Positions 1 through 64,000 of a DNA stretch of 64,000 nt are shown here, one piece after another. This DNA comes from Halarcobacter sp. (GTDB lineage: Bacteria; Campylobacterota; Campylobacteria; Campylobacterales; Arcobacteraceae), in contig CP182352.1 of the NCBI GenBank assembly GCA_048571215.1, positions 320,001 to 384,000 on the forward strand, given 5' to 3'. The translations under genes and the position numbers were made by a program. Position 1 is the stretch's first letter. The number at the start of each line of letters is the position of its first letter. The notes beneath the pieces are model-generated. The model was not told the origin of the DNA and made no database searches. It saw only the letters and a list, made by a program, of their open reading frames with translations.

Positions 1-2124
1 GAAACAAAAAAGACTTTAGAAAGTACAGAAGATAAAAAAACAAAAGAACCAATAAAAAATGATGTACAAGTAATAAAAACAGAAGATGAAAAAGATAATA
101 AAAAAAATATAGAAAATAAAAAAGAAGAGACTAAAACAACAAAAGAACCTACAAAAGAAACAATAAAAAATGATGTACAAATAATAAAAACAGAAGATGG
201 AAAAGATAATAAAAAAAATATAGAAAATAAAAAAGAAGAGATTAAAACAACAAAAGAAACAATAAAGAATGATACAGAAGTAAAAATAGAAGATAAAAAA
301 GATAATGCAGTAAAAAAAGAAGAGACTAAAACAACAAAAGAACCAATAAAAAATGATGTACAAGTAATAAAAACAGAAGATGAAAAAGATAATAAAAAAA
401 ATATAGAAAATAAAAAAGAAGAGACTAAAACAACAAAAGAACCAATAAAGAATGATACAGAAATAAAAACAGAAGATGTAAAAGATAATGCAGTAAAAAA
501 AGAAGAGACTAAAACAACAAAAGAACCAATAAAGAATCATACAGAAATAAAAACAGAAGATGTAAAAGATAATGCAGTAAAAAAAGAAGAGAATAAAACA
601 ACAAAAGAACCTACTAAAGAACCAATAAAAAATGATACAGAAGTAAAAACAGAAGATGTAAAAGATAATGTAGTAAAAAAAGAAGAGAATAAAACAACAA
701 AAAATAATAATCAAAAGCTTGCATCAGAAGATACAGATGAAACTGCTATTATTACAGCAGATGAGACAGTTAATGAGATTAATATAGAAAAAAGTAAAGA
801 AAATAAAAAAGTACAAACTGTTAAAACAGCTAATATAGAAAAAGAAGTAAATCAAAATGAGCTTAGTCTTGATAATCATATTCAAGAAAAAAGTGAAAAT
901 AGTAAAATTTATGATAAAAAAATAGTAGATAAAAAAGTAGAAAAACAAACTGAAGAGACAAAACCTGCTTTAGTCAAAGATAGTAAGAATCAAGCTGAGA
1001 CAACACAAGCTTCAAAAGTTATAGATGAAAATCAAAAAAGTAATAAAACTAATGAAGTAAAAAATGAAAAAGTTGCACAAGAGTTATCAAAATTGAATCA
1101 AGAATCTAAAGAAGTAGATGTAGATATTGATACAACAAAAGAATCTAAAGATAATGGTAAATCATTGATGGATAAGCTTTTAGATAATGCTAAAAAAGAG
1201 ACAAATCCTTCAAAAAATATAAATCAAACTGTTGATAAACAAAGTAATGAAAGTCCTGATGATGTATTGACAAATATATATTTAAGCTCTAGAAAAAATT
1301 CACTTTATAATCAGATGTTAGCTAAAAAAAATGAAGGTTTAAAAGTTTTAAAAGATGCACAATCTGTTTCAGATATAAAAAAGGCATCAGAGATACTAGA
1401 ATTAAATGCAAAAGAGATTTCTGTAAATAATGAAAATAAAGCAATTGACAAGAATTTGTTTGATAAAAAATCTGAAAAAGAATCTATAATTGAGAGGTTT
1501 AATTTTATTAAACAAACTCAAAGAGAGAGTATTGAAAAAGCTAAAGGTAGTGGAAGTGGAATATCTAAGGCTACAAGTGTATACTCTTCTTCAAACTCAA
1601 ATTCAAATGCAACTACTTCACATGATACTAATACTCCAGTTGTTAATCTACAGGTTCCACAAAACTTAGCCCTATCGATTCAAAATAAAATCATTGGTGC
1701 GAAACAACAAATGTCTGCAATGATGTCAGATATGGCAAAAACAATGTATGAAAACTATAAACCTCCAGTTACTGCTTTTAGAATTAATTTAATGCCTGCT
1801 AATTTAGGTTCTATTGCAATTTTAATGAAAAGTAATGAAAAGGATAATTCTTTAAATATTAGTATGAATCTATCAAATTCAAAAACTTTAGATAGTTTTG
1901 TTGAAGGTGAATCAAGTTTAAAAGATGCTCTTAATAGAACTTTTAATGGAAGTCAAACTTCTTTTAACCTTGAGTTTAATATGGATGAAAATTCGTCAAA
2001 TCAATCGGACACATCAACTGAAAATCAACAAAATAGTTCAAAAGAGGCTTCACACTCTTCACAAGATATTTTAAAATCAGTAGAAGATAATAAAAATGTT
2101 GGTGAAGATATAAATTATCTATAA
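1..2124 (+). CDS. fliK: Flagellar hook-length control protein FliK, 5'-truncated by the window; long K/E/T/D/N-rich repeat region
   Basis: Frame +1 is open from base 1 to the stop at 2124, so the track ORF 1093..2124 is only its C-terminal part. The C-terminus has the FliK_C-like motif RINLMPANLGSIAILM. It lies directly upstream of fliR-flhB. Confidence 0.8.
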   Translation, partial: ETKKTLESTEDKKTKEPIKNDVQVIKTEDEKDNKKNIENKKEETKTTKEPTKETIKNDVQIIKTEDGKDNKKNIENKKEEIKTTKETIKNDTEVKIEDKKDNAVKKEETKTTKEPIKNDVQVIKTEDEKDNKKNIENKKEETKTTKEPIKNDTEIKTEDVKDNAVKKEETKTTKEPIKNHTEIKTEDVKDNAVKKEENKTTKEPTKEPIKNDTEVKTEDVKDNVVKKEENKTTKNNNQKLASEDTDETAIITADETVNEINIEKSKENKKVQTVKTANIEKEVNQNELSLDNHIQEKSENSKIYDKKIVDKKVEKQTEETKPALVKDSKNQAETTQASKVIDENQKSNKTNEVKNEKVAQELSKLNQESKEVDVDIDTTKESKDNGKSLMDKLLDNAKKETNPSKNINQTVDKQSNESPDDVLTNIYLSSRKNSLYNQMLAKKNEGLKVLKDAQSVSDIKKASEILELNAKEISVNNENKAIDKNLFDKKSEKESIIERFNFIKQTQRESIEKAKGSGSGISKATSVYSSSNSNSNATTSHDTNTPVVNLQVPQNLALSIQNKIIGAKQQMSAMMSDMAKTMYENYKPPVTAFRINLMPANLGSIAILMKSNEKDNSLNISMNLSNSKTLDSFVEGESSLKDALNRTFNGSQTSFNLEFNMDENSSNQSDTSTENQQNSSKEASHSSQDILKSVEDNKNVGEDINYL
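40..702 (+). repeat. Coding tandem repeat in fliK: 7 units of two types (A 99 bp/33 aa, B 84 bp/28 aa), order A-A-B-A-B-B-B
   Basis: A = KEPIKNDVQVIKTEDEKDNKKNIENKKEETKTT and B = KEPIKNDTEIKTEDVKDNAVKKEETKTT, read in frame +1. There are extra KEPT inserts after units 1 and 6. Confidence 0.9.
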
Positions 2125-2127
2125 TTA

Positions 2128-2877
2128 ATGCAAGAATTAATATCATTATTAAATGAAGAGGTTGTTTATACCTTTTTATTACTTTTTGCTAGAATATTAG
2201 CATTTGTTGCTTTTATGCCAATTTTTGGTAATCCAGCTGTTTCTACAAATATAAGAATGGCTTTGGCTTTTTTTATTACAATATTTATTTTTCCTTTAAT
2301 CTCAATAGATACAATATTTAGCAAAGATGAGTTTATACTCGCTTTAATTTCTGAAGCTACTTTAGGACTAATTGCATCATTATTTTTTAATTTTGTACTC
2401 TCTTCTGTTAAAATAATAGGTGATTTAACTGGGTATTTTACTGCATTATCAATGGGAACTATGTTTGACCCTGCAACTGGAGCTAATGAAGGATTTATTA
2501 CCTCACTTCTTCACTGGATTGCATTAATGTTATTTTTTGAAACAGGAATGTATGAGATGACAGTTGTTATGTTGGTAAAAAGTTTTTCAATGGTACACTT
2601 GGGAAGTTTTGATTTATTTTCATATAATGGGATTGATATTCTAATAAAAGAGGTAAAACGGATGTTTGCTTTTGCTTTTTCTATAGCCTTGCCTTTGGGA
2701 TTTATTGGTTTTATTATAGATATATATTATGGATATGGTACAAAATCTATGCCAGCTTTTTCACCATTTGTAATCACTTTTCAGTTAAAATTTGGTTTAA
2801 TATTTTTATTTTTAATTTTAGGTATGGAAGTTTTTGCAGAAAACTTTACAGAGTATATGATCTCAACATTTAAATAG
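2128..2877 (+). CDS. fliR: Flagellar biosynthesis protein FliR
   Basis: Hydrophobic 249 aa protein with LLLFARILAFVAFMPIFG and GTMFDP motifs; lies between fliK and flhB. Confidence 0.93.
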   Translation: MQELISLLNEEVVYTFLLLFARILAFVAFMPIFGNPAVSTNIRMALAFFITIFIFPLISIDTIFSKDEFILALISEATLGLIASLFFNFVLSSVKIIGDLTGYFTALSMGTMFDPATGANEGFITSLLHWIALMLFFETGMYEMTVVMLVKSFSMVHLGSFDLFSYNGIDILIKEVKRMFAFAFSIALPLGFIGFIIDIYYGYGTKSMPAFSPFVITFQLKFGLIFLFLILGMEVFAENFTEYMISTFK

Positions 2878-2886
2878 GATACTATT

Positions 2887-3936
2887 TTGGCTGATGAAGA
2901 AGAAAAAACCGAAGAACCCACCGACAAGAAACTTGAGGATGCTAGAGAAAAAGGTAATGTCCCTAAATCAATGGAGGTTACTGGGGCAGCAATTTTAGTT
3001 TTTGGTTCAATATATTTACTTTTTTTTTCAGGTTCTTTTTTAGACGATATAAAAAAAATGATGCTTTATTCTTTTGCTTTTATAGGTGAAGAGGTAAACT
3101 CTAGGGTTTTATATAGTGTAAGTTATACACTACTTATTACAACACTTAAAGCATTAGCTCCAATCTTTATACTTGTATTACTTTTAGTATTTATTGCAAA
3201 TTTTGCTCAATTTGGTTTTCTTTTAACACCTATGAAATTTGATTTGCAAAAACTTGACCCCATAAAAGGTATAAAGGGTTTATTTGGATTAAAAAAACTT
3301 TTAGAAGCAGTAAAACTTATGCTTAAATTAACTATTATTGTTGTTGTAATGTTTATTACCTTAATGTCTACATACAAATTATTTTTAGCTATGATGGACA
3401 AGGAATTAAAGTATGTAATAGGTGATATGTCAAATATTGCATCTTATTTTTTGGCAGCAATTTTACTAATTATTGTTATTTTCGCTATAATAGATTATTT
3501 TTTTACAAAACATTATTATACAAAGTCTCTAAAAATGAGTAAGCAAGAGATTAAAGATGAGTTTAAAAACATGGAAGGGGATCCAAGGATTAAGGGTAGA
3601 ATTCGTAAAATCCAAATGGAGATGCATATGCAACGAATGATGGCTAATGTACCCGATGCAGATGTTGTTATAACAAATCCAACTCATTATGCTGTGGCAA
3701 TGAAGTATGATAGTAATTTAAATAGTGCTCCAAAAATTGTGGCAAAGGGTATTGATTTTTTAGCTCTTCGGATAAAAGATTTAGCTAGAGAAAATGATAT
3801 ACCAATTATTGAAAATCCTGCATTAGCAAGATCATTATATACTCAATTAGAAGTTGAACAAGAGATTCCAAGTGAGTTTTATAAAGCTATTGCAGAGATT
3901 TTTTCATATGTATTCGAACTTAAAAAGAAGAGGTAA
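2887..3936 (+). CDS. flhB: Flagellar export switch protein FlhB
   Basis: N-terminal EKTEEPT, KMSKQEIKDEFKNMEGDP, and the NPTH autocleavage motif. Confidence 0.97.
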   Translation: MADEEEKTEEPTDKKLEDAREKGNVPKSMEVTGAAILVFGSIYLLFFSGSFLDDIKKMMLYSFAFIGEEVNSRVLYSVSYTLLITTLKALAPIFILVLLLVFIANFAQFGFLLTPMKFDLQKLDPIKGIKGLFGLKKLLEAVKLMLKLTIIVVVMFITLMSTYKLFLAMMDKELKYVIGDMSNIASYFLAAILLIIVIFAIIDYFFTKHYYTKSLKMSKQEIKDEFKNMEGDPRIKGRIRKIQMEMHMQRMMANVPDADVVITNPTHYAVAMKYDSNLNSAPKIVAKGIDFLALRIKDLARENDIPIIENPALARSLYTQLEVEQEIPSEFYKAIAEIFSYVFELKKKR

Positions 3937-3940
3937 TTTT

Positions 3941-5935
3941 TTGAAATATTTATTAGTTTTTATTTTGTCATTCTCTTTTGCTTTTGGAAAAAAAGATTTT
4001 TTTTATGGATTTGTAGATTCAACAGGGGTTCAAATCTCCCAAAAAAAGATACAAGAGATATCAGAAGGATTTGATAATATTAAAAATATAAGACAAATGG
4101 CAAGAGATGGTAAAATAGATGAGGCTTATGCACAAATAAAAGCTTTTAAAGAGTTAAACAAAGTCTCTTTACTCAAAACAGATATTATAATTTTATATTC
4201 AGAGTTAGCATTAAAAAAAGGTAAAAAAAGAATTATTCTAGAGGCAACAAAAGAGTTAGAAGATGCTATAAATGATTCTGTAATTTATGAAGATGATTTA
4301 GCAAGAGCATATATGGTTTTAGTTGAATTAAAACTAAATACAAATAAGGCAAAAGATGCTAAATATTTTGCAAATATAATTATAAATAATTTTGATAGTA
4401 ATGTAACAAAAGCCTATGGTAGTATATATTTAGCCAAGGTTTATAAACATCAAAAGGATTATTCAAGAGCTACTAGGATATTGTATGAGGTACTAACAAA
4501 AACAACTGATGTTTTAGTTGCAACCTTAGTTGCAGATGAACTTTTTGATGTATATATCTTAGATGACAAAAGAGCAGAAGCATATGAGCTTATTAGTAAA
4601 GTATTGAAAAAAAATATTGATTATTATGCTAGTGATTCCTATTTGGCTTTACAAAAAGTAGATAGATTAATAAAAGCCAATATGCCTGAGTTTGCAATAG
4701 AGATATTAAAAGAACTTTTATCTAGAACAAATAAGCCTGATTCTATTGAAGATTTTAAATATAAGTTAGCAAATACTTATATGCTGATGTATGATGGTAC
4801 AGATAAGTATTTAAATAAAGCTAAAGAGTTATATAAAGATATTTTAAATGATTACCCAAATGGAATATATTTTGAAAAGTCAAAAGTATTTTTAGATGAA
4901 ATTTTAATGAGAGAAGGTGTTCTTAAAACTACGGTTTTAGCTTCAAAATATAAAAACTCAGAATCTATGCAACAAAAGGTTTTATTACAAGAGTTATTAA
5001 ATCTAAAAAAAGAAGGTAAATATGAGTTTATATTAAAATCAAAAAGAGTTTATAAAAAAATATCTAACTCAATTGCCCAAAGATTTGGATATGATTCAGT
5101 AGAAAAAATCTTTGATGAGGTAAATATTGATTTGATAAATAAATATTTAAATTCAGGAAAATGTTTTTTATTGAATGATGTTTTAAAAACTTCAAGAAAT
5201 GAAACCTTAGAGTTATTGGTGAAAGATGAAAAAACAAAAGATAAATTTTTTGAGTGTTTAATAGAAGTACCTTACAAAAAAGCTTATTTACTTTTAAAAG
5301 ATACCTTTAATGAGAGTCGTAATGCAAATATCTATTTATATTTAGAGAGAATGGCATATGCACTAAAAGATTATAATGAAGCTTTAGAATACTCTGCAAA
5401 AGTAGATATGGTTGATAATAAAGAGGTTTTGAAAAAAGAGTTTTTAATTAGATTTTTAATTATAAGTGCTAAAGGGGATTCAATTTTATTTGATAAATAT
5501 TTTAATTATGCACATGAAAATCCCCAACTAATTGCAGCAAATGAAGATAATCCTGTGATTATAGATTTCTATTATCAATACTATTTATATTTGATAAAAA
5601 AAGATTTAAAAAAAGAAGCTAATGAAATATTAAAAAAACTTTATGATAAGCAAAAAGAGTTAAAGGTTCATGTATACTCTCCTTTTGTAGAGTTGGAGTT
5701 ATCAAAATTGGAGATTTCAAATAACAACAATCAAAAAGCACTTGATTTATTATTGGATTCTTTAGAGTATTCAAGAAAAATAAAACCAAATGATTTGGCA
5801 AGGATTTACTACGATATCATAAGATTGTATGATGAGTTTAAAAACACTATAAAAAAAGATGAATATATTTTAAAATGCAAAGAGATAAAAGGCACTAAAG
5901 ATAGTTTATATAAAAAAATGTGTGATGAGATGTAA
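3941..5935 (+). CDS. Exported TPR/helical-repeat protein in the flagellar cluster
   Basis: Likely TTG start at 3941 gives signal peptide MKYLLVFILSFSFAFG and avoids overlap with flhB. Helical TPR-like pattern (YKLANTY...AKELYKDILNDYPNG). Confidence 0.7.
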   Translation: MKYLLVFILSFSFAFGKKDFFYGFVDSTGVQISQKKIQEISEGFDNIKNIRQMARDGKIDEAYAQIKAFKELNKVSLLKTDIIILYSELALKKGKKRIILEATKELEDAINDSVIYEDDLARAYMVLVELKLNTNKAKDAKYFANIIINNFDSNVTKAYGSIYLAKVYKHQKDYSRATRILYEVLTKTTDVLVATLVADELFDVYILDDKRAEAYELISKVLKKNIDYYASDSYLALQKVDRLIKANMPEFAIEILKELLSRTNKPDSIEDFKYKLANTYMLMYDGTDKYLNKAKELYKDILNDYPNGIYFEKSKVFLDEILMREGVLKTTVLASKYKNSESMQQKVLLQELLNLKKEGKYEFILKSKRVYKKISNSIAQRFGYDSVEKIFDEVNIDLINKYLNSGKCFLLNDVLKTSRNETLELLVKDEKTKDKFFECLIEVPYKKAYLLLKDTFNESRNANIYLYLERMAYALKDYNEALEYSAKVDMVDNKEVLKKEFLIRFLIISAKGDSILFDKYFNYAHENPQLIAANEDNPVIIDFYYQYYLYLIKKDLKKEANEILKKLYDKQKELKVHVYSPFVELELSKLEISNNNNQKALDLLLDSLEYSRKIKPNDLARIYYDIIRLYDEFKNTIKKDEYILKCKEIKGTKDSLYKKMCDEM

Positions 5936-5937
5936 AG

Positions 5938-7242
5938 ATGGATATAGATTCATTATTAAATAGTATAGATTCAACTGAATTATCAATCCCTTTTGGAAGA
6001 ATTGTTAACATTTCTACAACAACTATAAAAGCTACAGGTATAACAGTTGCTGTAGGAGATATAGTAAAAATCGAGTCACAAAATCATCTATATACAGTAT
6101 TAGGTATGGTTGCATCAATTGAATCTGGAACCTTTACTATTGTCCCTTTTTCATTTATAGATGGATTTAGAATTCAAGATAAAGTATATTTACAAAAAGA
6201 GGGCTTATCAGTAAATGCTGGGTATGGTCTTTTAGGAAGAGTTGTAAATGCTCTTGGGGAACCTATTGACGAAAAAGGTAAGATAAGAGATTTGGAAGAG
6301 AGCTCAGCTATAAATAAACTCTCTATGCCTGCACTTGAACGGGGAATTATAAATGAAAGATTCTCAACTGGCGTAAAATCAATTGATTCTATGCTCACCA
6401 CAGGTAAGGGACAAAAGGTGGGTATTTTTGCAGGTTCCGGTGTTGGTAAGTCAACGCTTATGGGGATGATTGTAAAAGGTTGTGAAGCTCAAATAAAAGT
6501 AGTTGCACTAATAGGTGAAAGGGGTAGGGAGATACCAGAATTTATCCATTATAACCTAGATGATAATTTAGAAAATACTATTATAATTGCTGCAACTTCA
6601 GATGAATCATCTTTAATGAGAAAATATGGAGCCTTTACAGCAATGGCAATTGCAGAGTTTTTTAGGGATAAAGGGCATGATGTTCTACTAATGATGGACT
6701 CTGTTACGAGATTTGCCATGGCACAAAGAGAGATTGGTTTAAGTACAGGAGAACCACCAGTTAGTAGGGGATATCCCCCTTCTGTTTTTGCACTTTTACC
6801 CCAACTTATGGAAAGAGCTGGTAATAATGCAAAAGGTTCTATTACAGCATTTTTTACAGTTTTAGTTGATGGAGATGATATGAATGACCCAATCGCTGAT
6901 CAAAGTAGGTCTATCTTGGATGGTCATATTGTTTTAACAAGAGATTTAACAGAACAAGGTTTTTACCCTCCGATAAATATTTTAAGATCAGCCTCAAGGG
7001 TAATGGATAAAGTTGTTGATGATGAGCATTATAATTACTTTTTAAAGTTAAAAAGAGTATTATCACTAATAAAAGAGAATGAAGTATTAGTTAGAGTTGG
7101 AGCATACAAAGCGGGTATGGATAAAGAATTAGATGATGCTCTAGCAAAAAAAGATAAAATTAGAGATTTCTTGACACAAAGTATGAAAGAAGAGTATAAT
7201 TTTAATCAGATAGTAACGAAGTTTAAGGAGGTGTTCCAATGA
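5938..7242 (+). CDS. fliI: Flagellar export ATPase FliI
   Basis: Walker A GIFAGSGVGKS, plus LIGERGRE, DSVTRFAMAQREIGL and SILDGHIVL. Confidence 0.96.
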   Translation: MDIDSLLNSIDSTELSIPFGRIVNISTTTIKATGITVAVGDIVKIESQNHLYTVLGMVASIESGTFTIVPFSFIDGFRIQDKVYLQKEGLSVNAGYGLLGRVVNALGEPIDEKGKIRDLEESSAINKLSMPALERGIINERFSTGVKSIDSMLTTGKGQKVGIFAGSGVGKSTLMGMIVKGCEAQIKVVALIGERGREIPEFIHYNLDDNLENTIIIAATSDESSLMRKYGAFTAMAIAEFFRDKGHDVLLMMDSVTRFAMAQREIGLSTGEPPVSRGYPPSVFALLPQLMERAGNNAKGSITAFFTVLVDGDDMNDPIADQSRSILDGHIVLTRDLTEQGFYPPINILRSASRVMDKVVDDEHYNYFLKLKRVLSLIKENEVLVRVGAYKAGMDKELDDALAKKDKIRDFLTQSMKEEYNFNQIVTKFKEVFQ

Positions 7243-8564
7243 TTACTTCAACAACACAGCAGATGTTATATAGGTTAAACAACTTAAATGCAGAGCAAAC
7301 AAGAATCAGTTACCAAATGTCAACAAAAAAAATTCTTGATGAGGGTAGTGATGATACTGAGGTTTATAAAAGAGAAGTTTATATTGATGATAGAATTAGA
7401 ACCTATAAAGGCTTAAAAGTTCAAATAGAAAGAACTACTGCCCAAAATAATGTTTCAGATTCTACATTAGGTGAGGCAAAAAATTTATTAACTCAAATAA
7501 AAGCAGAGATAATAAAATCTTTAAATGGAACGACTGATGATGATGCAAAAAAAGCTATTGCTGTAAATCTTGAGGGGATAAGAGGTAATCTCTTTATGCT
7601 TTCAAATGAAGAGGTTGAAGGTGAATTTTTATTTTCAGGTTCAAACTCGACAGTTAAACCATTCACAGAGGATAGTGATGGTAAAATTACCTACAATGGA
7701 GATGGCTTTTTAAGAAAAGTTGCTGTAGAAGATGGGTATTATAGAGAAAGAGGCATTACGGGTCTTGAAACCTTTTTTTATGCTGAGAATACTGCATTAA
7801 AAGGGGAAACTCTTGATTTTACAGAAGACCAAAGAGTATTAGACCAAGATGGATATGAGTGGAAAAAGCCTGATGCTGTAGCAACAGGGGATAGCTTTTT
7901 ATTTGATGCTTCTCAACCAGTTATAGATGATAATGGTAATAGTTGGACTTTAAATACATCAATTCCTCAATTGGAAAATGGAGGTTTAGGTAATATTCCT
8001 GTTTCACTTGTGGGTGGAACCACCTATGAAGCTACAGTTCCTGGAACTGTAAATTCACTGCAAGTTAATCAACTAATTAAAGTTAAAGAGGATGGAACTT
8101 TCTCTGATGAAGTTAGTGATAGATTGGATATTAGTGGGACTTCACCAGATTTTACTGTAACTGTTCCAAATGTAGATGGAACAAAATTTGAAGCGAAATC
8201 TAGCATTTTTGATTTATTAGATAAAACTATAAATGCATTAAACAGAGTGGATGAAAATGGTAATACTGTTTCAAGTGCAGTTGCCGATGAAGTCTTAAAA
8301 AACTCATTGGATGAGATTGATACTGCATTTAATGCAATGAATGTAGGTCATGGTAAACTTGGTGGAAGAAATAATATCTTTGAAGTTTCTCTTGATAGAG
8401 TTAGTGCAAAATTAACGCAATTTAATATTTTAAAAACAGAAGTTGGTACAGCTGATTATGCAAAAGTTGCAGTTGAAGCAAAAGCATTAGAATTAACATA
8501 TACTGCTTTATATTCTACAATTAATAAAATGAATCAATTATCTTTAGTTAATTTTGTTAGATAG
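7239..8564 (+). CDS. flgL: Flagellar hook-associated protein FlgL (flagellin family)
   Basis: Flagellin-like N- and C-terminal helices, FLFSGS motif, C-terminal QLSLVNFV typical of FlgL. Confidence 0.85.
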   Translation: MITSTTQQMLYRLNNLNAEQTRISYQMSTKKILDEGSDDTEVYKREVYIDDRIRTYKGLKVQIERTTAQNNVSDSTLGEAKNLLTQIKAEIIKSLNGTTDDDAKKAIAVNLEGIRGNLFMLSNEEVEGEFLFSGSNSTVKPFTEDSDGKITYNGDGFLRKVAVEDGYYRERGITGLETFFYAENTALKGETLDFTEDQRVLDQDGYEWKKPDAVATGDSFLFDASQPVIDDNGNSWTLNTSIPQLENGGLGNIPVSLVGGTTYEATVPGTVNSLQVNQLIKVKEDGTFSDEVSDRLDISGTSPDFTVTVPNVDGTKFEAKSSIFDLLDKTINALNRVDENGNTVSSAVADEVLKNSLDEIDTAFNAMNVGHGKLGGRNNIFEVSLDRVSAKLTQFNILKTEVGTADYAKVAVEAKALELTYTALYSTINKMNQLSLVNFVR

Positions 8565-8578
8565 TTATAAAGTACTAA

Positions 8579-10696
8579 ATGAATTTTTTTAAACGGTATT
8601 TCTCAAAAGATTTATTAGTTGTAGCACTTTTTGTTGCTATATTGATGATTATAATAGTTCCCTTACCAAAGGGGCTATTAGATTTTTTTCTTATTACTTC
8701 CTTATCTTTTTCATTGTTGATTTTATTGATCTCATTATATATTCAGAAACCAGCAGATTTAACAACTTTTCCTACGATAATACTTATTTTAGCACTTTTT
8801 AGACTATCTTTAAATATTGCTACAACAAGGTCAATTCTTAGTGAGGGGCAAAATGGTCCTGAAGCTGTAAGTTCTATTATCGCCGCCTTTGGGGATTTTG
8901 TTGTGGGTGGTAATATGGTAATTGGTATTATTGTATTTATTATATTAGTACTTATAAACTTTATGGTTGTTACAAAAGGTGCTACAAGGGTTGCTGAGGT
9001 AACTGCAAGATTTACATTAGATTCTATGCCTGGTAAACAAATGGCAATTGATGCAGATTTAAATGCGGGATTTATAGATGATAAAGAAGCACAAAAAAGA
9101 AGAACAGAACTAATTACTGAAGCTAGTTTTTATGGAGCAATGGATGGGTCATCAAAGTTTGTAAAAGGTGATGCAGTTGCAGGTATAATTATTACAATGG
9201 TAAACCTAATTGGTGGACTTCTAATAGGTCTTTTTCAGTATGATATGACTATTGCAGAAAGTGGTGAGATTTATACAGTTTTAACTATTGGTGATGGTTT
9301 AGTTGCACAACTTCCAGCACTTATTTTATCAACTGCTACGGCTGTTATTATTACCCGTTCTAATATGGATGAAGATAAATTTGCTACAAGTGCAGTAAAC
9401 CAATTAGTAAAAGATTCTAAATCATTAATTTTAGTTGGTATGGGGCTTGTTTTATTTGGTTTTGTTCCAGGGTTCCCTACTGGGATCCTATTTGTAATGG
9501 GATTATTATTATCATTTATAGGTTATACAATTTTTATGATAGAAGATAATCAAGATAATGCTGTAACAAGATTATTTAAGCCAGCGAAAACTAGTAAAAT
9601 CAAGCCTAGTGAAGATATCGAATCCCTTAAACAAAAGAAAAGAGAAGCTAGTTCTACTGATGAATCTCAAGTTATTGAAAATATAATGAAACTTGAAGTG
9701 CTTGAGTTAAAACTTGGTATTAGACTTTTACAATTGGTTCAAGGAAACTCGGAGTTATTAGACAAAATTAGAGCTATTAGAAAAAGTATAGCTTCTGATT
9801 TAGGTTTTGTTATACCTCAAATTAGAATATCTGATGATGCTTCATTAGCTCCAAATGAATATCAAATATATCTAAAAAGAATATCTCTTGAAAAAGGGAA
9901 AGTTGAGGTTAATAAACTTCTTGCAATGGGTGGAGTAAACCCAGGAAGTTTAAAAGGATTGAAGGTAAAAGAGCCAGTATTTAATCTTGATGCAGTTTGG
10001 ATAGATGAAGCTAATAAAGAAGATGCCTTAATGAAAGGTTTTACAGTTGTTGATGCTCCAACCATTATCTCAACTCATATCTCAGAACTTATTAAAAAAC
10101 ATGCGGAAGATATTATAACTAGACAAGATATTGTTGATATTGTTGATGGTCTTAAAAAAGATTTTCCAATAGTTGTCGAAGAGGCTATGAAAGTTACTTC
10201 ATATGGAACACTATTAAAAGTTTCTAAAGACTTGTTACATGAAAAAATACCAATAGTTGATATGTTAACAATCATAGAAGCCATTGCGGATATTGCAGAG
10301 TACACAAAAGCTCCGGATATATTATTAGAACATGTTAGAAGTAAACTTTATAGGCTTATTACTGATAGATTTAAAGATAATGACGGAACTTTACATATTA
10401 TCACAATAAAACCTGAAATTGAACAAGATTTTATTGGTAAGATACAAGAGCAACATGGTGTTTCTCAATTGATGTTATCAATTGCAGAGATTAATAGTCT
10501 TGTAACTAAGACAAAAGAGCTTATGAATCAAATTGAAGCAAAAGGGTTTAATAAAATTGCAATGGTAGTTGATCCATTACTTAGAAAAAGAATTTCAGAA
10601 ATTTATGAAAAATTTGGATTACAAGTTGCAGTGTTATCCCATGCAGAACTTGATTCAAGAGCAAATTTTGCTATAGAAGGAACTTTAGATTTCTAA
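8579..10696 (+). CDS. flhA: Flagellar export protein FlhA
   Basis: FHIPEP motifs RVAEVTARFTLDSMPGKQMAIDADL and FYGAMDGSSKFVKGDA. Confidence 0.97.
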   Translation: MNFFKRYFSKDLLVVALFVAILMIIIVPLPKGLLDFFLITSLSFSLLILLISLYIQKPADLTTFPTIILILALFRLSLNIATTRSILSEGQNGPEAVSSIIAAFGDFVVGGNMVIGIIVFIILVLINFMVVTKGATRVAEVTARFTLDSMPGKQMAIDADLNAGFIDDKEAQKRRTELITEASFYGAMDGSSKFVKGDAVAGIIITMVNLIGGLLIGLFQYDMTIAESGEIYTVLTIGDGLVAQLPALILSTATAVIITRSNMDEDKFATSAVNQLVKDSKSLILVGMGLVLFGFVPGFPTGILFVMGLLLSFIGYTIFMIEDNQDNAVTRLFKPAKTSKIKPSEDIESLKQKKREASSTDESQVIENIMKLEVLELKLGIRLLQLVQGNSELLDKIRAIRKSIASDLGFVIPQIRISDDASLAPNEYQIYLKRISLEKGKVEVNKLLAMGGVNPGSLKGLKVKEPVFNLDAVWIDEANKEDALMKGFTVVDAPTIISTHISELIKKHAEDIITRQDIVDIVDGLKKDFPIVVEEAMKVTSYGTLLKVSKDLLHEKIPIVDMLTIIEAIADIAEYTKAPDILLEHVRSKLYRLITDRFKDNDGTLHIITIKPEIEQDFIGKIQEQHGVSQLMLSIAEINSLVTKTKELMNQIEAKGFNKIAMVVDPLLRKRISEIYEKFGLQVAVLSHAELDSRANFAIEGTLDF

Positions 10697-12159
10697 TGAA
10701 GATATTAAAACTTATATTTACAATTTTAATAATTAACACTTTTTTATTTGCATCGGTTACTTTAAAATCACCTAATAGTTTCATTGACTCAGAACCTTTT
10801 GTTTTTGAGTTTGAAGTGAGTGGTTCATCGGTTAAGTTTCCAAAAATAGAAAAAATAGATCAATATATAGTTGAAGAACTTGGAACATCAAGATCTTTAC
10901 AAATAATAAATGGAAATTATTCAGAGACTATAAATAAAAAATATAGAATCTATCCAACAAAAGAGTTTGAGATACCAAGTTTTGATTTTGAAGTAGATGG
11001 CAAGATAGAAAAAAGTAATAAAAAAAACATAAGTAAAAGTACTGCTACAAAAACCAAATCAAATCTTTTTGATATGACAATACAAAGTTCAAAAAAAGAG
11101 CTTCTTGTGGGTGAAGAGACAATATTAAAACTTACTTTTAAATATAGAAAAGATTTACAAATCACTAATCTAGATTTTCAACAACCCCATTTTGAACATT
11201 TTTGGTATAAAAGAATAGATAAAAAAGATAATAGATATGAACAAAACAATTATATTGTTCAAGAATTGGAGTATCTACTTTTCCCTCAAAAAAGTGGAGA
11301 TCTAAAGATAAAACCTTTAAAAGTTGATGTGCAGATGATAGATGGTGATTCATCAAGGGGATTTGGTTTTTTTACTTCAGTGCCAAAGGTGGTGAAGGTT
11401 TATTCAAATGAATTAAACTTTAAAGTAAACCCCCTTCCTAAAGGTGTAAATTTAGTAGGTGATTTTGATATAAAAGCATCAGTTGATAAAACCTCAATTA
11501 AACAAGGGGAATCAATCTCTTATAAGTTGTCTATAACTGGAGTTGGTAATTTTGATGATATTGAGGATAAAAAACTTCATATAAACGATGCAATAATATA
11601 TGATAATAAACCAAAAATTGAAACAAAATATACAAAAAAAGGATATGAAGGAGTTTTTGAAAAGGTTTATTCTATAGTTCCAAATAACTCTGTAGTGATC
11701 CCTAGTCAATCAATTAAGTATTATGATAAAAAAAGTAAAAAAGTAGTTGAGAAAAAAACCAAAGAGTTTAAAATAGATGTTGAAAAAACAAAAAAAACCA
11801 AAGAGGTGGTTTTACAAAAGGGTGATAATCCAAAAACTACAAAAAAAGAACCTGTTGTTATAGAAAATAGTATTAGCCAAAAGGTGAGTTATTTTATCTT
11901 TGGTGTTATATCTACATTATTAATATTTGGTTTATTTACTTTGGTTAAAATTAAAAAAAATAAAAAAGTAAAAGTTGAACTTCCTTTAATAAAGCAGATA
12001 AAACTTTCAAAGAATAAATCAGAGCTTTTAAGGGTATTGGTTCCTTTTATAAACAAAGATGAAAAATTAGATGAGCTAATTTTTAAATGTGAGAGGGAAG
12101 GTGAGTTTACAACTCTAAAAAAAGATATAATAGAAGTGGTAAAAAGCTTAAAAATTTGA
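10696..12159 (+). CDS. BatD-family exported protein with C-terminal TM helix
   Basis: Signal peptide, SRSLQIINGN, YLLFPQKSGDLKIKP and VGDFDIKASVDK resemble BatD. Overlaps flhA by one base (TAATG). Confidence 0.7.
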   Translation: MKILKLIFTILIINTFLFASVTLKSPNSFIDSEPFVFEFEVSGSSVKFPKIEKIDQYIVEELGTSRSLQIINGNYSETINKKYRIYPTKEFEIPSFDFEVDGKIEKSNKKNISKSTATKTKSNLFDMTIQSSKKELLVGEETILKLTFKYRKDLQITNLDFQQPHFEHFWYKRIDKKDNRYEQNNYIVQELEYLLFPQKSGDLKIKPLKVDVQMIDGDSSRGFGFFTSVPKVVKVYSNELNFKVNPLPKGVNLVGDFDIKASVDKTSIKQGESISYKLSITGVGNFDDIEDKKLHINDAIIYDNKPKIETKYTKKGYEGVFEKVYSIVPNNSVVIPSQSIKYYDKKSKKVVEKKTKEFKIDVEKTKKTKEVVLQKGDNPKTTKKEPVVIENSISQKVSYFIFGVISTLLIFGLFTLVKIKKNKKVKVELPLIKQIKLSKNKSELLRVLVPFINKDEKLDELIFKCEREGEFTTLKKDIIEVVKSLKI

Positions 12160-12166
12160 GGTTAAA

Positions 12167-12874
12167 ATGAGATATTTAATAGTTTTTTTTATGTTGATAA
12201 ACTCTATGTTTGCAATGGAGTTTTATTCAAAATTAGAACCTATAAACAGTTATACTGTAAAAGCAGCAGTAAGTGGAAAAGTTATCTATACAAATGATGA
12301 TATTGAGAGTAAAAAAGCTAATAATAGCACTATTATTAAATTAGATTCAGAGCTTAATAAAATAGATTTAAAACAGTCACAAAAAAAGCTTGAAGCGATA
12401 AATGAGATGTTAAAGCTTCAAGAAAGAAATTATAATAGACTTTTAAAAATCAGTTCTAAATCAGGTTTTGAAAAAGATAATCAAAAAATAAATGTGATTA
12501 ACTTAGAGACTTCAAAAGCAGATATATTAATAAAAATTGCCACATTAAAAGATACTATAAAAAATAAAAAATTAGTTGAAAAAGATAATTATATTTATAA
12601 TATTGCCGTAAAAAAAGGGGATTATGTAAGCCCAGGAACACTTTTATATGAAGCAAAAGATTTAAGTAAAGGTAAACTTGAAATATATGTACCCATATCT
12701 GATATAGATAATATTAAGAAAAAGGCTATCTATTTAGATGGAGTTAAAACTGATTTGAGTATATCAAAAATATATGATGTAGCCGATTCAAAACATATCT
12801 CTTCATACAAATGTGAGATTATTGTAAATAAACCAAAAACTTTTTCAAGGTTAGTGAAAATTGAATTCAAATAA
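12167..12874 (+). CDS. HlyD-like periplasmic adaptor / membrane-fusion protein
   Basis: Signal peptide; lipoyl-like halves (VKAAVSGKV ... VKKGDYVSPGTLL) flanking a coiled coil. Confidence 0.7.
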   Translation: MRYLIVFFMLINSMFAMEFYSKLEPINSYTVKAAVSGKVIYTNDDIESKKANNSTIIKLDSELNKIDLKQSQKKLEAINEMLKLQERNYNRLLKISSKSGFEKDNQKINVINLETSKADILIKIATLKDTIKNKKLVEKDNYIYNIAVKKGDYVSPGTLLYEAKDLSKGKLEIYVPISDIDNIKKKAIYLDGVKTDLSISKIYDVADSKHISSYKCEIIVNKPKTFSRLVKIEFK

Positions 12875-14564
12875 TAAAATAGCTTGTCCCCTTGATTGTT
12901 ATGATGCCTGTCAAGCACAAATTGTTAATGATAATATAAAAGGTTCTAAAGAGCACTTTCTTACAAATGGTAAACTTTGCGTAAATTTTGCAAACTTATT
13001 AAAAGAAGAGTTTTTAAATACAGCAAAATATGAAGGGAAAGATATTCTTTTAGATGAGGCATTAAATATTTTAGTGTCAAAATTAAAAGAGACTAACCCT
13101 ATTGATACTTTATATTATAAGGGTTCAGGAAATCTTGGAGTGATGCAAGGTTCCCCAAAAACATTTTTTTCCCAATATGGAGCAACACTTACAAAAGGAA
13201 GCCTTTGTGATGGTGCAGGTGGTGCTGGACTGGAGCTTGGAAGAAAAAAAGTTGTAAACCCTCCTATTGAAAATTTAATAAATTCTGATGTGATAATAGT
13301 TTGGGGTAGAAATTTTTCTGTAACATCTCCTCATATGTATAATCTTGTAAAAGATAAAACTTTTATTACAATAGACCCAATAAAAACTGATATAGCTAAA
13401 AAATCAGTTTTACATATGCAATTAAGCCCAAAAACAGACCATGAATTAGCTTTATTATTAACTAGATTTGCCTATATGGAAGATATTGAAGATGAAGAGT
13501 TTATTCAAAATTCTCAAGGGGCTGATTGGTTTTTTGATTTAGCAAAAAGTAGACCAGTTGTATCTTTTGAGAAAACAACGGGAGTATCTTTAAGTGATGT
13601 TACTAAGTTTTATGAAATAATAAAAGATAAAAAAGTAGCTATGCTTATAGGCTTAGGGGTTCAAAAATATTACGAAGGGGCACAAATCATTAGAGCTATT
13701 GACTCTTATGCAGCTTATATTGGACTTCATAATAAAGATGTTGGTGGAGTTTGGTATTTGGGTAACTCAATGTATGGGTATGAAAAAAAATTTACCTCTA
13801 CTACAAAAAACAAAGTTCCCATACCAGAAGTTGATTTTTCAAAATATAAATTAGTGTTTATTCAAGGTGGAAACCCAGTAGTAACAGCTCCAAATACTCA
13901 AAAGGTAGTTGAGGGTTTGAAAGACCCTTTTGTAATCTATTTTGGTACAACTATTAATGACACTTGTGAATATGCAGATTTGATAATTCCAGCTAAAACT
14001 TTTTTAGAGAAAAAAGATGTAAGACTATCTTATGGACATGAATTAAAAGCAATCAATAATGTTGAAGATAAAAGTATAGAAAATAGAATAAGTGAATATG
14101 AACTAACAGCTTATTTAAGAAAAATCTTTGGATGGGAAGCTTTAGAAGATGAAGATTCAATTATAGAATATTATTCTAATACAAAAGTTGAGGCAAACCA
14201 TTTTATAGATGATTTTGAGTTTATAGAGGATTTAGATATAGAAAACCTTTATGAAGATAAAGGAGAACAACAATTTTATTTAGTCACTGCAAAATCCAAA
14301 AAAACATTAAACTCACAATTTGGAAAAGATGACAATATCTACTTACATTCTAGTAGGGGCTTTAATAATGGTGATGAGGTATTAGTCTCATCAGAACATG
14401 GAGAGGCAAAATTTATTGTTTGTTTAAACGATGATGTAAAAGAGGATTGTGCTTTATTTTATAGTTCAAATAGAAAGGTAAACTACTTAACACCTTTTAG
14501 AAGTGACGAAGAAGCTTATAGTGCTATATATCACGAGGCTTTGTTAACTATTGAATTATGTTAG
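12861..14564 (+). CDS. Molybdopterin-dependent oxidoreductase (DMSO reductase superfamily, compact)
   Basis: ACPLDCYDAC...GKLC Fe-S motif, IIVWGRN, ITIDP, GGNPVVTAPN, ADLIIPA. Confidence 0.8.
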   Translation: MNSNNKIACPLDCYDACQAQIVNDNIKGSKEHFLTNGKLCVNFANLLKEEFLNTAKYEGKDILLDEALNILVSKLKETNPIDTLYYKGSGNLGVMQGSPKTFFSQYGATLTKGSLCDGAGGAGLELGRKKVVNPPIENLINSDVIIVWGRNFSVTSPHMYNLVKDKTFITIDPIKTDIAKKSVLHMQLSPKTDHELALLLTRFAYMEDIEDEEFIQNSQGADWFFDLAKSRPVVSFEKTTGVSLSDVTKFYEIIKDKKVAMLIGLGVQKYYEGAQIIRAIDSYAAYIGLHNKDVGGVWYLGNSMYGYEKKFTSTTKNKVPIPEVDFSKYKLVFIQGGNPVVTAPNTQKVVEGLKDPFVIYFGTTINDTCEYADLIIPAKTFLEKKDVRLSYGHELKAINNVEDKSIENRISEYELTAYLRKIFGWEALEDEDSIIEYYSNTKVEANHFIDDFEFIEDLDIENLYEDKGEQQFYLVTAKSKKTLNSQFGKDDNIYLHSSRGFNNGDEVLVSSEHGEAKFIVCLNDDVKEDCALFYSSNRKVNYLTPFRSDEEAYSAIYHEALLTIELC

Positions 14565-15732
14565 TATTTTAAGAGATAATGAAGTTGTAAGAAAACTCTC
14601 TTTACTACAACTTATAGCATATTTTGGAGCTTGGTTCTCAAATGTTGCTATATATACAATGCTTGTTAAGTTTGGTTCTTCTGCCTTTGCTATCTCTTTA
14701 GTTACTGCAATGCATCTAATACCAGCTGTTATCATTGCTCCATTATCAGGGGCTATAATCGATAAGTTCAAAATAAAATCTTTGATGTTAACACTTTTAT
14801 CAATAGAACTTATAATGACCTTGCTTTTTTTAACAATAGATGATAAAAGTGAACTTTGGCTTTTAATGATATTTATATTTATTAGAATGGGAAGTGCTTC
14901 TATGTTCTTTTCCACTGAGATGTCACTACTTCCTAAGATAATCTCTGGAAAAACTTTACAAAAAGTAAATGAGATACACTCTATTATTTGGTCCTTTACC
15001 TATGCTGCTGGTATGGCTGCTAGTGGAATTGTGGTAAATGCTTATGGCGCTAAAACAGCCATAATAATAGATGCAGTTTTTTTTATATTTGCCATAATAC
15101 TTTTTTTAAATATTGATTTTAAAGTTGAAATAATACATACAAAAGAGAAAATTTCATCTATGATAAAAGATGGGTTTATATATATAAAAAATCACAAACT
15201 TGTTTTACATCTAATAGTTTTACATGCTAGTGTAGGGCTTACTTCTTTTGATACCTTAGTAACACTTTTAGCTAAAAATGAATACAAATATGTAATTGCT
15301 GTACCTTTATCTATAGGTATAACAAATGCAGTAAGAGCACTTGCTTTGATGGTGGGACCTTTATTTATAACAAACTGGGTAAATAAAGATAGATTAACTT
15401 ATATTTTTATTTTTCAAGGTTTAGCTATTATTTTATGGGGATTGCTACAATTTAACTTTTATATAGCCTTAGTGGCAATATTTTTAACAGGTTTTACTAC
15501 AACTACAATTTGGTCTTATACCTATGCACTGATTCAAGAAAATGTTGAATCAAAATATTTAGGGAGAGTTATTTCATATAATGATATGATTTTTATGATT
15601 TCAAATGTAATAACAACTCTTTTTATTGGTATTATGGCAAGTTTAATAAGTCTAAAATTAATTACTGTTATAATAGGTCTAGGATTTTTTGCAGTTGCAT
15701 ATTATTATAAGGGTATAAAACAATGGATATAA
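14551..15732 (+). CDS. MFS transporter
   Basis: About 12 hydrophobic segments; GAIIDKF motif-A-like loop; YLGRVIS. Confidence 0.85.
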   Translation: MNYVSILRDNEVVRKLSLLQLIAYFGAWFSNVAIYTMLVKFGSSAFAISLVTAMHLIPAVIIAPLSGAIIDKFKIKSLMLTLLSIELIMTLLFLTIDDKSELWLLMIFIFIRMGSASMFFSTEMSLLPKIISGKTLQKVNEIHSIIWSFTYAAGMAASGIVVNAYGAKTAIIIDAVFFIFAIILFLNIDFKVEIIHTKEKISSMIKDGFIYIKNHKLVLHLIVLHASVGLTSFDTLVTLLAKNEYKYVIAVPLSIGITNAVRALALMVGPLFITNWVNKDRLTYIFIFQGLAIILWGLLQFNFYIALVAIFLTGFTTTTIWSYTYALIQENVESKYLGRVISYNDMIFMISNVITTLFIGIMASLISLKLITVIIGLGFFAVAYYYKGIKQWI

Positions 15733-15947
15733 ATAAAAAGGTTCTACTTCTTGCAATTTATAAAAAAGATGATGATGAAACTTTAAATGATGTTTTAAAA
15801 AAGATGGATAATACTAAGGTATTTACTCAAAAAGAGGGAAAAAAATATCTAAAAGAGTTAAAAAAAGAGCAATTAGTAAGTGAACAATATTTAACTATAC
15901 TTGGAATTGCAAAAGCAAAAGAGGTTGAATTAGAATTTAAAATTTAA
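15723..15947 (+). CDS. Small hypothetical protein (possible winged-helix)
   Basis: 74 aa ORF in operon context; LTILGIAKAKE end is wHTH-like. Confidence 0.55.
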   Translation: MDINKKVLLLAIYKKDDDETLNDVLKKMDNTKVFTQKEGKKYLKELKKEQLVSEQYLTILGIAKAKEVELEFKI

Positions 15948-15974
15948 CAAAACTATTTATTAATAGGAAGATAG

Positions 15975-18368
15975 ATGGAAAATAGTATTAGAGTTTTAGG
16001 AGCTTATGGCTCAAAGGGTTATGATTTAAATTCAACTTGTATCCAGCTTAGTGAAAAAGTTTTAATTGATGCGGGTAATATTATGACTCCTTTAGGTAAA
16101 GAAGCTTTAAAAATTGAACATATAATTTTATCTCATTCTCACCTAGACCATATAATTGAAATCCCATTTCTAATAGATACCTTTTATGAAAAAAGAAAAG
16201 AACCTTTAATAATTTATGGAATGAAACAAACAATTTTAGATCTAAAAAACTATATTTTAAATGAAAAAATTTGGCCAGATTTTAGTGAAATTGAATTATT
16301 ACACTCAAATAAAAAGAGTATTATTTTTAAAGAGATAAATTATGGAGATAGTTTAGATTTTGAAGATGTAAGTGTTAAAATTATCCCTAACAACCACACC
16401 TCTTCAAGTTGTGCCTTTGTGATAACTAAAAAAGGAAACTCTTTACTTTTTTCTTCTGATACCTTTACTTGTGATAGTATTTGGGACGAAATCAATAATA
16501 ATAAAGCAATAAAAACTTTAATTATTGATGTATCCTTTCCAACAAAATTAGAAAAAATTGCAACTTTAAGTAAACATCTAACTCCAAAACTTTTAAAAGA
16601 GGAATTAAAAAAACTAAAAAGAAATGATTTAGTAATCCATGTAAATCATCTAAAACCACTTTATATTACAGAGATAAAAGAGGAATTAAATAGTTTAAAT
16701 ATTTTTTATAATAATGGTGTTGTATTAAAAGATCTGGATACAATAAACTTAAAAACATTAAAGGTAATACATAGTTTTGATACTACAAAAAGACAAATTG
16801 AGTATTTAAATAAAATTGGTCATGCTTTAACTTCTGAAAAAAACTTTGATACTTTGATGGATAAGATACTTAGTGCAGCAAAAAATCTTACCCATGCAGA
16901 TGCTGGAACAATTTATCTTGTAAGTGATGATGAAAAAAGTTTAAAGTTTAAAATAGTACATACAGATTCTTTGTATCTAAAAATGGGTGGTATAGGTGAG
17001 AAGATAAACTGGCCTGATTTACCTTTATATGATGAATTTGGAAATGCAAATATTGATAAGATATCGGTAAAATGTGCTTTAGAAAATATATTAATAAATA
17101 TACCAGATGTATATGCAACAGATAGTTTTAATTTCACAGGTCCTCGTGTTTTTGATGCTAATACAAATTATAAAACAAAATCTATGTTAGTTGTTCCTTT
17201 GGTAAATAATGACAATGATGTTATAGGTGTACTACAATTAATTAATAAAAAAAATAAAAATAATAAAATTGAAGAGTTTAGTTATGAAGATGAGAGGCTC
17301 ATCTTATCTATGGGCTCACAAGCTGCTGTTGCAATGTCAAATATGAAGTTGGTAAAGGATTTAGAAAAACTTTTAAACTCATTTATGCAAGCTATTGCAA
17401 CTGCTATTGGTGAAAAGTCTAAATATACCCAAGGGCATGTAAATAGAGTTGCTCAAATCACTTCTGATATTGCATTTGCAATAAATAGAGATAAAAAGGG
17501 TTTATATAAAGATATTAAATTTAATATAGAAGAGTTAAGACAACTTGATGTAGCTTCTTGGATGCATGATATTGGTAAGATTTCAACACCTGAGTATGTG
17601 GTAGATAAAAGAACAAAGTTAGAAACAATCCATGATAGAATCCATTTAGTAAAAGCAAAATTTGAGATTTTAAAAAGAGATTTGGAGCTTCAATTATATA
17701 AAGATTTATCTATTAGTGATAATGAAAATAAAAAACAGAAATTAAAACAAAAGTATGAAAATCAAATCAAACAACTAGAAGAGGATTTAAAGTTTTTAGA
17801 GCATAATAATTATGGAAGTGAATTTACAACTGATGATAAAATAGATAGAATTATAAGTATCTCAAAAAAAGAGTTGATAATAAATGGTGAAAAATGTAAT
17901 CTTTTATCGGAAAATGAAGTAAAAAATATGACTATTAGGAAAGGTACTTTAACTGATGAGGAGAGGTTTATTATTAATGAACATGCTAGACTTAGTGTAA
18001 AGATGTTAGAAACTATGTCTTTCCCTAAAAAGCTTAAAAATGTTCCAATTATTGCAGGTGGACACCATGAAAAGATTTGTGGAGGTGGATATCCAAACAA
18101 TCTTAAAGGTGATGAAATCTGTTTAGAAGCGAGAATTTTAGCAATAGCAGATATCTTTGAGGCTGTAACAGCACATGATAGACCTTATAAAAAGCCAAAC
18201 ACTTTAAATCAAGCTCTTAATATTTTGTATATGATGGCAAAAGATGATGAACTTGATAGAAATTTAGTTAAATTTTTCATTCAAGAAAAAATATATGAAC
18301 AATATATTGAAGATAATTTAATGCAAACTCAAATGGATGAAATAAATATTGATGTGAGTGATTTATAA
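15975..18368 (+). CDS. Fusion: MBL-fold (class II cNMP PDE-like) + GAF + HD-GYP phosphodiesterase
   Basis: HSHLDH metallo-beta-lactamase motif; GAF (ADAGTIYL...KSMLVVPL...VIGVLQLINK); MHDIGK and HHEKICGGGYP. Confidence 0.85.
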   Translation: MENSIRVLGAYGSKGYDLNSTCIQLSEKVLIDAGNIMTPLGKEALKIEHIILSHSHLDHIIEIPFLIDTFYEKRKEPLIIYGMKQTILDLKNYILNEKIWPDFSEIELLHSNKKSIIFKEINYGDSLDFEDVSVKIIPNNHTSSSCAFVITKKGNSLLFSSDTFTCDSIWDEINNNKAIKTLIIDVSFPTKLEKIATLSKHLTPKLLKEELKKLKRNDLVIHVNHLKPLYITEIKEELNSLNIFYNNGVVLKDLDTINLKTLKVIHSFDTTKRQIEYLNKIGHALTSEKNFDTLMDKILSAAKNLTHADAGTIYLVSDDEKSLKFKIVHTDSLYLKMGGIGEKINWPDLPLYDEFGNANIDKISVKCALENILINIPDVYATDSFNFTGPRVFDANTNYKTKSMLVVPLVNNDNDVIGVLQLINKKNKNNKIEEFSYEDERLILSMGSQAAVAMSNMKLVKDLEKLLNSFMQAIATAIGEKSKYTQGHVNRVAQITSDIAFAINRDKKGLYKDIKFNIEELRQLDVASWMHDIGKISTPEYVVDKRTKLETIHDRIHLVKAKFEILKRDLELQLYKDLSISDNENKKQKLKQKYENQIKQLEEDLKFLEHNNYGSEFTTDDKIDRIISISKKELIINGEKCNLLSENEVKNMTIRKGTLTDEERFIINEHARLSVKMLETMSFPKKLKNVPIIAGGHHEKICGGGYPNNLKGDEICLEARILAIADIFEAVTAHDRPYKKPNTLNQALNILYMMAKDDELDRNLVKFFIQEKIYEQYIEDNLMQTQMDEINIDVSDL

Positions 18369-18371
18369 AAT

Positions 18372-18977
18372 CTAAATCTCATTTAAATATTTTATATCCT
18401 CAAAAACATCTTTATAATATGGGAGACTAACCTCATTGAAGCTCTCTTTATCTTGATAAAAGTTTATATACCAATCAAATTCTATATCTTTATTTTTTAA
18501 AGCTTGCATAGATAAAAGGGTGTCATTTATCCCCCCTAGTTTTGAAGGGCAGATTAAAATAGCTTTTGTTTCAAGTTTTTTAATTAAATCAATAATGAAA
18601 AAATCTTTTTCAAGGGGAACCATTAAGCCTCCAGCACCTTCAATGATTAAAATATCACAAAACTTTAAAAGGTAATCTCTTTTTTCTAAGATATAATTTA
18701 TATCAATTTTAGTATCACCTTTAGCTACATATGGAGCTGCAGGAAGTTTAAATTGATATGGAACCACATCATTTATAGATACATTAAAATCACTATTTAA
18801 CTCTTTTGCTATATTTAAAAGTTTGTTCCCATCCAATGCTATAGGAGCTACACCTGTTTCTATAGGTTTAAAGTAACCAACTCTTAAGTTATGTTTGGCA
18901 TAATGCCTTAAGAATTTTTCACTGGCATAAGATTTGCCAACATCAGTGTTTGTTGCTGTAATAAAAATAGTATTCAT
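18372..18977 (-). CDS. bioD: Dethiobiotin synthase
   Basis: TATNTDVGKS, FKPIETG, IEGAGGLMVP. Confidence 0.95.
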   Translation of the reverse strand: MNTIFITATNTDVGKSYASEKFLRHYAKHNLRVGYFKPIETGVAPIALDGNKLLNIAKELNSDFNVSINDVVPYQFKLPAAPYVAKGDTKIDINYILEKRDYLLKFCDILIIEGAGGLMVPLEKDFFIIDLIKKLETKAILICPSKLGGINDTLLSMQALKNKDIEFDWYINFYQDKESFNEVSLPYYKDVFEDIKYLNEI

Positions 18978-19054
18978 ATTTTATTATATCAAAAAATAAA
19001 AAAAACTTTAAAATATTTTATATACATTTTATTTTACTAAGATTATTACTTTTT

Positions 19055-19063
19055 TGTTATAAT
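19055..19063 (+). promoter_or_regulatory. Extended -10 promoter (TGnTATAAT) for clpS-clpA
   Basis: TGTTATAAT about 30 bp upstream of the clpS GTG; AAGGA RBS precedes the start. Confidence 0.55.
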
Positions 19064-19092
19064 ATATACAATAAAAAATAAAAAGGAACGAT

Positions 19093-19392
19093 GTGGCTAA
19101 TGAATTAGAGACAGAACTAGATAACGATTTAGAAGTAATTGAACCTAAAAAATATAAAGTGCTTTTATTAAATGATGATTACTCAACTATGGATTTTGTT
19201 ATTGATGTTTTAACTAAAGTATTCCGAAAAACTGTAGATCAAGCTACACAAATCATGCTAAATATCCATAATCAAGGAAAAGCAGTATGTGGAATATATA
19301 CTCATGAAATAGCTTCAACAAAGGTTGCTCAAGTTAAAACTTTAGCAAGAGAAAAGGGATTCCCTTTAAAAGCAATAATGGAAGAAGAGTAA
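19093..19392 (+). CDS. clpS: Clp protease adaptor ClpS
   Basis: YKVLLLNDDYSTMDFV...IMLNIH...FPLKA. Confidence 0.96.
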   Translation: MANELETELDNDLEVIEPKKYKVLLLNDDYSTMDFVIDVLTKVFRKTVDQATQIMLNIHNQGKAVCGIYTHEIASTKVAQVKTLAREKGFPLKAIMEEE

Positions 19393-19395
19393 AAA

Positions 19396-21627
19396 ATGAT
19401 AAGTAAAGAATTAAGAAATATTTTTGCACAAGCTGTAAATTATGCTAAAAAAAGTCGTCATGAGTATTTAACCGTTGAACATATTTTTTTGATGTTGATT
19501 CATGATGAGGTTATAGAAGAATTATTTGAAGATTTAGGTTTAGATAAAAATAAATTTTTCAATGATGTAAAAAAATATATAGATGATAATACCCCAGTTT
19601 ATCCAGCAAATATAGAGGATGAACCAATTGAAACTATAACTTTAACATCTACAATTGAAAATATGGTTGCCCATACTCAAACTAGTGGTAAAAGAAATGC
19701 CAGTGTTGAAGATATGTTCGTAGCAATATTAAAAAATGAAAAATCCTATGCAACCTATCTTTTAAAATTAGCTGGTGTTGAAAAAGTAGATATTTTAGAA
19801 GAGATATCACATAAAGATTTAGGTGAACAAGATGACGAAGGTTTACTTTCTCAAAGTGAAAATGAAGAGGAAAATAAAGTATTAGATAAAAATTCAACTG
19901 AACTTGTAGCCCTTGCAAAAAAAGGTGAGATTGATCCAGTTATTGGTAGAGTAAATGAGATTGAAAGAGTGGTTCAGATTTTAAGTAGAAGAAAGAAAAA
20001 TAATCCAATACTAGTGGGAGAACCAGGAGTTGGTAAAACTGCTATTGCTGAGGGTTTAGCATTAGAAATAGCAAATGGAAGAGTACCAGAGTTTTTAGAA
20101 AAAGCTAAAGTATACTCTCTTGATATGGGTTCTATGTTAGCAGGAACAAAATATAGAGGTGATTTTGAAAAAAAATTAAAAGGGCTTTTAAAAGAGGTTA
20201 GCAAAATACCAAATGCAATTTTATTTATAGATGAGATTCACACAATAGTTGGGGCTGGAAGTGTAAGTGGAAGTGCTATGGATGCTTCAAATATCTTAAA
20301 ACCACTTTTAGCTAATGGAAAATTAAGATGTATTGGTGCTACAACTTTTAGTGAATATAGAAATGATTTTTCTAAAGATAAAGCACTTAGTAGAAGATTT
20401 GCAAAAGTTGATATTGATGAACCATCGATTGAAGATACAGTTACTATTTTAGAAGGTATTAAACCTAAATATGAAGAGTTTCATGGAGTTGTATATAATA
20501 AAAATGCTATTGAAACAGCCGTAGAACTAAGTAAAAAATATATCACAGATAGATTTTTACCTGATAGTGCTATTGATGTGATTGATGAGGTTGGAGCCCA
20601 CAAAAAGATTGAATATGCAAGTTTAAATAAAAATAATATAAAAATATTACAAAAAGATGTTGAAGATACTGTTGCAAAGATGGCACATATCCCATCTAAA
20701 TCAACAACAAAATCAGATATCTCATTACTTAAAAATCTTGAAAAAAATATGCAAAAAAGGGTATTTGGTCAAGATGATGCTATTGTAACTATAGTTCAAT
20801 CTATAAAAAGAAATAAAGCAGGACTTAATCTTGATAAAAAACCAATAGGAAGCTTTTTATTTACTGGACCTACAGGAGTTGGTAAAACTGAGGTTGCAAA
20901 AGAGTTATCAAATCAAATGGGTATCCATTTTGAAAGATTTGATATGAGTGAATATATGGAACCCCATACAATATCAAGACTTATAGGAGCACCAGCAGGA
21001 TATGTTGGCTTTGAAAATGGAGGACTTTTAACAGAGGCAATTAGAAAACATCCTCATTGTGTACTTTTATTGGATGAGATAGAAAAAGCTCATCCTGATT
21101 TGATGTCAGTTTTACTTCAAGTTATGGATAATGCTGAATTAACTGATAATAGTGGAAATAAAGCTGATTTCCAAAATGTAGTTTTAATAATGACTTCAAA
21201 TCTTGGTGCAACTGAAGCCAATGTAATGGGATTTACAAAAGATGAGTCATTAAATGAAAATAAAGCAATAAATAAATTCTTTGCGCCTGAGTTTAGAAAT
21301 AGACTTGATGCAACTGTTAGCTTTAGAGCCTTGACACAAGATATTGTTGCAAAAGTTGCAGGTAAGTTTGTAGAGGATTTAGAAAAACAACTTGAAAGTA
21401 AAAAAATATCTATCTCAATCACTGCAAGAGCAAAAAAACACTTGGCAGAATTAGGTTATGATAAAGCAATGGGAGCAAGACCACTTACAAGAGTTATCTC
21501 TGATAAGATTAAAAATGTTTTAACAGATGAGATATTATTTGGTAAACTTAAAAAAGGTGGAAATGTAAAAATTGATTTTGTAAAAGAGGAGTTTAAGTTT
21601 ACATATAAACCCTTAGAACACAAATAA
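19396..21627 (+). CDS. clpA: ATP-dependent Clp protease ATP-binding subunit ClpA
   Basis: Two AAA modules (GEPGVGKT, GPTGVGKT), no long ClpB middle domain, MGF ClpP-binding loop; follows clpS. Confidence 0.95.
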   Translation: MISKELRNIFAQAVNYAKKSRHEYLTVEHIFLMLIHDEVIEELFEDLGLDKNKFFNDVKKYIDDNTPVYPANIEDEPIETITLTSTIENMVAHTQTSGKRNASVEDMFVAILKNEKSYATYLLKLAGVEKVDILEEISHKDLGEQDDEGLLSQSENEEENKVLDKNSTELVALAKKGEIDPVIGRVNEIERVVQILSRRKKNNPILVGEPGVGKTAIAEGLALEIANGRVPEFLEKAKVYSLDMGSMLAGTKYRGDFEKKLKGLLKEVSKIPNAILFIDEIHTIVGAGSVSGSAMDASNILKPLLANGKLRCIGATTFSEYRNDFSKDKALSRRFAKVDIDEPSIEDTVTILEGIKPKYEEFHGVVYNKNAIETAVELSKKYITDRFLPDSAIDVIDEVGAHKKIEYASLNKNNIKILQKDVEDTVAKMAHIPSKSTTKSDISLLKNLEKNMQKRVFGQDDAIVTIVQSIKRNKAGLNLDKKPIGSFLFTGPTGVGKTEVAKELSNQMGIHFERFDMSEYMEPHTISRLIGAPAGYVGFENGGLLTEAIRKHPHCVLLLDEIEKAHPDLMSVLLQVMDNAELTDNSGNKADFQNVVLIMTSNLGATEANVMGFTKDESLNENKAINKFFAPEFRNRLDATVSFRALTQDIVAKVAGKFVEDLEKQLESKKISISITARAKKHLAELGYDKAMGARPLTRVISDKIKNVLTDEILFGKLKKGGNVKIDFVKEEFKFTYKPLEHK

Positions 21628-21711
21628 TTCACAATTATTATTACAATATTATATTTATATCATTTTAAGATAATGAAAGTAAAATTAATAATTATAAAAC
21701 AAGGAAGTTTG

Positions 21712-22359
21712 ATGAGAAAAATTTTATTAAGTTCGGCAGTAGCACTTTTATTATTAAGTGGATGTGGTGATGAAAAAAAGGAAGCACCAGCAACAGTTGA
21801 AAAAAAAGTTGAAACAGTAAAAGAGGATAAATCTTCTGAAACTAAACTAATGGACCAAATGAAAGAATCGGGAAGTCAAGTAGCTTCTACAATAGCAACA
21901 GAGTCAAAAAAAATTGCTGATGCAGTCCCCGAAGCTGTAAAAAGTGTAGGTGAAAAAGTAGCCAATACAACAAAAGAGATAACTGATGAAGTGGTAGAAA
22001 CTGCAAGTGCAACAAAAGATAAAGTAGTTGAAACTGCGAGTGAGACAAAAGATAAGATTGAAAAAAGTATTAATGAGATAGTTGCAACTAAAAAAGAGCA
22101 AGTTGTATCACAAGATGAGATTAATGTAAAAGGTTTATATCTAAAATGTGCAGGTTGTCATGGTCAGCAAGCACAAATGGTAGCTTTAGGTAAATCAAAA
22201 ATTATTAAAGACTTATCAAAAGATGAGATTGTAACAGCACTTAAAGGTTATCAAGATGGAACATATGGTGGAGTTATGAAAGGTGTGATGAAAAGTCAAG
22301 TTGCAAACCTATCTGATAAAGAGATTGATGCTCTTGGTGAATATATATCTGCTTTTTAA
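21712..22359 (+). CDS. Lipoprotein cytochrome c (c553-like domain on a long low-complexity tether)
   Basis: ATG at 21712 after AAGGA; lipobox LSGC; CAGCH heme motif; MKGVM axial Met region. Confidence 0.85.
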   Translation: MRKILLSSAVALLLLSGCGDEKKEAPATVEKKVETVKEDKSSETKLMDQMKESGSQVASTIATESKKIADAVPEAVKSVGEKVANTTKEITDEVVETASATKDKVVETASETKDKIEKSINEIVATKKEQVVSQDEINVKGLYLKCAGCHGQQAQMVALGKSKIIKDLSKDEIVTALKGYQDGTYGGVMKGVMKSQVANLSDKEIDALGEYISAF

Positions 22360-22362
22360 AAA

Positions 22363-23031
22363 TTGAATATATTACCACTAGATAAATATTCTTATACTTT
22401 CCCAAACCCTTTGTATGCTTGTGATGAAGGTTTACTTGCATATGGAGGGGATCTATCCCCTACAAGACTTTTAACAGCATATGCAAAAGGAATTTTCCCT
22501 TGGTATAACAAAGAAGATCCAATCCTTTGGTGGAGCCCAAATCCAAGACTTATTTTAGATTTAGATGAATTAAAAGTATCCAAATCCCTAGCTAAAACTA
22601 TAAAAAAAGGTATCTATGAAATAAAGTTTGATACTAATTTTAGACAAGTAATGAATGAGTGTTCTAAAATTCCAAGGGAAGGACAAAAAGGAACTTGGAT
22701 ATTACCAGAGGTTATAGATGCCTATTGTACTTTACATGAAATGAATTTTGCCCATAGCTTTGAAGCTTATTTTGAAGGAGAGTTAGTTGGCGGAGGATAT
22801 GGTATAAATATAGGAGATATCTTTTGTGGAGAATCAATGTTTGCAAAAAAAAATGATGCCTCAAAAGTTGCTTTATATTACTTAGTACAAAAACTAAAAA
22901 CAAATGGTTTTAAACTTATAGATTGTCAAATACCAACTCCTCATTTGAAAAGTTTGGGAGCAAAAACTATTTCAAGGGAGAAGTTTTTACAACTTGTTAA
23001 CTCTTCAATAAATAATCCAAAAGAGTTTTAG
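22363..23031 (+). CDS. aat: Leucyl/phenylalanyl-tRNA-protein transferase
   Basis: GLLAYGGDL, GIFPW, WWSPNPR, FCGESMF, DCQ. Confidence 0.96.
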   Translation: MNILPLDKYSYTFPNPLYACDEGLLAYGGDLSPTRLLTAYAKGIFPWYNKEDPILWWSPNPRLILDLDELKVSKSLAKTIKKGIYEIKFDTNFRQVMNECSKIPREGQKGTWILPEVIDAYCTLHEMNFAHSFEAYFEGELVGGGYGINIGDIFCGESMFAKKNDASKVALYYLVQKLKTNGFKLIDCQIPTPHLKSLGAKTISREKFLQLVNSSINNPKEF

Positions 23032-23035
23032 AAAA

Positions 23036-23890
23036 TTATTTATTATTAGTATTTAATGTATCAATATCATGAAATGGTAAAATTGGTTCAACTACACTAT
23101 ATAAAAATTTATTTTTATTAAAAACAGTTTTTGAAATAATTCCTACTAATTTTCCATCTTGAAATACTCCACCACCACTATTTGATGGTATTGCCAAACA
23201 GTCACTTCTTATCTCTTCTTTTTTTTCTAAGTCTGTATAATCTAATGTGGTGTTTAGCCCTGTAGGGGTATTTTTAGCTTTATAAAACTTACAGTTTTTT
23301 TCTTCTAATAATACATTGTAGTACATACCTTCTTTGGACATTGAATAATATTTAAAAATCCCTTTTTTATCTAACTTTAGTTTTGATATTTTTAGTTTAG
23401 AGATGGTTTTACTAGGTATATAGTTCAAATCAAATCGTATATTTTTTGATTGTTTTATTCCACAATGTTTAGCCGTATATATTTTATTATTGGCATGTAC
23501 ACCATTGCAGTTTTTGAATTTTTTAAAATAGTTATACTCTTTGTTGATAGTTGGATTATCTGAATTCATATTTAAATATTTAGGGATTTGTTCTAAACTA
23601 TTTTTAGAAAAAGTATATTTGAAAGTTAGATTATCTAAATATTTATCAAGCATTAAAATATTGGTATCCATTGCTTCCACAGTAAATTCTGGATTAGGAT
23701 TTTGTATTAAAAAATTTTTGAATTTAATCAAACAACTTTTTGTTGATTTTAAATAATTATAAGACAATCTGACATTATCACTAAATTGTCTAGCCTTTTC
23801 ATATTTTTTACTACAATCATCCCATGTAAAAGCGTAAATACAATCAATACTTATTAACAAAATAAAGAATATTACATATAGCTTTCTCAT
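23036..23890 (-). CDS. Exported protein with a compact trypsin-like serine-protease domain
   Basis: Signal peptide; YTAKHC (His motif) and PSNSGGGVF...LVGIIS (GDSGG-like). Confidence 0.6.
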   Translation of the reverse strand: MRKLYVIFFILLISIDCIYAFTWDDCSKKYEKARQFSDNVRLSYNYLKSTKSCLIKFKNFLIQNPNPEFTVEAMDTNILMLDKYLDNLTFKYTFSKNSLEQIPKYLNMNSDNPTINKEYNYFKKFKNCNGVHANNKIYTAKHCGIKQSKNIRFDLNYIPSKTISKLKISKLKLDKKGIFKYYSMSKEGMYYNVLLEEKNCKFYKAKNTPTGLNTTLDYTDLEKKEEIRSDCLAIPSNSGGGVFQDGKLVGIISKTVFNKNKFLYSVVEPILPFHDIDTLNTNNK

Positions 23891-24042
23891 AATATAGAAT
23901 TATACTATATTTTATAGATAAAATCAAAAAAAATTAAAATTAGTTTTATTTTATTAGTTTAAAAGTAAAACAATAAAAATAAGTAAAAATTATAAGTGAT
24001 TCTAAAGAAAATCATTGTAAAATTCCAAAAAAACTAGGATTA

Positions 24043-24789
24043 ATGATGATAAGAAAAATTGATATTGAAAGCCAAGAGTTTCAAATCCAATTAGAACTTA
24101 CTAAAAAATTTACAGATAATGTTTGTAAAGATTATGGTTTTGTTTACAATCCTGAAGCTGATGTAAATGAATCTATCCAAAATGGACTTACTAGAAATAA
24201 ATTGATATATGATAATAGATATTGCCCATGTTTTATGGTTATAGGAAAAACACAAGAGGAAAAAGATAAGGCTGATAATAGACTTTGTCCCTGTACTCCT
24301 GCCTTAAAAGAAGAGATTCCAACTCAAGGGCATTGTCACTGTGGTATATTTTGTACCCCTGAGTACGCAAAAAAACTTGAACAAGAACAAGAAGCTGAAC
24401 TTGCAGTTCATGAACAATCTAGAGCTTTATCAACGCAAGAGTGTGAAATCTTACTTCAAAAAGACAATTTAGATAGTTCTGAACTTGAAGCCTTACTTGA
24501 ATCAAGGGAAGAAAAACTAATTGATTTTAATTTAGTTGATGTAAGAGAGTGGATGGAATGGGTTGGTGCTAGAATCAAAGGAACAGATTATTTAGTTCCA
24601 ACTACTTCTTTTTATAACTCTTTAGAACAAATAGAAAAACAAAAAGAGAAACCTGTAATTGTTTATTGTCATATTGGAAGTAGAAGTGCTTATTGTCAAC
24701 GAATGATGAGAGATATGGGATATAAGACTGTATCAAATTTACATTATGGAATAGCTTCATATCAAGGTGAACTTATTTCGGGAGAATAG
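24043..24789 (+). CDS. Ferredoxin:thioredoxin reductase catalytic-subunit domain fused to rhodanese
   Basis: CPC...CPC...CHC FTR motif set; C-terminal LVDVRE...YCHIGSRS rhodanese. Confidence 0.85.
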   Translation: MMIRKIDIESQEFQIQLELTKKFTDNVCKDYGFVYNPEADVNESIQNGLTRNKLIYDNRYCPCFMVIGKTQEEKDKADNRLCPCTPALKEEIPTQGHCHCGIFCTPEYAKKLEQEQEAELAVHEQSRALSTQECEILLQKDNLDSSELEALLESREEKLIDFNLVDVREWMEWVGARIKGTDYLVPTTSFYNSLEQIEKQKEKPVIVYCHIGSRSAYCQRMMRDMGYKTVSNLHYGIASYQGELISGE

Positions 24790-24852
24790 TTGTAACTAAG
24801 ATGTAAATAAATTAGCATATAATTTTTTTTCTTGCCCCTTATGCGATTATTT

Positions 24853-24883
24853 TATAATATCCCAATCTTTTTGGGATATTATA
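24853..24883. terminator. Probable bidirectional terminator hairpin between convergent genes
   Basis: Perfect 13-bp inverted repeat TATAATATCCCAA-tcttt-TTGGGATATTATA. Confidence 0.6.
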
Positions 24884-25948
24884 TTAAACCTTATGATCTT
24901 CGTTTATCTTTAGAATATAAATATCATCACTAAATTTTTTAAGTAGTTGAACAAGTGAGATAAAAAAAGTAACCATAGCTGGACCTATAATCATACCCCA
25001 AAATCCAAAAGTTGAAAGTCCTGCAACTATTGAGAAGAATATTAAAAGTTCATTTACAGCAGTTGGGGTTTTTACAACTTTTTTATTTATATATTTTATT
25101 ATAACAGGTTTTATAAAAGTATCTGCAATAATTGATATAACTAAAATAGAGTAGACTACAATTGCAATTGCATTCCCTATACTTCCTACATATATTTCAT
25201 AAATAGCAACAGGAAGCCACATTATTAAACCACCTACAACAGGAACAAGTGAAGCAAAACCGTATAATACCCCAAGTAAAATCCCATCATAATCAAAGAA
25301 ACTAATAAAAATACCAAATAAAAAGCCTTCTAATACAGCAGTAGCTAAAATTGAATATAAAACCACACTCATTACATTTGAAGATTCATAAAATAGTGCA
25401 TTTGAGTCTTCACTTTTCAAAGGTAAGGCTTCTTTAAAATAGTGAGATAAACTTGTATTATAGAAGTTAAAAAAGAAATAAAATATAAGTATCATCACCA
25501 TATCTATAAAAAATTTTGCAGAGTTTTTACCCAAATACGCACCCATTGAGATAAGGTTTTGTATAAACTCTTTTACATCTATTTTTTCTAATAAATTAGT
25601 TAATTGATCCCTTATAGAAACAAAATTATCTGGTATGTTTTCTACCCAATCTTGTATAGTATTAAAGATATTTAAAAGTGCAGTTTGGTCTAATTTGTTA
25701 ATTAAACTTGCAAATGAAACAATACAATACAATATTGGAATAAAAAATATAGCAGTTAACAATATAGTCATAAATAAAGAGCTTATAAAATGATTTGGAA
25801 TAGTTCTTTTCATATAAAGGTTTAGTGAGTTTGTTGCAACTGCTAATAAAAGAGCTACAATCATAGGCTTTAAAAAAGGATTAAATAGTTCCAACATAAA
25901 AAATAAAGTAACAATAGTTAAACCAATTAAAAAGTATTGTGGTTTCAA
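24884..25948 (-). CDS. AI-2E family transporter
   Basis: Multi-[27 protein letters not shown]; downstream of ruvB as in other Campylobacterales. Confidence 0.9.
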
Positions 25949-26973
25949 AACAGTTTTCCTTGCTCATCTAGTTTTTCACTACCTGGATAGTTTAGTCTAA
26001 AAAGCTCATATGTTTTAACTGAAGCTAATCTTCCTCTTGCAGTTCTCTCTATAAATCCATTTGCAAGTAAATAAGGTTCAATTGCATCTTCAATTGTTCC
26101 CTCATCTTCACTTAAAGCAGCTGCCATAGTTGAAAGCCCCATAGGTTTACCTTTGTTTGAAACAAGAAGTTCAAGTAGCTTAATATCCATCTCATCAAAA
26201 CCGCTTTCATTTACTCCTAGTTCATCTAAAGCGTATTTAGATCTTTGTAGATGTATTGTATTTTCATTTTCAACTTCAGAAAAATCCCTAACTCTTCTTA
26301 GTAATCTTAAGGCAACTCTAGGGGTTCCTCTACTTCTTTTTGATATTTCTGATGCCGCATCATCTTCACAAAATTTATCTAGTTTAATAGAGGCTTTTTG
26401 GATAATTTTTGCTAACTCTTCATGGTTATAAAATTGCATTCTAAAATGCATACCAAATCTTTCCCTTAAAGGGTTACTTAACATTCCAGCCCTTGTTGTT
26501 GCACCAATTAGGGTAAATCTTGGTAGGTCTATTTTTACAGTTTGAGCTGCAGGCCCACTTCCAATAATAATATCAAGCCTATAATCCTCCATAGCAGGAT
26601 ACAAAATCTCCTCAACAGCAGGGCTAAGTCTATGTATCTCATCTATAAAGAGGATATCTCCCTCTTCAAGGTTAGTTAATATTGCAGCTAAATCGCCACT
26701 TTTTTCTATCATAGGTCCAGCTGTTATTTTTATATTTGTATTCATCTCATTTGAAATAAGATAAGATAGTGTTGTTTTACCAAGACCTGGAGGTCCATAA
26801 AATAGAATATGGTCTAAAGCTTCGTTTCTTTTTTTAGAGGCTTCTATAAATACCCTAAGGTTTTTTTTGATTTTTTCTTGACCTATATAATCATCCCAAG
26901 AAGAGGGTCTTAAACTTATCTCAGCATTATCCTCTTCAAATGATACTTGTTCAACTTCTACAACTCTTTCCAT
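25945..26973 (-). CDS. ruvB: Holliday junction DNA helicase RuvB
   Basis: [35 protein letters not shown]. Confidence 0.98.
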
Positions 26974-26992
26974 TATAAAAGCTCCGATTTTG

Positions 26993-27020
26993 AATGAAAA
27001 ATGAAAAATGAAAAATGAAA
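26993..27020. repeat. Heptamer tandem repeat (AATGAAA)x4 between panB and ruvB
   Basis: Four perfect copies read directly. Confidence 0.85.
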
Positions 27021-27033
27021 AATTTTATTCATC

Positions 27034-27843
27034 TTAATACTCTTCCTCTTTTGATGGGAAAGATGAGTCTTGCACATCACTTCTATATTTGTTTACAGCT
27101 TGTTTTACTAGGTTTGCACCATCTAAATAGTGTCTTACAAATTTTGGTTTAAACTCTTCAAAGAAACCTAACATATCTGACCAAACTAATACTTGTCCAT
27201 CTGTATCTTTCCCTGCACCTATTCCTACTGTTGGGATATTTACAGCTTGAGTTATTTGTTTTGCAGCTTCACTCATAACACCTTCAACTACTATACAAAA
27301 GGCACCTGCTTCTTCTATAGCTTTAGCATCACGAATTAGTTGTTCTATATCTTCTTGTGTTTTACCTCTAACTTTATATCCACCTTCACTTCTTACATAT
27401 TGTGGCATTAGTCCAATGTGTCCCACAACTGCAATTGAGTTTGATGTTAGGTGTTTTACTATATGGGCTCTATCTTCACCACCTTCAATTTTAACAGCCG
27501 CCGCATTAGTCTCTTGGTAAACTTTTACTGCATTTTTTAGTGCTTCATTTTCGTTATTGTAAGTTCCAAAAGGCATATCTAAAACTACAAAGGCATCTTT
27601 TGCACCTGTACAAACAGCTTTGGTGTGATAAATCATTTGTTCCAAATTTGCACTTAAAGTATCAGGTTTCCCTGCGAAACTCATATTTAGACTATCTCCA
27701 ACCAATATAATATCAGCTATATCTTCAAACAGCTTTGCAAACAAGGCATCATAGGCAGTTATCATTGTTATTTTTTTATTATTTTTAGCTTTTTTAATTT
27801 TTGTAATATTCATTTTTTCATAATCGTTTTTTATAATACTCAA
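27034..27843 (-). CDS. panB: 3-methyl-2-oxobutanoate hydroxymethyltransferase
   Basis: ITAYDA, LVGDSL, VKIEGG, GHIGLMPQ, GIGAG. Confidence 0.97.
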   Translation of the reverse strand: MSIIKNDYEKMNITKIKKAKNNKKITMITAYDALFAKLFEDIADIILVGDSLNMSFAGKPDTLSANLEQMIYHTKAVCTGAKDAFVVLDMPFGTYNNENEALKNAVKVYQETNAAAVKIEGGEDRAHIVKHLTSNSIAVVGHIGLMPQYVRSEGGYKVRGKTQEDIEQLIRDAKAIEEAGAFCIVVEGVMSEAAKQITQAVNIPTVGIGAGKDTDGQVLVWSDMLGFFEEFKPKFVRHYLDGANLVKQAVNKYRSDVQDSSFPSKEEEY

Positions 27844-28039
27844 ATAGAATCCTTTTGATTATTTAGACAATATTGTACCTAAAAAATTCTTTTGAATAAA
27901 AACAATAATGGGTAGAATAGAAAATGTACATAAAATATATAACAAATTTGAAAAAAAAATGTAATTAATAGAAAAAAGAAAGTCTTAGTAAAACATAATT
28001 TTGTTAGAATACGCACTATATATACATAAAAGTTTACAA

Positions 28040-29449
28040 ATGAATAAAAATACAAAAATACAAAGACATTTAGCTGAACAATCAATCCTTTTTGCAAGTA
28101 TTACAAAGTGGATTTTATTGTCTTCATTGATTGGTGCATTAGTTGGTGCAGTAGTATCACTTTTTTTAAAGCTATTAGAATATTGTGAAGAATCAAGAAG
28201 TTTATTACCCTTTGATTATTATTATACCTTACCCTTTGCTTTGGCTTTTACTGTAGTTGTAGTGAAGAAGTTTGCACCAAGTGCTGAAGGGCATGGAACA
28301 GAAAAAGTTATTGAAGCAATACATAAAAATTCAGGAAAAATTGATATAAGTGTAGTTCCTGTAAAACTTTTTGCAACGGTTATTACTATATTTTCTGGGG
28401 GTTCTGTTGGTAAAGAGGGACCAGGGGCACAAATAGGTGCTTCTTTGGCTTCCTTTATTGCAATGAAATTAAGATTTACTGCAAAAGATAGAAAAAAAAT
28501 TGTTATTTGTGGAATTAGTGCAGGGTTTGCTGCTGTATTTGGAACACCTTTAGCAGGAGCTATATTTGGAGTTGAAATCCTTATTGTTGGTGCATTGATG
28601 TATGATATTTTATTACCTTCAATAGTTGCAGGGTTTGCATCATTTTTTGTTGCAAAAATGATTGGTATTGATTATTCTTATTTTTATATAGCTTTTTATT
28701 CTGATTTAGATTTTAATTATGCACTTTTAGCAAAAGTTGTAATTGGTGGAATATTTTTTGGTTTAGTAGCAGATTTTATAATCACAACACTAAAAGCTTC
28801 ACACGATTATATCTCTTCAATAAAATTAAATTATATTTTAAAAGCTTTCTTAGGTGGGGTATTTATTGTAATTTTAACAATGATTGTAGGGGAAGATTAT
28901 TTAGGTTTAGGCTTTGATACTTTAAAACAAGCTTTATCTCCTGATGAATTAATACATGAAAATATCCCTTGGTATACTTTTATAATGAAAACAATTTATA
29001 CCTCACTTACCTTAGGTTTTGGAGGAAGTGGTGGAGTTATCACTCCTGTATTTTATATAGGTGCAACAAGTGGAAACTTTTTTGGTTCTTTAGTTGATGG
29101 ATATATTCCCTTATTTGCAGCTTTAGGTTTTGTTTCTGTATTAGCTGGTGCTACAAGTGCCCCAATTGCAGCGATGATTATGGCTGTTGAACTTTTTGGT
29201 ATGAATGTTGCTCATTATGCTGCAATTTCAATTATCATTGCATTTTTAATGACTGGTCATAGAAGTGTATTCCCATCGCAAGTTCTTCATATGAAAAAAT
29301 CAGAAGCTATAGATGTAAATCTAGGGGGAGAGATTCTAAACACTGAAACCACATACACCACTAGATTTTTCTTGAATATACAAAAATTCATAAAAAGAGT
29401 TTTTTTAAGTAAAAATAAAGATAAAAGTGTAAAAGATGATAATCAATAA
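28040..29449 (+). CDS. ClC family chloride channel/antiporter (EriC-like)
   Basis: GGSVGKEGP, FGTPLAG and GGVITP motifs; likely ATG at 28040. Confidence 0.9.
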   Translation: MNKNTKIQRHLAEQSILFASITKWILLSSLIGALVGAVVSLFLKLLEYCEESRSLLPFDYYYTLPFALAFTVVVVKKFAPSAEGHGTEKVIEAIHKNSGKIDISVVPVKLFATVITIFSGGSVGKEGPGAQIGASLASFIAMKLRFTAKDRKKIVICGISAGFAAVFGTPLAGAIFGVEILIVGALMYDILLPSIVAGFASFFVAKMIGIDYSYFYIAFYSDLDFNYALLAKVVIGGIFFGLVADFIITTLKASHDYISSIKLNYILKAFLGGVFIVILTMIVGEDYLGLGFDTLKQALSPDELIHENIPWYTFIMKTIYTSLTLGFGGSGGVITPVFYIGATSGNFFGSLVDGYIPLFAALGFVSVLAGATSAPIAAMIMAVELFGMNVAHYAAISIIIAFLMTGHRSVFPSQVLHMKKSEAIDVNLGGEILNTETTYTTRFFLNIQKFIKRVFLSKNKDKSVKDDNQ

Positions 29450-29502
29450 GTTAAAAGTAGTTTTTAGATAGAATCTTTCCAAATTTACCATAGGATATTA
29501 TT

Positions 29503-30243
29503 TTGAAAAAACTTGTTGGATATATTACATCTTCAATTCCAGATAATAATTTTACAATAGACTTAGCTTTAAATATGAAAGAAGCTGGAGTTGATACCTT
29601 AGAACTAGGTGTTCCTTTTTCAGATCCAGTTGCAGATGGTCCTGTAATAGAAAAGGCAAATCAAATTGCACTTAAAAGTGGATTTAAACTTGAAGACTTA
29701 TTTGAGGTAAGTTCTCAAATAGCACCAAATATGGATATGTTATGGATGGGATATATGAATCCATTTTATCATTATGGTATGGAAAATTTCTTAAAAAAAG
29801 CAGATGAATTTGGTGTAAATGGGATGATTATTCCAGATGTTCCTTTTGAAGAAGCAGAGCTAATTTCACCCCTATTTAAAAAATACAATAAATCAAATAT
29901 ATCTTTTGTAGCTCCTACACATAATGAAAATAGAATTAAAAAAGTAGTAACAAATGCACAAAAATTTATCTATATGGTTGCTTATGCAGGTATTACAGGT
30001 AGTGGGAAAAGTGAAGATTTAAGTTTTATAATTGATAATGTAAAAAAATATACACAAACCCCTTTATATATAGGTTTTGGAGTAGATGAAAATAGTTGTA
30101 AAGAGAAAGCAAAAGGTGTTGATGGAGTTATTGTTGGAAGTGCCTTTGTTAAACATCTAATAGATGATAGTTTATCAAATAGTGAAAAAATCACAAGAAT
30201 TTGCTCAATTGCAAAAGAAATAAAAGATAAAATAAACGAGTAG
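29503..30243 (+). CDS. trpA: Tryptophan synthase alpha subunit (stand-alone)
   Basis: LELGVPFSDPVADGPVI, GITG, GFGV, DGVIVGSA. Confidence 0.96.
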   Translation: MKKLVGYITSSIPDNNFTIDLALNMKEAGVDTLELGVPFSDPVADGPVIEKANQIALKSGFKLEDLFEVSSQIAPNMDMLWMGYMNPFYHYGMENFLKKADEFGVNGMIIPDVPFEEAELISPLFKKYNKSNISFVAPTHNENRIKKVVTNAQKFIYMVAYAGITGSGKSEDLSFIIDNVKKYTQTPLYIGFGVDENSCKEKAKGVDGVIVGSAFVKHLIDDSLSNSEKITRICSIAKEIKDKINE

Positions 30244-30245
30244 TT

Positions 30246-30983
30246 ATGCAGAGTTTAGAAAGAGATGTTGAGTTTTTAGAGGAGAACAGAGATTGTTCTT
30301 ATTTTGAAAATGAGATATCAGACATCAGATATAGATACATAAGTAAATGTACAAAAGATGATTACCAAAATATGTTAGAACATGGCTGGAGACGATTTGG
30401 TAAGATGCATTTTGTACCTGAGTGTAAACATTGTACCAAATGTATATCTATGAGAATTGATGTAAAAAACTACAAATTTTCTCGCTCTGAAAAAAGAGTG
30501 TTTAGAAAAAATATGGATACAAAACTTTATATTCAAGCACCATCTTTAACCTTAGATCACCTAAGACTTTATGATAAATATCACCATAGAATGAATAAAA
30601 AGAAAGATTGGGTTTATTCACCTATTGAACCAGCAGAATATGATAGGTCATATGTTCAAGGGAAAGATGAGTTTACTAAAGAGTTCTTATATGTTAGGGA
30701 TAATAAACTAATTGGTGTAGCTTTAGTTGATATTTTATCAAAATCTATCTCCTCTATTTATTGTTTTTATGACCATGATTATGATTATTTGTCAATTGGT
30801 AAATTTTCAATTTTAGCACAAATAAAAATAGCAAAAGAGTTAAATATTCCATATATCTATTTAGGTTATTGGATAAAAGATCATTTATCTATGGGATATA
30901 AAGAGTCATACACTCCCTTTGAAGTCTTAAAAAATAGAGCAAGTTTAGATGAAGAGACAATTTGGGAAAAGTATAAAAAGTAA
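30246..30983 (+). CDS. ate: ATE-family aminoacyl-tRNA-protein transferase (arginyltransferase / Bpt-like)
   Basis: CSY, GWRRFG, CxxC, YCFYD...SIGKFSIL, YIYLGYWI...MGYK. Confidence 0.9.
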   Translation: MQSLERDVEFLEENRDCSYFENEISDIRYRYISKCTKDDYQNMLEHGWRRFGKMHFVPECKHCTKCISMRIDVKNYKFSRSEKRVFRKNMDTKLYIQAPSLTLDHLRLYDKYHHRMNKKKDWVYSPIEPAEYDRSYVQGKDEFTKEFLYVRDNKLIGVALVDILSKSISSIYCFYDHDYDYLSIGKFSILAQIKIAKELNIPYIYLGYWIKDHLSMGYKESYTPFEVLKNRASLDEETIWEKYKK

Positions 30984-31027
30984 ATTTATATAGTATACTA
31001 TTATCAATAAATAAAAAGTGAGAAAAA

Positions 31028-31369
31028 ATGTTTAGGTTATTTTTTATATTAGTATTTGTTTTTATTTCAAATACCTTTGCAGAAGTTATAGATGAAGAAG
31101 ATAAAAATATTGTTGATTGTTTAATTTTACAAGATGAAGATTCTATTGTGTGTAAGTATATGCATGAAAGAATGCAAACAGATAAAAATATTATTGTAAA
31201 ATGGATTGACCCACAAGGTGAGTTATCAAGACAAAGAACCTTGATTATACCTGCTGGTCATGGTTCAATTTATGATTTTAGATATATTCAAGGAAGAGAA
31301 AAAGGGCTTTGGCAATTTATTGTAATAGATGGTAAAGATGAATATTCAACTACTTTTGAAATACAATAA
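31028..31369 (+). CDS. Exported hypothetical protein (Ig-like beta fold possible)
   Basis: Signal peptide; WIDPQG...GLWQF pattern. Confidence 0.6.
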   Translation: MFRLFFILVFVFISNTFAEVIDEEDKNIVDCLILQDEDSIVCKYMHERMQTDKNIIVKWIDPQGELSRQRTLIIPAGHGSIYDFRYIQGREKGLWQFIVIDGKDEYSTTFEIQ

Positions 31370-33496
31370 TTATGTAATCAAAAGTAGTGTAACTCTATAG
31401 GTGATAAATGATAAAACCCATGCGGTTGTTGTAGTAAAAACAAATAGGTAAACTAAATATTTCCAACCACCTGCTTCCCTTGTAAATACCATTGAAGCAG
31501 CTAAACAAGGTAGATAAATCATAACAAAAACTATAAATGCAACTGCTGATGCAAATGGTATATTATTTTTTATTTTATTAATTAAACTCTCACTACTTTC
31601 ATCAAGTTCTTGTCCCAAACCATATAAAATACCAAGGGTTGATACTACTATCTCTTTTGCTGCTAAACCAGTCTCTAGTGCTATTGTCATTTTCCAATCA
31701 AAACCAAGTGGCGCAAATAAAGGCTCAGAAAATTTACCAACTTTCCCTAGATATGAATTTTCAAGATTATATTGAGTTAATTGATTTTCTAAAAGTTTTT
31801 TCTCTTCAATACTTGAAGCTTGTTCTATTTTGATATTAACACTTTTTTCATACTCTGGATTTTTTGGGTAATTTGATGCAAACCAAATAAGTAATGATGC
31901 AGCTAGTATATAGGTACCAGCTTTTTTTAGATACATTAAAGCTTGATTTGAAACAGTATGCCAAATAAGCTTAAATGAGGGCAATCTATATTTTGGCATC
32001 TCCATTACAAAGGGTTCATCTTCACTTTTAAATACAGTCATTTTTAATATTTTTGCAGCAATTAAACCTAAAACTGCTCCTGCAATATATATAAGAAATA
32101 AAACATTTCCAGCATTTTCTTTTGCAAAAAATGCTCCAATAAATAGTACATAAATAGGAAGTCTAGCTCCACAACTCATAAAACCAATGATAAATAAAGT
32201 TAATAATCTATCTCTGTCATTTTTAAGTGTTCGTGCTGCCATATATGCTGGTACTGAACAACCAAAGCCAGTAACTAAAGGGATAAATGATTTGCCATGT
32301 AGTCCAAATTTATGGAAAAAACCATCAAGTAAAAAGGCAACTCTACTCATATATCCTGTAGTTTCAAGCAAGGCAATACCTAAAAATAAAATTACAATAT
32401 TTGGCAAAAATAGTATAACAGCACCAACACCTGCAATTGCTCCATCTGCTATTATAGAAGAGAGTTCATTGTCACCTAAGAAAAGCTTAGTATTATCAAT
32501 TAAGTTTGCAAAAAAAGCATCTATGATATCCATTGGGATATTTCCAAGTTCAAAGGTCATTTGAAATAAAGCCCACATTAAAAAAAGAAAAATAGGCAAA
32601 CCTAAAAATTTATTAATAAGAATAGAATCGATTTTATCTGTTAAGGTTTTTTTCTCTTCATATGCACTTTTCATGCTAACAGTTTCAGTTACTGCACCCC
32701 TTGCAAATGAAAATTTCTCATCTTCAAAAATATCATCAGGGTTTTTTGTATTGTAGTGTAAATATATATGTTCAAAAGAGTGGTTTAATAAAGGTTGTAA
32801 CTCTATCCAAATGGGATCATCGTGAAACTGTAGATAAATCTTCTTATCATTTTGCAAGAGTTTTATAGCTATCTCTCTATAGTGCATATCACTTTCATAT
32901 CTTTTTTCAACTAAAAAACTTTTTATATTAGATATCTCTTCTTCAATAACATCAGAAAAGATTAGTTTTGATTCAAATTTTGGTGATTCAAACTTTTCAA
33001 TTAAAAGTTCTATTAAGGTATCAATACCAAATTTATCCTTTGCAGAGGTTTTTACACAAGGTTTTCCAATGATTTTACTTAACTGTATCTCATCAATAGA
33101 TATTCCCTCTTTATTTGCTTCATCGGTCATATTAAGTGCAATTACCATTTTTTTATCTAAAATAAGTAGCTCACTTGTAAGATATAAATTTCTTTCTAAA
33201 TTAGTAGAGTCTAAGACATTTAAAATTATGTCATACTTAGCTTCTTCCAAATAGTTTTTTGTAACTTTTTCTTCAATTGTATACTCATTTAAAGCATAAG
33301 AACCAGGTAAATCAGTAATCTCAAATATATAATTTTTGTATTCAAACTCTATTTGGGTTTTTTCAACTGTAACCCCTGAGAAATTTCCTACTTTTAATTT
33401 AGAATTTGATATTGAGTTGATAAGCATAGATTTACCAACATTAGGTTGTCCTACTAGGGCAATTTTAATCTTTTTTTGTTCACTTATTTCTCGCAT
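31370..33496 (-). CDS. feoB: Ferrous iron transporter FeoB
   Basis: GQPNVGKS, DLPG, NMTD GTPase motifs; GFGCSVP and MSCGARLP gate motifs. Confidence 0.98.
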   Translation of the reverse strand: MREISEQKKIKIALVGQPNVGKSMLINSISNSKLKVGNFSGVTVEKTQIEFEYKNYIFEITDLPGSYALNEYTIEEKVTKNYLEEAKYDIILNVLDSTNLERNLYLTSELLILDKKMVIALNMTDEANKEGISIDEIQLSKIIGKPCVKTSAKDKFGIDTLIELLIEKFESPKFESKLIFSDVIEEEISNIKSFLVEKRYESDMHYREIAIKLLQNDKKIYLQFHDDPIWIELQPLLNHSFEHIYLHYNTKNPDDIFEDEKFSFARGAVTETVSMKSAYEEKKTLTDKIDSILINKFLGLPIFLFLMWALFQMTFELGNIPMDIIDAFFANLIDNTKLFLGDNELSSIIADGAIAGVGAVILFLPNIVILFLGIALLETTGYMSRVAFLLDGFFHKFGLHGKSFIPLVTGFGCSVPAYMAARTLKNDRDRLLTLFIIGFMSCGARLPIYVLFIGAFFAKENAGNVLFLIYIAGAVLGLIAAKILKMTVFKSEDEPFVMEMPKYRLPSFKLIWHTVSNQALMYLKKAGTYILAASLLIWFASNYPKNPEYEKSVNIKIEQASSIEEKKLLENQLTQYNLENSYLGKVGKFSEPLFAPLGFDWKMTIALETGLAAKEIVVSTLGILYGLGQELDESSESLINKIKNNIPFASAVAFIVFVMIYLPCLAASMVFTREAGGWKYLVYLFVFTTTTAWVLSFITYRVTLLLIT

Positions 33497-33720
33497 TGAG
33501 TTTTCTCTACTTCTATTGTTTCTGCTTCTGTAACTCTTAGTGCAATTTTTGTATTATTTACTTTTATCTCTATTGTATTTCTTGATAAGGTTTGTTCTAT
33601 TACAAAAATAGTTGAACCCTTTACTATACCAAATGAGTTAAATCTCGCTTTTAATACTGAATTTGTATTAATATTTACTATTTTACCACACTCATTTTTT
33701 CTTAATTCACTTAGTTTCAC
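33484..33720 (-). CDS. feoA: Ferrous iron transport protein FeoA
   Basis: 78 aa SH3-like protein immediately upstream of feoB; IALR motif. Confidence 0.92.
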   Translation of the reverse strand: MKLSELRKNECGKIVNINTNSVLKARFNSFGIVKGSTIFVIEQTLSRNTIEIKVNNTKIALRVTEAETIEVEKTQCEK

Positions 33721-33773
33721 ACTTTACCTTAAAATAATATTGTTTAATTATAAATAAATAGTATATCAAATAT

Positions 33774-33812
33774 ATGATAATAGTTACATTTTACTAAAGA
33801 ATAACTATCATT
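33774..33812. promoter_or_regulatory. Fur-box-like sites in the divergent feoA/fur intergenic region
   Basis: ATGATAATAGTTACAT and AAGAATAACTATCATT resemble TGATAATnATTATCA. Confidence 0.6.
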
Positions 33813-33895
33813 TTCAATTTTGTTACTTGTTTTTAACTTCCTTTGATTTAGATTTTGCAATAATTATTCCAATACAAATAGTTTAAGGTTTTAAA

Positions 33896-34339
33896 ATGAT
33901 AAAAAGTGATGATATAATTGATGAATTGAAAAAAATTGTTAAACAAAAAGGTTTAAAATATACAGAACAAAGAGAGATTGTATTAAGTGTATTACTTCAT
34001 GCTGATGGACATTTAACAGCAGAAGAGGTTTATAATTTAATAAAAACAAAAAAACCTGATTCAAACATTGGTATTGCCACTGTGTATAGGGCTTTGAGTT
34101 TTTTAGAAGAGGTAAACTTAATCACATCAATCAATTTTGGTGTAGATGGAAAAAAATTTGAAAGTAATCAAAAAGAACATCATGACCATCTTATTTGTAC
34201 CTCATGTGGTGCTATTGTAGAGTTTATGGATAATGAAATAGAAAAAAGACAAGAGCGAATTGCAAAGAAAAATAAATTTAAGGTTACAAGTCACTCTATG
34301 CAATTATATGGTGTATGTAAGAAATGTCAAGGGGACTAG
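33896..34339 (+). CDS. fur: Ferric uptake regulator
   Basis: GLKYTEQR, HLTAEE, GIATVYR, HHDHLIC..C, CxxC; divergent from feoAB. Confidence 0.93.
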   Translation: MIKSDDIIDELKKIVKQKGLKYTEQREIVLSVLLHADGHLTAEEVYNLIKTKKPDSNIGIATVYRALSFLEEVNLITSINFGVDGKKFESNQKEHHDHLICTSCGAIVEFMDNEIEKRQERIAKKNKFKVTSHSMQLYGVCKKCQGD

Positions 34340-34836
34340 TTAAAATCATTTTTTAACTGTTCTACCCATTTTTTTACTCTTTTTAAAGTTAAACTTTTTT
34401 GATTTATTAAATCTATAGCCAATCCTACAAACTGATCTTCAACAACTGCTTTTGATGAGTTAAAATCATAGCTTTTTGTTGAAGTAAAACCAATCATCTC
34501 TGCATTTGATTTTTTAAGTTGTTCATATAATATGCCCATAGCATCTACAAAATTGTTAGGGTAATTTTTTTGATCACCTAAGCCAAAAATAGCAACTTTT
34601 TTCCCATTAAAATCAATTTTCGAAAAATCTTCCCAAATTTTTTCCCATTCATTTTGCATAGTACCACGATTATATGTTGAAATACCAAATATTAAATTAT
34701 CATAATCTCTTATAAAATCACTAGTTGTGATTTTTATATCAAATTTTTTAATTTGATCTAATTGACTTGATATTTCATTGGCAACTTCTTTGGTATCTCC
34801 GGAACTACTTGAATAGAATATTGCTGTATTCTTCAT
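34336..34836 (-). CDS. fldA: Long-chain flavodoxin
   Basis: YSSSSGDT FMN loop, FGLGDQ, FVGLAID. Confidence 0.88.
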   Translation of the reverse strand: MKNTAIFYSSSSGDTKEVANEISSQLDQIKKFDIKITTSDFIRDYDNLIFGISTYNRGTMQNEWEKIWEDFSKIDFNGKKVAIFGLGDQKNYPNNFVDAMGILYEQLKKSNAEMIGFTSTKSYDFNSSKAVVEDQFVGLAIDLINQKSLTLKRVKKWVEQLKNDFN

Positions 34837-34951
34837 ATCGTACTCCTTAAATCTTAATTATAAATATTATATCAGGTTTTATTAGATTTATGTTATTATT
34901 TTGTACTTAAAAAATACTTTTAACTTTAAGTAACTTAAAAAAAGGGAAATA

Positions 34952-35857
34952 TTGAATAAAATTTTAATATTATTTTTTCTTATAATTGTAAATATTTTTG
35001 CTTCAGGAATAACTGCTATACCAACAAATATCGCATACGATAAAAACAAAGCACTCTTAGGAAAAAAACTTTTTTTTGATACTAGATTATCAAAAAACAA
35101 TACTATATCTTGTGCAACTTGTCATGATTTAAAAAATGGTGGAGATGATGGTTTGAAATTCTCTTTTGGAATAGATGGACAAGAGGGGAGTGTTAATGCT
35201 CCAACTGTTTTAAATGCGGTATTTAATTTTAGACAATTTTGGGATGGAAGAGCAAAAAATTTAAAAGAACAAGCCCTAGGACCAGTTGAAAATCCAATTG
35301 AGATGGGTCATAATTTTAAGGATTTAGTTAAAGAGTTGAAAAATACTGAGTATGAAGAGATTTTTTCTAAAATCTATGATGATGGGATTACCAAAGATAA
35401 TATAGCAGACTCAATTGCAGAATTTGAAAAAACATTAATAACTCCAAACTCTAGATTTGATAGGTTTCTAAAAGGTGATAAAGATGCACTTTCAGATTTT
35501 GAAAAACAAGGTTATGAGATTTTTAAAATGAAAGGTTGTATTGCATGTCATCATGGTAGAAATGTTGGGGGCAATTCATATAATCGTTTTGGAGTTATTG
35601 TGGATGTAAAAAACAATAATCTAGGACGATATAATATAACAAAAGATGAAAGAGATAAATATAATTTCAAAGTACCTAGTTTAAGAAGTATAGAGTTAAC
35701 ATCTCCATATTTTAATGATGGAAGAGTAGATACATTAAAAGAAGCTGTTGAAACAATGTCTGAAGTACAACTTGGCAGACCCATTTCTGAGGATGAAGTT
35801 GAAAAAATTGTCGCTTTTTTAAAAACCTTAACGGCAGATGTTAAAATAATAGAATAA
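34952..35857 (+). CDS. Di-heme cytochrome c peroxidase family protein
   Basis: CATCH and CIACH, QFWDGRA, FKVPSLR, AVETM Met ligand. Confidence 0.9.
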   Translation: MNKILILFFLIIVNIFASGITAIPTNIAYDKNKALLGKKLFFDTRLSKNNTISCATCHDLKNGGDDGLKFSFGIDGQEGSVNAPTVLNAVFNFRQFWDGRAKNLKEQALGPVENPIEMGHNFKDLVKELKNTEYEEIFSKIYDDGITKDNIADSIAEFEKTLITPNSRFDRFLKGDKDALSDFEKQGYEIFKMKGCIACHHGRNVGGNSYNRFGVIVDVKNNNLGRYNITKDERDKYNFKVPSLRSIELTSPYFNDGRVDTLKEAVETMSEVQLGRPISEDEVEKIVAFLKTLTADVKIIE

Positions 35858-35871
35858 TTATAAGTAAAAGT

Positions 35872-38716
35872 ATGGGAATTTTTAAAAATAAATTTAATTT
35901 ACAAATATTGATATTTACTATATTGATTAGTTCTTTATTTATCTATTTATACAAGATTGAAATAAATGTTAGAAATTTCAACAACTATAAAAATGAGATA
36001 AACTCTTTAAATGTTTTGAATTTAAGATTTAATATATTTTTAAATAAAAAAGATAAATTCATAAATTTTGATGAGATTGTCTCTCAAATAAATAGTTTTG
36101 ATAAGATATTAAACTCTTTACAAAATAGTAAAATAAAAAAAGATTTCGGTTCAAATATTATCTATATATTAAATAGTATCGAAAAAGATTTTAATAAAAA
36201 ACTGCTAATAATTGAAAAATTTAAATCCTTACAAGCTACAGATTTAAACTCTATCCATTTTGTTTATGATATTAATCAATATTATGAAAAAAATGAAAAT
36301 CTAAATAAAAATTTAAAACTTTTTATAAATAAAACGCAATTTTTATTATTACAATATTTTTTAGATTTAAGTGAAAATAAAAATGAGATTTATAAAAATT
36401 TGATCCATATAAAAGATGCGAATAAAAATCTAAAACTAGATAGATTAAAGTTATTTAATAGACATGTTACTAGAATATTAAATAATGTTGATTTAAAAAA
36501 AGAGTTGATATTTAATTCCCAAAAAATAAATTTAGGAAAAAAAATTGTAAGTTTAGAAAAACTATTACAAGCAGAATATGAAAAAAAACTATTTTATCAA
36601 CAAATAATTGCTACAATCTTTTTTCTTTCAATTATGGCTATTCTTTTTATAGTTTATATTCAACACCTAAGAACTTTAAAAATAAAAAGAGAATTATCTG
36701 CTTTTAAATATGCTGTTGAAAATAGTGATAACTCTATAGTTTTAACAGACTCAAGTAGGAAAATCTTATATGTAAATGATATTTTTGAAAAAAATACAGG
36801 TTACTTCAAAGATGAGTTATTGGGTGAAAAACCAAAAGTTTTAAGTTCAGGACTAACTTCCCAAGAGATATATGATGATTTAAATAAAAAATTAGAATCT
36901 GGAGAAAAATGGGAAGGTGAATTTATAAATAAAAGAAAAAATGGTTCAATCTTTTATGAAAAAGCATCAATTGTACCAATTAAAATAGATGATGAAGTGG
37001 TTAATTATCTAGCAATAAAACTTGATGTAACAAAATATATAGAACAAAATGAAAAGCTAAAGCTCTCATCTATTGCTTTTAATAATATTCAAGAGGGAGT
37101 TTTAATTTGTGATAAAGATGAAAAAATACTAGCTGTAAATAAGGCCTTTGAAATCATAAGTGGATATAGACAAAGTGAACTTATAGATAAAAGACCAAAT
37201 ATTTTTAAATCGGGCAATCATGATATATTTTTCTATAAAGAAATGTGGAATGAACTAAATGAAAATGGTTACTGGAAGGGTAAAATATACGATAAAAGAA
37301 AAGATGGAAAAGTTATACCTATTTGGTTGAATATAACTCAAGTAAAAAATAAAGATGGTAAAATCTCAAAATATATAGCAGTACATACAAATTTAGAGGA
37401 GATTATAAAAAACCAAGAAAAAGCTGATTATCTTGCCTATCATGATAGTTTAACCTCTTTGCCAAATAGAGTTAAATTAGAAGAGGACTTAAACTACACT
37501 TTAAATTTTGTAAAAAGAAATGAACTAAATCTATTTTTATTATTTATAGATTTGGATAGATTTAAAATAATCAATGATACCTTAGGGCATGATATAGGTG
37601 ATGAGTTACTAAAAATTGTATCAAAAAGGATTAAAAATATTTTAAGGGATACAGATATAGTTACTAGAATGGGTGGAGATGAGTTTATTGTAGTTTTAGA
37701 TTCTGCTAGAAATAAAAAAGCAGCAGGTTATGTTTGTGAATCAATTTTATCAATTATAAAAGAGCCTATTATAATAGGAGAACACTCTTTAAATATTAGT
37801 GCAAGTTATAGGAGTATCAATGTATCCTGATGATGGGGAAGATATAACTTCTTTAGTGAAAAATGCAGATACTGCAATGTACCAAGCAAAAAAATTAGGG
37901 AAAAACACTTACCACTATTATGATCAGGAGTTATCTGTAATTGTACATAAACAACTACAAATAGAACAAGCTTTAAAAGAAGCCCTAGCAAAAGAACAGA
38001 TGTTCTTAAATTATCAACCTCAATATCTTTTAGATACAAAAGAGATTATAGCCTTTGAAGCACTTGTTAGATGGATACATCCAGAAATAGGATTTGTACC
38101 TCCCGATAAGTTTATCCCTATAGCAGAAGATACAGGAAGTATAGTTGAGATTGGTAGGTTTGTTTTTGAAAAAGCGTGTGAAGATTTTAAAAAGTTTAAA
38201 GAGGTCAAAAAAAATCTAAAATATATTGCAATAAATATTTCAAGTATCCAATTTAAAGATAAAAATTTTATAAATGATATAACATCAATAGTAAAAAAAT
38301 ATGATTTAAAACCAAATGAGGTGGAACTTGAGGTAACAGAGCGTTACTTAATGGATTTTTCAAAAAACAATCTACATACTATTGATATGATTAGAGACTT
38401 AGGGTTTAGATTCTCTATTGATGATTTTGGTACGGGATATTCATCTATGAGTTACTTAACAAAACTTCCAATAGATGTAATAAAAGTAGATAAATCGTTT
38501 ATTGATGGTATTCCTAAAGATAATAACAATATTCAAATTTCAAAAGCAATTATAGTCTTATCAAAAAGTTTAGGCTTTAGTGTTACAGCTGAAGGGATTG
38601 AAAATAGTGAACAAGAAGATTTCTTGAAAATTCAAAAATGTAATCTAGGGCAAGGGTATCTATTTTCAAAACCTTTAAGTTTTGAAGATAGTTTGGCTTT
38701 ACTAAAAAAAGAGTAG
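35872..38716 (+). pseudogene. Membrane sensor (periplasmic helical domain)-PAS-PAS-GGDEF-EAL, split by a +1 frameshift at ~37806
   Basis: The GGDEF domain (RMGGDEF) reads LNISAS in one frame and continues IGVSMYPDDG...EAL...DDFGTGYSS in the next; AGTTATA has one extra T relative to AGT ATA. Could be a sequencing error. Confidence 0.85.
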
Positions 38717-39019
38717 TTATTTACTCTTTTTCCCAGGAAGGTATTTAAAAAATAGATATAGTACTAATACCATTACTATAACTATTAAAACTGACTGAAC
38801 ACTTAACTCAACTTCTGGACCAACACCTCTTTGGTAATTCTTTGGCATAAAAAGAAACATAGTAGAAAGCAACATAAAAGATGCGGTAATTATTGCAATT
38901 AAGTGTGCAAATACCATATGAAATTTATCTTTATAAAAATCTTTTACCATTTTCCATGTTATAAATGAAGCTGTAAATACAATCACTAGTACTATAATCT
39001 TGTCATAATTTGGTTCCAT
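38717..39019 (-). CDS. Small 3-TM membrane protein
   Basis: 100 aa, three hydrophobic segments, AAGGA RBS. Confidence 0.7.
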   Translation of the reverse strand: MEPNYDKIIVLVIVFTASFITWKMVKDFYKDKFHMVFAHLIAIITASFMLLSTMFLFMPKNYQRGVGPEVELSVQSVLIVIVMVLVLYLFFKYLPGKKSK

Positions 39020-39128
39020 AACAATCCTTAAATAAAATGAACTATATTTTATGGAGTATTTACTTAAAGTAGCTTTTAAATTTTTAAATATTGTTAACTT
39101 ATATGAAAATAGGTTAATATTTACAATA

Positions 39129-39147
39129 TTGTATATAGAATATACAA
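39129..39147. promoter_or_regulatory. Perfect palindrome, candidate operator upstream of the glucosylglycerate/ED gene run
   Basis: TTGTATAT-aga-ATATACAA, about 20 bp upstream of a TATAAT. Confidence 0.4.
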
Positions 39148-39188
39148 GATTAACTTATATCAAAGTATATATAATGTTATCATTTTAT

Positions 39189-39983
39189 ATGAAAAAGATA
39201 ATATTTACAGATTTAGATGGAACTTTCTTAAATCATGATGACTACTCTTTTACTAGTTCACAAGAAGCTTTAAAATTAATTTCGAAAGAAAACATACCCT
39301 TAATATTTACAACAAGCAAAACAAAAACAGAAGTGGAGTTACTTCAAAAAGAGGTTGGGATAAAAGAGCCTTTTATTGTTGAAAATGGTGCAGCTATATT
39401 TTTTCCAAAAGATTATAAAAATTTTGATTTATCATTTCTTGATTTAAAAGATGACTATTATGTAGTTCAACTAGGGCTTAGTTATAAACAGATTTTAAAT
39501 TTTTATAATAAATATAAAGATGAGTTTGGAATGTATGGCTTTAGTGATATGAGTGATAAAGAACTTGGGGAATTTACCTCTTTAAGTAAAGATAAAATTA
39601 GATTAAGTAAAAGTAGGGGTTTTACAGAACCATTTATTTTAAAAGATAAAACAAAACTAAAAAATTTAAAAGCTTTAGCTTTAACCTATAAGATAAAAGT
39701 AACAAAAGGTGGTAGGTTTTATCATTTAATTGGTGAACACCAAGATAAAGGGGTTGCTGTTAAAAAAGCAAAAGAGATTTTTAAAAAGATATATCAAAAA
39801 AAAGTTGTATCAATAGGTTTAGGAGATGGACCAAATGATATAGAGATGTTAAAAAATGTTAATATACCTATTATAATTAAAAATCATAAGGGTGAATATT
39901 TAAAAACAGATATAAAATCTGTACAAAAATCCTCTTTCAAGGGTTCAAAAGGGTGGAATGAGATGGTGATTAAAAATGTCTAA
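39189..39983 (+). CDS. gpgP: Glucosyl/mannosyl-3-phosphoglycerate phosphatase (HAD IIB)
   Basis: Likely ATG at 39189 (MKKIIFTDLDGT); TSKT, ENGA, GGRFYH, GLGDGPND. Confidence 0.8.
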   Translation: MKKIIFTDLDGTFLNHDDYSFTSSQEALKLISKENIPLIFTTSKTKTEVELLQKEVGIKEPFIVENGAAIFFPKDYKNFDLSFLDLKDDYYVVQLGLSYKQILNFYNKYKDEFGMYGFSDMSDKELGEFTSLSKDKIRLSKSRGFTEPFILKDKTKLKNLKALALTYKIKVTKGGRFYHLIGEHQDKGVAVKKAKEIFKKIYQKKVVSIGLGDGPNDIEMLKNVNIPIIIKNHKGEYLKTDIKSVQKSSFKGSKGWNEMVIKNV

Positions 39984-41139
39984 ACAGTTACTAGAAAAAA
40001 TATATTTTGAAGCTTTAAAAAAAGTAAAAGCAAACTCTATAATAAAAGATAATATATCAATAAATAAAGATATCTTGACAATTGTTGAAAAAAAATATGA
40101 TTTAAAAAATTTCAATAAACTTTATATTTTTGGTATTGGTAAAGCAGCCTATGCTATGGCAAAAGAGTGTGAAACTATTTTAGGTAAAAAAATAAGTGAT
40201 GGAGTTGTAATATCAACGTCTAAAGGGGATTTAAAATACCTTAAACATTTTACTTCAACTCACCCTTTAGTATCTAAAAAAAGTGAAGAAGCAGCAGATT
40301 TATTGATTGAAAAAATTGAACAATTAAAAAAAGATGATCTATTTATTTTTTTTCTCTCGGGAGGAGCTTCTGCAATGGTTGAAAAACCAATTAAAGGGAT
40401 AAGTCTTGAGGATTTTACTAAAATCTCTAAAGCTCTTCTAACAAGTGGAATAGATATCAAAGCTTTAAATAGTGTAAGAAAATCTATATCACAAATAAAA
40501 GGTGGAAAATTAGCCAATAAGTTTATAGCAAAAGGTGAGGTTTTAGTTTTAAGTGATGTAATTGGGGATGATATAAACACAATAGGATCAGCACCAATGA
40601 ATAATGGAAAGTTTGAACATCATATTGTTGGTAATAATAAAATTGCTTTAAAAGAGGCAAGAAAATTTATAAAAAAAGATGTACAAAAGGTGAAAATTGT
40701 CACCACAAAACTTGATAAAAGTACAAAAAAAGCAACAAAATATATAACAAACAAAATAAAAGAGTTTGATAAAAAATATGATAGTTTTTGTTTATTGTTT
40801 GCTGGTGAAACAACTACAATTGTAAATGGCAGTGGAGTAGGGGGACGAAACCAAGAGTTAGCACTTCGACTTCTTTTAGAAAACAGACCAAATGAAAATA
40901 TCTCGTTTTTATGTGCAGGTAGTGATGGAATAGATGGGAATTCAGATGCAACAGGAGCTTTTGTTGATAGTGAACTTTATAAAAAGTTAAAAAAATCAAA
41001 ATTAGACCCAAGAAAATATTTAAAAAATAGTGATAGTAACACATTCTTTAAAAGATTAGGATATGATTTTACAATAGGAATAACAGGTACAAATGTAATG
41101 GATTTTATTATAGTATTAAAGGATAAACAAAATGGCTGA
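39976..41139 (+). CDS. Glycerate kinase, MOFRL/DUF4147 type
   Basis: GIGKAA, SGGASA, KGG, SDVIGD, GGRNQE, GSDGIDG, TGTNVMD. Confidence 0.88.
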   Translation: MSKQLLEKIYFEALKKVKANSIIKDNISINKDILTIVEKKYDLKNFNKLYIFGIGKAAYAMAKECETILGKKISDGVVISTSKGDLKYLKHFTSTHPLVSKKSEEAADLLIEKIEQLKKDDLFIFFLSGGASAMVEKPIKGISLEDFTKISKALLTSGIDIKALNSVRKSISQIKGGKLANKFIAKGEVLVLSDVIGDDINTIGSAPMNNGKFEHHIVGNNKIALKEARKFIKKDVQKVKIVTTKLDKSTKKATKYITNKIKEFDKKYDSFCLLFAGETTTIVNGSGVGGRNQELALRLLLENRPNENISFLCAGSDGIDGNSDATGAFVDSELYKKLKKSKLDPRKYLKNSDSNTFFKRLGYDFTIGITGTNVMDFIIVLKDKQNG

Positions 41140-42343
41140 TTTTTTTCAAAATGGTGTGATAACTACCCTTCCAAACTTAGGTGATAGAAAACTAGAAGAT
41201 ATGGAAAAAGATTTAGAATATTATGGGAAAAGAAGAAGAATGGTTCTTTTATTACCAGCTTTGTATTCAGAATTTGAAACTCCTGCAATGCATAAAATTA
41301 TTGAAGAGTTAAAAGGTGTTAAATATTTGTATAAAATCATTTTAGGTTTAGATAGGGCAACACAAGAACAATTTGAAGAGGTTAAAAAACTGATGTCAGT
41401 TCTTCCTTGTAAGGTTGATGTTTTATGGAATGATGGACCTAGAATAAAAGAGTTATATGATGATTTGACAAAAGAGGGATTCCCTGGATTAGATACCCCT
41501 GGAAAAGGAAGAAACGTATGGACAATGATTGGTTATGGTTTGGCAGATAAAGATGCATATGCCTTTGCTTTACATGATTGTGATATTGTAAATTATAGTA
41601 AAGAGATACCTGCAAGATTATTTTATCCAATAGTACATACAGCTTTAGATTTTGAATTTAATAAAGGTTATTACTCAAGGGTTACAAATAAACTTCATGG
41701 TAGAGCAACTAGACTTTTATATACTCCTTTAATTAATTCCCTTACAAAAGTGTATGGAAGTAGTAGATATTTAGATTATATGGAAAGTTTTAGATATGCA
41801 CTATCTGGAGAGTTTTCATTTATAAGAAGTTTAGGTAGAGGGATTGGAATCTCTCCAACATGGGGTTTAGAGGTTTCAACATTAAGTGAGGTTTATAAAA
41901 ACACTTCAAATAAAAGAATCTGCCAAACTGAGATTATGGAGAGTTATGAACACAAACATCAAGAGTTAGGTGGAGTAGATACAGGTGGTGGTATTTATAA
42001 AATGGCTAATGATATAGCTAAAACACTTTTTAGAGTTATGGCACAAGAGGGTGTTGTTTTTTCAAAAGCTTCATTTAAAACTTTATTGGCTGCATATTTC
42101 CAAGAATCAAGATTTGAAATTTCAAAATATAACGCACTTAGTAAATTAAATGGTTTAGAGTATAACAGAGAAAAAGAGATAAAAGCTGTAGAAGCTTTTC
42201 AAGTTGCAATTGAAGAGGCAGCCAATGAGTTTTATAAAGATCCAATGGGAGTGCCTTCTTTATCACCATGGATTACTGTTCGTTCTGTTATGCCTGATTT
42301 TTCTGATAAGTTTGCTAAATATGTAGAAGAGGATAATCGATGA
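41132..42343 (+). CDS. gpgS: Glucosyl-3-phosphoglycerate synthase (glycosyltransferase)
   Basis: MADFFQNG start, GKGRNVW, HDCD, KGYYSR...GRATRL, YALSGEF, YEHKHQ. Confidence 0.82.
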   Translation: MADFFQNGVITTLPNLGDRKLEDMEKDLEYYGKRRRMVLLLPALYSEFETPAMHKIIEELKGVKYLYKIILGLDRATQEQFEEVKKLMSVLPCKVDVLWNDGPRIKELYDDLTKEGFPGLDTPGKGRNVWTMIGYGLADKDAYAFALHDCDIVNYSKEIPARLFYPIVHTALDFEFNKGYYSRVTNKLHGRATRLLYTPLINSLTKVYGSSRYLDYMESFRYALSGEFSFIRSLGRGIGISPTWGLEVSTLSEVYKNTSNKRICQTEIMESYEHKHQELGGVDTGGGIYKMANDIAKTLFRVMAQEGVVFSKASFKTLLAAYFQESRFEISKYNALSKLNGLEYNREKEIKAVEAFQVAIEEAANEFYKDPMGVPSLSPWITVRSVMPDFSDKFAKYVEEDNR

Positions 42344-44094
42344 ATCAAAAAAAACATATTTCAGATCCCGAACATACTATAAACAAGAGGATAAATAAAC
42401 TTTATCCTCCTGAAATTGCTGAAAAAGCAGTGCATAGTATTATTGATTTAATATTTAAATATAGATCAAGGATAAGTTCAAAAGAGTATCATTTAAGTCA
42501 TAAAGATGTTATATTGATTACCTATGGTGATCAAGTTGCAAGGGATCATGAAGCATCTTTACACACGCTAAAAGAGTTTTTAGATAAGCACTTAAAAGGG
42601 GTAATAAATTCAGTACATATCTTACCTTTTTATCCAAGTTCTTCAGATAGTGGATTTTCAGTTGTAAATTATAGTGCCGTTGATCCACATATGGGTTCAT
42701 GGAGAGAGATAGAAACAATTAGTGCTGATTATAGACTTATGGTTGATGGAGTTATTAATCATATTTCACAGTTTTCTGATTGGTTTAAAGCTTTTTTATC
42801 AGGAGATAGATATTTTCAAGACTTTTTTATAGAGGTTGACCCTGCGATTGATTTGAGTGATGTAGTAAGACCAAGAGCATCACCTTTATTAAGTGAGTTT
42901 GTTGATAATGATGGAAAAATAAGAAATGTATGGACAACCTTTAGTAGAGATCAAGTTGATTTAAACTATAAAAACCATAGGGTTTTAAGAAATGTTCTTG
43001 ATGCTTTATTTTATTATATAGAAAAGGGTGCAACTTTAATTAGACTTGATGCAATTGCTTTTGTATGGAAAGAGATAGGAAGCCCCTGTGTTCATCTACC
43101 TCAAACCCATGAGTTGATACAACTAATAAGAGAGGTTCTTCACGAAGTTGCACCAGAAGTTATTATAATCACAGAAACAAATGTTCCCCACCATGAAAAT
43201 GTATCTTATTTTGGAAGTGGTGATGATGAAGCTCAAATGGTTTATAATTTTGCTTTACCACCTTTACTTGTTCACTCTGTATTGAACCAAAATACTGAAG
43301 CCTTATCAAACTGGGCAAAAACATTAAGCTTACCTAGTGATAAAGTTTGTTTTTTTAATTTTACTGCAAGCCATGATGGTATAGGATTACGACCTGTAAA
43401 TGGTGTATTAGCAGATGAAGATATTGATTTTTTAGTTAATAAAGTAAAAGAACATGGGGGATTAGTTTCATATAGAGCCGAATCAGATGGTACACAAAGC
43501 CCTTATGAGTTAAATTGTAGTTATATTGATGCTTTAAGTCATCCCAATGAAGATGATAGAACTAGAATGAAAAAAATGCTTTTAACCCAAGCTACAGTAT
43601 TAGCAATGCCTGGGGTTCCAGGTATATATTTCCATTCATTAGTTGGTTCTAGAAATTATAATGATGGAGTTAAACATACAGGAATCAATAGGTCAATAAA
43701 TAGAGAAAAATACAATATTGATTGGTTAGAGAGTGAACTATCTACTCAAGGTAGTTTGGCAAAAATGATTTTTGATAGTTATAAAAGGCTAATTTCAATA
43801 AGAATTAATGAGGATGCTTTTAATCCATTTGGTACTTTTAAGTTTTTAGATTTAGATAAAAGAGTTTTTGCAATTGATCAACAATGTTGTGGTCATAAAG
43901 AAAGAATTGTCGCAATTCATAATTTTTCAGACCAAGAAGTTATATGCAATTTGCCTGAAGATATTTTGTTACCATTGTGTGATATACTTACTTCAAGCTG
44001 TGCAAATTTTTCTTTTGATAATTTTAAAGAGAAGCAATCAAGAGAGATAGTATTAGAGCCATATCAAATAATGTGGCTTAAGGGAAAAGTTTAA
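42340..44094 (+). CDS. GH13_18 sugar phosphorylase, likely glucosylglycerate phosphorylase
   Basis: LITYGD, HILPFYP, WTTFSRDQVDLN, RLDA, ITETNVP, ASHDGIG, SPYELN; clustered with gpgS/gpgP and glycerate kinase. Confidence 0.85.
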   Translation: MNQKKHISDPEHTINKRINKLYPPEIAEKAVHSIIDLIFKYRSRISSKEYHLSHKDVILITYGDQVARDHEASLHTLKEFLDKHLKGVINSVHILPFYPSSSDSGFSVVNYSAVDPHMGSWREIETISADYRLMVDGVINHISQFSDWFKAFLSGDRYFQDFFIEVDPAIDLSDVVRPRASPLLSEFVDNDGKIRNVWTTFSRDQVDLNYKNHRVLRNVLDALFYYIEKGATLIRLDAIAFVWKEIGSPCVHLPQTHELIQLIREVLHEVAPEVIIITETNVPHHENVSYFGSGDDEAQMVYNFALPPLLVHSVLNQNTEALSNWAKTLSLPSDKVCFFNFTASHDGIGLRPVNGVLADEDIDFLVNKVKEHGGLVSYRAESDGTQSPYELNCSYIDALSHPNEDDRTRMKKMLLTQATVLAMPGVPGIYFHSLVGSRNYNDGVKHTGINRSINREKYNIDWLESELSTQGSLAKMIFDSYKRLISIRINEDAFNPFGTFKFLDLDKRVFAIDQQCCGHKERIVAIHNFSDQEVICNLPEDILLPLCDILTSSCANFSFDNFKEKQSREIVLEPYQIMWLKGKV

Positions 44095-44115
44095 AATTAT
44101 ATAAAATAGGAGAAG

Positions 44116-44952
44116 ATGATGATTAAAAAGTGTTTATTCCCAGCAGCAGGATACGGAACAAGGTTTTTACCAGCAACAAAGGCTATGCCAAAGGAGATGT
44201 TGCCAATTTTAACTAAACCACTTATTCAATATGGGGTTGAAGAAGCGATGGAAGCTGGATGTGATGTAATGGCAACTATAACAGGACGTGGGAAAAGAGC
44301 AATCACAGACCATTTTGATGTATCTTATGAGTTAGAACATCAAATTCAAGGTTCATCAAAAGAGAAGATGTTAGCAGATATTAGAAATATTATTGATAAA
44401 TGTACCTTTACTTATACAAGACAAAATGAGATGAAAGGTTTAGGTGATGCTATTTATAAAGGAAAAGTATTAGTTGGAGATAGTGCTCCTTTTGCAGTGA
44501 TTCTTGCAGATGATTTATGTGTTAACCCAAAAGGTGATGGGGTTTTAACTCAAATGGTAAATCTTTATGAAAAATATAAATGTTGTATTGTAGCAACCAT
44601 GGAAGTTCCTAAAGAGGAAGTTCATAAATATGGTGTTATTGAAGGAAGCAAAATAGAAGATGGTGTTTTTATGATTTCAAATATGGTGGAAAAACCAGAT
44701 AATGATAAAGCCCCTTCAAATCTTGCAGTTATTGGAAGATATATCTTAACTCCAGATATTTTTGAAGTGATAAAAAATACAAAACCTGGGAAAAATGGAG
44801 AGTTACAAATTACTGATGCCTTATGTACACAAGCAAAAAATGGAATGGTTTTAGCTTACAAGTTCAAAGGTAAAAGGTTTGATTGTGGTTCAGTTGATGG
44901 ATTTGTAGAAGCTACAAACTATTTTTATGAATTAGAAAAAAAGAAAAAATAA
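44116..44952 (+). CDS. galU: UTP-glucose-1-phosphate uridylyltransferase
   Basis: PAAGYGTRFLPATKAMPKEMLP, VEKP, GELQITDA. Confidence 0.96.
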   Translation: MMIKKCLFPAAGYGTRFLPATKAMPKEMLPILTKPLIQYGVEEAMEAGCDVMATITGRGKRAITDHFDVSYELEHQIQGSSKEKMLADIRNIIDKCTFTYTRQNEMKGLGDAIYKGKVLVGDSAPFAVILADDLCVNPKGDGVLTQMVNLYEKYKCCIVATMEVPKEEVHKYGVIEGSKIEDGVFMISNMVEKPDNDKAPSNLAVIGRYILTPDIFEVIKNTKPGKNGELQITDALCTQAKNGMVLAYKFKGKRFDCGSVDGFVEATNYFYELEKKKK

Positions 44953-44962
44953 AGAAGAAAAA

Positions 44963-46426
44963 ATGAGTTCAAAGAACAATCTATGTGATTTTGTTCTATT
45001 TGGGGGACATGGAGATTTGGCATTTAGAAAACTTATGCCAGCTCTATACCACCTATGTAGTGACGAATATATTTCAAGTGATAGTAGGATAATAACAGTA
45101 TCAAGAAAAGATATTAGTAGAGATGAACATATTGAACTAGTAAAAGAAAAACTAATAGAGTTTTTACCTAAAGATAGTTTTAGTAGTGAAGATTTTGAAA
45201 AATTCAAAAATAAATTGTATATGGTTACTTTAGATTTTCCAGATGCACAAAGTTATGAAAAACTAAGAGATTTATTAGATGAATTTGAAACAAGAGATAG
45301 GGTAAATTATCTTTCAACTTCACCGGATTTTTTTGGAAGTATTTGTCAAGCTTTAGATAAATGGAGTTTGATTAAGACAAATAGTAGAGTTGTTTTAGAA
45401 AAACCTTTAGGAAAGGACTTAAGCTCTTCAAGAGCGATAAATAAAAAGGTATTAAAATATTTCCAAGAGGATCAAGTGTTTAGAATTGATCACTATTTAG
45501 GTAAAGATACCGTACAAAATATTATGGCATTGAGATTTTCAAATAGATTGTTTATGCCTTTATGGAACTCAAATCATATAGACCATGTACAAATTACAGT
45601 TGCAGAAAGTGTAGGAGTTGAAGGTAGATGGGGTTATTATAATGAATATGGTGCTTTAAGGGATATGATTCAAAACCATTTAGTACAACTTCTTTGTTTA
45701 ATAGCAATGGAACCACCATGTTCTTTAGATGCAAATAGTGTTAGGGATGAGAAAGTAAAGGTATTAAGAAGCCTTAGAAAAATGAGTTTATCTGATATCG
45801 AATCAAAAACTGTTAGGGCTCAATATACACAAGGTGCCATTGATGGACAACCTGTTGGTGGTTATTTAGAGGGACATGATATTGCTAAAAGTGATACAGA
45901 AACTTTTGCAGCAATAAGGGTTGATATAGATAACTGGAGATGGAATCAAGTCCCTTTTTATATAAGGACAGGAAAAAGAATGCAAGAAAGAAATTCTGAG
46001 ATTGTTTTACAATTTAAGTCTGTTCCCCATTCAATTTTTCCAAACAATGGAGCTTCAATTTGTGCAAATAAACTTGTAATAACTCTTCAACCAAATGAGA
46101 GTATTGAATTAAAGCTTATGAATAAAACTCCTGGAATTAGTGATACTATGAGATTACAACAAGTTGATTTAGAACTTAATGCACCTTTAGATTTAAAAAG
46201 AAAACCAGATGCATACGAAAGATTGATTTTAGATGTTATTCAAGATAATGCAACTCTTTTTATGAGACTTGATGAGGTTGAGGCTGCATGGAAATGGACC
46301 GATGAGATTATAAAAGGTTGGGAAGATAATATTGTACCTCTAAAAACATATACAGCTGGTACAAATGGACCATCTGCATGTTATCAGCTTATTGCCCAAG
46401 ATGGAAGAAGTTGGAACGATGAGTAG
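44963..46426 (+). CDS. zwf: Glucose-6-phosphate dehydrogenase
   Basis: GGHGDLA, EKPLG, RIDHYLGK. Confidence 0.97.
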   Translation: MSSKNNLCDFVLFGGHGDLAFRKLMPALYHLCSDEYISSDSRIITVSRKDISRDEHIELVKEKLIEFLPKDSFSSEDFEKFKNKLYMVTLDFPDAQSYEKLRDLLDEFETRDRVNYLSTSPDFFGSICQALDKWSLIKTNSRVVLEKPLGKDLSSSRAINKKVLKYFQEDQVFRIDHYLGKDTVQNIMALRFSNRLFMPLWNSNHIDHVQITVAESVGVEGRWGYYNEYGALRDMIQNHLVQLLCLIAMEPPCSLDANSVRDEKVKVLRSLRKMSLSDIESKTVRAQYTQGAIDGQPVGGYLEGHDIAKSDTETFAAIRVDIDNWRWNQVPFYIRTGKRMQERNSEIVLQFKSVPHSIFPNNGASICANKLVITLQPNESIELKLMNKTPGISDTMRLQQVDLELNAPLDLKRKPDAYERLILDVIQDNATLFMRLDEVEAAWKWTDEIIKGWEDNIVPLKTYTAGTNGPSACYQLIAQDGRSWNDE

Positions 46427-47111
46427 TATTTTAAAAAAATTTGATACCCCTAGTAGCTTAGTTGATAATTTGGCTTCACAAATAATAAAAGATTTGGAAG
46501 ATGCAATTTTAAAAAAAGGTGAAGCAACACTGCTTGTTTCAGGGGGAAATACTCCAAAACCACTTTTTGAAAAACTTTCAAATATAGATTTTCAGTGGGA
46601 AAAAATTACTATTGCTTTAGTTGATGAGAGATGGATAGATACAACAAATTGTAATAGTAATGAAAATTTAGTTAAAAACTTTTTGCTTAAAAACTATGCA
46701 TCAAAGGCAAAGTTTATTGGTATGTATATTTTAGCAAAAGAGATAACTGAGTGTGAAGAGTATTGCTCAAAAGCTTACCAAAAACTTTTTCCTTTTGATG
46801 TTATTATTTTAGGTATGGGAAATGATGCTCATACGGCTTCTTTATTCCCAAATAATAAAAGACTAAAAGAGGGATTTGATTTAGATTCTAGTGCTTTGTG
46901 TTTAAGTATAGAGCCAGAAACTGCACCATATACTAGAATGAGTTTAAATCTAAAAGCAATACTTAGTGCAGATAAAATTTACTTACATATTGAAGGACAA
47001 GAAAAGTTTGATGTATATAAAAAAGCTTTAGAAAGTAAAGATATTTATACAACTCCTATAAGTTCAGTTTTAAACTCTGAACATAAAAATATTGAGGTAT
47101 TTTACTCATGA
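46419..47111 (+). CDS. pgl: 6-phosphogluconolactonase
   Basis: Likely ATG at 46419; VSGGNTP, VDERW, LGMGNDAHTASLFP. Confidence 0.94.
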   Translation: MSSILKKFDTPSSLVDNLASQIIKDLEDAILKKGEATLLVSGGNTPKPLFEKLSNIDFQWEKITIALVDERWIDTTNCNSNENLVKNFLLKNYASKAKFIGMYILAKEITECEEYCSKAYQKLFPFDVIILGMGNDAHTASLFPNNKRLKEGFDLDSSALCLSIEPETAPYTRMSLNLKAILSADKIYLHIEGQEKFDVYKKALESKDIYTTPISSVLNSEHKNIEVFYS

Positions 47112-48928
47112 ATGAAATTATAAAAGATGTAACAAATAGGGTAATTGAACGATCAATACCTAGTCGTGAAATATATTTAAAAAAAGTAGCACATGCTAAA
47201 AAAAATGTGGTAAACAGGAAAACTTTGGGTTGTAGTAATCTTGCCCATGCAGCAGCTCCATTAAATAGTGATGAAAAAAAACAACTATTAAATAGTGATG
47301 ATTATAATATGGCAATAGTAACAGCATATAATGATATGTTATCTGCCCATGAACCTTATAGTGTATATCCAGCCTTATTAAAAAGAGCCTTAATGGAATA
47401 TGGAGTATCTGCACAAGTTGCAGGTGGAGTACCTGCTATGTGTGATGGGGTTACTCAAAGTCAAACAGGAATGGAACTTAGTTTATTTAGTAGGGATAAT
47501 ATTGCTATGGGAACAGCAATAGCCTTATCACACAATGTATATGATGGAGCTTTTTACCTTGGTGTTTGTGATAAGATTGTACCTGGACTTTTAATAGGGG
47601 CTTTGAGTTTTGGAAACCTTCCTGCAATATTTGTACCAGCTGGACCAATGCCTTCTGGGATTTCAAATACCCAAAAAGCACAAGTAAGACAAGATTATGC
47701 TAGTGGAAAGGCTGATGAAAAGGCACTTTTAAATGCAGAATCAGCTTCATATCATACAAGTGGTACTTGTACCTTTTATGGAACTGCAAACTCAAACCAA
47801 ATGCTTTTAGAGATGATGGGACTTCAACTCCCAAATAGTTCCTTTGTAAATGCAAACACACAATTAAGGGATTTACTTACCCAAGAAGCAGCAAGAACTT
47901 TAGTGGAATTAACAAAAAGCAAACTTAGTATTAGTGATATTGTAGATGAAAAAAGTTTTATAAATGCGATTATCGGGCTTATGGCAACAGGTGGTTCATC
48001 TAACCATACAATTCATTTAATAGCAATGGCAAAAGCAGCTGGGATTGTATTAACTTGGGATGATTTTAATGAGATTTCAAAAGTTATTCCACTTTTATGT
48101 AAACTTTATCCAAATGGAAGTGCTGATGTAAATCATTTTAGAGAAGCAGGTGGTATGAGTGTAGTTATAAATGAACTACTTGAATATGGTTTAGTACATG
48201 ATGATGTACAAACTGTTGTTGGTTTTGGTTTAGAAAAATATATAGTTGAACCAAAAGTTGAAAATGATAGTTTAGTATTTGCAGATGGTTCTATAGTTTC
48301 AAAAGATGAAAATATAATCTCAACTGTTCAAAAACCTTTTAATATAGAGGGTGGAATAAAACTTTTAAAAGGAAATATTGGGAGAAGTGTAATAAAAACT
48401 TCAGCTTTAAAAAATCAAAAAATGATTATTGAAGCACCAGCAATTGTTTTTAATTCCCAAGAAGAGTTACAAACTGCTTTTAAAGCAGGTGAGTTAGAAA
48501 AAGATTTTATTGCAGTTGTACGATATCAAGGACCTAAATCAAATGGTATGCCAGAGCTTCATGGGCTTATGCCTCCCCTTGGAGTTTTACAAGACAAAGG
48601 TTTTAAAGTTGCTATTGTAACAGATGGTAGAATGTCAGGGGCTTCAGGAAAAGTCCCTTCAGCAATCCACCTTACACCTGAAGCAAAGAGTGATACAGTC
48701 TTAGCAAAAATAAAAACTGGTGATATGATAAGATTTGATTTAGAAAAAAATGAAGTGGAACTTTTAGTTTCACAAGAAGAATTAGATAAACGGCAGATTG
48801 AAGAAGTTGATTTATCTTCTAATAAAATGGGTATGGGGAGAGAATTATTTACTACTGTTAGAGCCAATATTTCCCAAGCAGAAGATGGTGCAACAATATT
48901 TAAATTACCAGGTAAGGAGCTTGCATGA
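47108..48928 (+). CDS. edd: 6-phosphogluconate dehydratase
   Basis: YNDMLSAH, PAMCDGVTQ, GTCTFYGTANSNQ, TDGRMSGASG. Confidence 0.97.
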   Translation: MNEIIKDVTNRVIERSIPSREIYLKKVAHAKKNVVNRKTLGCSNLAHAAAPLNSDEKKQLLNSDDYNMAIVTAYNDMLSAHEPYSVYPALLKRALMEYGVSAQVAGGVPAMCDGVTQSQTGMELSLFSRDNIAMGTAIALSHNVYDGAFYLGVCDKIVPGLLIGALSFGNLPAIFVPAGPMPSGISNTQKAQVRQDYASGKADEKALLNAESASYHTSGTCTFYGTANSNQMLLEMMGLQLPNSSFVNANTQLRDLLTQEAARTLVELTKSKLSISDIVDEKSFINAIIGLMATGGSSNHTIHLIAMAKAAGIVLTWDDFNEISKVIPLLCKLYPNGSADVNHFREAGGMSVVINELLEYGLVHDDVQTVVGFGLEKYIVEPKVENDSLVFADGSIVSKDENIISTVQKPFNIEGGIKLLKGNIGRSVIKTSALKNQKMIIEAPAIVFNSQEELQTAFKAGELEKDFIAVVRYQGPKSNGMPELHGLMPPLGVLQDKGFKVAIVTDGRMSGASGKVPSAIHLTPEAKSDTVLAKIKTGDMIRFDLEKNEVELLVSQEELDKRQIEEVDLSSNKMGMGRELFTTVRANISQAEDGATIFKLPGKELA

Positions 48929-49548
48929 ATGCAAATGATGTGATGAATATCTCACCTATTGTTCCAGTTATTGCAATAGATGATAAGAAAGATGCTTTAC
49001 CTTTAGCAAAAGCTTTAAGTGAAGGTGGAATAAATATTATGGAGATAACTTTAAGAACTTCTGCTGGTCTTAAAGCTATTGAACTTATTTCAAAAGAGTT
49101 TCCTACTATGAATGTGGGAGCTGGAACCGTTTGCAATGAAGAAGATCTAGTAAAATCAAAAGATGCAGGTTCTAAATTTGTTTTTTCACCTGGTATTTCT
49201 CAAGAATTAATAGATGCCTCTAAAAAACACAATATCACACTAATCCCTGGAGTTGCAACTTCAAGTGAAGTTATGTTAGCACAAAATAATGGTATATTTA
49301 ATTGCAAACTTTTCCCAGCAACCTTAAGTGGAGGAGTAGATATCTTAAAGGCTTTTTCAGGACCTTTTGCAAAAATGAGATTTTGTCCAACAGGTGGAGT
49401 AAATCTAAAGAATCTAAATGATTTTTTAAGTTTAAAAAATGTTATGTGTGTGGGGGGAACTTGGATTGTTCCAAAAGATGCTATAGAAAATAAAGATTTT
49501 GGAAAAATAACTGCACTTTGTAAAGAAGCTATAAATAATATTAATTAA
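48925..49548 (+). CDS. eda: KDPG aldolase
   Basis: EITLRT, GAGTV, KLFPA, FCPTGGV. Confidence 0.96.
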   Translation: MNANDVMNISPIVPVIAIDDKKDALPLAKALSEGGINIMEITLRTSAGLKAIELISKEFPTMNVGAGTVCNEEDLVKSKDAGSKFVFSPGISQELIDASKKHNITLIPGVATSSEVMLAQNNGIFNCKLFPATLSGGVDILKAFSGPFAKMRFCPTGGVNLKNLNDFLSLKNVMCVGGTWIVPKDAIENKDFGKITALCKEAINNIN

Positions 49549-49560
49549 AAGGTTTTAACA

Positions 49561-51195
49561 ATGAATGGGAAAAGAGATTTACTTTTTGATGAGTTAAAAA
49601 AGTTAAAAACAGATATTCAAAAAAATGACTTAAAAGAACTTTTTAATTTAAATCCAAAGAGATTTGAACAGCTTAGTATCTCACATGAAGATATGATATT
49701 AGACTATTCAAAAATACATTTAGATAAAGATATATTATCAAAACTTTTTGAAGTGGCAAAAGTTTGTGAAGTTGAAGAAAAAAGAGATGCTATGTTTAGA
49801 GGTGATAAGATTAATATCACTGAAAATAGAGCAGTTCTTCATACTGCCTTACGAAATGATATAAATAAGCCTGTTTATGTGGATGGTAAAAATATTATGC
49901 CAGATGTCGCAAGTGTTTTAGAAAAAATGACCTCATTTTCAAATGATATAAGAGCTGGAAAAATACTTTCATCATCAAATGAAAAATTTACAGATATAGT
50001 TAATATTGGAATAGGGGGATCACATTTAGGTCCTGAGATGGTGACACAAGCTTTAAAACCATATCACGATGGGCCAAAGTTACATTTTGTTTCAAATATT
50101 GATTCTTCACATATTAGTGATACTATAAAAGATTTAAATCCTTCAACAACTTTGTTTATTGTTGCTTCTAAAACCTTTACAACAATCGAAACTATGACAA
50201 ATGCAAAATCGGCTAAGAGATGGCTTGTTCAATCACTAGGTGTTGAAAAGGCAAACTTACATTTTGTTGCACTTTCAACTGCTTTAGAGAAAACAAAAGA
50301 GTTTGGAATTGAAGATGATAGAGTGTTTGGATTTTGGGATTGGGTTGGTGGAAGATACTCGATTTGGAGTGCTATAGGCTTAAGTGTGATGTTGGCAATT
50401 GGGGCTGATAACTTTAAAGAGTTTTTATTGGGTGCTTATGAGATGGATGAACACTTTAAAAATACTCCGTGTGAACAAAATATGCCTATGATTTTAGGTC
50501 TTATTGGGATTTGGCATAGAAATATTTGCAACTATCCTACAAGGGCTATTTTACCTTATGATCAAAGATTGAAATCTTTCACTTCATATATTCAACAATT
50601 AGATATGGAGTCAAATGGTAAAAGGGTTTCCTCTTTAGGAGATGAGTTAGATATAAAAACAGGTCCAGTTGTTTGGGGAGAAGCGGGAACCAACTCGCAA
50701 CACTCATTTTTTCAATTATTACACCAAGGAACTAATATAACTCCATGCGAGTTTATGGTGGGGGTTAATAACCATGAAGAGGATATGAAAATACATAATG
50801 ATTTGCTTATGGCAAACTGTTTAGCCCAAAGTCAAGCTTTGATGAATGGAAGAGATATAAATGAGGTTAAACAAATATTAAAAGATTCAGGACTAGATGA
50901 AAAACATATAGAAGCTTTGGCTAGCCACAAAGTATTTAAAGGGAATAGACCCTCATCAACTCTAATCTACAAAATACTTGACCCAAAAACATTAGGAAAA
51001 ATTATTGCACTTTATGAGCATAGAGTTTTTGTAGAAGGTGCCATTTGGAATATTGATTCCTTTGATCAATGGGGAGTAGAACTTGGAAAAGAGTTAGCTA
51101 CAAAAATGGTTTCATATCTACAAGATAAAGAGCCTAGCGGTATTGATTCTTCTAGTGTGGGACTTCTTAATGCAATTAAACTTTGGAGTAAATAA
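49561..51195 (+). CDS. pgi: Glucose-6-phosphate isomerase
   Basis: GIGGSHLG, SKTFTT, VGGRYS, MESNGK, FDQWGVELGK. Confidence 0.97.
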   Translation: MNGKRDLLFDELKKLKTDIQKNDLKELFNLNPKRFEQLSISHEDMILDYSKIHLDKDILSKLFEVAKVCEVEEKRDAMFRGDKINITENRAVLHTALRNDINKPVYVDGKNIMPDVASVLEKMTSFSNDIRAGKILSSSNEKFTDIVNIGIGGSHLGPEMVTQALKPYHDGPKLHFVSNIDSSHISDTIKDLNPSTTLFIVASKTFTTIETMTNAKSAKRWLVQSLGVEKANLHFVALSTALEKTKEFGIEDDRVFGFWDWVGGRYSIWSAIGLSVMLAIGADNFKEFLLGAYEMDEHFKNTPCEQNMPMILGLIGIWHRNICNYPTRAILPYDQRLKSFTSYIQQLDMESNGKRVSSLGDELDIKTGPVVWGEAGTNSQHSFFQLLHQGTNITPCEFMVGVNNHEEDMKIHNDLLMANCLAQSQALMNGRDINEVKQILKDSGLDEKHIEALASHKVFKGNRPSSTLIYKILDPKTLGKIIALYEHRVFVEGAIWNIDSFDQWGVELGKELATKMVSYLQDKEPSGIDSSSVGLLNAIKLWSK

Positions 51196-51352
51196 AATAT
51201 TTAATTCTTGTAATAATAAAGACAGAAATTTTGAGTAAATTCTAGAATTTTTTAAAATAATTTTCATATTAATATACCTTGATAAAAAAATGATACTTTC
51301 TTAATACTTTTTTTTGTTATAATACTAAAATTTTATTATAAGGGTTGTTTTA

Positions 51353-53632
51353 TTGTTTAAAAAGAATTATAAGAATTTATTTATATATACTTATGTTACA
51401 AGCATTGTAATTGTTATTGTTTTAATCTCTTTTATATTTAATATAACAAAAGAGAGTGATATATCTAAAATATCTATAGAAAATTTAAAATCCAAGATGA
51501 GTGAACGAGAAAATTTCTTATTATCTTATATAAATACTTATAAAAGTTCATTGTTATCATTATCTCAAGATACTACTTTTAATGACTACTTAAATGATAA
51601 TAGTTTTAAAACCCTAGTCAATAATCAATTTCTAACTATAGTAAAATCTGAAGAAGCAATTTCAAAAATAACTTATATAGGTTTAGATGGTTTTGAAAAA
51701 ATTAGAGTTAAAAAAAATGTTCACAATAAATATATAATTGAAAAAGATTTACAAGATAGCCCTAATAAAGAGTATTTGAAAGAATTTACTAATTTAAAAA
51801 GAGGACAGGTAAGTTCTTCAAAAATTGAATTGAGAAAAGAGTTAGGAGAAATTGTTAAGCCAAAGGAGATTATCCTTAACTTAGCTACTCCTGTATATGA
51901 TATCTTAGAAAAAAATAGGGGAGTATTAATTTTTACTATATCACTTAATAAATTTTTTGATGATTTTCATAAAACAACACTTTATAATGTCTACTTAGTA
52001 GATAATTTTGGTAGATATATTTTCCATTATGATAAAAACAAAGGTTTAACTAGTAAGAGTTTTTATAGTTATACTTTAACAAATGAGTTTGGAAAAGATA
52101 CTGCTTTAAAGATTTTAAATACAAAAGATTATTTAGGGTCTGAATTTTATTCAAAAAAAATTGATAATTTTGAAAATGGTCAATCTTTAGTTTTACTTTT
52201 AGACTTAAAATATGGAAAACTTATTAAAGAAAAACAGAGTGAACAACTTATATTTTATATAGCAACTATCCTAATAGCTTTTGTAATTTTCCCTTTAGTT
52301 TTGAGTTTTGCAAGAAGAACAGATCAGTTAAGGGAAAAGGTTAATGATAGTTTTAATATTGATAAACTTACTGATTTGCCAAATAGAATTGAACTTTTTA
52401 GCGATTTAGAAAAAAGAGTATTTGAAAATTCAATTATAATATTAATTCATATTGACAATTATAATAAGCTAAAAAATGTATATGGATATGAAGCGATACA
52501 AATTGCAGTTAAAAAATTATCAGATTTTTTAATTAGTAGTGAAATGTCTGATGATATTACAAAGGTTTATAGTGTATCAAAAGATTCTTTTGCATTAAAA
52601 TATGATTATTCAAGTGATTTGAAATTAAATAGTTTTCTTCAAGAGCTTCATAATATATTTGAAAAGAAAAGATTTTATATTTTAGATGATTTAGATATAT
52701 CTTTTGATTTAACTTTAGCAGCAAGTAACCCTTATAAATTAAATAACAATGTGGATGAATTAAAAGAAGCAGAGATTGCTTTGGAACATGCTTTAAGTGA
52801 AAAACACGATATATATGTTTACAATGAGCAAGTTGAAAACAATATAAATGTAAATAGAAAAAATATAGAGATGGTAAGGGTTATAAAAAAAGCAATACAA
52901 AATGATGGAGTTGTAGTATATTTTCAACCAATTTACAATAATTATAAGAAAAAAATAGAAAAATATGAATCTTTAGTCAGATTAAAAGTTGATGGGAAAA
53001 TGTATTTCCCCGATGAGTTCTTACCTATATCAAAAGATATCAAAAAATATAAAACATTAACAAAAATAATAATAGATAAATCATTTTCTTTTTTTAAAGA
53101 AAAAGAGTTTGAGTTTTCAATAAACTTAACAATGGAAGATATTATAAGTGATGAGATTAGGGAGTACCTTTTTGAAAGAATAAGAAATAGTACTATGCCT
53201 CAAAACTTAGTTATAGAGATTGTAGAGTCAGAATCGATAAAAGATTATGAACAGTTTGTAAAGTTTATAAAAAAAGTTAAAAGTTTAGGGTGTAAAATTG
53301 CCATTGATGATTTTGGTTCAGGATACTCAAACTTTGATTATATAGTAAAACTAAATGAATATATAGATTATCTTAAAATAGATGGTTCTTTAGTTGTGGG
53401 GATTGAAAAAAATAAAAAAAACCAATTGATTATTGGAACAATAAAATTTTTATGTGATAATTTAGGAATAGATACAATAGTTGAATATGTAGAAAACAAA
53501 GAGTCTTTTGATTTTATTAAATCTATGAACATCGATTTCTCCCAAGGTTATTATATTGGAAAACCAGATGAGTGTATCTCTTCTAATATGGATTTTGAAG
53601 ATGAAGAGGAAAAAAATCCTTTCTCTTTTTGA
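51353..53632 (+). CDS. Cache-type sensor with degenerate GGDEF and EAL domain (probable c-di-GMP phosphodiesterase)
   Basis: Two TM segments flanking a Cache-like domain; GGDEF replaced by SKDSF; ESL, EIVESE, DDFGSGYS and QGY present. Confidence 0.85.
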   Translation: MFKKNYKNLFIYTYVTSIVIVIVLISFIFNITKESDISKISIENLKSKMSERENFLLSYINTYKSSLLSLSQDTTFNDYLNDNSFKTLVNNQFLTIVKSEEAISKITYIGLDGFEKIRVKKNVHNKYIIEKDLQDSPNKEYLKEFTNLKRGQVSSSKIELRKELGEIVKPKEIILNLATPVYDILEKNRGVLIFTISLNKFFDDFHKTTLYNVYLVDNFGRYIFHYDKNKGLTSKSFYSYTLTNEFGKDTALKILNTKDYLGSEFYSKKIDNFENGQSLVLLLDLKYGKLIKEKQSEQLIFYIATILIAFVIFPLVLSFARRTDQLREKVNDSFNIDKLTDLPNRIELFSDLEKRVFENSIIILIHIDNYNKLKNVYGYEAIQIAVKKLSDFLISSEMSDDITKVYSVSKDSFALKYDYSSDLKLNSFLQELHNIFEKKRFYILDDLDISFDLTLAASNPYKLNNNVDELKEAEIALEHALSEKHDIYVYNEQVENNINVNRKNIEMVRVIKKAIQNDGVVVYFQPIYNNYKKKIEKYESLVRLKVDGKMYFPDEFLPISKDIKKYKTLTKIIIDKSFSFFKEKEFEFSINLTMEDIISDEIREYLFERIRNSTMPQNLVIEIVESESIKDYEQFVKFIKKVKSLGCKIAIDDFGSGYSNFDYIVKLNEYIDYLKIDGSLVVGIEKNKKNQLIIGTIKFLCDNLGIDTIVEYVENKESFDFIKSMNIDFSQGYYIGKPDECISSNMDFEDEEEKNPFSF

Positions 53633-53697
53633 TAATTGTTATCAATATTTATAGATAATTAAGTTTCTTATTGGTATCATTTTAATAATAATTATCA
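53630..53697. promoter_or_regulatory. Two Fur boxes upstream of the DUF2325-like gene
   Basis: TGATAATTGTTATCA (53630-53644) and TAATAATAATTATCA (53683-53697), each close to the 7-1-7 consensus. Confidence 0.75.
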
Positions 53698-53710
53698 AAA
53701 AGGAAACCAA

Positions 53711-54013
53711 ATGTCAGTTTTAATTATTGGTGGAGATAAGATAGATACAATAAAATCTATTCTAGACAGTTTAGGAAAGTTTTCAATAACCCATTGGGAT
53801 ACAAGAAAAAAATCAAGCGCTTGCAGAAAAGAGATACCTCAAGATACAGATTATGTTTTAATGTTAACAGATTTTTTAAATCACAATGCCATGTATAAAT
53901 ATAGAAAGGAAGCAAAGAAAAAAGATATCCCTGTTATTTGTACAAAAAGAAGTGCAAGTTCTGTTCATTGTGAAGTTTGTAAATTCTTAAAACGCAATAA
54001 TTGTGAGGCTTAA
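53711..54013 (+). CDS. DUF2325-like small protein
   Basis: MSVLIIGGD...HWDTRK...LTDFLNHN...KKKDIPVIC. Confidence 0.75.
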   Translation: MSVLIIGGDKIDTIKSILDSLGKFSITHWDTRKKSSACRKEIPQDTDYVLMLTDFLNHNAMYKYRKEAKKKDIPVICTKRSASSVHCEVCKFLKRNNCEA

Positions 54014-54016
54014 GTC

Positions 54017-54220
54017 ATGAGTGATAACTTAATTAAGAGACTTAATAGTTTCAACAACTACAAATATAATCATTCTTTGGGTAAAATAGAAAATCTAAAA
54101 TCAGTAAAAGAAGCTGATTTAGATGAATTTTTAGAGATAGCTAATATTTTAGATAGAAATTTTATCAAATATAGTTTTAGTACTAATATTGATATCACTA
54201 TAATAAAATCTAGGAAGTAG
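54017..54220 (+). CDS. Small hypothetical protein
   Basis: 67 aa ORF, 3 bp after the previous stop. Confidence 0.55.
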   Translation: MSDNLIKRLNSFNNYKYNHSLGKIENLKSVKEADLDEFLEIANILDRNFIKYSFSTNIDITIIKSRK

Positions 54221-54233
54221 CATTAGGAGTTGT

Positions 54234-54416
54234 ATGACTGATAGTCAGATTGAAAAAGAGATAAATGATTTTATATCTCATTGTGGATTAAATATAAACC
54301 TTAATCTAGTAGACCCAATAGTTAATTTACTTAAAAATAAATATGAAAATGTTGATGAAGAAAAAGTTAGGAGTTTAGCCTCAAAAATAGTTTTGGCTAA
54401 AGAGCAAGAAGAATAA
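54234..54416 (+). CDS. Small hypothetical protein
   Basis: 60 aa ORF with AGGAG RBS. Confidence 0.6.
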   Translation: MTDSQIEKEINDFISHCGLNINLNLVDPIVNLLKNKYENVDEEKVRSLASKIVLAKEQEE

Positions 54417-54420
54417 CTTC

Positions 54421-55560
54421 TTACTCTTTGATTAGGTGTTCATACCTTTTATCTGTTAGTAGTTTTAAAAATGCAACTATTGCATCGATTTTCCTATCGC
54501 TTTGTTTATTTGCTTTTAACTCTTCTAAAGAGATTGTCTCTTCAACTTCAGGTTCAGCCCATGGTTTGCCAGTCTCTGGATTTATTTTTCTCTCTTTGTT
54601 ATTATATTTATCATAAAATTCAACCACAGTTCTTAGGTCTTTGAAAACCCCATTATGCATATATGGTGCTGTAACTGCAACATTTCTAAGTGTTGGTACT
54701 TTATATTTACCCTTTTGTTTTTCGTCAGTTACTTTTGGATTATTTAATAAACCAAGGTCAATATCTTTTACACCATTTTTTGCTCTTAGTTTGTTATTTG
54801 CAGGAACACCAATGTTGTGGAACTCATAATTGGTAAAAGTTTCACCTGCTTTATCTTCACCTTTTAGTACATGGCAAGTTGAGCATGAGTTATTATTGTT
54901 AGAAAAGAATAGTGATCTTCCTAAATCTTCCAAAACTGTTAAATCATATTCACCTTTTAAAAATCTATCATATTTTGAATCAAAAGGTGCAAACTCTTTT
55001 GTTTTTTCAAAACTTTCAATAGCTTTTGTCATTGCACTAAAAACTTTTTCATCTGAGTTAAAAATATCATCCCCATAAATAGCTTTAAAAGCAGTAACAT
55101 AATAACTATTTTCTTTAAGTCTATCAATTACATCTTTTTTTGAACTCATACCCATCTCAATAGGGTTTAGTGGTGGACCACCTGCTTGTCCTGCTAAGGT
55201 TGCTTCTCTACCATCCCAAAACTGCCCTCCAATATATTTTTTCTTTTTTTTGTCATAATGAAATATTGGTGAAAACATTGCGTATGCAGCACTTGGAGCC
55301 TCTCTATCACCTATAGATTTTCCGTTATCACCTAATGATGCCATACTATTAACACCATTTTCTCTATTATCAACAAAACCATGCTCTGGATTGTGACAAG
55401 TTGCACAGGCTTGAGTCCTATTTTTTGAAAGATTTTTATCAAAAAACAATACCTTCCCTAAATCCTCTTTTTTTAAATCTATTTTATTTTCATTGGCATT
55501 TGATACACTTATCAATGCAAAAGCAGATAAACCAACAGCCAATAGTTTAATATGTTTCAC
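54421..55560 (-). CDS. MauG-like di-heme cytochrome c peroxidase
   Basis: CATCH and CSTCH; GQFWDGR...QAGGPPLNPIEM; TAPYMHNG...VVEFY with Tyr at the MauG-type axial ligand position. Confidence 0.85.
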   Translation of the reverse strand: MKHIKLLAVGLSAFALISVSNANENKIDLKKEDLGKVLFFDKNLSKNRTQACATCHNPEHGFVDNRENGVNSMASLGDNGKSIGDREAPSAAYAMFSPIFHYDKKKKKYIGGQFWDGREATLAGQAGGPPLNPIEMGMSSKKDVIDRLKENSYYVTAFKAIYGDDIFNSDEKVFSAMTKAIESFEKTKEFAPFDSKYDRFLKGEYDLTVLEDLGRSLFFSNNNNSCSTCHVLKGEDKAGETFTNYEFHNIGVPANNKLRAKNGVKDIDLGLLNNPKVTDEKQKGKYKVPTLRNVAVTAPYMHNGVFKDLRTVVEFYDKYNNKERKINPETGKPWAEPEVEETISLEELKANKQSDRKIDAIVAFLKLLTDKRYEHLIKE

Positions 55561-56464
55561 TTTTTCTCCTTCTTTTTAATATATTTATAAATGGGAAAAC
55601 AATTAATTTTACTATAGAATCATAGTTTCCCATTTGTTGTTTTTTTAATCCAAATTTTAAGTAACTAACCTCTTTTGATAGTTTTAATGAACCAAAAATT
55701 CTATCCCAAATAGCTAAATAACTACCGTAGTTTTTATCAAAGAATTTATTACTATGGTGAATTTGATGTTGCTTTGGAGATATAAACCATTTTTCTAAAA
55801 AAGTAAAATATGAAAGTGGTATATGGGAATGTCTTAGATTTGATCCCATAAGTGAGAAAATAAAAACAAAAATATTCGCACCTAATACTTCATAAAGTCC
55901 AATTTTAGAACCAAAAAAATAGATAAATATCCCCGTTACAAACCCAATACATAATGAGTATCTAAAACCAAAAAGGATATTTTCTATTGGATGAATTCTG
56001 TAAAATGTAAGTGGATTTAATACTTTTGCACTATGATGTACCTTGTGAAACTCCCAAAGTATTGGAATAGTATGTAAAAATCTATGTAACCAATATCTAC
56101 TAAAGTCACTTACTACAAATAAAGTTAATGTATATAAAATAATTGTAGTTTCATAAGAAATAGAATTGATTTGATTGAAACCAAAATTATAATATAGATG
56201 TTTGTTAATAAAAAAAGCCACAGATTTTGCACTAATCACAATAGGTATAATCAATAATACTTTTATAAAATAAGATAACAAGAAATAGTAATAATCTAAT
56301 TTAGAACTAGGGTGTAACCAAAGTTTTGAACTAAATATTACTCTTTTATATCTACTATTAAAGTATATAAATACCATTGCTATTGCTATTGAAGAGATAA
56401 GATAAATCCAATAGGTTCTTCTTCCAGGATTTATCAAATACTCTAAGATTAGAAAATCATCCAT
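55547..56464 (-). CDS. Sterol desaturase / fatty-acid hydroxylase family membrane di-iron protein
   Basis: His boxes HRFLH, HKVHH, RHSH, HQIHH; NYG...WDRIFGS. Confidence 0.88.
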   Translation of the reverse strand: MDDFLILEYLINPGRRTYWIYLISSIAIAMVFIYFNSRYKRVIFSSKLWLHPSSKLDYYYFLLSYFIKVLLIIPIVISAKSVAFFINKHLYYNFGFNQINSISYETTIILYTLTLFVVSDFSRYWLHRFLHTIPILWEFHKVHHSAKVLNPLTFYRIHPIENILFGFRYSLCIGFVTGIFIYFFGSKIGLYEVLGANIFVFIFSLMGSNLRHSHIPLSYFTFLEKWFISPKQHQIHHSNKFFDKNYGSYLAIWDRIFGSLKLSKEVSYLKFGLKKQQMGNYDSIVKLIVFPFINILKRRRKSETY

Positions 56465-56475
56465 ATTTTAACTTT

Positions 56476-57462
56476 TTAATCCCCATCTGCTTCAATGATT
56501 TTTGCATTTATTGATAAATCTTCGATTATATCAAGAAATAAAATTGTGTGTATATTAGATATCTCTTTATATAACTTATCTACATTTGAGAAATCATCAT
56601 TTTTAATATTTTTTACTAAAACCAGCGATTTATCTATTGAATCTCTTAAATCTTTAATTTGATTCTCTTGTATTGCTTTTATTAAATAGTCACCATAATT
56701 TTCAAATTTTTTACTATTAAAATTTTTTTTATAAGTTAATAGGATTGATTCTATTGCATTTGCACTATTTTTACTCAAAAAATACTCAGCTCTTTTATTA
56801 TCAGGTTTCCCTTCATATTTTTTTGTAGCACCCATAACATCACCAATTCTCCACTCTTTTAACTTATAAGTATTTTGAATAAGTGCATTGATTACAAATG
56901 AGTTTGCCTTTTTTAAATTACTCAAAAAGTATTCTTCTGATGAGATATATTGTTCTTGTATCTCTTCTAAATATGATTTTATTTTTGAGTTTATTGTAAG
57001 GGCAATTTGATTTACTCTTTCATTTTTAATATCTTTAGCATATAAAATATATTCTAAAGCATTTATAGATTTTAGGGAGTTTTTAAATAATACTATTCTA
57101 ATACTATCACTGCTATTTATAGCTCTATCTAACTGTTCTGTAATATCTTCATTTCCATTATGAAAAATATCAATATATCTTGGTGTATCAATATAGTCTT
57201 CATTTATATCTCCAAGAATATAAAATGCCTCCACACTTTTCCAAGATTTTATTAGATTTGTAAATGCAAGCTTAGTTTTTTGTATATCTTTTTCTTTAAT
57301 AGAAACTTCAAGAATTTTACTATCGTTTACAGCCTTTTTAATATCTTTTAAAATCACATTATCATATATATTTTTTAGTACCTGTTTGTTTTGTTGTGTA
57401 TCATCTGCAAATGCAAATAGGTTTAACAACAAACAAGCTAGTAGCACTTTTATTAATCTCAT
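56476..57462 (-). CDS. Imelysin-family exported protein (second, divergent copy)
   Basis: Signal peptide; KSINALEYILY resembles the GxxAxEYLL imelysin motif; C-terminal ADGD. Confidence 0.75.
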   Translation of the reverse strand: MRLIKVLLACLLLNLFAFADDTQQNKQVLKNIYDNVILKDIKKAVNDSKILEVSIKEKDIQKTKLAFTNLIKSWKSVEAFYILGDINEDYIDTPRYIDIFHNGNEDITEQLDRAINSSDSIRIVLFKNSLKSINALEYILYAKDIKNERVNQIALTINSKIKSYLEEIQEQYISSEEYFLSNLKKANSFVINALIQNTYKLKEWRIGDVMGATKKYEGKPDNKRAEYFLSKNSANAIESILLTYKKNFNSKKFENYGDYLIKAIQENQIKDLRDSIDKSLVLVKNIKNDDFSNVDKLYKEISNIHTILFLDIIEDLSINAKIIEADGD

Positions 57463-57464
57463 TT

Positions 57465-58793
57465 TTATACCTCTTCTAAAAATTTTAAGATAAAATCTCT
57501 ATCTTTTTTTTCTAACTTCATATAGTTTTCTTTTATGTTTTTAGCTTCTCCATCATGCCATAAAATAGCCTCTTGAACACTTCTTGCTCTTCCATCATGT
57601 AATAGTCTTGGTTTTTTGCCTGTTACTTTTTCATTTAAAGATAAGCCCCATAAAGCTGGTGTTCTCCATTCACTTTCTGTTGCTTTAAATTCACTTCTAC
57701 CATCTGATAAACCCTCTCCCATATCATGAAGTAACATATCTGTAAATGGGGCAATTTTTTTACCTGATTTTGTTATAAAAGTATCAACATGACATTTAAC
57801 ACAGCCAATTTGTTTAAAAAGTTTTAAACCCTCTTTAAACTCTTTTGTTTTATTTACTTTATGAAGTTTTTGTTTCTCTAAGAAGTATACAACTGCTTCA
57901 AGTCTATTATCTGGTAAATCTATAGCATCTCTTCCCTTTGGGGAATTATTACAGGCTATTTGCTCTTTTGTGCAAGTATCTTTTTGATAAATAGTTGTTG
58001 TAAGCCCCATATCATTTATTGCTGCATTTGCTGTTTGGTGTTTTAAGTTTACAAGATTTGCTTTCCAACTAAATCTTCCTAGCTCATATTTTTTTGTAAA
58101 AGGAGAATATACAAAGTTTGCCTTACCAGAAATGCCGTCATTGTCCTTATCAAACTCATCTGTATTTGCTAAAATATCCTCTTCTTTTATATCATTTAAA
58201 AAACCAACACCATATAAAGAGGGAGCTAATCTAAATGTGAGAATAGTATCTTTATGAAGATCTCCATATTGTAAATTTTCAATAGAGTATTTTGGTTTTA
58301 ACAATGTTTCAACTTCACCATCAGGAAAATTAATATTAATCTCTTCATAATGTATTTCAGGTCTTCCTTCAAATTTTACTCCATGTACTGCATTTATTGC
58401 AATTTGACCACCATATGTTGGCTCAGTTACTAAACCATTTTTGTAAATTAAATCTTTATGCTCTTTTGAATTATTTGAAGGGATAGAAAGTTTTGCAATA
58501 ATAGTTCTAGATAGGGTACCATTTTTATTATATAAAATACCTCTTGTAGTTTTTGGATGACATGAATTACAGGTGTTTGCATTGAATAATGGTCCTAAAC
58601 CATCCCGTGCAGTTGTTGCACTAGGTGCTTCAACCCAAGGTATAGTAAAAAAACTTCTACCTAAGATATATTTATCGTACTCTTCATCACTTAGATTTTT
58701 ACTATCTGCCAAAGTAATATTACTTGTAGCAAAAAGTGCTACAAGTAAAAAAGTAAGCTTATATTTGAGTTTCTTCAGAGTCTGTAACATCAT
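57465..58793 (-). CDS. Di-heme oxidoreductase family protein (DHOR/DUF1111-like)
   Basis: DGLGPLFNANTCNSCH, DNDGISG, GRFSWKA, CVKCH, WRTPALWG, LHDGRAR. Exact start uncertain. Confidence 0.88.
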   Translation of the reverse strand: MMLQTLKKLKYKLTFLLVALFATSNITLADSKNLSDEEYDKYILGRSFFTIPWVEAPSATTARDGLGPLFNANTCNSCHPKTTRGILYNKNGTLSRTIIAKLSIPSNNSKEHKDLIYKNGLVTEPTYGGQIAINAVHGVKFEGRPEIHYEEININFPDGEVETLLKPKYSIENLQYGDLHKDTILTFRLAPSLYGVGFLNDIKEEDILANTDEFDKDNDGISGKANFVYSPFTKKYELGRFSWKANLVNLKHQTANAAINDMGLTTTIYQKDTCTKEQIACNNSPKGRDAIDLPDNRLEAVVYFLEKQKLHKVNKTKEFKEGLKLFKQIGCVKCHVDTFITKSGKKIAPFTDMLLHDMGEGLSDGRSEFKATESEWRTPALWGLSLNEKVTGKKPRLLHDGRARSVQEAILWHDGEAKNIKENYMKLEKKDRDFILKFLEEV

Positions 58794-60093
58794 CAGTACT
58801 TAAAGAGATTCCATTTGCATTTGCAATATTTACCATCTCATCTCCAAGCTTTCTCATTTGGTTTTTTAGTTTTACAATAACTTTTGCTTGTGGATTGTCT
58901 GGTTGAATTTGATAATCAAAGTGTTCTTTTGTTTTAGCAATAGAATCCACTTTCATAATCTTATCTTCAATGGAAGTCATAAGTGAACTGATTCTTTGTT
59001 TTGTTTGTGAATCTACTTTATCTAATAAAGATGAACCATAAGATTTACCTTTGTAAGTAGAAGTTAGAATATTTTTAAAACCTAAGTAGTTATTATAAAT
59101 ATCTCTATGTGTATTATCAGAAAAACAAGAGTGTTCATCCTCTTCAGATGGGGTTAAAACAGCAACTGCAATTCTTTCATTTGCAAGTTCTGATTTAATA
59201 AATACACCCATTCCCGCAATAATTTGTTTTAAAGCTTCTTTTTCAGGTATATTTTTATTTGCATTTTTCCCAGCAAGAGTATTTTTTAAAGCTTTTTGGT
59301 AAAGTCCATTATCATCCCAAGCACTATAAACAGTCTCTAAATCAGATACTATTTTTTTTGCAGCAGCTTGTAAAAAGTCTAGTCTTCTTTTTGCATTTGA
59401 ATCACTTGTAAAATCACTAAGAGGTCTTTGTCCTGCTGTAAGTGGTCCATGAGTAATTGAATCTTTTACAAAGTTTGAATAATCTTGGTCTTGCCCCCAA
59501 AGTAAAAACTCAATTGCATGATAACCTGTAGAAACATTTGCTTCACCACCATTTTCATTTAGTGCAGTTATTGAATCAACACTTATTTTTGAAACATCAA
59601 TTGCACTAGAATCTTCTCCACCTGGATTAAAAACTCCAACAGTATCTATAATATTCCCTGAAGTTTTTTTACCCTCAGCATCAACAGTATAATCAATCAT
59701 ATTTTCATCTAAAGGCCAAGCATTTATTTGTCCCTCTAAAGCACCATAAGTATCGGCAATCCAACCTTCTTCTGCATCAATTGGACCATTTGAAAGTCTA
59801 AAAATCTCAGTTTGACCATAAGATTCTCTTGAATTTAGCCAAGCTTTTTTTGCTTTTTCTAAACCAGCTTCAGTTGGGTTTTTTACAAAGTTATTGATAG
59901 CAGTTTGTAATAGTTTAGCATCTTTTAATGCATCACCATAATTATCTTTTGCTATTTTTGCATAAGAGTAAAGGATTGGAGAAGTTTTCATCTCAACTTT
60001 TGTTGGTGTTTGTTGTTGTGATGCTGTACACCCTGTTAGTATCAGTGCAGCAGTAAAACTTATACTTGTTAGTAAAGATTTCGATTTTGTCAT
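58759..60093 (-). CDS. Imelysin/IrpA-like iron-regulated lipoprotein
   Basis: Lipobox LTGC; NAWPLDE, TGYHAIEFLLWGQD (GxHxxE), EDEHSCFSDNT. Confidence 0.9.
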   Translation of the reverse strand: MTKSKSLLTSISFTAALILTGCTASQQQTPTKVEMKTSPILYSYAKIAKDNYGDALKDAKLLQTAINNFVKNPTEAGLEKAKKAWLNSRESYGQTEIFRLSNGPIDAEEGWIADTYGALEGQINAWPLDENMIDYTVDAEGKKTSGNIIDTVGVFNPGGEDSSAIDVSKISVDSITALNENGGEANVSTGYHAIEFLLWGQDQDYSNFVKDSITHGPLTAGQRPLSDFTSDSNAKRRLDFLQAAAKKIVSDLETVYSAWDDNGLYQKALKNTLAGKNANKNIPEKEALKQIIAGMGVFIKSELANERIAVAVLTPSEEDEHSCFSDNTHRDIYNNYLGFKNILTSTYKGKSYGSSLLDKVDSQTKQRISSLMTSIEDKIMKVDSIAKTKEHFDYQIQPDNPQAKVIVKLKNQMRKLGDEMVNIANANGISLSTDDVTDSEETQI

Positions 60094-60108
60094 TTGTTTC
60101 CTTTTATT

Positions 60109-60192
60109 AAAATGATAGTTGTTATCATTTTTGTTTAAGGAATTCTAATCAAAAAAAGCTTAATTACTACTTAATACTAATAATGATTATCA
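60109..60192. promoter_or_regulatory. Two Fur boxes upstream of the imelysin operon
   Basis: AAAATGATAGTTGTTATCATTTT (60109-60131) and TAATAATGATTATCA (60178-60192). Confidence 0.8.
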
Positions 60193-60255
60193 AGTTTGTA
60201 TCTAGAGAATTTGATAGGTGTAAAAAACTATATTAGTTAAGAAAAAAATAGAGGT

Positions 60256-60921
60256 TTATTCTTTACTCATTCTGTAAAGCCAATCACCAAAGCTTTTATT
60301 AAAATATGAGGCGGCAGTATTTGGTCGACTTTTATATTCTGCATTTTGAATATTGTTTTTAAAGGCACCATATTTGTACTCATTTACATAGAACCAAGGT
60401 TTAAAATTACTTCTTTTTGAGTATTTAACTGCCCATTTTGTATTATTGTCTAAAATTAAAGGATCATTTGAATCATCTATAAAATAGGCCAAAACCATAT
60501 GGTTTAGTTTCTTACTTTTAAAAGAGCCTAACCAGATTTGAAGTTTATCTTTTGGAATACCTAATTTAACCAATGAATAATATTTTGCCAAAGTAAAATC
60601 GTCACAGTCACCACCTAGTTGACCAATAAAGTTTTTAAAAGTTCGCCAATAATCGCCACCTCTAATTGTTTTATTGTTTTCAACTATAGTGTCATATTTA
60701 TATATATATTGATTAAAATATTGGTCTATCTTTCTAGCTTTTATTTTTGTAGATTTATTTTTTAAACTTTTCATCAGTTTATTCCAGTTTGCTAATCTTT
60801 CCCCAGAACGACCACCATACTCTTGTTGTATCTGTTTTATTTCATTTTTTGTGGCATACTCTTTTGCAAAACAAAAGCTAGATAATATAATAGTTAAAAA
60901 TATAGAAGTAAATAGTTTCAT
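60256..60921 (-). CDS. Transglutaminase-like cysteine proteinase (BTLCP/LapG family)
   Basis: Signal peptide; DYWRT, GDCDDFTLAKY, HMVL, ILDN (Cys-His-Asp triad). Confidence 0.88.
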   Translation of the reverse strand: MKLFTSIFLTIILSSFCFAKEYATKNEIKQIQQEYGGRSGERLANWNKLMKSLKNKSTKIKARKIDQYFNQYIYKYDTIVENNKTIRGGDYWRTFKNFIGQLGGDCDDFTLAKYYSLVKLGIPKDKLQIWLGSFKSKKLNHMVLAYFIDDSNDPLILDNNTKWAVKYSKRSNFKPWFYVNEYKYGAFKNNIQNAEYKSRPNTAASYFNKSFGDWLYRMSKE

Positions 60922-61007
60922 TGAGTTCCCTTTATAATTATATAGATTATAATGAAGAACAAGTTATATCTAAATAAAACTATTTACTTTTCTAATAGAT
61001 GAATTAT

Positions 61008-61571
61008 TTAGTTTAAATCAGAATCTTTCCAGTATTTAGTTCCTTGAATAGTTGCTTGTAAAGCAAGACCATTTTTAGTCATCTTATAAAGTCTAATCCC
61101 TGGTGCAACAGTTATAGCAGCACCAAAGGCTTTACCTTTTTTCCCAGCTTTTGCAGCTGCATCAGCTTGAGCATTTGCTTCCCAACCTTTATTTACAAAA
61201 TTATTAAAGACTTTTTCATTTTCAAATAAAAAAACTGCTCTAAAATCTTTTATTCCTAAACCAAATCCGACACCACCTGATGCCATATTCATATAGATAT
61301 TTTTGCCTGTATTATTATTGTGAGCAACACCTTTTCCACCTTCTGCTGAAAATAATACTAGATTTACGCCAATATTACTAAATACAGCATAACCATAAGA
61401 ATTTTTTAAAATCTCTTTTGCTTTTTTATCATATTTATATAAATCTGATAGAGTATTGTCTCTTATCTGAATTCTCTCTTTTCTTTCTTGTTTGATGGTA
61501 TTACCAGACCAAAATCCTGAAAATAGTATTGTAGCTATTGTCAATATAGATATTAGTTTAAAATATTTCAT
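61008..61571 (-). CDS. YSC84/SYLF lipid-binding domain protein
   Basis: GYAVF...GGKGV...GVGFGLG...GLALQATIQGTKY. Confidence 0.8.
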   Translation of the reverse strand: MKYFKLISILTIATILFSGFWSGNTIKQERKERIQIRDNTLSDLYKYDKKAKEILKNSYGYAVFSNIGVNLVLFSAEGGKGVAHNNNTGKNIYMNMASGGVGFGLGIKDFRAVFLFENEKVFNNFVNKGWEANAQADAAAKAGKKGKAFGAAITVAPGIRLYKMTKNGLALQATIQGTKYWKDSDLN

Positions 61572-61665
61572 ATCTTATCCTTTCAAAATCATTATATTTG
61601 ATGATACTGTTTCAAGGATATATTATTGCTTTAAATTAAAATATAATTTAGAGTTTAAATAAATT

Positions 61666-61749
61666 TGGTGGGGTGTTCTTACTTGAAGTTGAATCCATAT
61701 AAGAGCTTATGAAGTTATTTTATAAAAAGACCCCTAAATAGTACCCTAA
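61666..61749 (-). mobile_element. Possible decayed att site: tRNA-3'-like core plus integrase arm-like direct repeats
   Basis: Minus strand reads TTAGGGTACTATTTAGGGGTC, then ~40 nt, then TTCAAGT-AAGAACACCCCACCA (T-loop-like heptamer, 15 nt, ACCA end). Confidence 0.35.
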
Positions 61750-61751
61750 GA

Positions 61752-61971
61752 TTAATTTTCTAAATTTTTTTTGATATTTTGAATAATAGTTTTAAATATT
61801 GGTAGATTGTATCTTATTACATCTTCTATAATATTTTCATCTGTACTATCATAGTCATGTGCAATATAATTTCTTACTGAACTAATACCTTTTAAATCTT
61901 CATTTGTAAAGTTCTCTAGTATTTTCAATACATTCTAAAATCTTATCTAATCGATTAATCACTTTAGACGT
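61752..61971 (-). pseudogene. HEPN (DUF86/HepT-like) toxin pseudogene
   Basis: 5' part (T)SKVINRLDKILECIEN with ACG at the expected ATG; 3' part in another frame ILENFTNEDLKGISSVRNYIAHDY...KKNLEN* with the Rx4HxY motif; only 220 nt in total. Confidence 0.85.
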
Positions 61972-62263
61972 AAACTATGTCCTTCATGATTTTTTTATTT
62001 GTATCAGGTACAAAATCAACTGGTTGTTTGAAAATAGATTGTAGTTCATCTTTTATTGAATCAATTCTAAGAAGTTTAGAAAAACCACCAATATATTTTT
62101 TAGAAAACTTTTCATAATCTAACTTATAAGCAATATCAATATCACTATAGTCTGTGTTAGAATCTTTAGCATAACTACCAAATATTCCAACTATTTCTAA
62201 GCCTTCTTTTTGATATATTGGTTTTAGTTCTTTTAATTTATTTAGTATTTCTTCTTTTCTCAT
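61964..62263 (-). CDS. Minimal nucleotidyltransferase (MNT) antitoxin
   Basis: GIFGSYAK...SDIDI (GSx10DxD) and VDFV; 99 aa; upstream of the HEPN remnant. Confidence 0.9.
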   Translation of the reverse strand: MRKEEILNKLKELKPIYQKEGLEIVGIFGSYAKDSNTDYSDIDIAYKLDYEKFSKKYIGGFSKLLRIDSIKDELQSIFKQPVDFVPDTNKKIMKDIVYV

Positions 62264-62276
62264 AGTTGCTATTATA

Positions 62277-62424
62277 TCATAATTTTGTTTTTATCCATAG
62301 TTCAATTTTTTCCTCTTCCCAAACAGTAACCCTAGGGCTTAATTTTATAGGTTTAGGAAATTTATCTTCCTTAACTCATAACCAAATGGTACTTTTAGCA
62401 AGTGCAGTTTTTTTATATCTAATT
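62277..62424 (-). pseudogene. AlpA-family regulator/excisionase pseudogene
   Basis: Translates as KKTALAKSTIWL*VKEDKFPKPIKLSPRVTVWEEEKIELWIKTKL*; internal TGA at 62376-62378; N-terminus missing. Confidence 0.85.
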
Positions 62425-62462
62425 TTTTTAATAATAAAAAGATAATTTAAATTGTTGGCAGT

Positions 62463-63517
62463 TGTCTTATAGAGCAAAGCTCTCCGCTTTCTCACTTTTT
62501 AGTTGTAAAAAGTAAGACAAAAAGCAACCAGACGGTTGTTGAAGCTAAAGTTCTCTCCAGCTTTATAATTATCTTCTGACCTGCGGGGCTTGATATAAAA
62601 CGTGACATTCAGTCACCTTTTATATCTTCGAACAAGTCCTCGGTCTTTTCCGAAAATAATTAGAAAACTTCCGGCTTCAACAAAGTCTGGACTAAAATAC
62701 TCTAGCCTTGAATTTTTAAAATAGTTATTGAGTATTACACTAGCTTAAATATAATGGTACTAAAAAATGTAAAGGTCAATTTCCCACCTTCCCGCATTTG
62801 AGAAGCCGAGTGTTTATTTGTCTCTTTTGAAAACAAGTGACTAAACTGTTTGAAGCGTAAAGAAACGTTCTGGGAGAACGTTTTAGCAAGTTTTTAGGCA
62901 CTCAAAAGGGATGAATAAAAAGCTCGGAAAGCTTCCGCCTTCGAAACTCTGTGGGTGGTTTTTTTGCTACTTTTTTTTTCACAAAAAAAAGTCGAGAAAG
63001 TTAAGACGTACAGTAAAAGTTTATTTATACTCAAATATTTTGATAATAGTTCTTATTGTATGCATCTGTCTTGTAGAACAAAGTTCTCCGCTTTCTCACT
63101 TTTTAATTGTAAAAAGTAAGGCAAAAAGCAACCAGACGGTTGTCGAAGCTAAAGTTCCCTCCCACTTCACTTTTTAAAGCTAGCCTGCAAAACTCCTCGA
63201 AAAAGTGACATCTAGTCACTTTTCTCTCGTCAGACAGTTTCGGCTTTTTCCGCTTTAAAAAGCAAAGCACTCGGCTTCAACAAAGTCTGGACTAAATACA
63301 CTAGCCACGAACTTTCTCTTAGTAATTGAGTATCACAGTAATTTTGAATGTAATGGTATAAAAAAATGCAAACATCCTTATCCCTTTCCAACATCTGCAA
63401 GAACTGGAGATTTATGAAATGTTTACGGTGAAAAGTGAGGAATGTGTGAGCGTAAAAAAAGAGTGACTAACTCACTCTTTTAGCGAGTTGCCACCTTAAA
63501 AGAATATAAAAATTCCA
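62463..63517. repeat. Array of four homologous structured non-coding units (two ~600-bp modules, each an inverted pair)
   Basis: 62463.. and 63067.. are direct repeats with a 604-bp offset (about 7 differences in the first 96 nt). 62802-63000 and 63401-63517 are inverted homologues. Long hairpins show compensatory changes. Confidence 0.88.
62728..62755 (+). promoter_or_regulatory. Sigma70-like promoter in the spacer of module 1 (counterpart at 63326-63354 in module 2)
   Basis: TTGAGT-16-TATAAT here; TTGAGT-17-TGTAAT at the equivalent position of module 2. Confidence 0.45.
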
Positions 63518-63536
63518 TATAAAATTTATAATAAAA

Positions 63537-63998
63537 TTAAATTTTTTCTGAATCATATGGTACATTATTTTTATATACGGCATGAGCAATAACTAATAGT
63601 TTTCTCATAATTGCTACTTGTATAACTGTAGTATGTTTTCCATTTTCTTTTAGTCTATCATAAAACTTTCTTAATCTTTCGTTATTTCTTATTGATGTCA
63701 TTGCTGGCATAAACAAAGTACCTCTACATATTTTTGAACCTGCTTTTGATATTTTTGTTTTTCCATTAACTGATATACCTGAACTTTTTTCTATTGGATC
63801 TAATCCTGCTAAAGATACTATCTGTTTTTGATTAGCATTTTTATATTGAATAAAATGTATAAGTAATACAATTGAAGATATTTCTCCTATACCATCAATT
63901 GTTTGCAAATTATTAAATGATTGTTGAAGTTTCTCATCTTTTTTTATGATTGATTTTATTTTTTTGATAATTTTTTGTTCTTGTTTTTTTAAAAATTG
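63537..63998 (-). mobile_element. IS110-family transposase/recombinase, C-terminal half (5' part outside the window)
   Basis: Frame open to the window edge; IDGIG, AGLDPIEKSSG (catalytic Ser), ISKAG...RGTLFMPA, FYDRL...GK...VAIMRKLL. Confidence 0.93.
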
Positions 63999-64000
63999 AT

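Follow-up and report, generated by a model that had tools for sequence, protein, structure and literature searches.

The four structured units close to the end of the analysed window, a stretch of 64,000 nucleotides of DNA, are copies of a multi-copy repeat family that extends over many phyla and whose members share a conserved scaffold with exchangeable stems. We consider it somewhat more probable than an even chance that these units belong to a non-autonomous repeat that lacks genes, acts in the form of folded single-stranded DNA and constitutes a large element of the REP/BIME kind. Two further properties, which become apparent beyond the window, are absent from the initial annotation of this DNA: the units are parasitised by IS110-family elements and they are linked to integron platforms, where they are found in the place of the integrase gene intI.

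Architecture of the array

The array described in the initial annotation, consisting of four units in alternating orientation with complementary stem sequences, was confirmed with respect to the units, their orientations and the quoted pairs at their positions in the window. It comprises three complete units (L1, R1 and L2) of about 215 nt each, followed by an interrupted fourth (R2). Each complete unit forms one long irregular hairpin (P1) and then a shorter hairpin (P2), with fold z-scores of −7.0, −2.8 and −5.1 for L1, R1 and L2, respectively, as obtained from 200 dinucleotide shuffles per unit. L1, a unit of the L subtype, occupies positions 62463–62690 on the minus strand, with P1 located at 62528–62690 and continued by a U-rich linker with hairpin P2 and a small hairpin P3. 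Its central core deviates from the family consensus, and it scores 154.6 bits with the unit model (model R1), in whose training set it is contained. The first head-to-head spacer (62691–62786), which separates L1 from R1, harbours a sigma-70-like TTGAGT/TATAAT match at 62728–62755 that points to R1 and that is weak by itself, since a promoter scan returned seven sites compared to 6.5 expected. R1, of the R subtype (62787–63006, plus strand), consists of P1 and P2 and contains the site that is occupied by a second type of IS110 element in four other R units. The tail-to-tail spacer between R1 and L2 (the 'R tail', 63007–63066) continues into an integron leader instead of an L unit in nine other R units, and its similarity to intI codons is non-significant in the window, where 147 of 300 shuffles are equally good. 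L2 (L subtype, 63067–63290, minus strand) shows P1, P2 and P3 and reaches 165.9 bits with model R1, to whose training set it also belongs, and the second head-to-head spacer (63291–63394) is a direct repeat of the first at a distance of about 599 nt.

R2 had been regarded as truncated and devoid of its 3' part. Instead, it is split by a 1,288-bp IS110-family element with a 4-nt core at 63486–63489. Its 5' part (63395–63489, plus strand) ends at this core, and its 3' part is found at genome positions 384778–384872, 770–870 nt past the end of the window. Upon joining, both halves span profile positions 21–206 of 216 with 75 bits and a z-score of about −3.1 (100 block shuffles), and the sequence of R2 is nearer to L-type units split by the same element than to R1. 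No attI headed by the window's own array was found in a search of the host chromosome with a profile for attI-like sites. Just past L1, at 61752–62263 on the minus strand, resides a nucleotidyltransferase/HepT toxin-antitoxin pair, whose HepT gene looks broken, with a 58-aa frame that matches Pfam positions 70–120 only.

Conservation of the fold

Selection on structure, which had been proposed from the covariation of stems in the window, is supported by two alignments. In a sequence-only alignment of 13 L-type cores, 91.0% of cells are paired and 25 of the 53 pairs have changed on both sides, with a covariation of 0.320 that compares to 0.128 in shuffled controls and to at most 0.128 when slid, the structure for this test having been drawn from those same sequences. 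The corresponding values for 61 matches, in an alignment that was fitted to the model and that contains one antisense self-hit, are 91.8% paired, 49 of 53 pairs changed on both sides and a covariation of 0.616 compared to 0.177. The invariant parts are unpaired or nearly so and include AAGC, an A-rich bulge, GTTTGA opposite of GAG, and the basal loop. Together, these features define a long hairpin with conserved bulges surrounding the GTTTGA/GAG core that is followed by a TACTTT hairpin, where the stems are free to change if pairing is kept, which agrees with the proposed scaffold of exchangeable stems. Bulges and internal loops remain unpaired and conserved across a range of 24% to 71% GC. 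In all 22 L units the same strand folds better irrespective of the use of RNA or DNA energies, and this is also the case for 24 (RNA energies) and 19 (DNA energies) of 26 R units.

Copies in the host chromosome

The initial annotation had named a copy-number search among its checks. An iterated profile search of the host chromosome (G000, 3.61 Mb, 28.5% GC) returned 70 hits in 15 clusters, 55 of which are near full length, and 48 full units divide into 22 of the L and 26 of the R subtype. These units occur singly between unrelated genes, as head-to-head doublets, or as alternating L/R arrays, with gaps between profile hits of 91–94 nt head to head (105 nt in one case) and 77–79 nt tail to tail, and they are accompanied by degenerate and partial copies. 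Variants of P1, P2 and P3 are freely mixed among L units and the printed sequences display three different apical hairpins on one R lower stem, which suggests that units exchange modules. Units are found at the ends of core genes, with ten core-gene boundaries carrying units and differing cargo in four genomes (G000, G012, G016 and G006). The site at rplT is empty in G006, and the mapping of empty sites revealed neither a clean pair of empty and filled sites nor a target duplication.

At one locus, a glyoxalase-like gene is placed between two direct units and at another behind a unit (L040, L041, L043, L146), and a toxin-antitoxin pair shifts its place relative to the units between two genomes (L037, L038), relocations which suggest that unit-bounded cargo moves. 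Other small repeats are found in and near the units. Mini-hairpin insertions of 21–35 nt, a still smaller mobile repeat, recur inside units at several positions and in both orientations, in G000 (e.g. G000:C1:957944, 963435, 1472252 and 2523084) and in other genomes too. A short 'trailer' repeat (ACACCCC, a small hairpin, CCACTTT) occupies about 30 sites in G000 (e.g. 2557861–2557894 and 548515–548550); it is also located upstream of lone R units, truncates cassettes ahead of R units, and recurs in the toxin-tip arrays that are close to the Y1 gene. Finally, another structured repeat family resides beside units after nrdB and carA (G000:C1:2990100-2990330; L344, L351).

Distribution of the family

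The unit model identifies members in 40 of 121 Arcobacteraceae genomes, covering 10 of 22 genera and often with at least 24 matches per genome, and named Arcobacteraceae records score 73–133 bits. In a sample of the phylum, searched with strict filters and a model restricted to Arcobacteraceae, 2 of 151 genomes were positive, both within this family. A pattern composed of the core and the P2 motif extends the range to nine loci in viral collections, at least 120 in metagenomes and at least 123 in named genomes, the latter including Comamonadaceae, Bacteroidales, Gastranaerophilales and CPR bacteria. In 114 of 118 cases, the flanking arms pair better mutually than with the arm of another locus. 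Model R1, which was built from Arcobacteraceae units alone, gives a score to 34 of 80 loci from metagenomes and none to the other 46, and with default filters it finds only 10 of the 80 listed named-genome loci; part of its score in relatives is built in, since these loci were chosen on the core pattern. The two hits are arranged head-to-head in all six metagenome loci that contain a pair of them, the same divergent doublets are present in Variovorax, and Ralstonia megaplasmids carry several unannotated copies. One further genome (G081) holds five equal-scoring copies, of which the fetched one (L054) adjoins the end of an rRNA operon.

IS110-family elements inside units

The element that splits R2 extends on the minus strand from 63486 to the end of the window at 64000 and on to genome position 384777, as delimited by its junctions. 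It encodes a recombinase of 323 aa (Pfam PF02371; NCBIfam NF033542, 172.6 bits at a cut-off of 140), with the right end of the element and the 3' part of the gene contained in the window and the stop located at 63537. All seven full copies of IS110 elements in G000 reside inside units, three at one site and four at another. In the first type, the non-coding region upstream of the gene matches the flank of the window insertion exactly over 12 nt and the other strand over 7 nt, and in the second type the equivalent region matches the corresponding R1 site over 11 nt, while 50 of 3000 random windows show an 11-nt match to the region of the first type. We infer that these matches are guides of putative bridge RNAs. 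Pieces of units flank 21 of 30 fetched relatives of the element at several positions, including all 19 with at least 59% identity, and the clade co-occurs with units in 18 of 22 genomes compared to 7.3 expected, with the reservation that kin are not independent. As the clade is absent, for this query, from 22 of 40 unit-bearing genomes, we read the IS110 element as a parasite of the units. IS110-family elements targeting REP and attC sites are described in the accessible part of an earlier study (PMC11187229). An interpretation of the array as a series of bridge RNAs was rejected, because the units are located outside of the ends of the IS and are themselves split by it, which makes them the target.

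Beside the Y1 gene, C-terminal modules that resemble those of polymorphic toxins form arrays together with small partner genes (G000:C1:2553763-2560911 and 808000-811800), and in several of the spacers 16 nt of the IS110 right end are present although the element itself is absent.

Folded single-stranded DNA or RNA

The initial annotation had offered either RNA or folded single-stranded DNA as the active form of the units, and the loop sequences of relatives point to the latter more than to the former. Among 121 distinct metagenome cores, retrieved with the loop left free, 91 apical loops are triloops with 76 of the GNA type, 8 of 11 tetraloops are GNYA with neither GNRA nor UNCG among them, and a GNA triloop is nested in 11 of the 17 longer loops. 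The bottom strands of attC sites are known to be recognised as single-stranded DNA, and in G000 14 of them contain six GNA and four GNNA loops. The mini-hairpins GCGNAGC and GCGNNAGC are very stable as DNA and much weaker as RNA, as stated in the accessible sections of PMC13037366. The prevalence of GNA triloops combined with the lack of GNRA tetraloops thus favours single-stranded DNA over RNA. Since in Arcobacteraceae units the triloop is replaced by a longer hairpin with non-GNA apical loops, this argument rests on the relatives, whose loci were chosen by the core pattern. GNA and other triloops are not distinguished by their ViennaRNA energies.

We consider it unlikely that transcription starting at the promoter-like motif of the head-to-head spacer instead turns the units into a structured 'free-floating RNA', which would act in trans or belong to a selfish element of the retro type. 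R units of several genera are indeed preceded by a conserved TTGAGT...TAAAAT-like motif, but there is no comparable promoter-like motif upstream of L units, and the promoter scan of the window remained at chance level. Likewise, pieces of relatives' units were detected on contigs of one metatranscriptome (one run with a share of 0.10, of which five records were compared), although such contigs show neither strand nor transcription. One-sided changes of the G-U type are tolerated and the similar motif ffRNA-1 is drawn as RNA in the part of the work of Stav et al. available to us (PMC6429828), whereas the loops of relatives, with their GNA triloops and without GNRA or UNCG, as well as the result of a search of G000, where no reverse transcriptase was found, argue against an RNA.

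Relation to replication

A role that would equally involve single strands, which we regard as improbable, is that of initiation signals, where the units would serve as primosome-assembly or primase sites with SSB-resistant mini-hairpins that prime the second strand at hot spots of gene acquisition and that are retained by the host or the incoming DNA. An AAGCGG hexamer, which we take to be linked to n'-pas sites, follows P2 in many L units, but it varies among copies (AAGCGA, AAGCCA). SSB is bound poorly by mini-hairpins, which are present at the priming sites G4 and ssiA (PMC13037366), and ARRPOF, GEBRO and PAGEV are replication-linked and of similar size (PMC5737381), as far as described in the available portions of both sources. 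However, the dyad of the window has no plasmid or phage match, contrary to the plasmid context that had been suspected for it, and plasmid hits of relatives are mostly multi-copy on megaplasmids. There is also no consistent bias with respect to the replication strand: 11 of 15 clusters in G000, whose origin is uncertain, lean one way, and among listed hits counted by hand in other genomes, 6 of 6 in G292 and 14 of 17 in G065 lean one way and 4 of 5 in G291 and 7 of 8 in G115 the other, contradictory data from which we draw no conclusion. The GC skew of G000 is uneven, with a maximum at 1.17 Mb, a flat region between 3.0 and 3.43 Mb and dnaA at 3.13 Mb.

Units in place of integron integrases

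The second relationship concerns integrons. Behind the last R unit of an array, a leader of about 330 bp can be aligned with PintI, Pc and attI of the one intact integron in G000, whose integrase matches TIGR02249 with 398 bits, and the genes behind such leaders are separated by canonical attC sites. With a profile of the leader, 19 attI-like sites were found in G000, 14 of which have an R unit upstream, 13 at 209–343 nt from the unit and one across an IS110 element, and five are without a unit; these counts are partly circular, as the profile was trained on leaders that it counts, but the true attI alone retrieves eight of the unit-linked leaders. In 20 of 30 loci with an intact integron, including that of G000 itself, the hit of the same profile is situated immediately upstream of intI. 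Thirteen of 19 attC-like hits are located within 6 kb of a unit, a range that covers 6.8% of the genome.

Four of the leaders have retained the start of intI with about 12 codons directly against P2 of the unit (0–1 of 300 shuffles being as good), and they share one junction while their platforms resemble different integron lineages. When the R tail is compared to an eroded intI over 13 leaders, the similarity is significant in four cases, borderline in two and not significant in seven. The same stub junction is found in G012, and other junctions without a stub in genus g42. Among 19 attI-like sites in five other genomes, six are directly preceded by a unit at several different junctions, three by an intact intI, two by a C-terminal piece of intI, three by an intI stub and then a different hairpin element, and five by none of these. 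After guaA, an array is headed by intI in G000 and by a unit in G016. At three loci (L402, L408 and L417 in G115, G065 and G126), intI stubs of about 15 codons are joined to a hairpin element that is not scored by model R1, a second repeat in the place of intI. There are also attI-like platforms with cassette arrays that are accompanied neither by a unit nor by intI (G000:C1:1936000-1940433 and 432642-434800), and a long cassette that is rich in hairpins and has no gene is present twice in the intact integron, once in first position (G000:C1:896496-896695, 898380-898577).

The units themselves are not parts of the integron, and we find it very unlikely that they act as giant attC-like sites or gene-less cassettes recombined by IntI, with an R tail that ends in an attI-like AATAG/TT core. 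Their close association with attI platforms and with attC arrays would be compatible with such a role, as would the recurring point resembling the attI core at which the R tail meets L units or leaders, but the units are placed upstream of attI and not among cassettes, R''/R' boxes are missing from both ends of P1, and members of the family are present in lineages and contexts that have no integrons. Moreover, none was found within 1.5 kb of 30 intact intI genes, and units and intI overlap in 15 genomes compared to 12.9 expected (p 0.41). A related candidate, a giant attC or dif-like module defined by apparent inverted repeats of about 35 bp around R, was rejected since the leader is an integron platform. 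Most improbable of all is a neutral origin of the pairing, in which template switching would perfect inverted repeats in a decaying MITE and the integron link would reflect a shared tolerance for insertion at hot spots, for although A/T-rich stems with run slippage, degenerate and partial copies, and attI platforms that multiply without units or beside another hairpin element would be in line with it, the bulges and internal loops are unpaired and conserved from 24% to 71% GC, folding is strand-asymmetric, units and attI are separated by an almost constant distance and the intI stubs share a single end junction.

Proposed mechanism

If folded single-stranded DNA is indeed the form in which these gene-less repeats are read, a protein provided in trans might bind the bulged core when the strand is exposed during replication or DNA uptake, and it would cut and rejoin the folded strand, which would lead to the spread of copies. 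In analogy to the pair of REP and TnpA-REP, an HUH-type single-strand transesterase would be the most likely candidate for such an enzyme. No mobilising enzyme emerged as a recurrent gene in the flanks of 131 loci or among 65 scanned neighbours in G000. RAYT-like genes show no co-occurrence, being present in 15 of 40 unit-bearing genomes compared to 12.9 expected. The one Y1 gene of G000 is bordered by GGGGACAG-type flanks that fit the TIRYT consensus GGGG[AT][CG]A[CG], as given in the accessible text of PMC6006769, and has no unit beside it. A search for Y2 enzymes gave no match in G000 and none in the controls either, and the single GIY-YIG hit in G000 belongs to a frame of 610 aa that lies apart from the units.

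A unit that inserted near the 5' end of intI, or a deletion proceeding outward from the 3' end of a unit, may have removed the integrase and left attI and the promoter behind. Recombination between near-identical units could swap stems and move a unit together with its platform, or genes flanked by units, from one locus to another, and one intact IntI could serve the orphan attI sites in trans. In its most far-reaching form, which we put forward as a tentative and rather doubtful proposal, folded single-stranded DNA elements of many phyla, moved by a hypothetical enzyme, would actively cut integrases off their platforms and clone the attI/promoter module to various places in the chromosome, so that one integron becomes a dispersed network of at least 12 expressed first-cassette positions that is served by one IntI in trans.

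Comparison with known systems

As in the case of IS110 bridge RNAs, the units of the window are non-coding, structured and adjoin an IS110 gene, but a bridge RNA is located within the non-coding end of the IS and the units are not. An IS110 recombinase clade that is aimed at several positions of the unit would offer natural guide-target pairs on a structured target. In contrast to attC sites and integron cassettes, the units are devoid of R''/R' boxes and not placed between cassettes, and canonical attC sites exist separately, downstream of attI. An Rfam scan of the window and of 20 distant loci returned nothing at the gathering threshold except for an unrelated SAM riboswitch, and at E≤5 only chance-level hits, the best being TD-2 with 23.8 bits compared to 48.7. 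The resemblance to ARRPOF, which is presumably among the 4227 Rfam models scanned, is not supported, as there was no Rfam hit to it at gathering or at E≤5. ARRPOF, GEBRO and PAGEV are similar in length (223–349 nt) and a possible function of single-stranded DNA is raised for them in the available part of PMC5737381, whereas the units are chromosomal and multi-copy, with no Rfam hit and no plasmid match.

There is also a resemblance to REP, BIME and REPIN sequences as characterised in the accessible text of PMC6006769, with which the units share their extragenic location at gene ends, multiple copies, a fold of one strand, and the arrangement as inverted doublets or alternating clusters with fixed linkers. 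These sequences are also targets of IS110-family elements (IS621, ISPa11, ISPpu10), according to the available portions of PMC11187229 and 10.64898/2026.03.19.712850. The hairpins of REP sequences measure 21–65 nt and carry a GT[AG]G foot, whereas units are about 215 nt long and show no such foot in our alignments, and the cognate tnpA-REP is flanked by its repeat, whereas no such gene is flanked by units and RAYT-like genes do not co-occur with them.

The arrays behind R units resemble CALIN (PMC4889954, as far as accessible) in being attC cassette arrays without a neighbouring intI, with a cargo of Mrr, TIR, HNH, kinases, SIR2-like proteins and glyoxalase. Two attC sites or more, with intI absent nearby, are found, for example, at 958–963 kb, 1711–1714 kb and 1976–1978 kb of the genome, where attC sites were called with our own regular expression and folding filter instead of IntegronFinder, and some arrays show only one attC. 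In contrast to CALIN, the unit-headed arrays keep attI and the promoter region, 14 of them in one chromosome, each with the same structured repeat. Integrase loss, IS rearrangement and secondary-site integration are listed as origins of CALIN in the accessible part of Cury et al. 2016 (PMC4889954), which mentions no such repeat and lists the origin of these integrase-less arrays as open, and in literature outside of subscription journals, our more broadly worded searches found no repeat that replaces intI. Since 14 platforms of a single chromosome, and others in two genera, carry one repeat where intI would be expected, with stubs that can be dated, one route to CALIN becomes testable.

The Rfam scan, a check that had been suggested along with the description as a new family, found no matching family, but this description became doubtful in light of ffRNA-1, a motif presented together with ffRNA-2 that is the nearest known system by description. 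In the available part of Stav et al. 2019 (PMC6429828), ffRNA-1 is introduced with an intergenic region of about 760 nt in Arcobacter and comprises 4460 sequences from beta-, gamma-, delta- and epsilonproteobacteria and Bacteroidetes, frequently with many in one species and without gene association; no function is given and it is considered most likely part of a selfish element. Its source region in Arcobacter sp. L (411394–412153) does not appear among the 80 listed loci in named genomes. We found nothing else on this repeat in literature outside of subscription journals. The units share with ffRNA-1 a long P1 with conserved internal loops and a P2, numerous copies, a varied context and a spread over Proteobacteria and Bacteroidetes, and the two are probably the same family, as judged from a comparison by description. 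The available text of that study treats the motif as RNA, and mentions no arrays, no targeting by IS110 and no integrons. The family spans many phyla without an Rfam model, and if it is identical to ffRNA-1, our evidence would move this motif from RNA to folded DNA.
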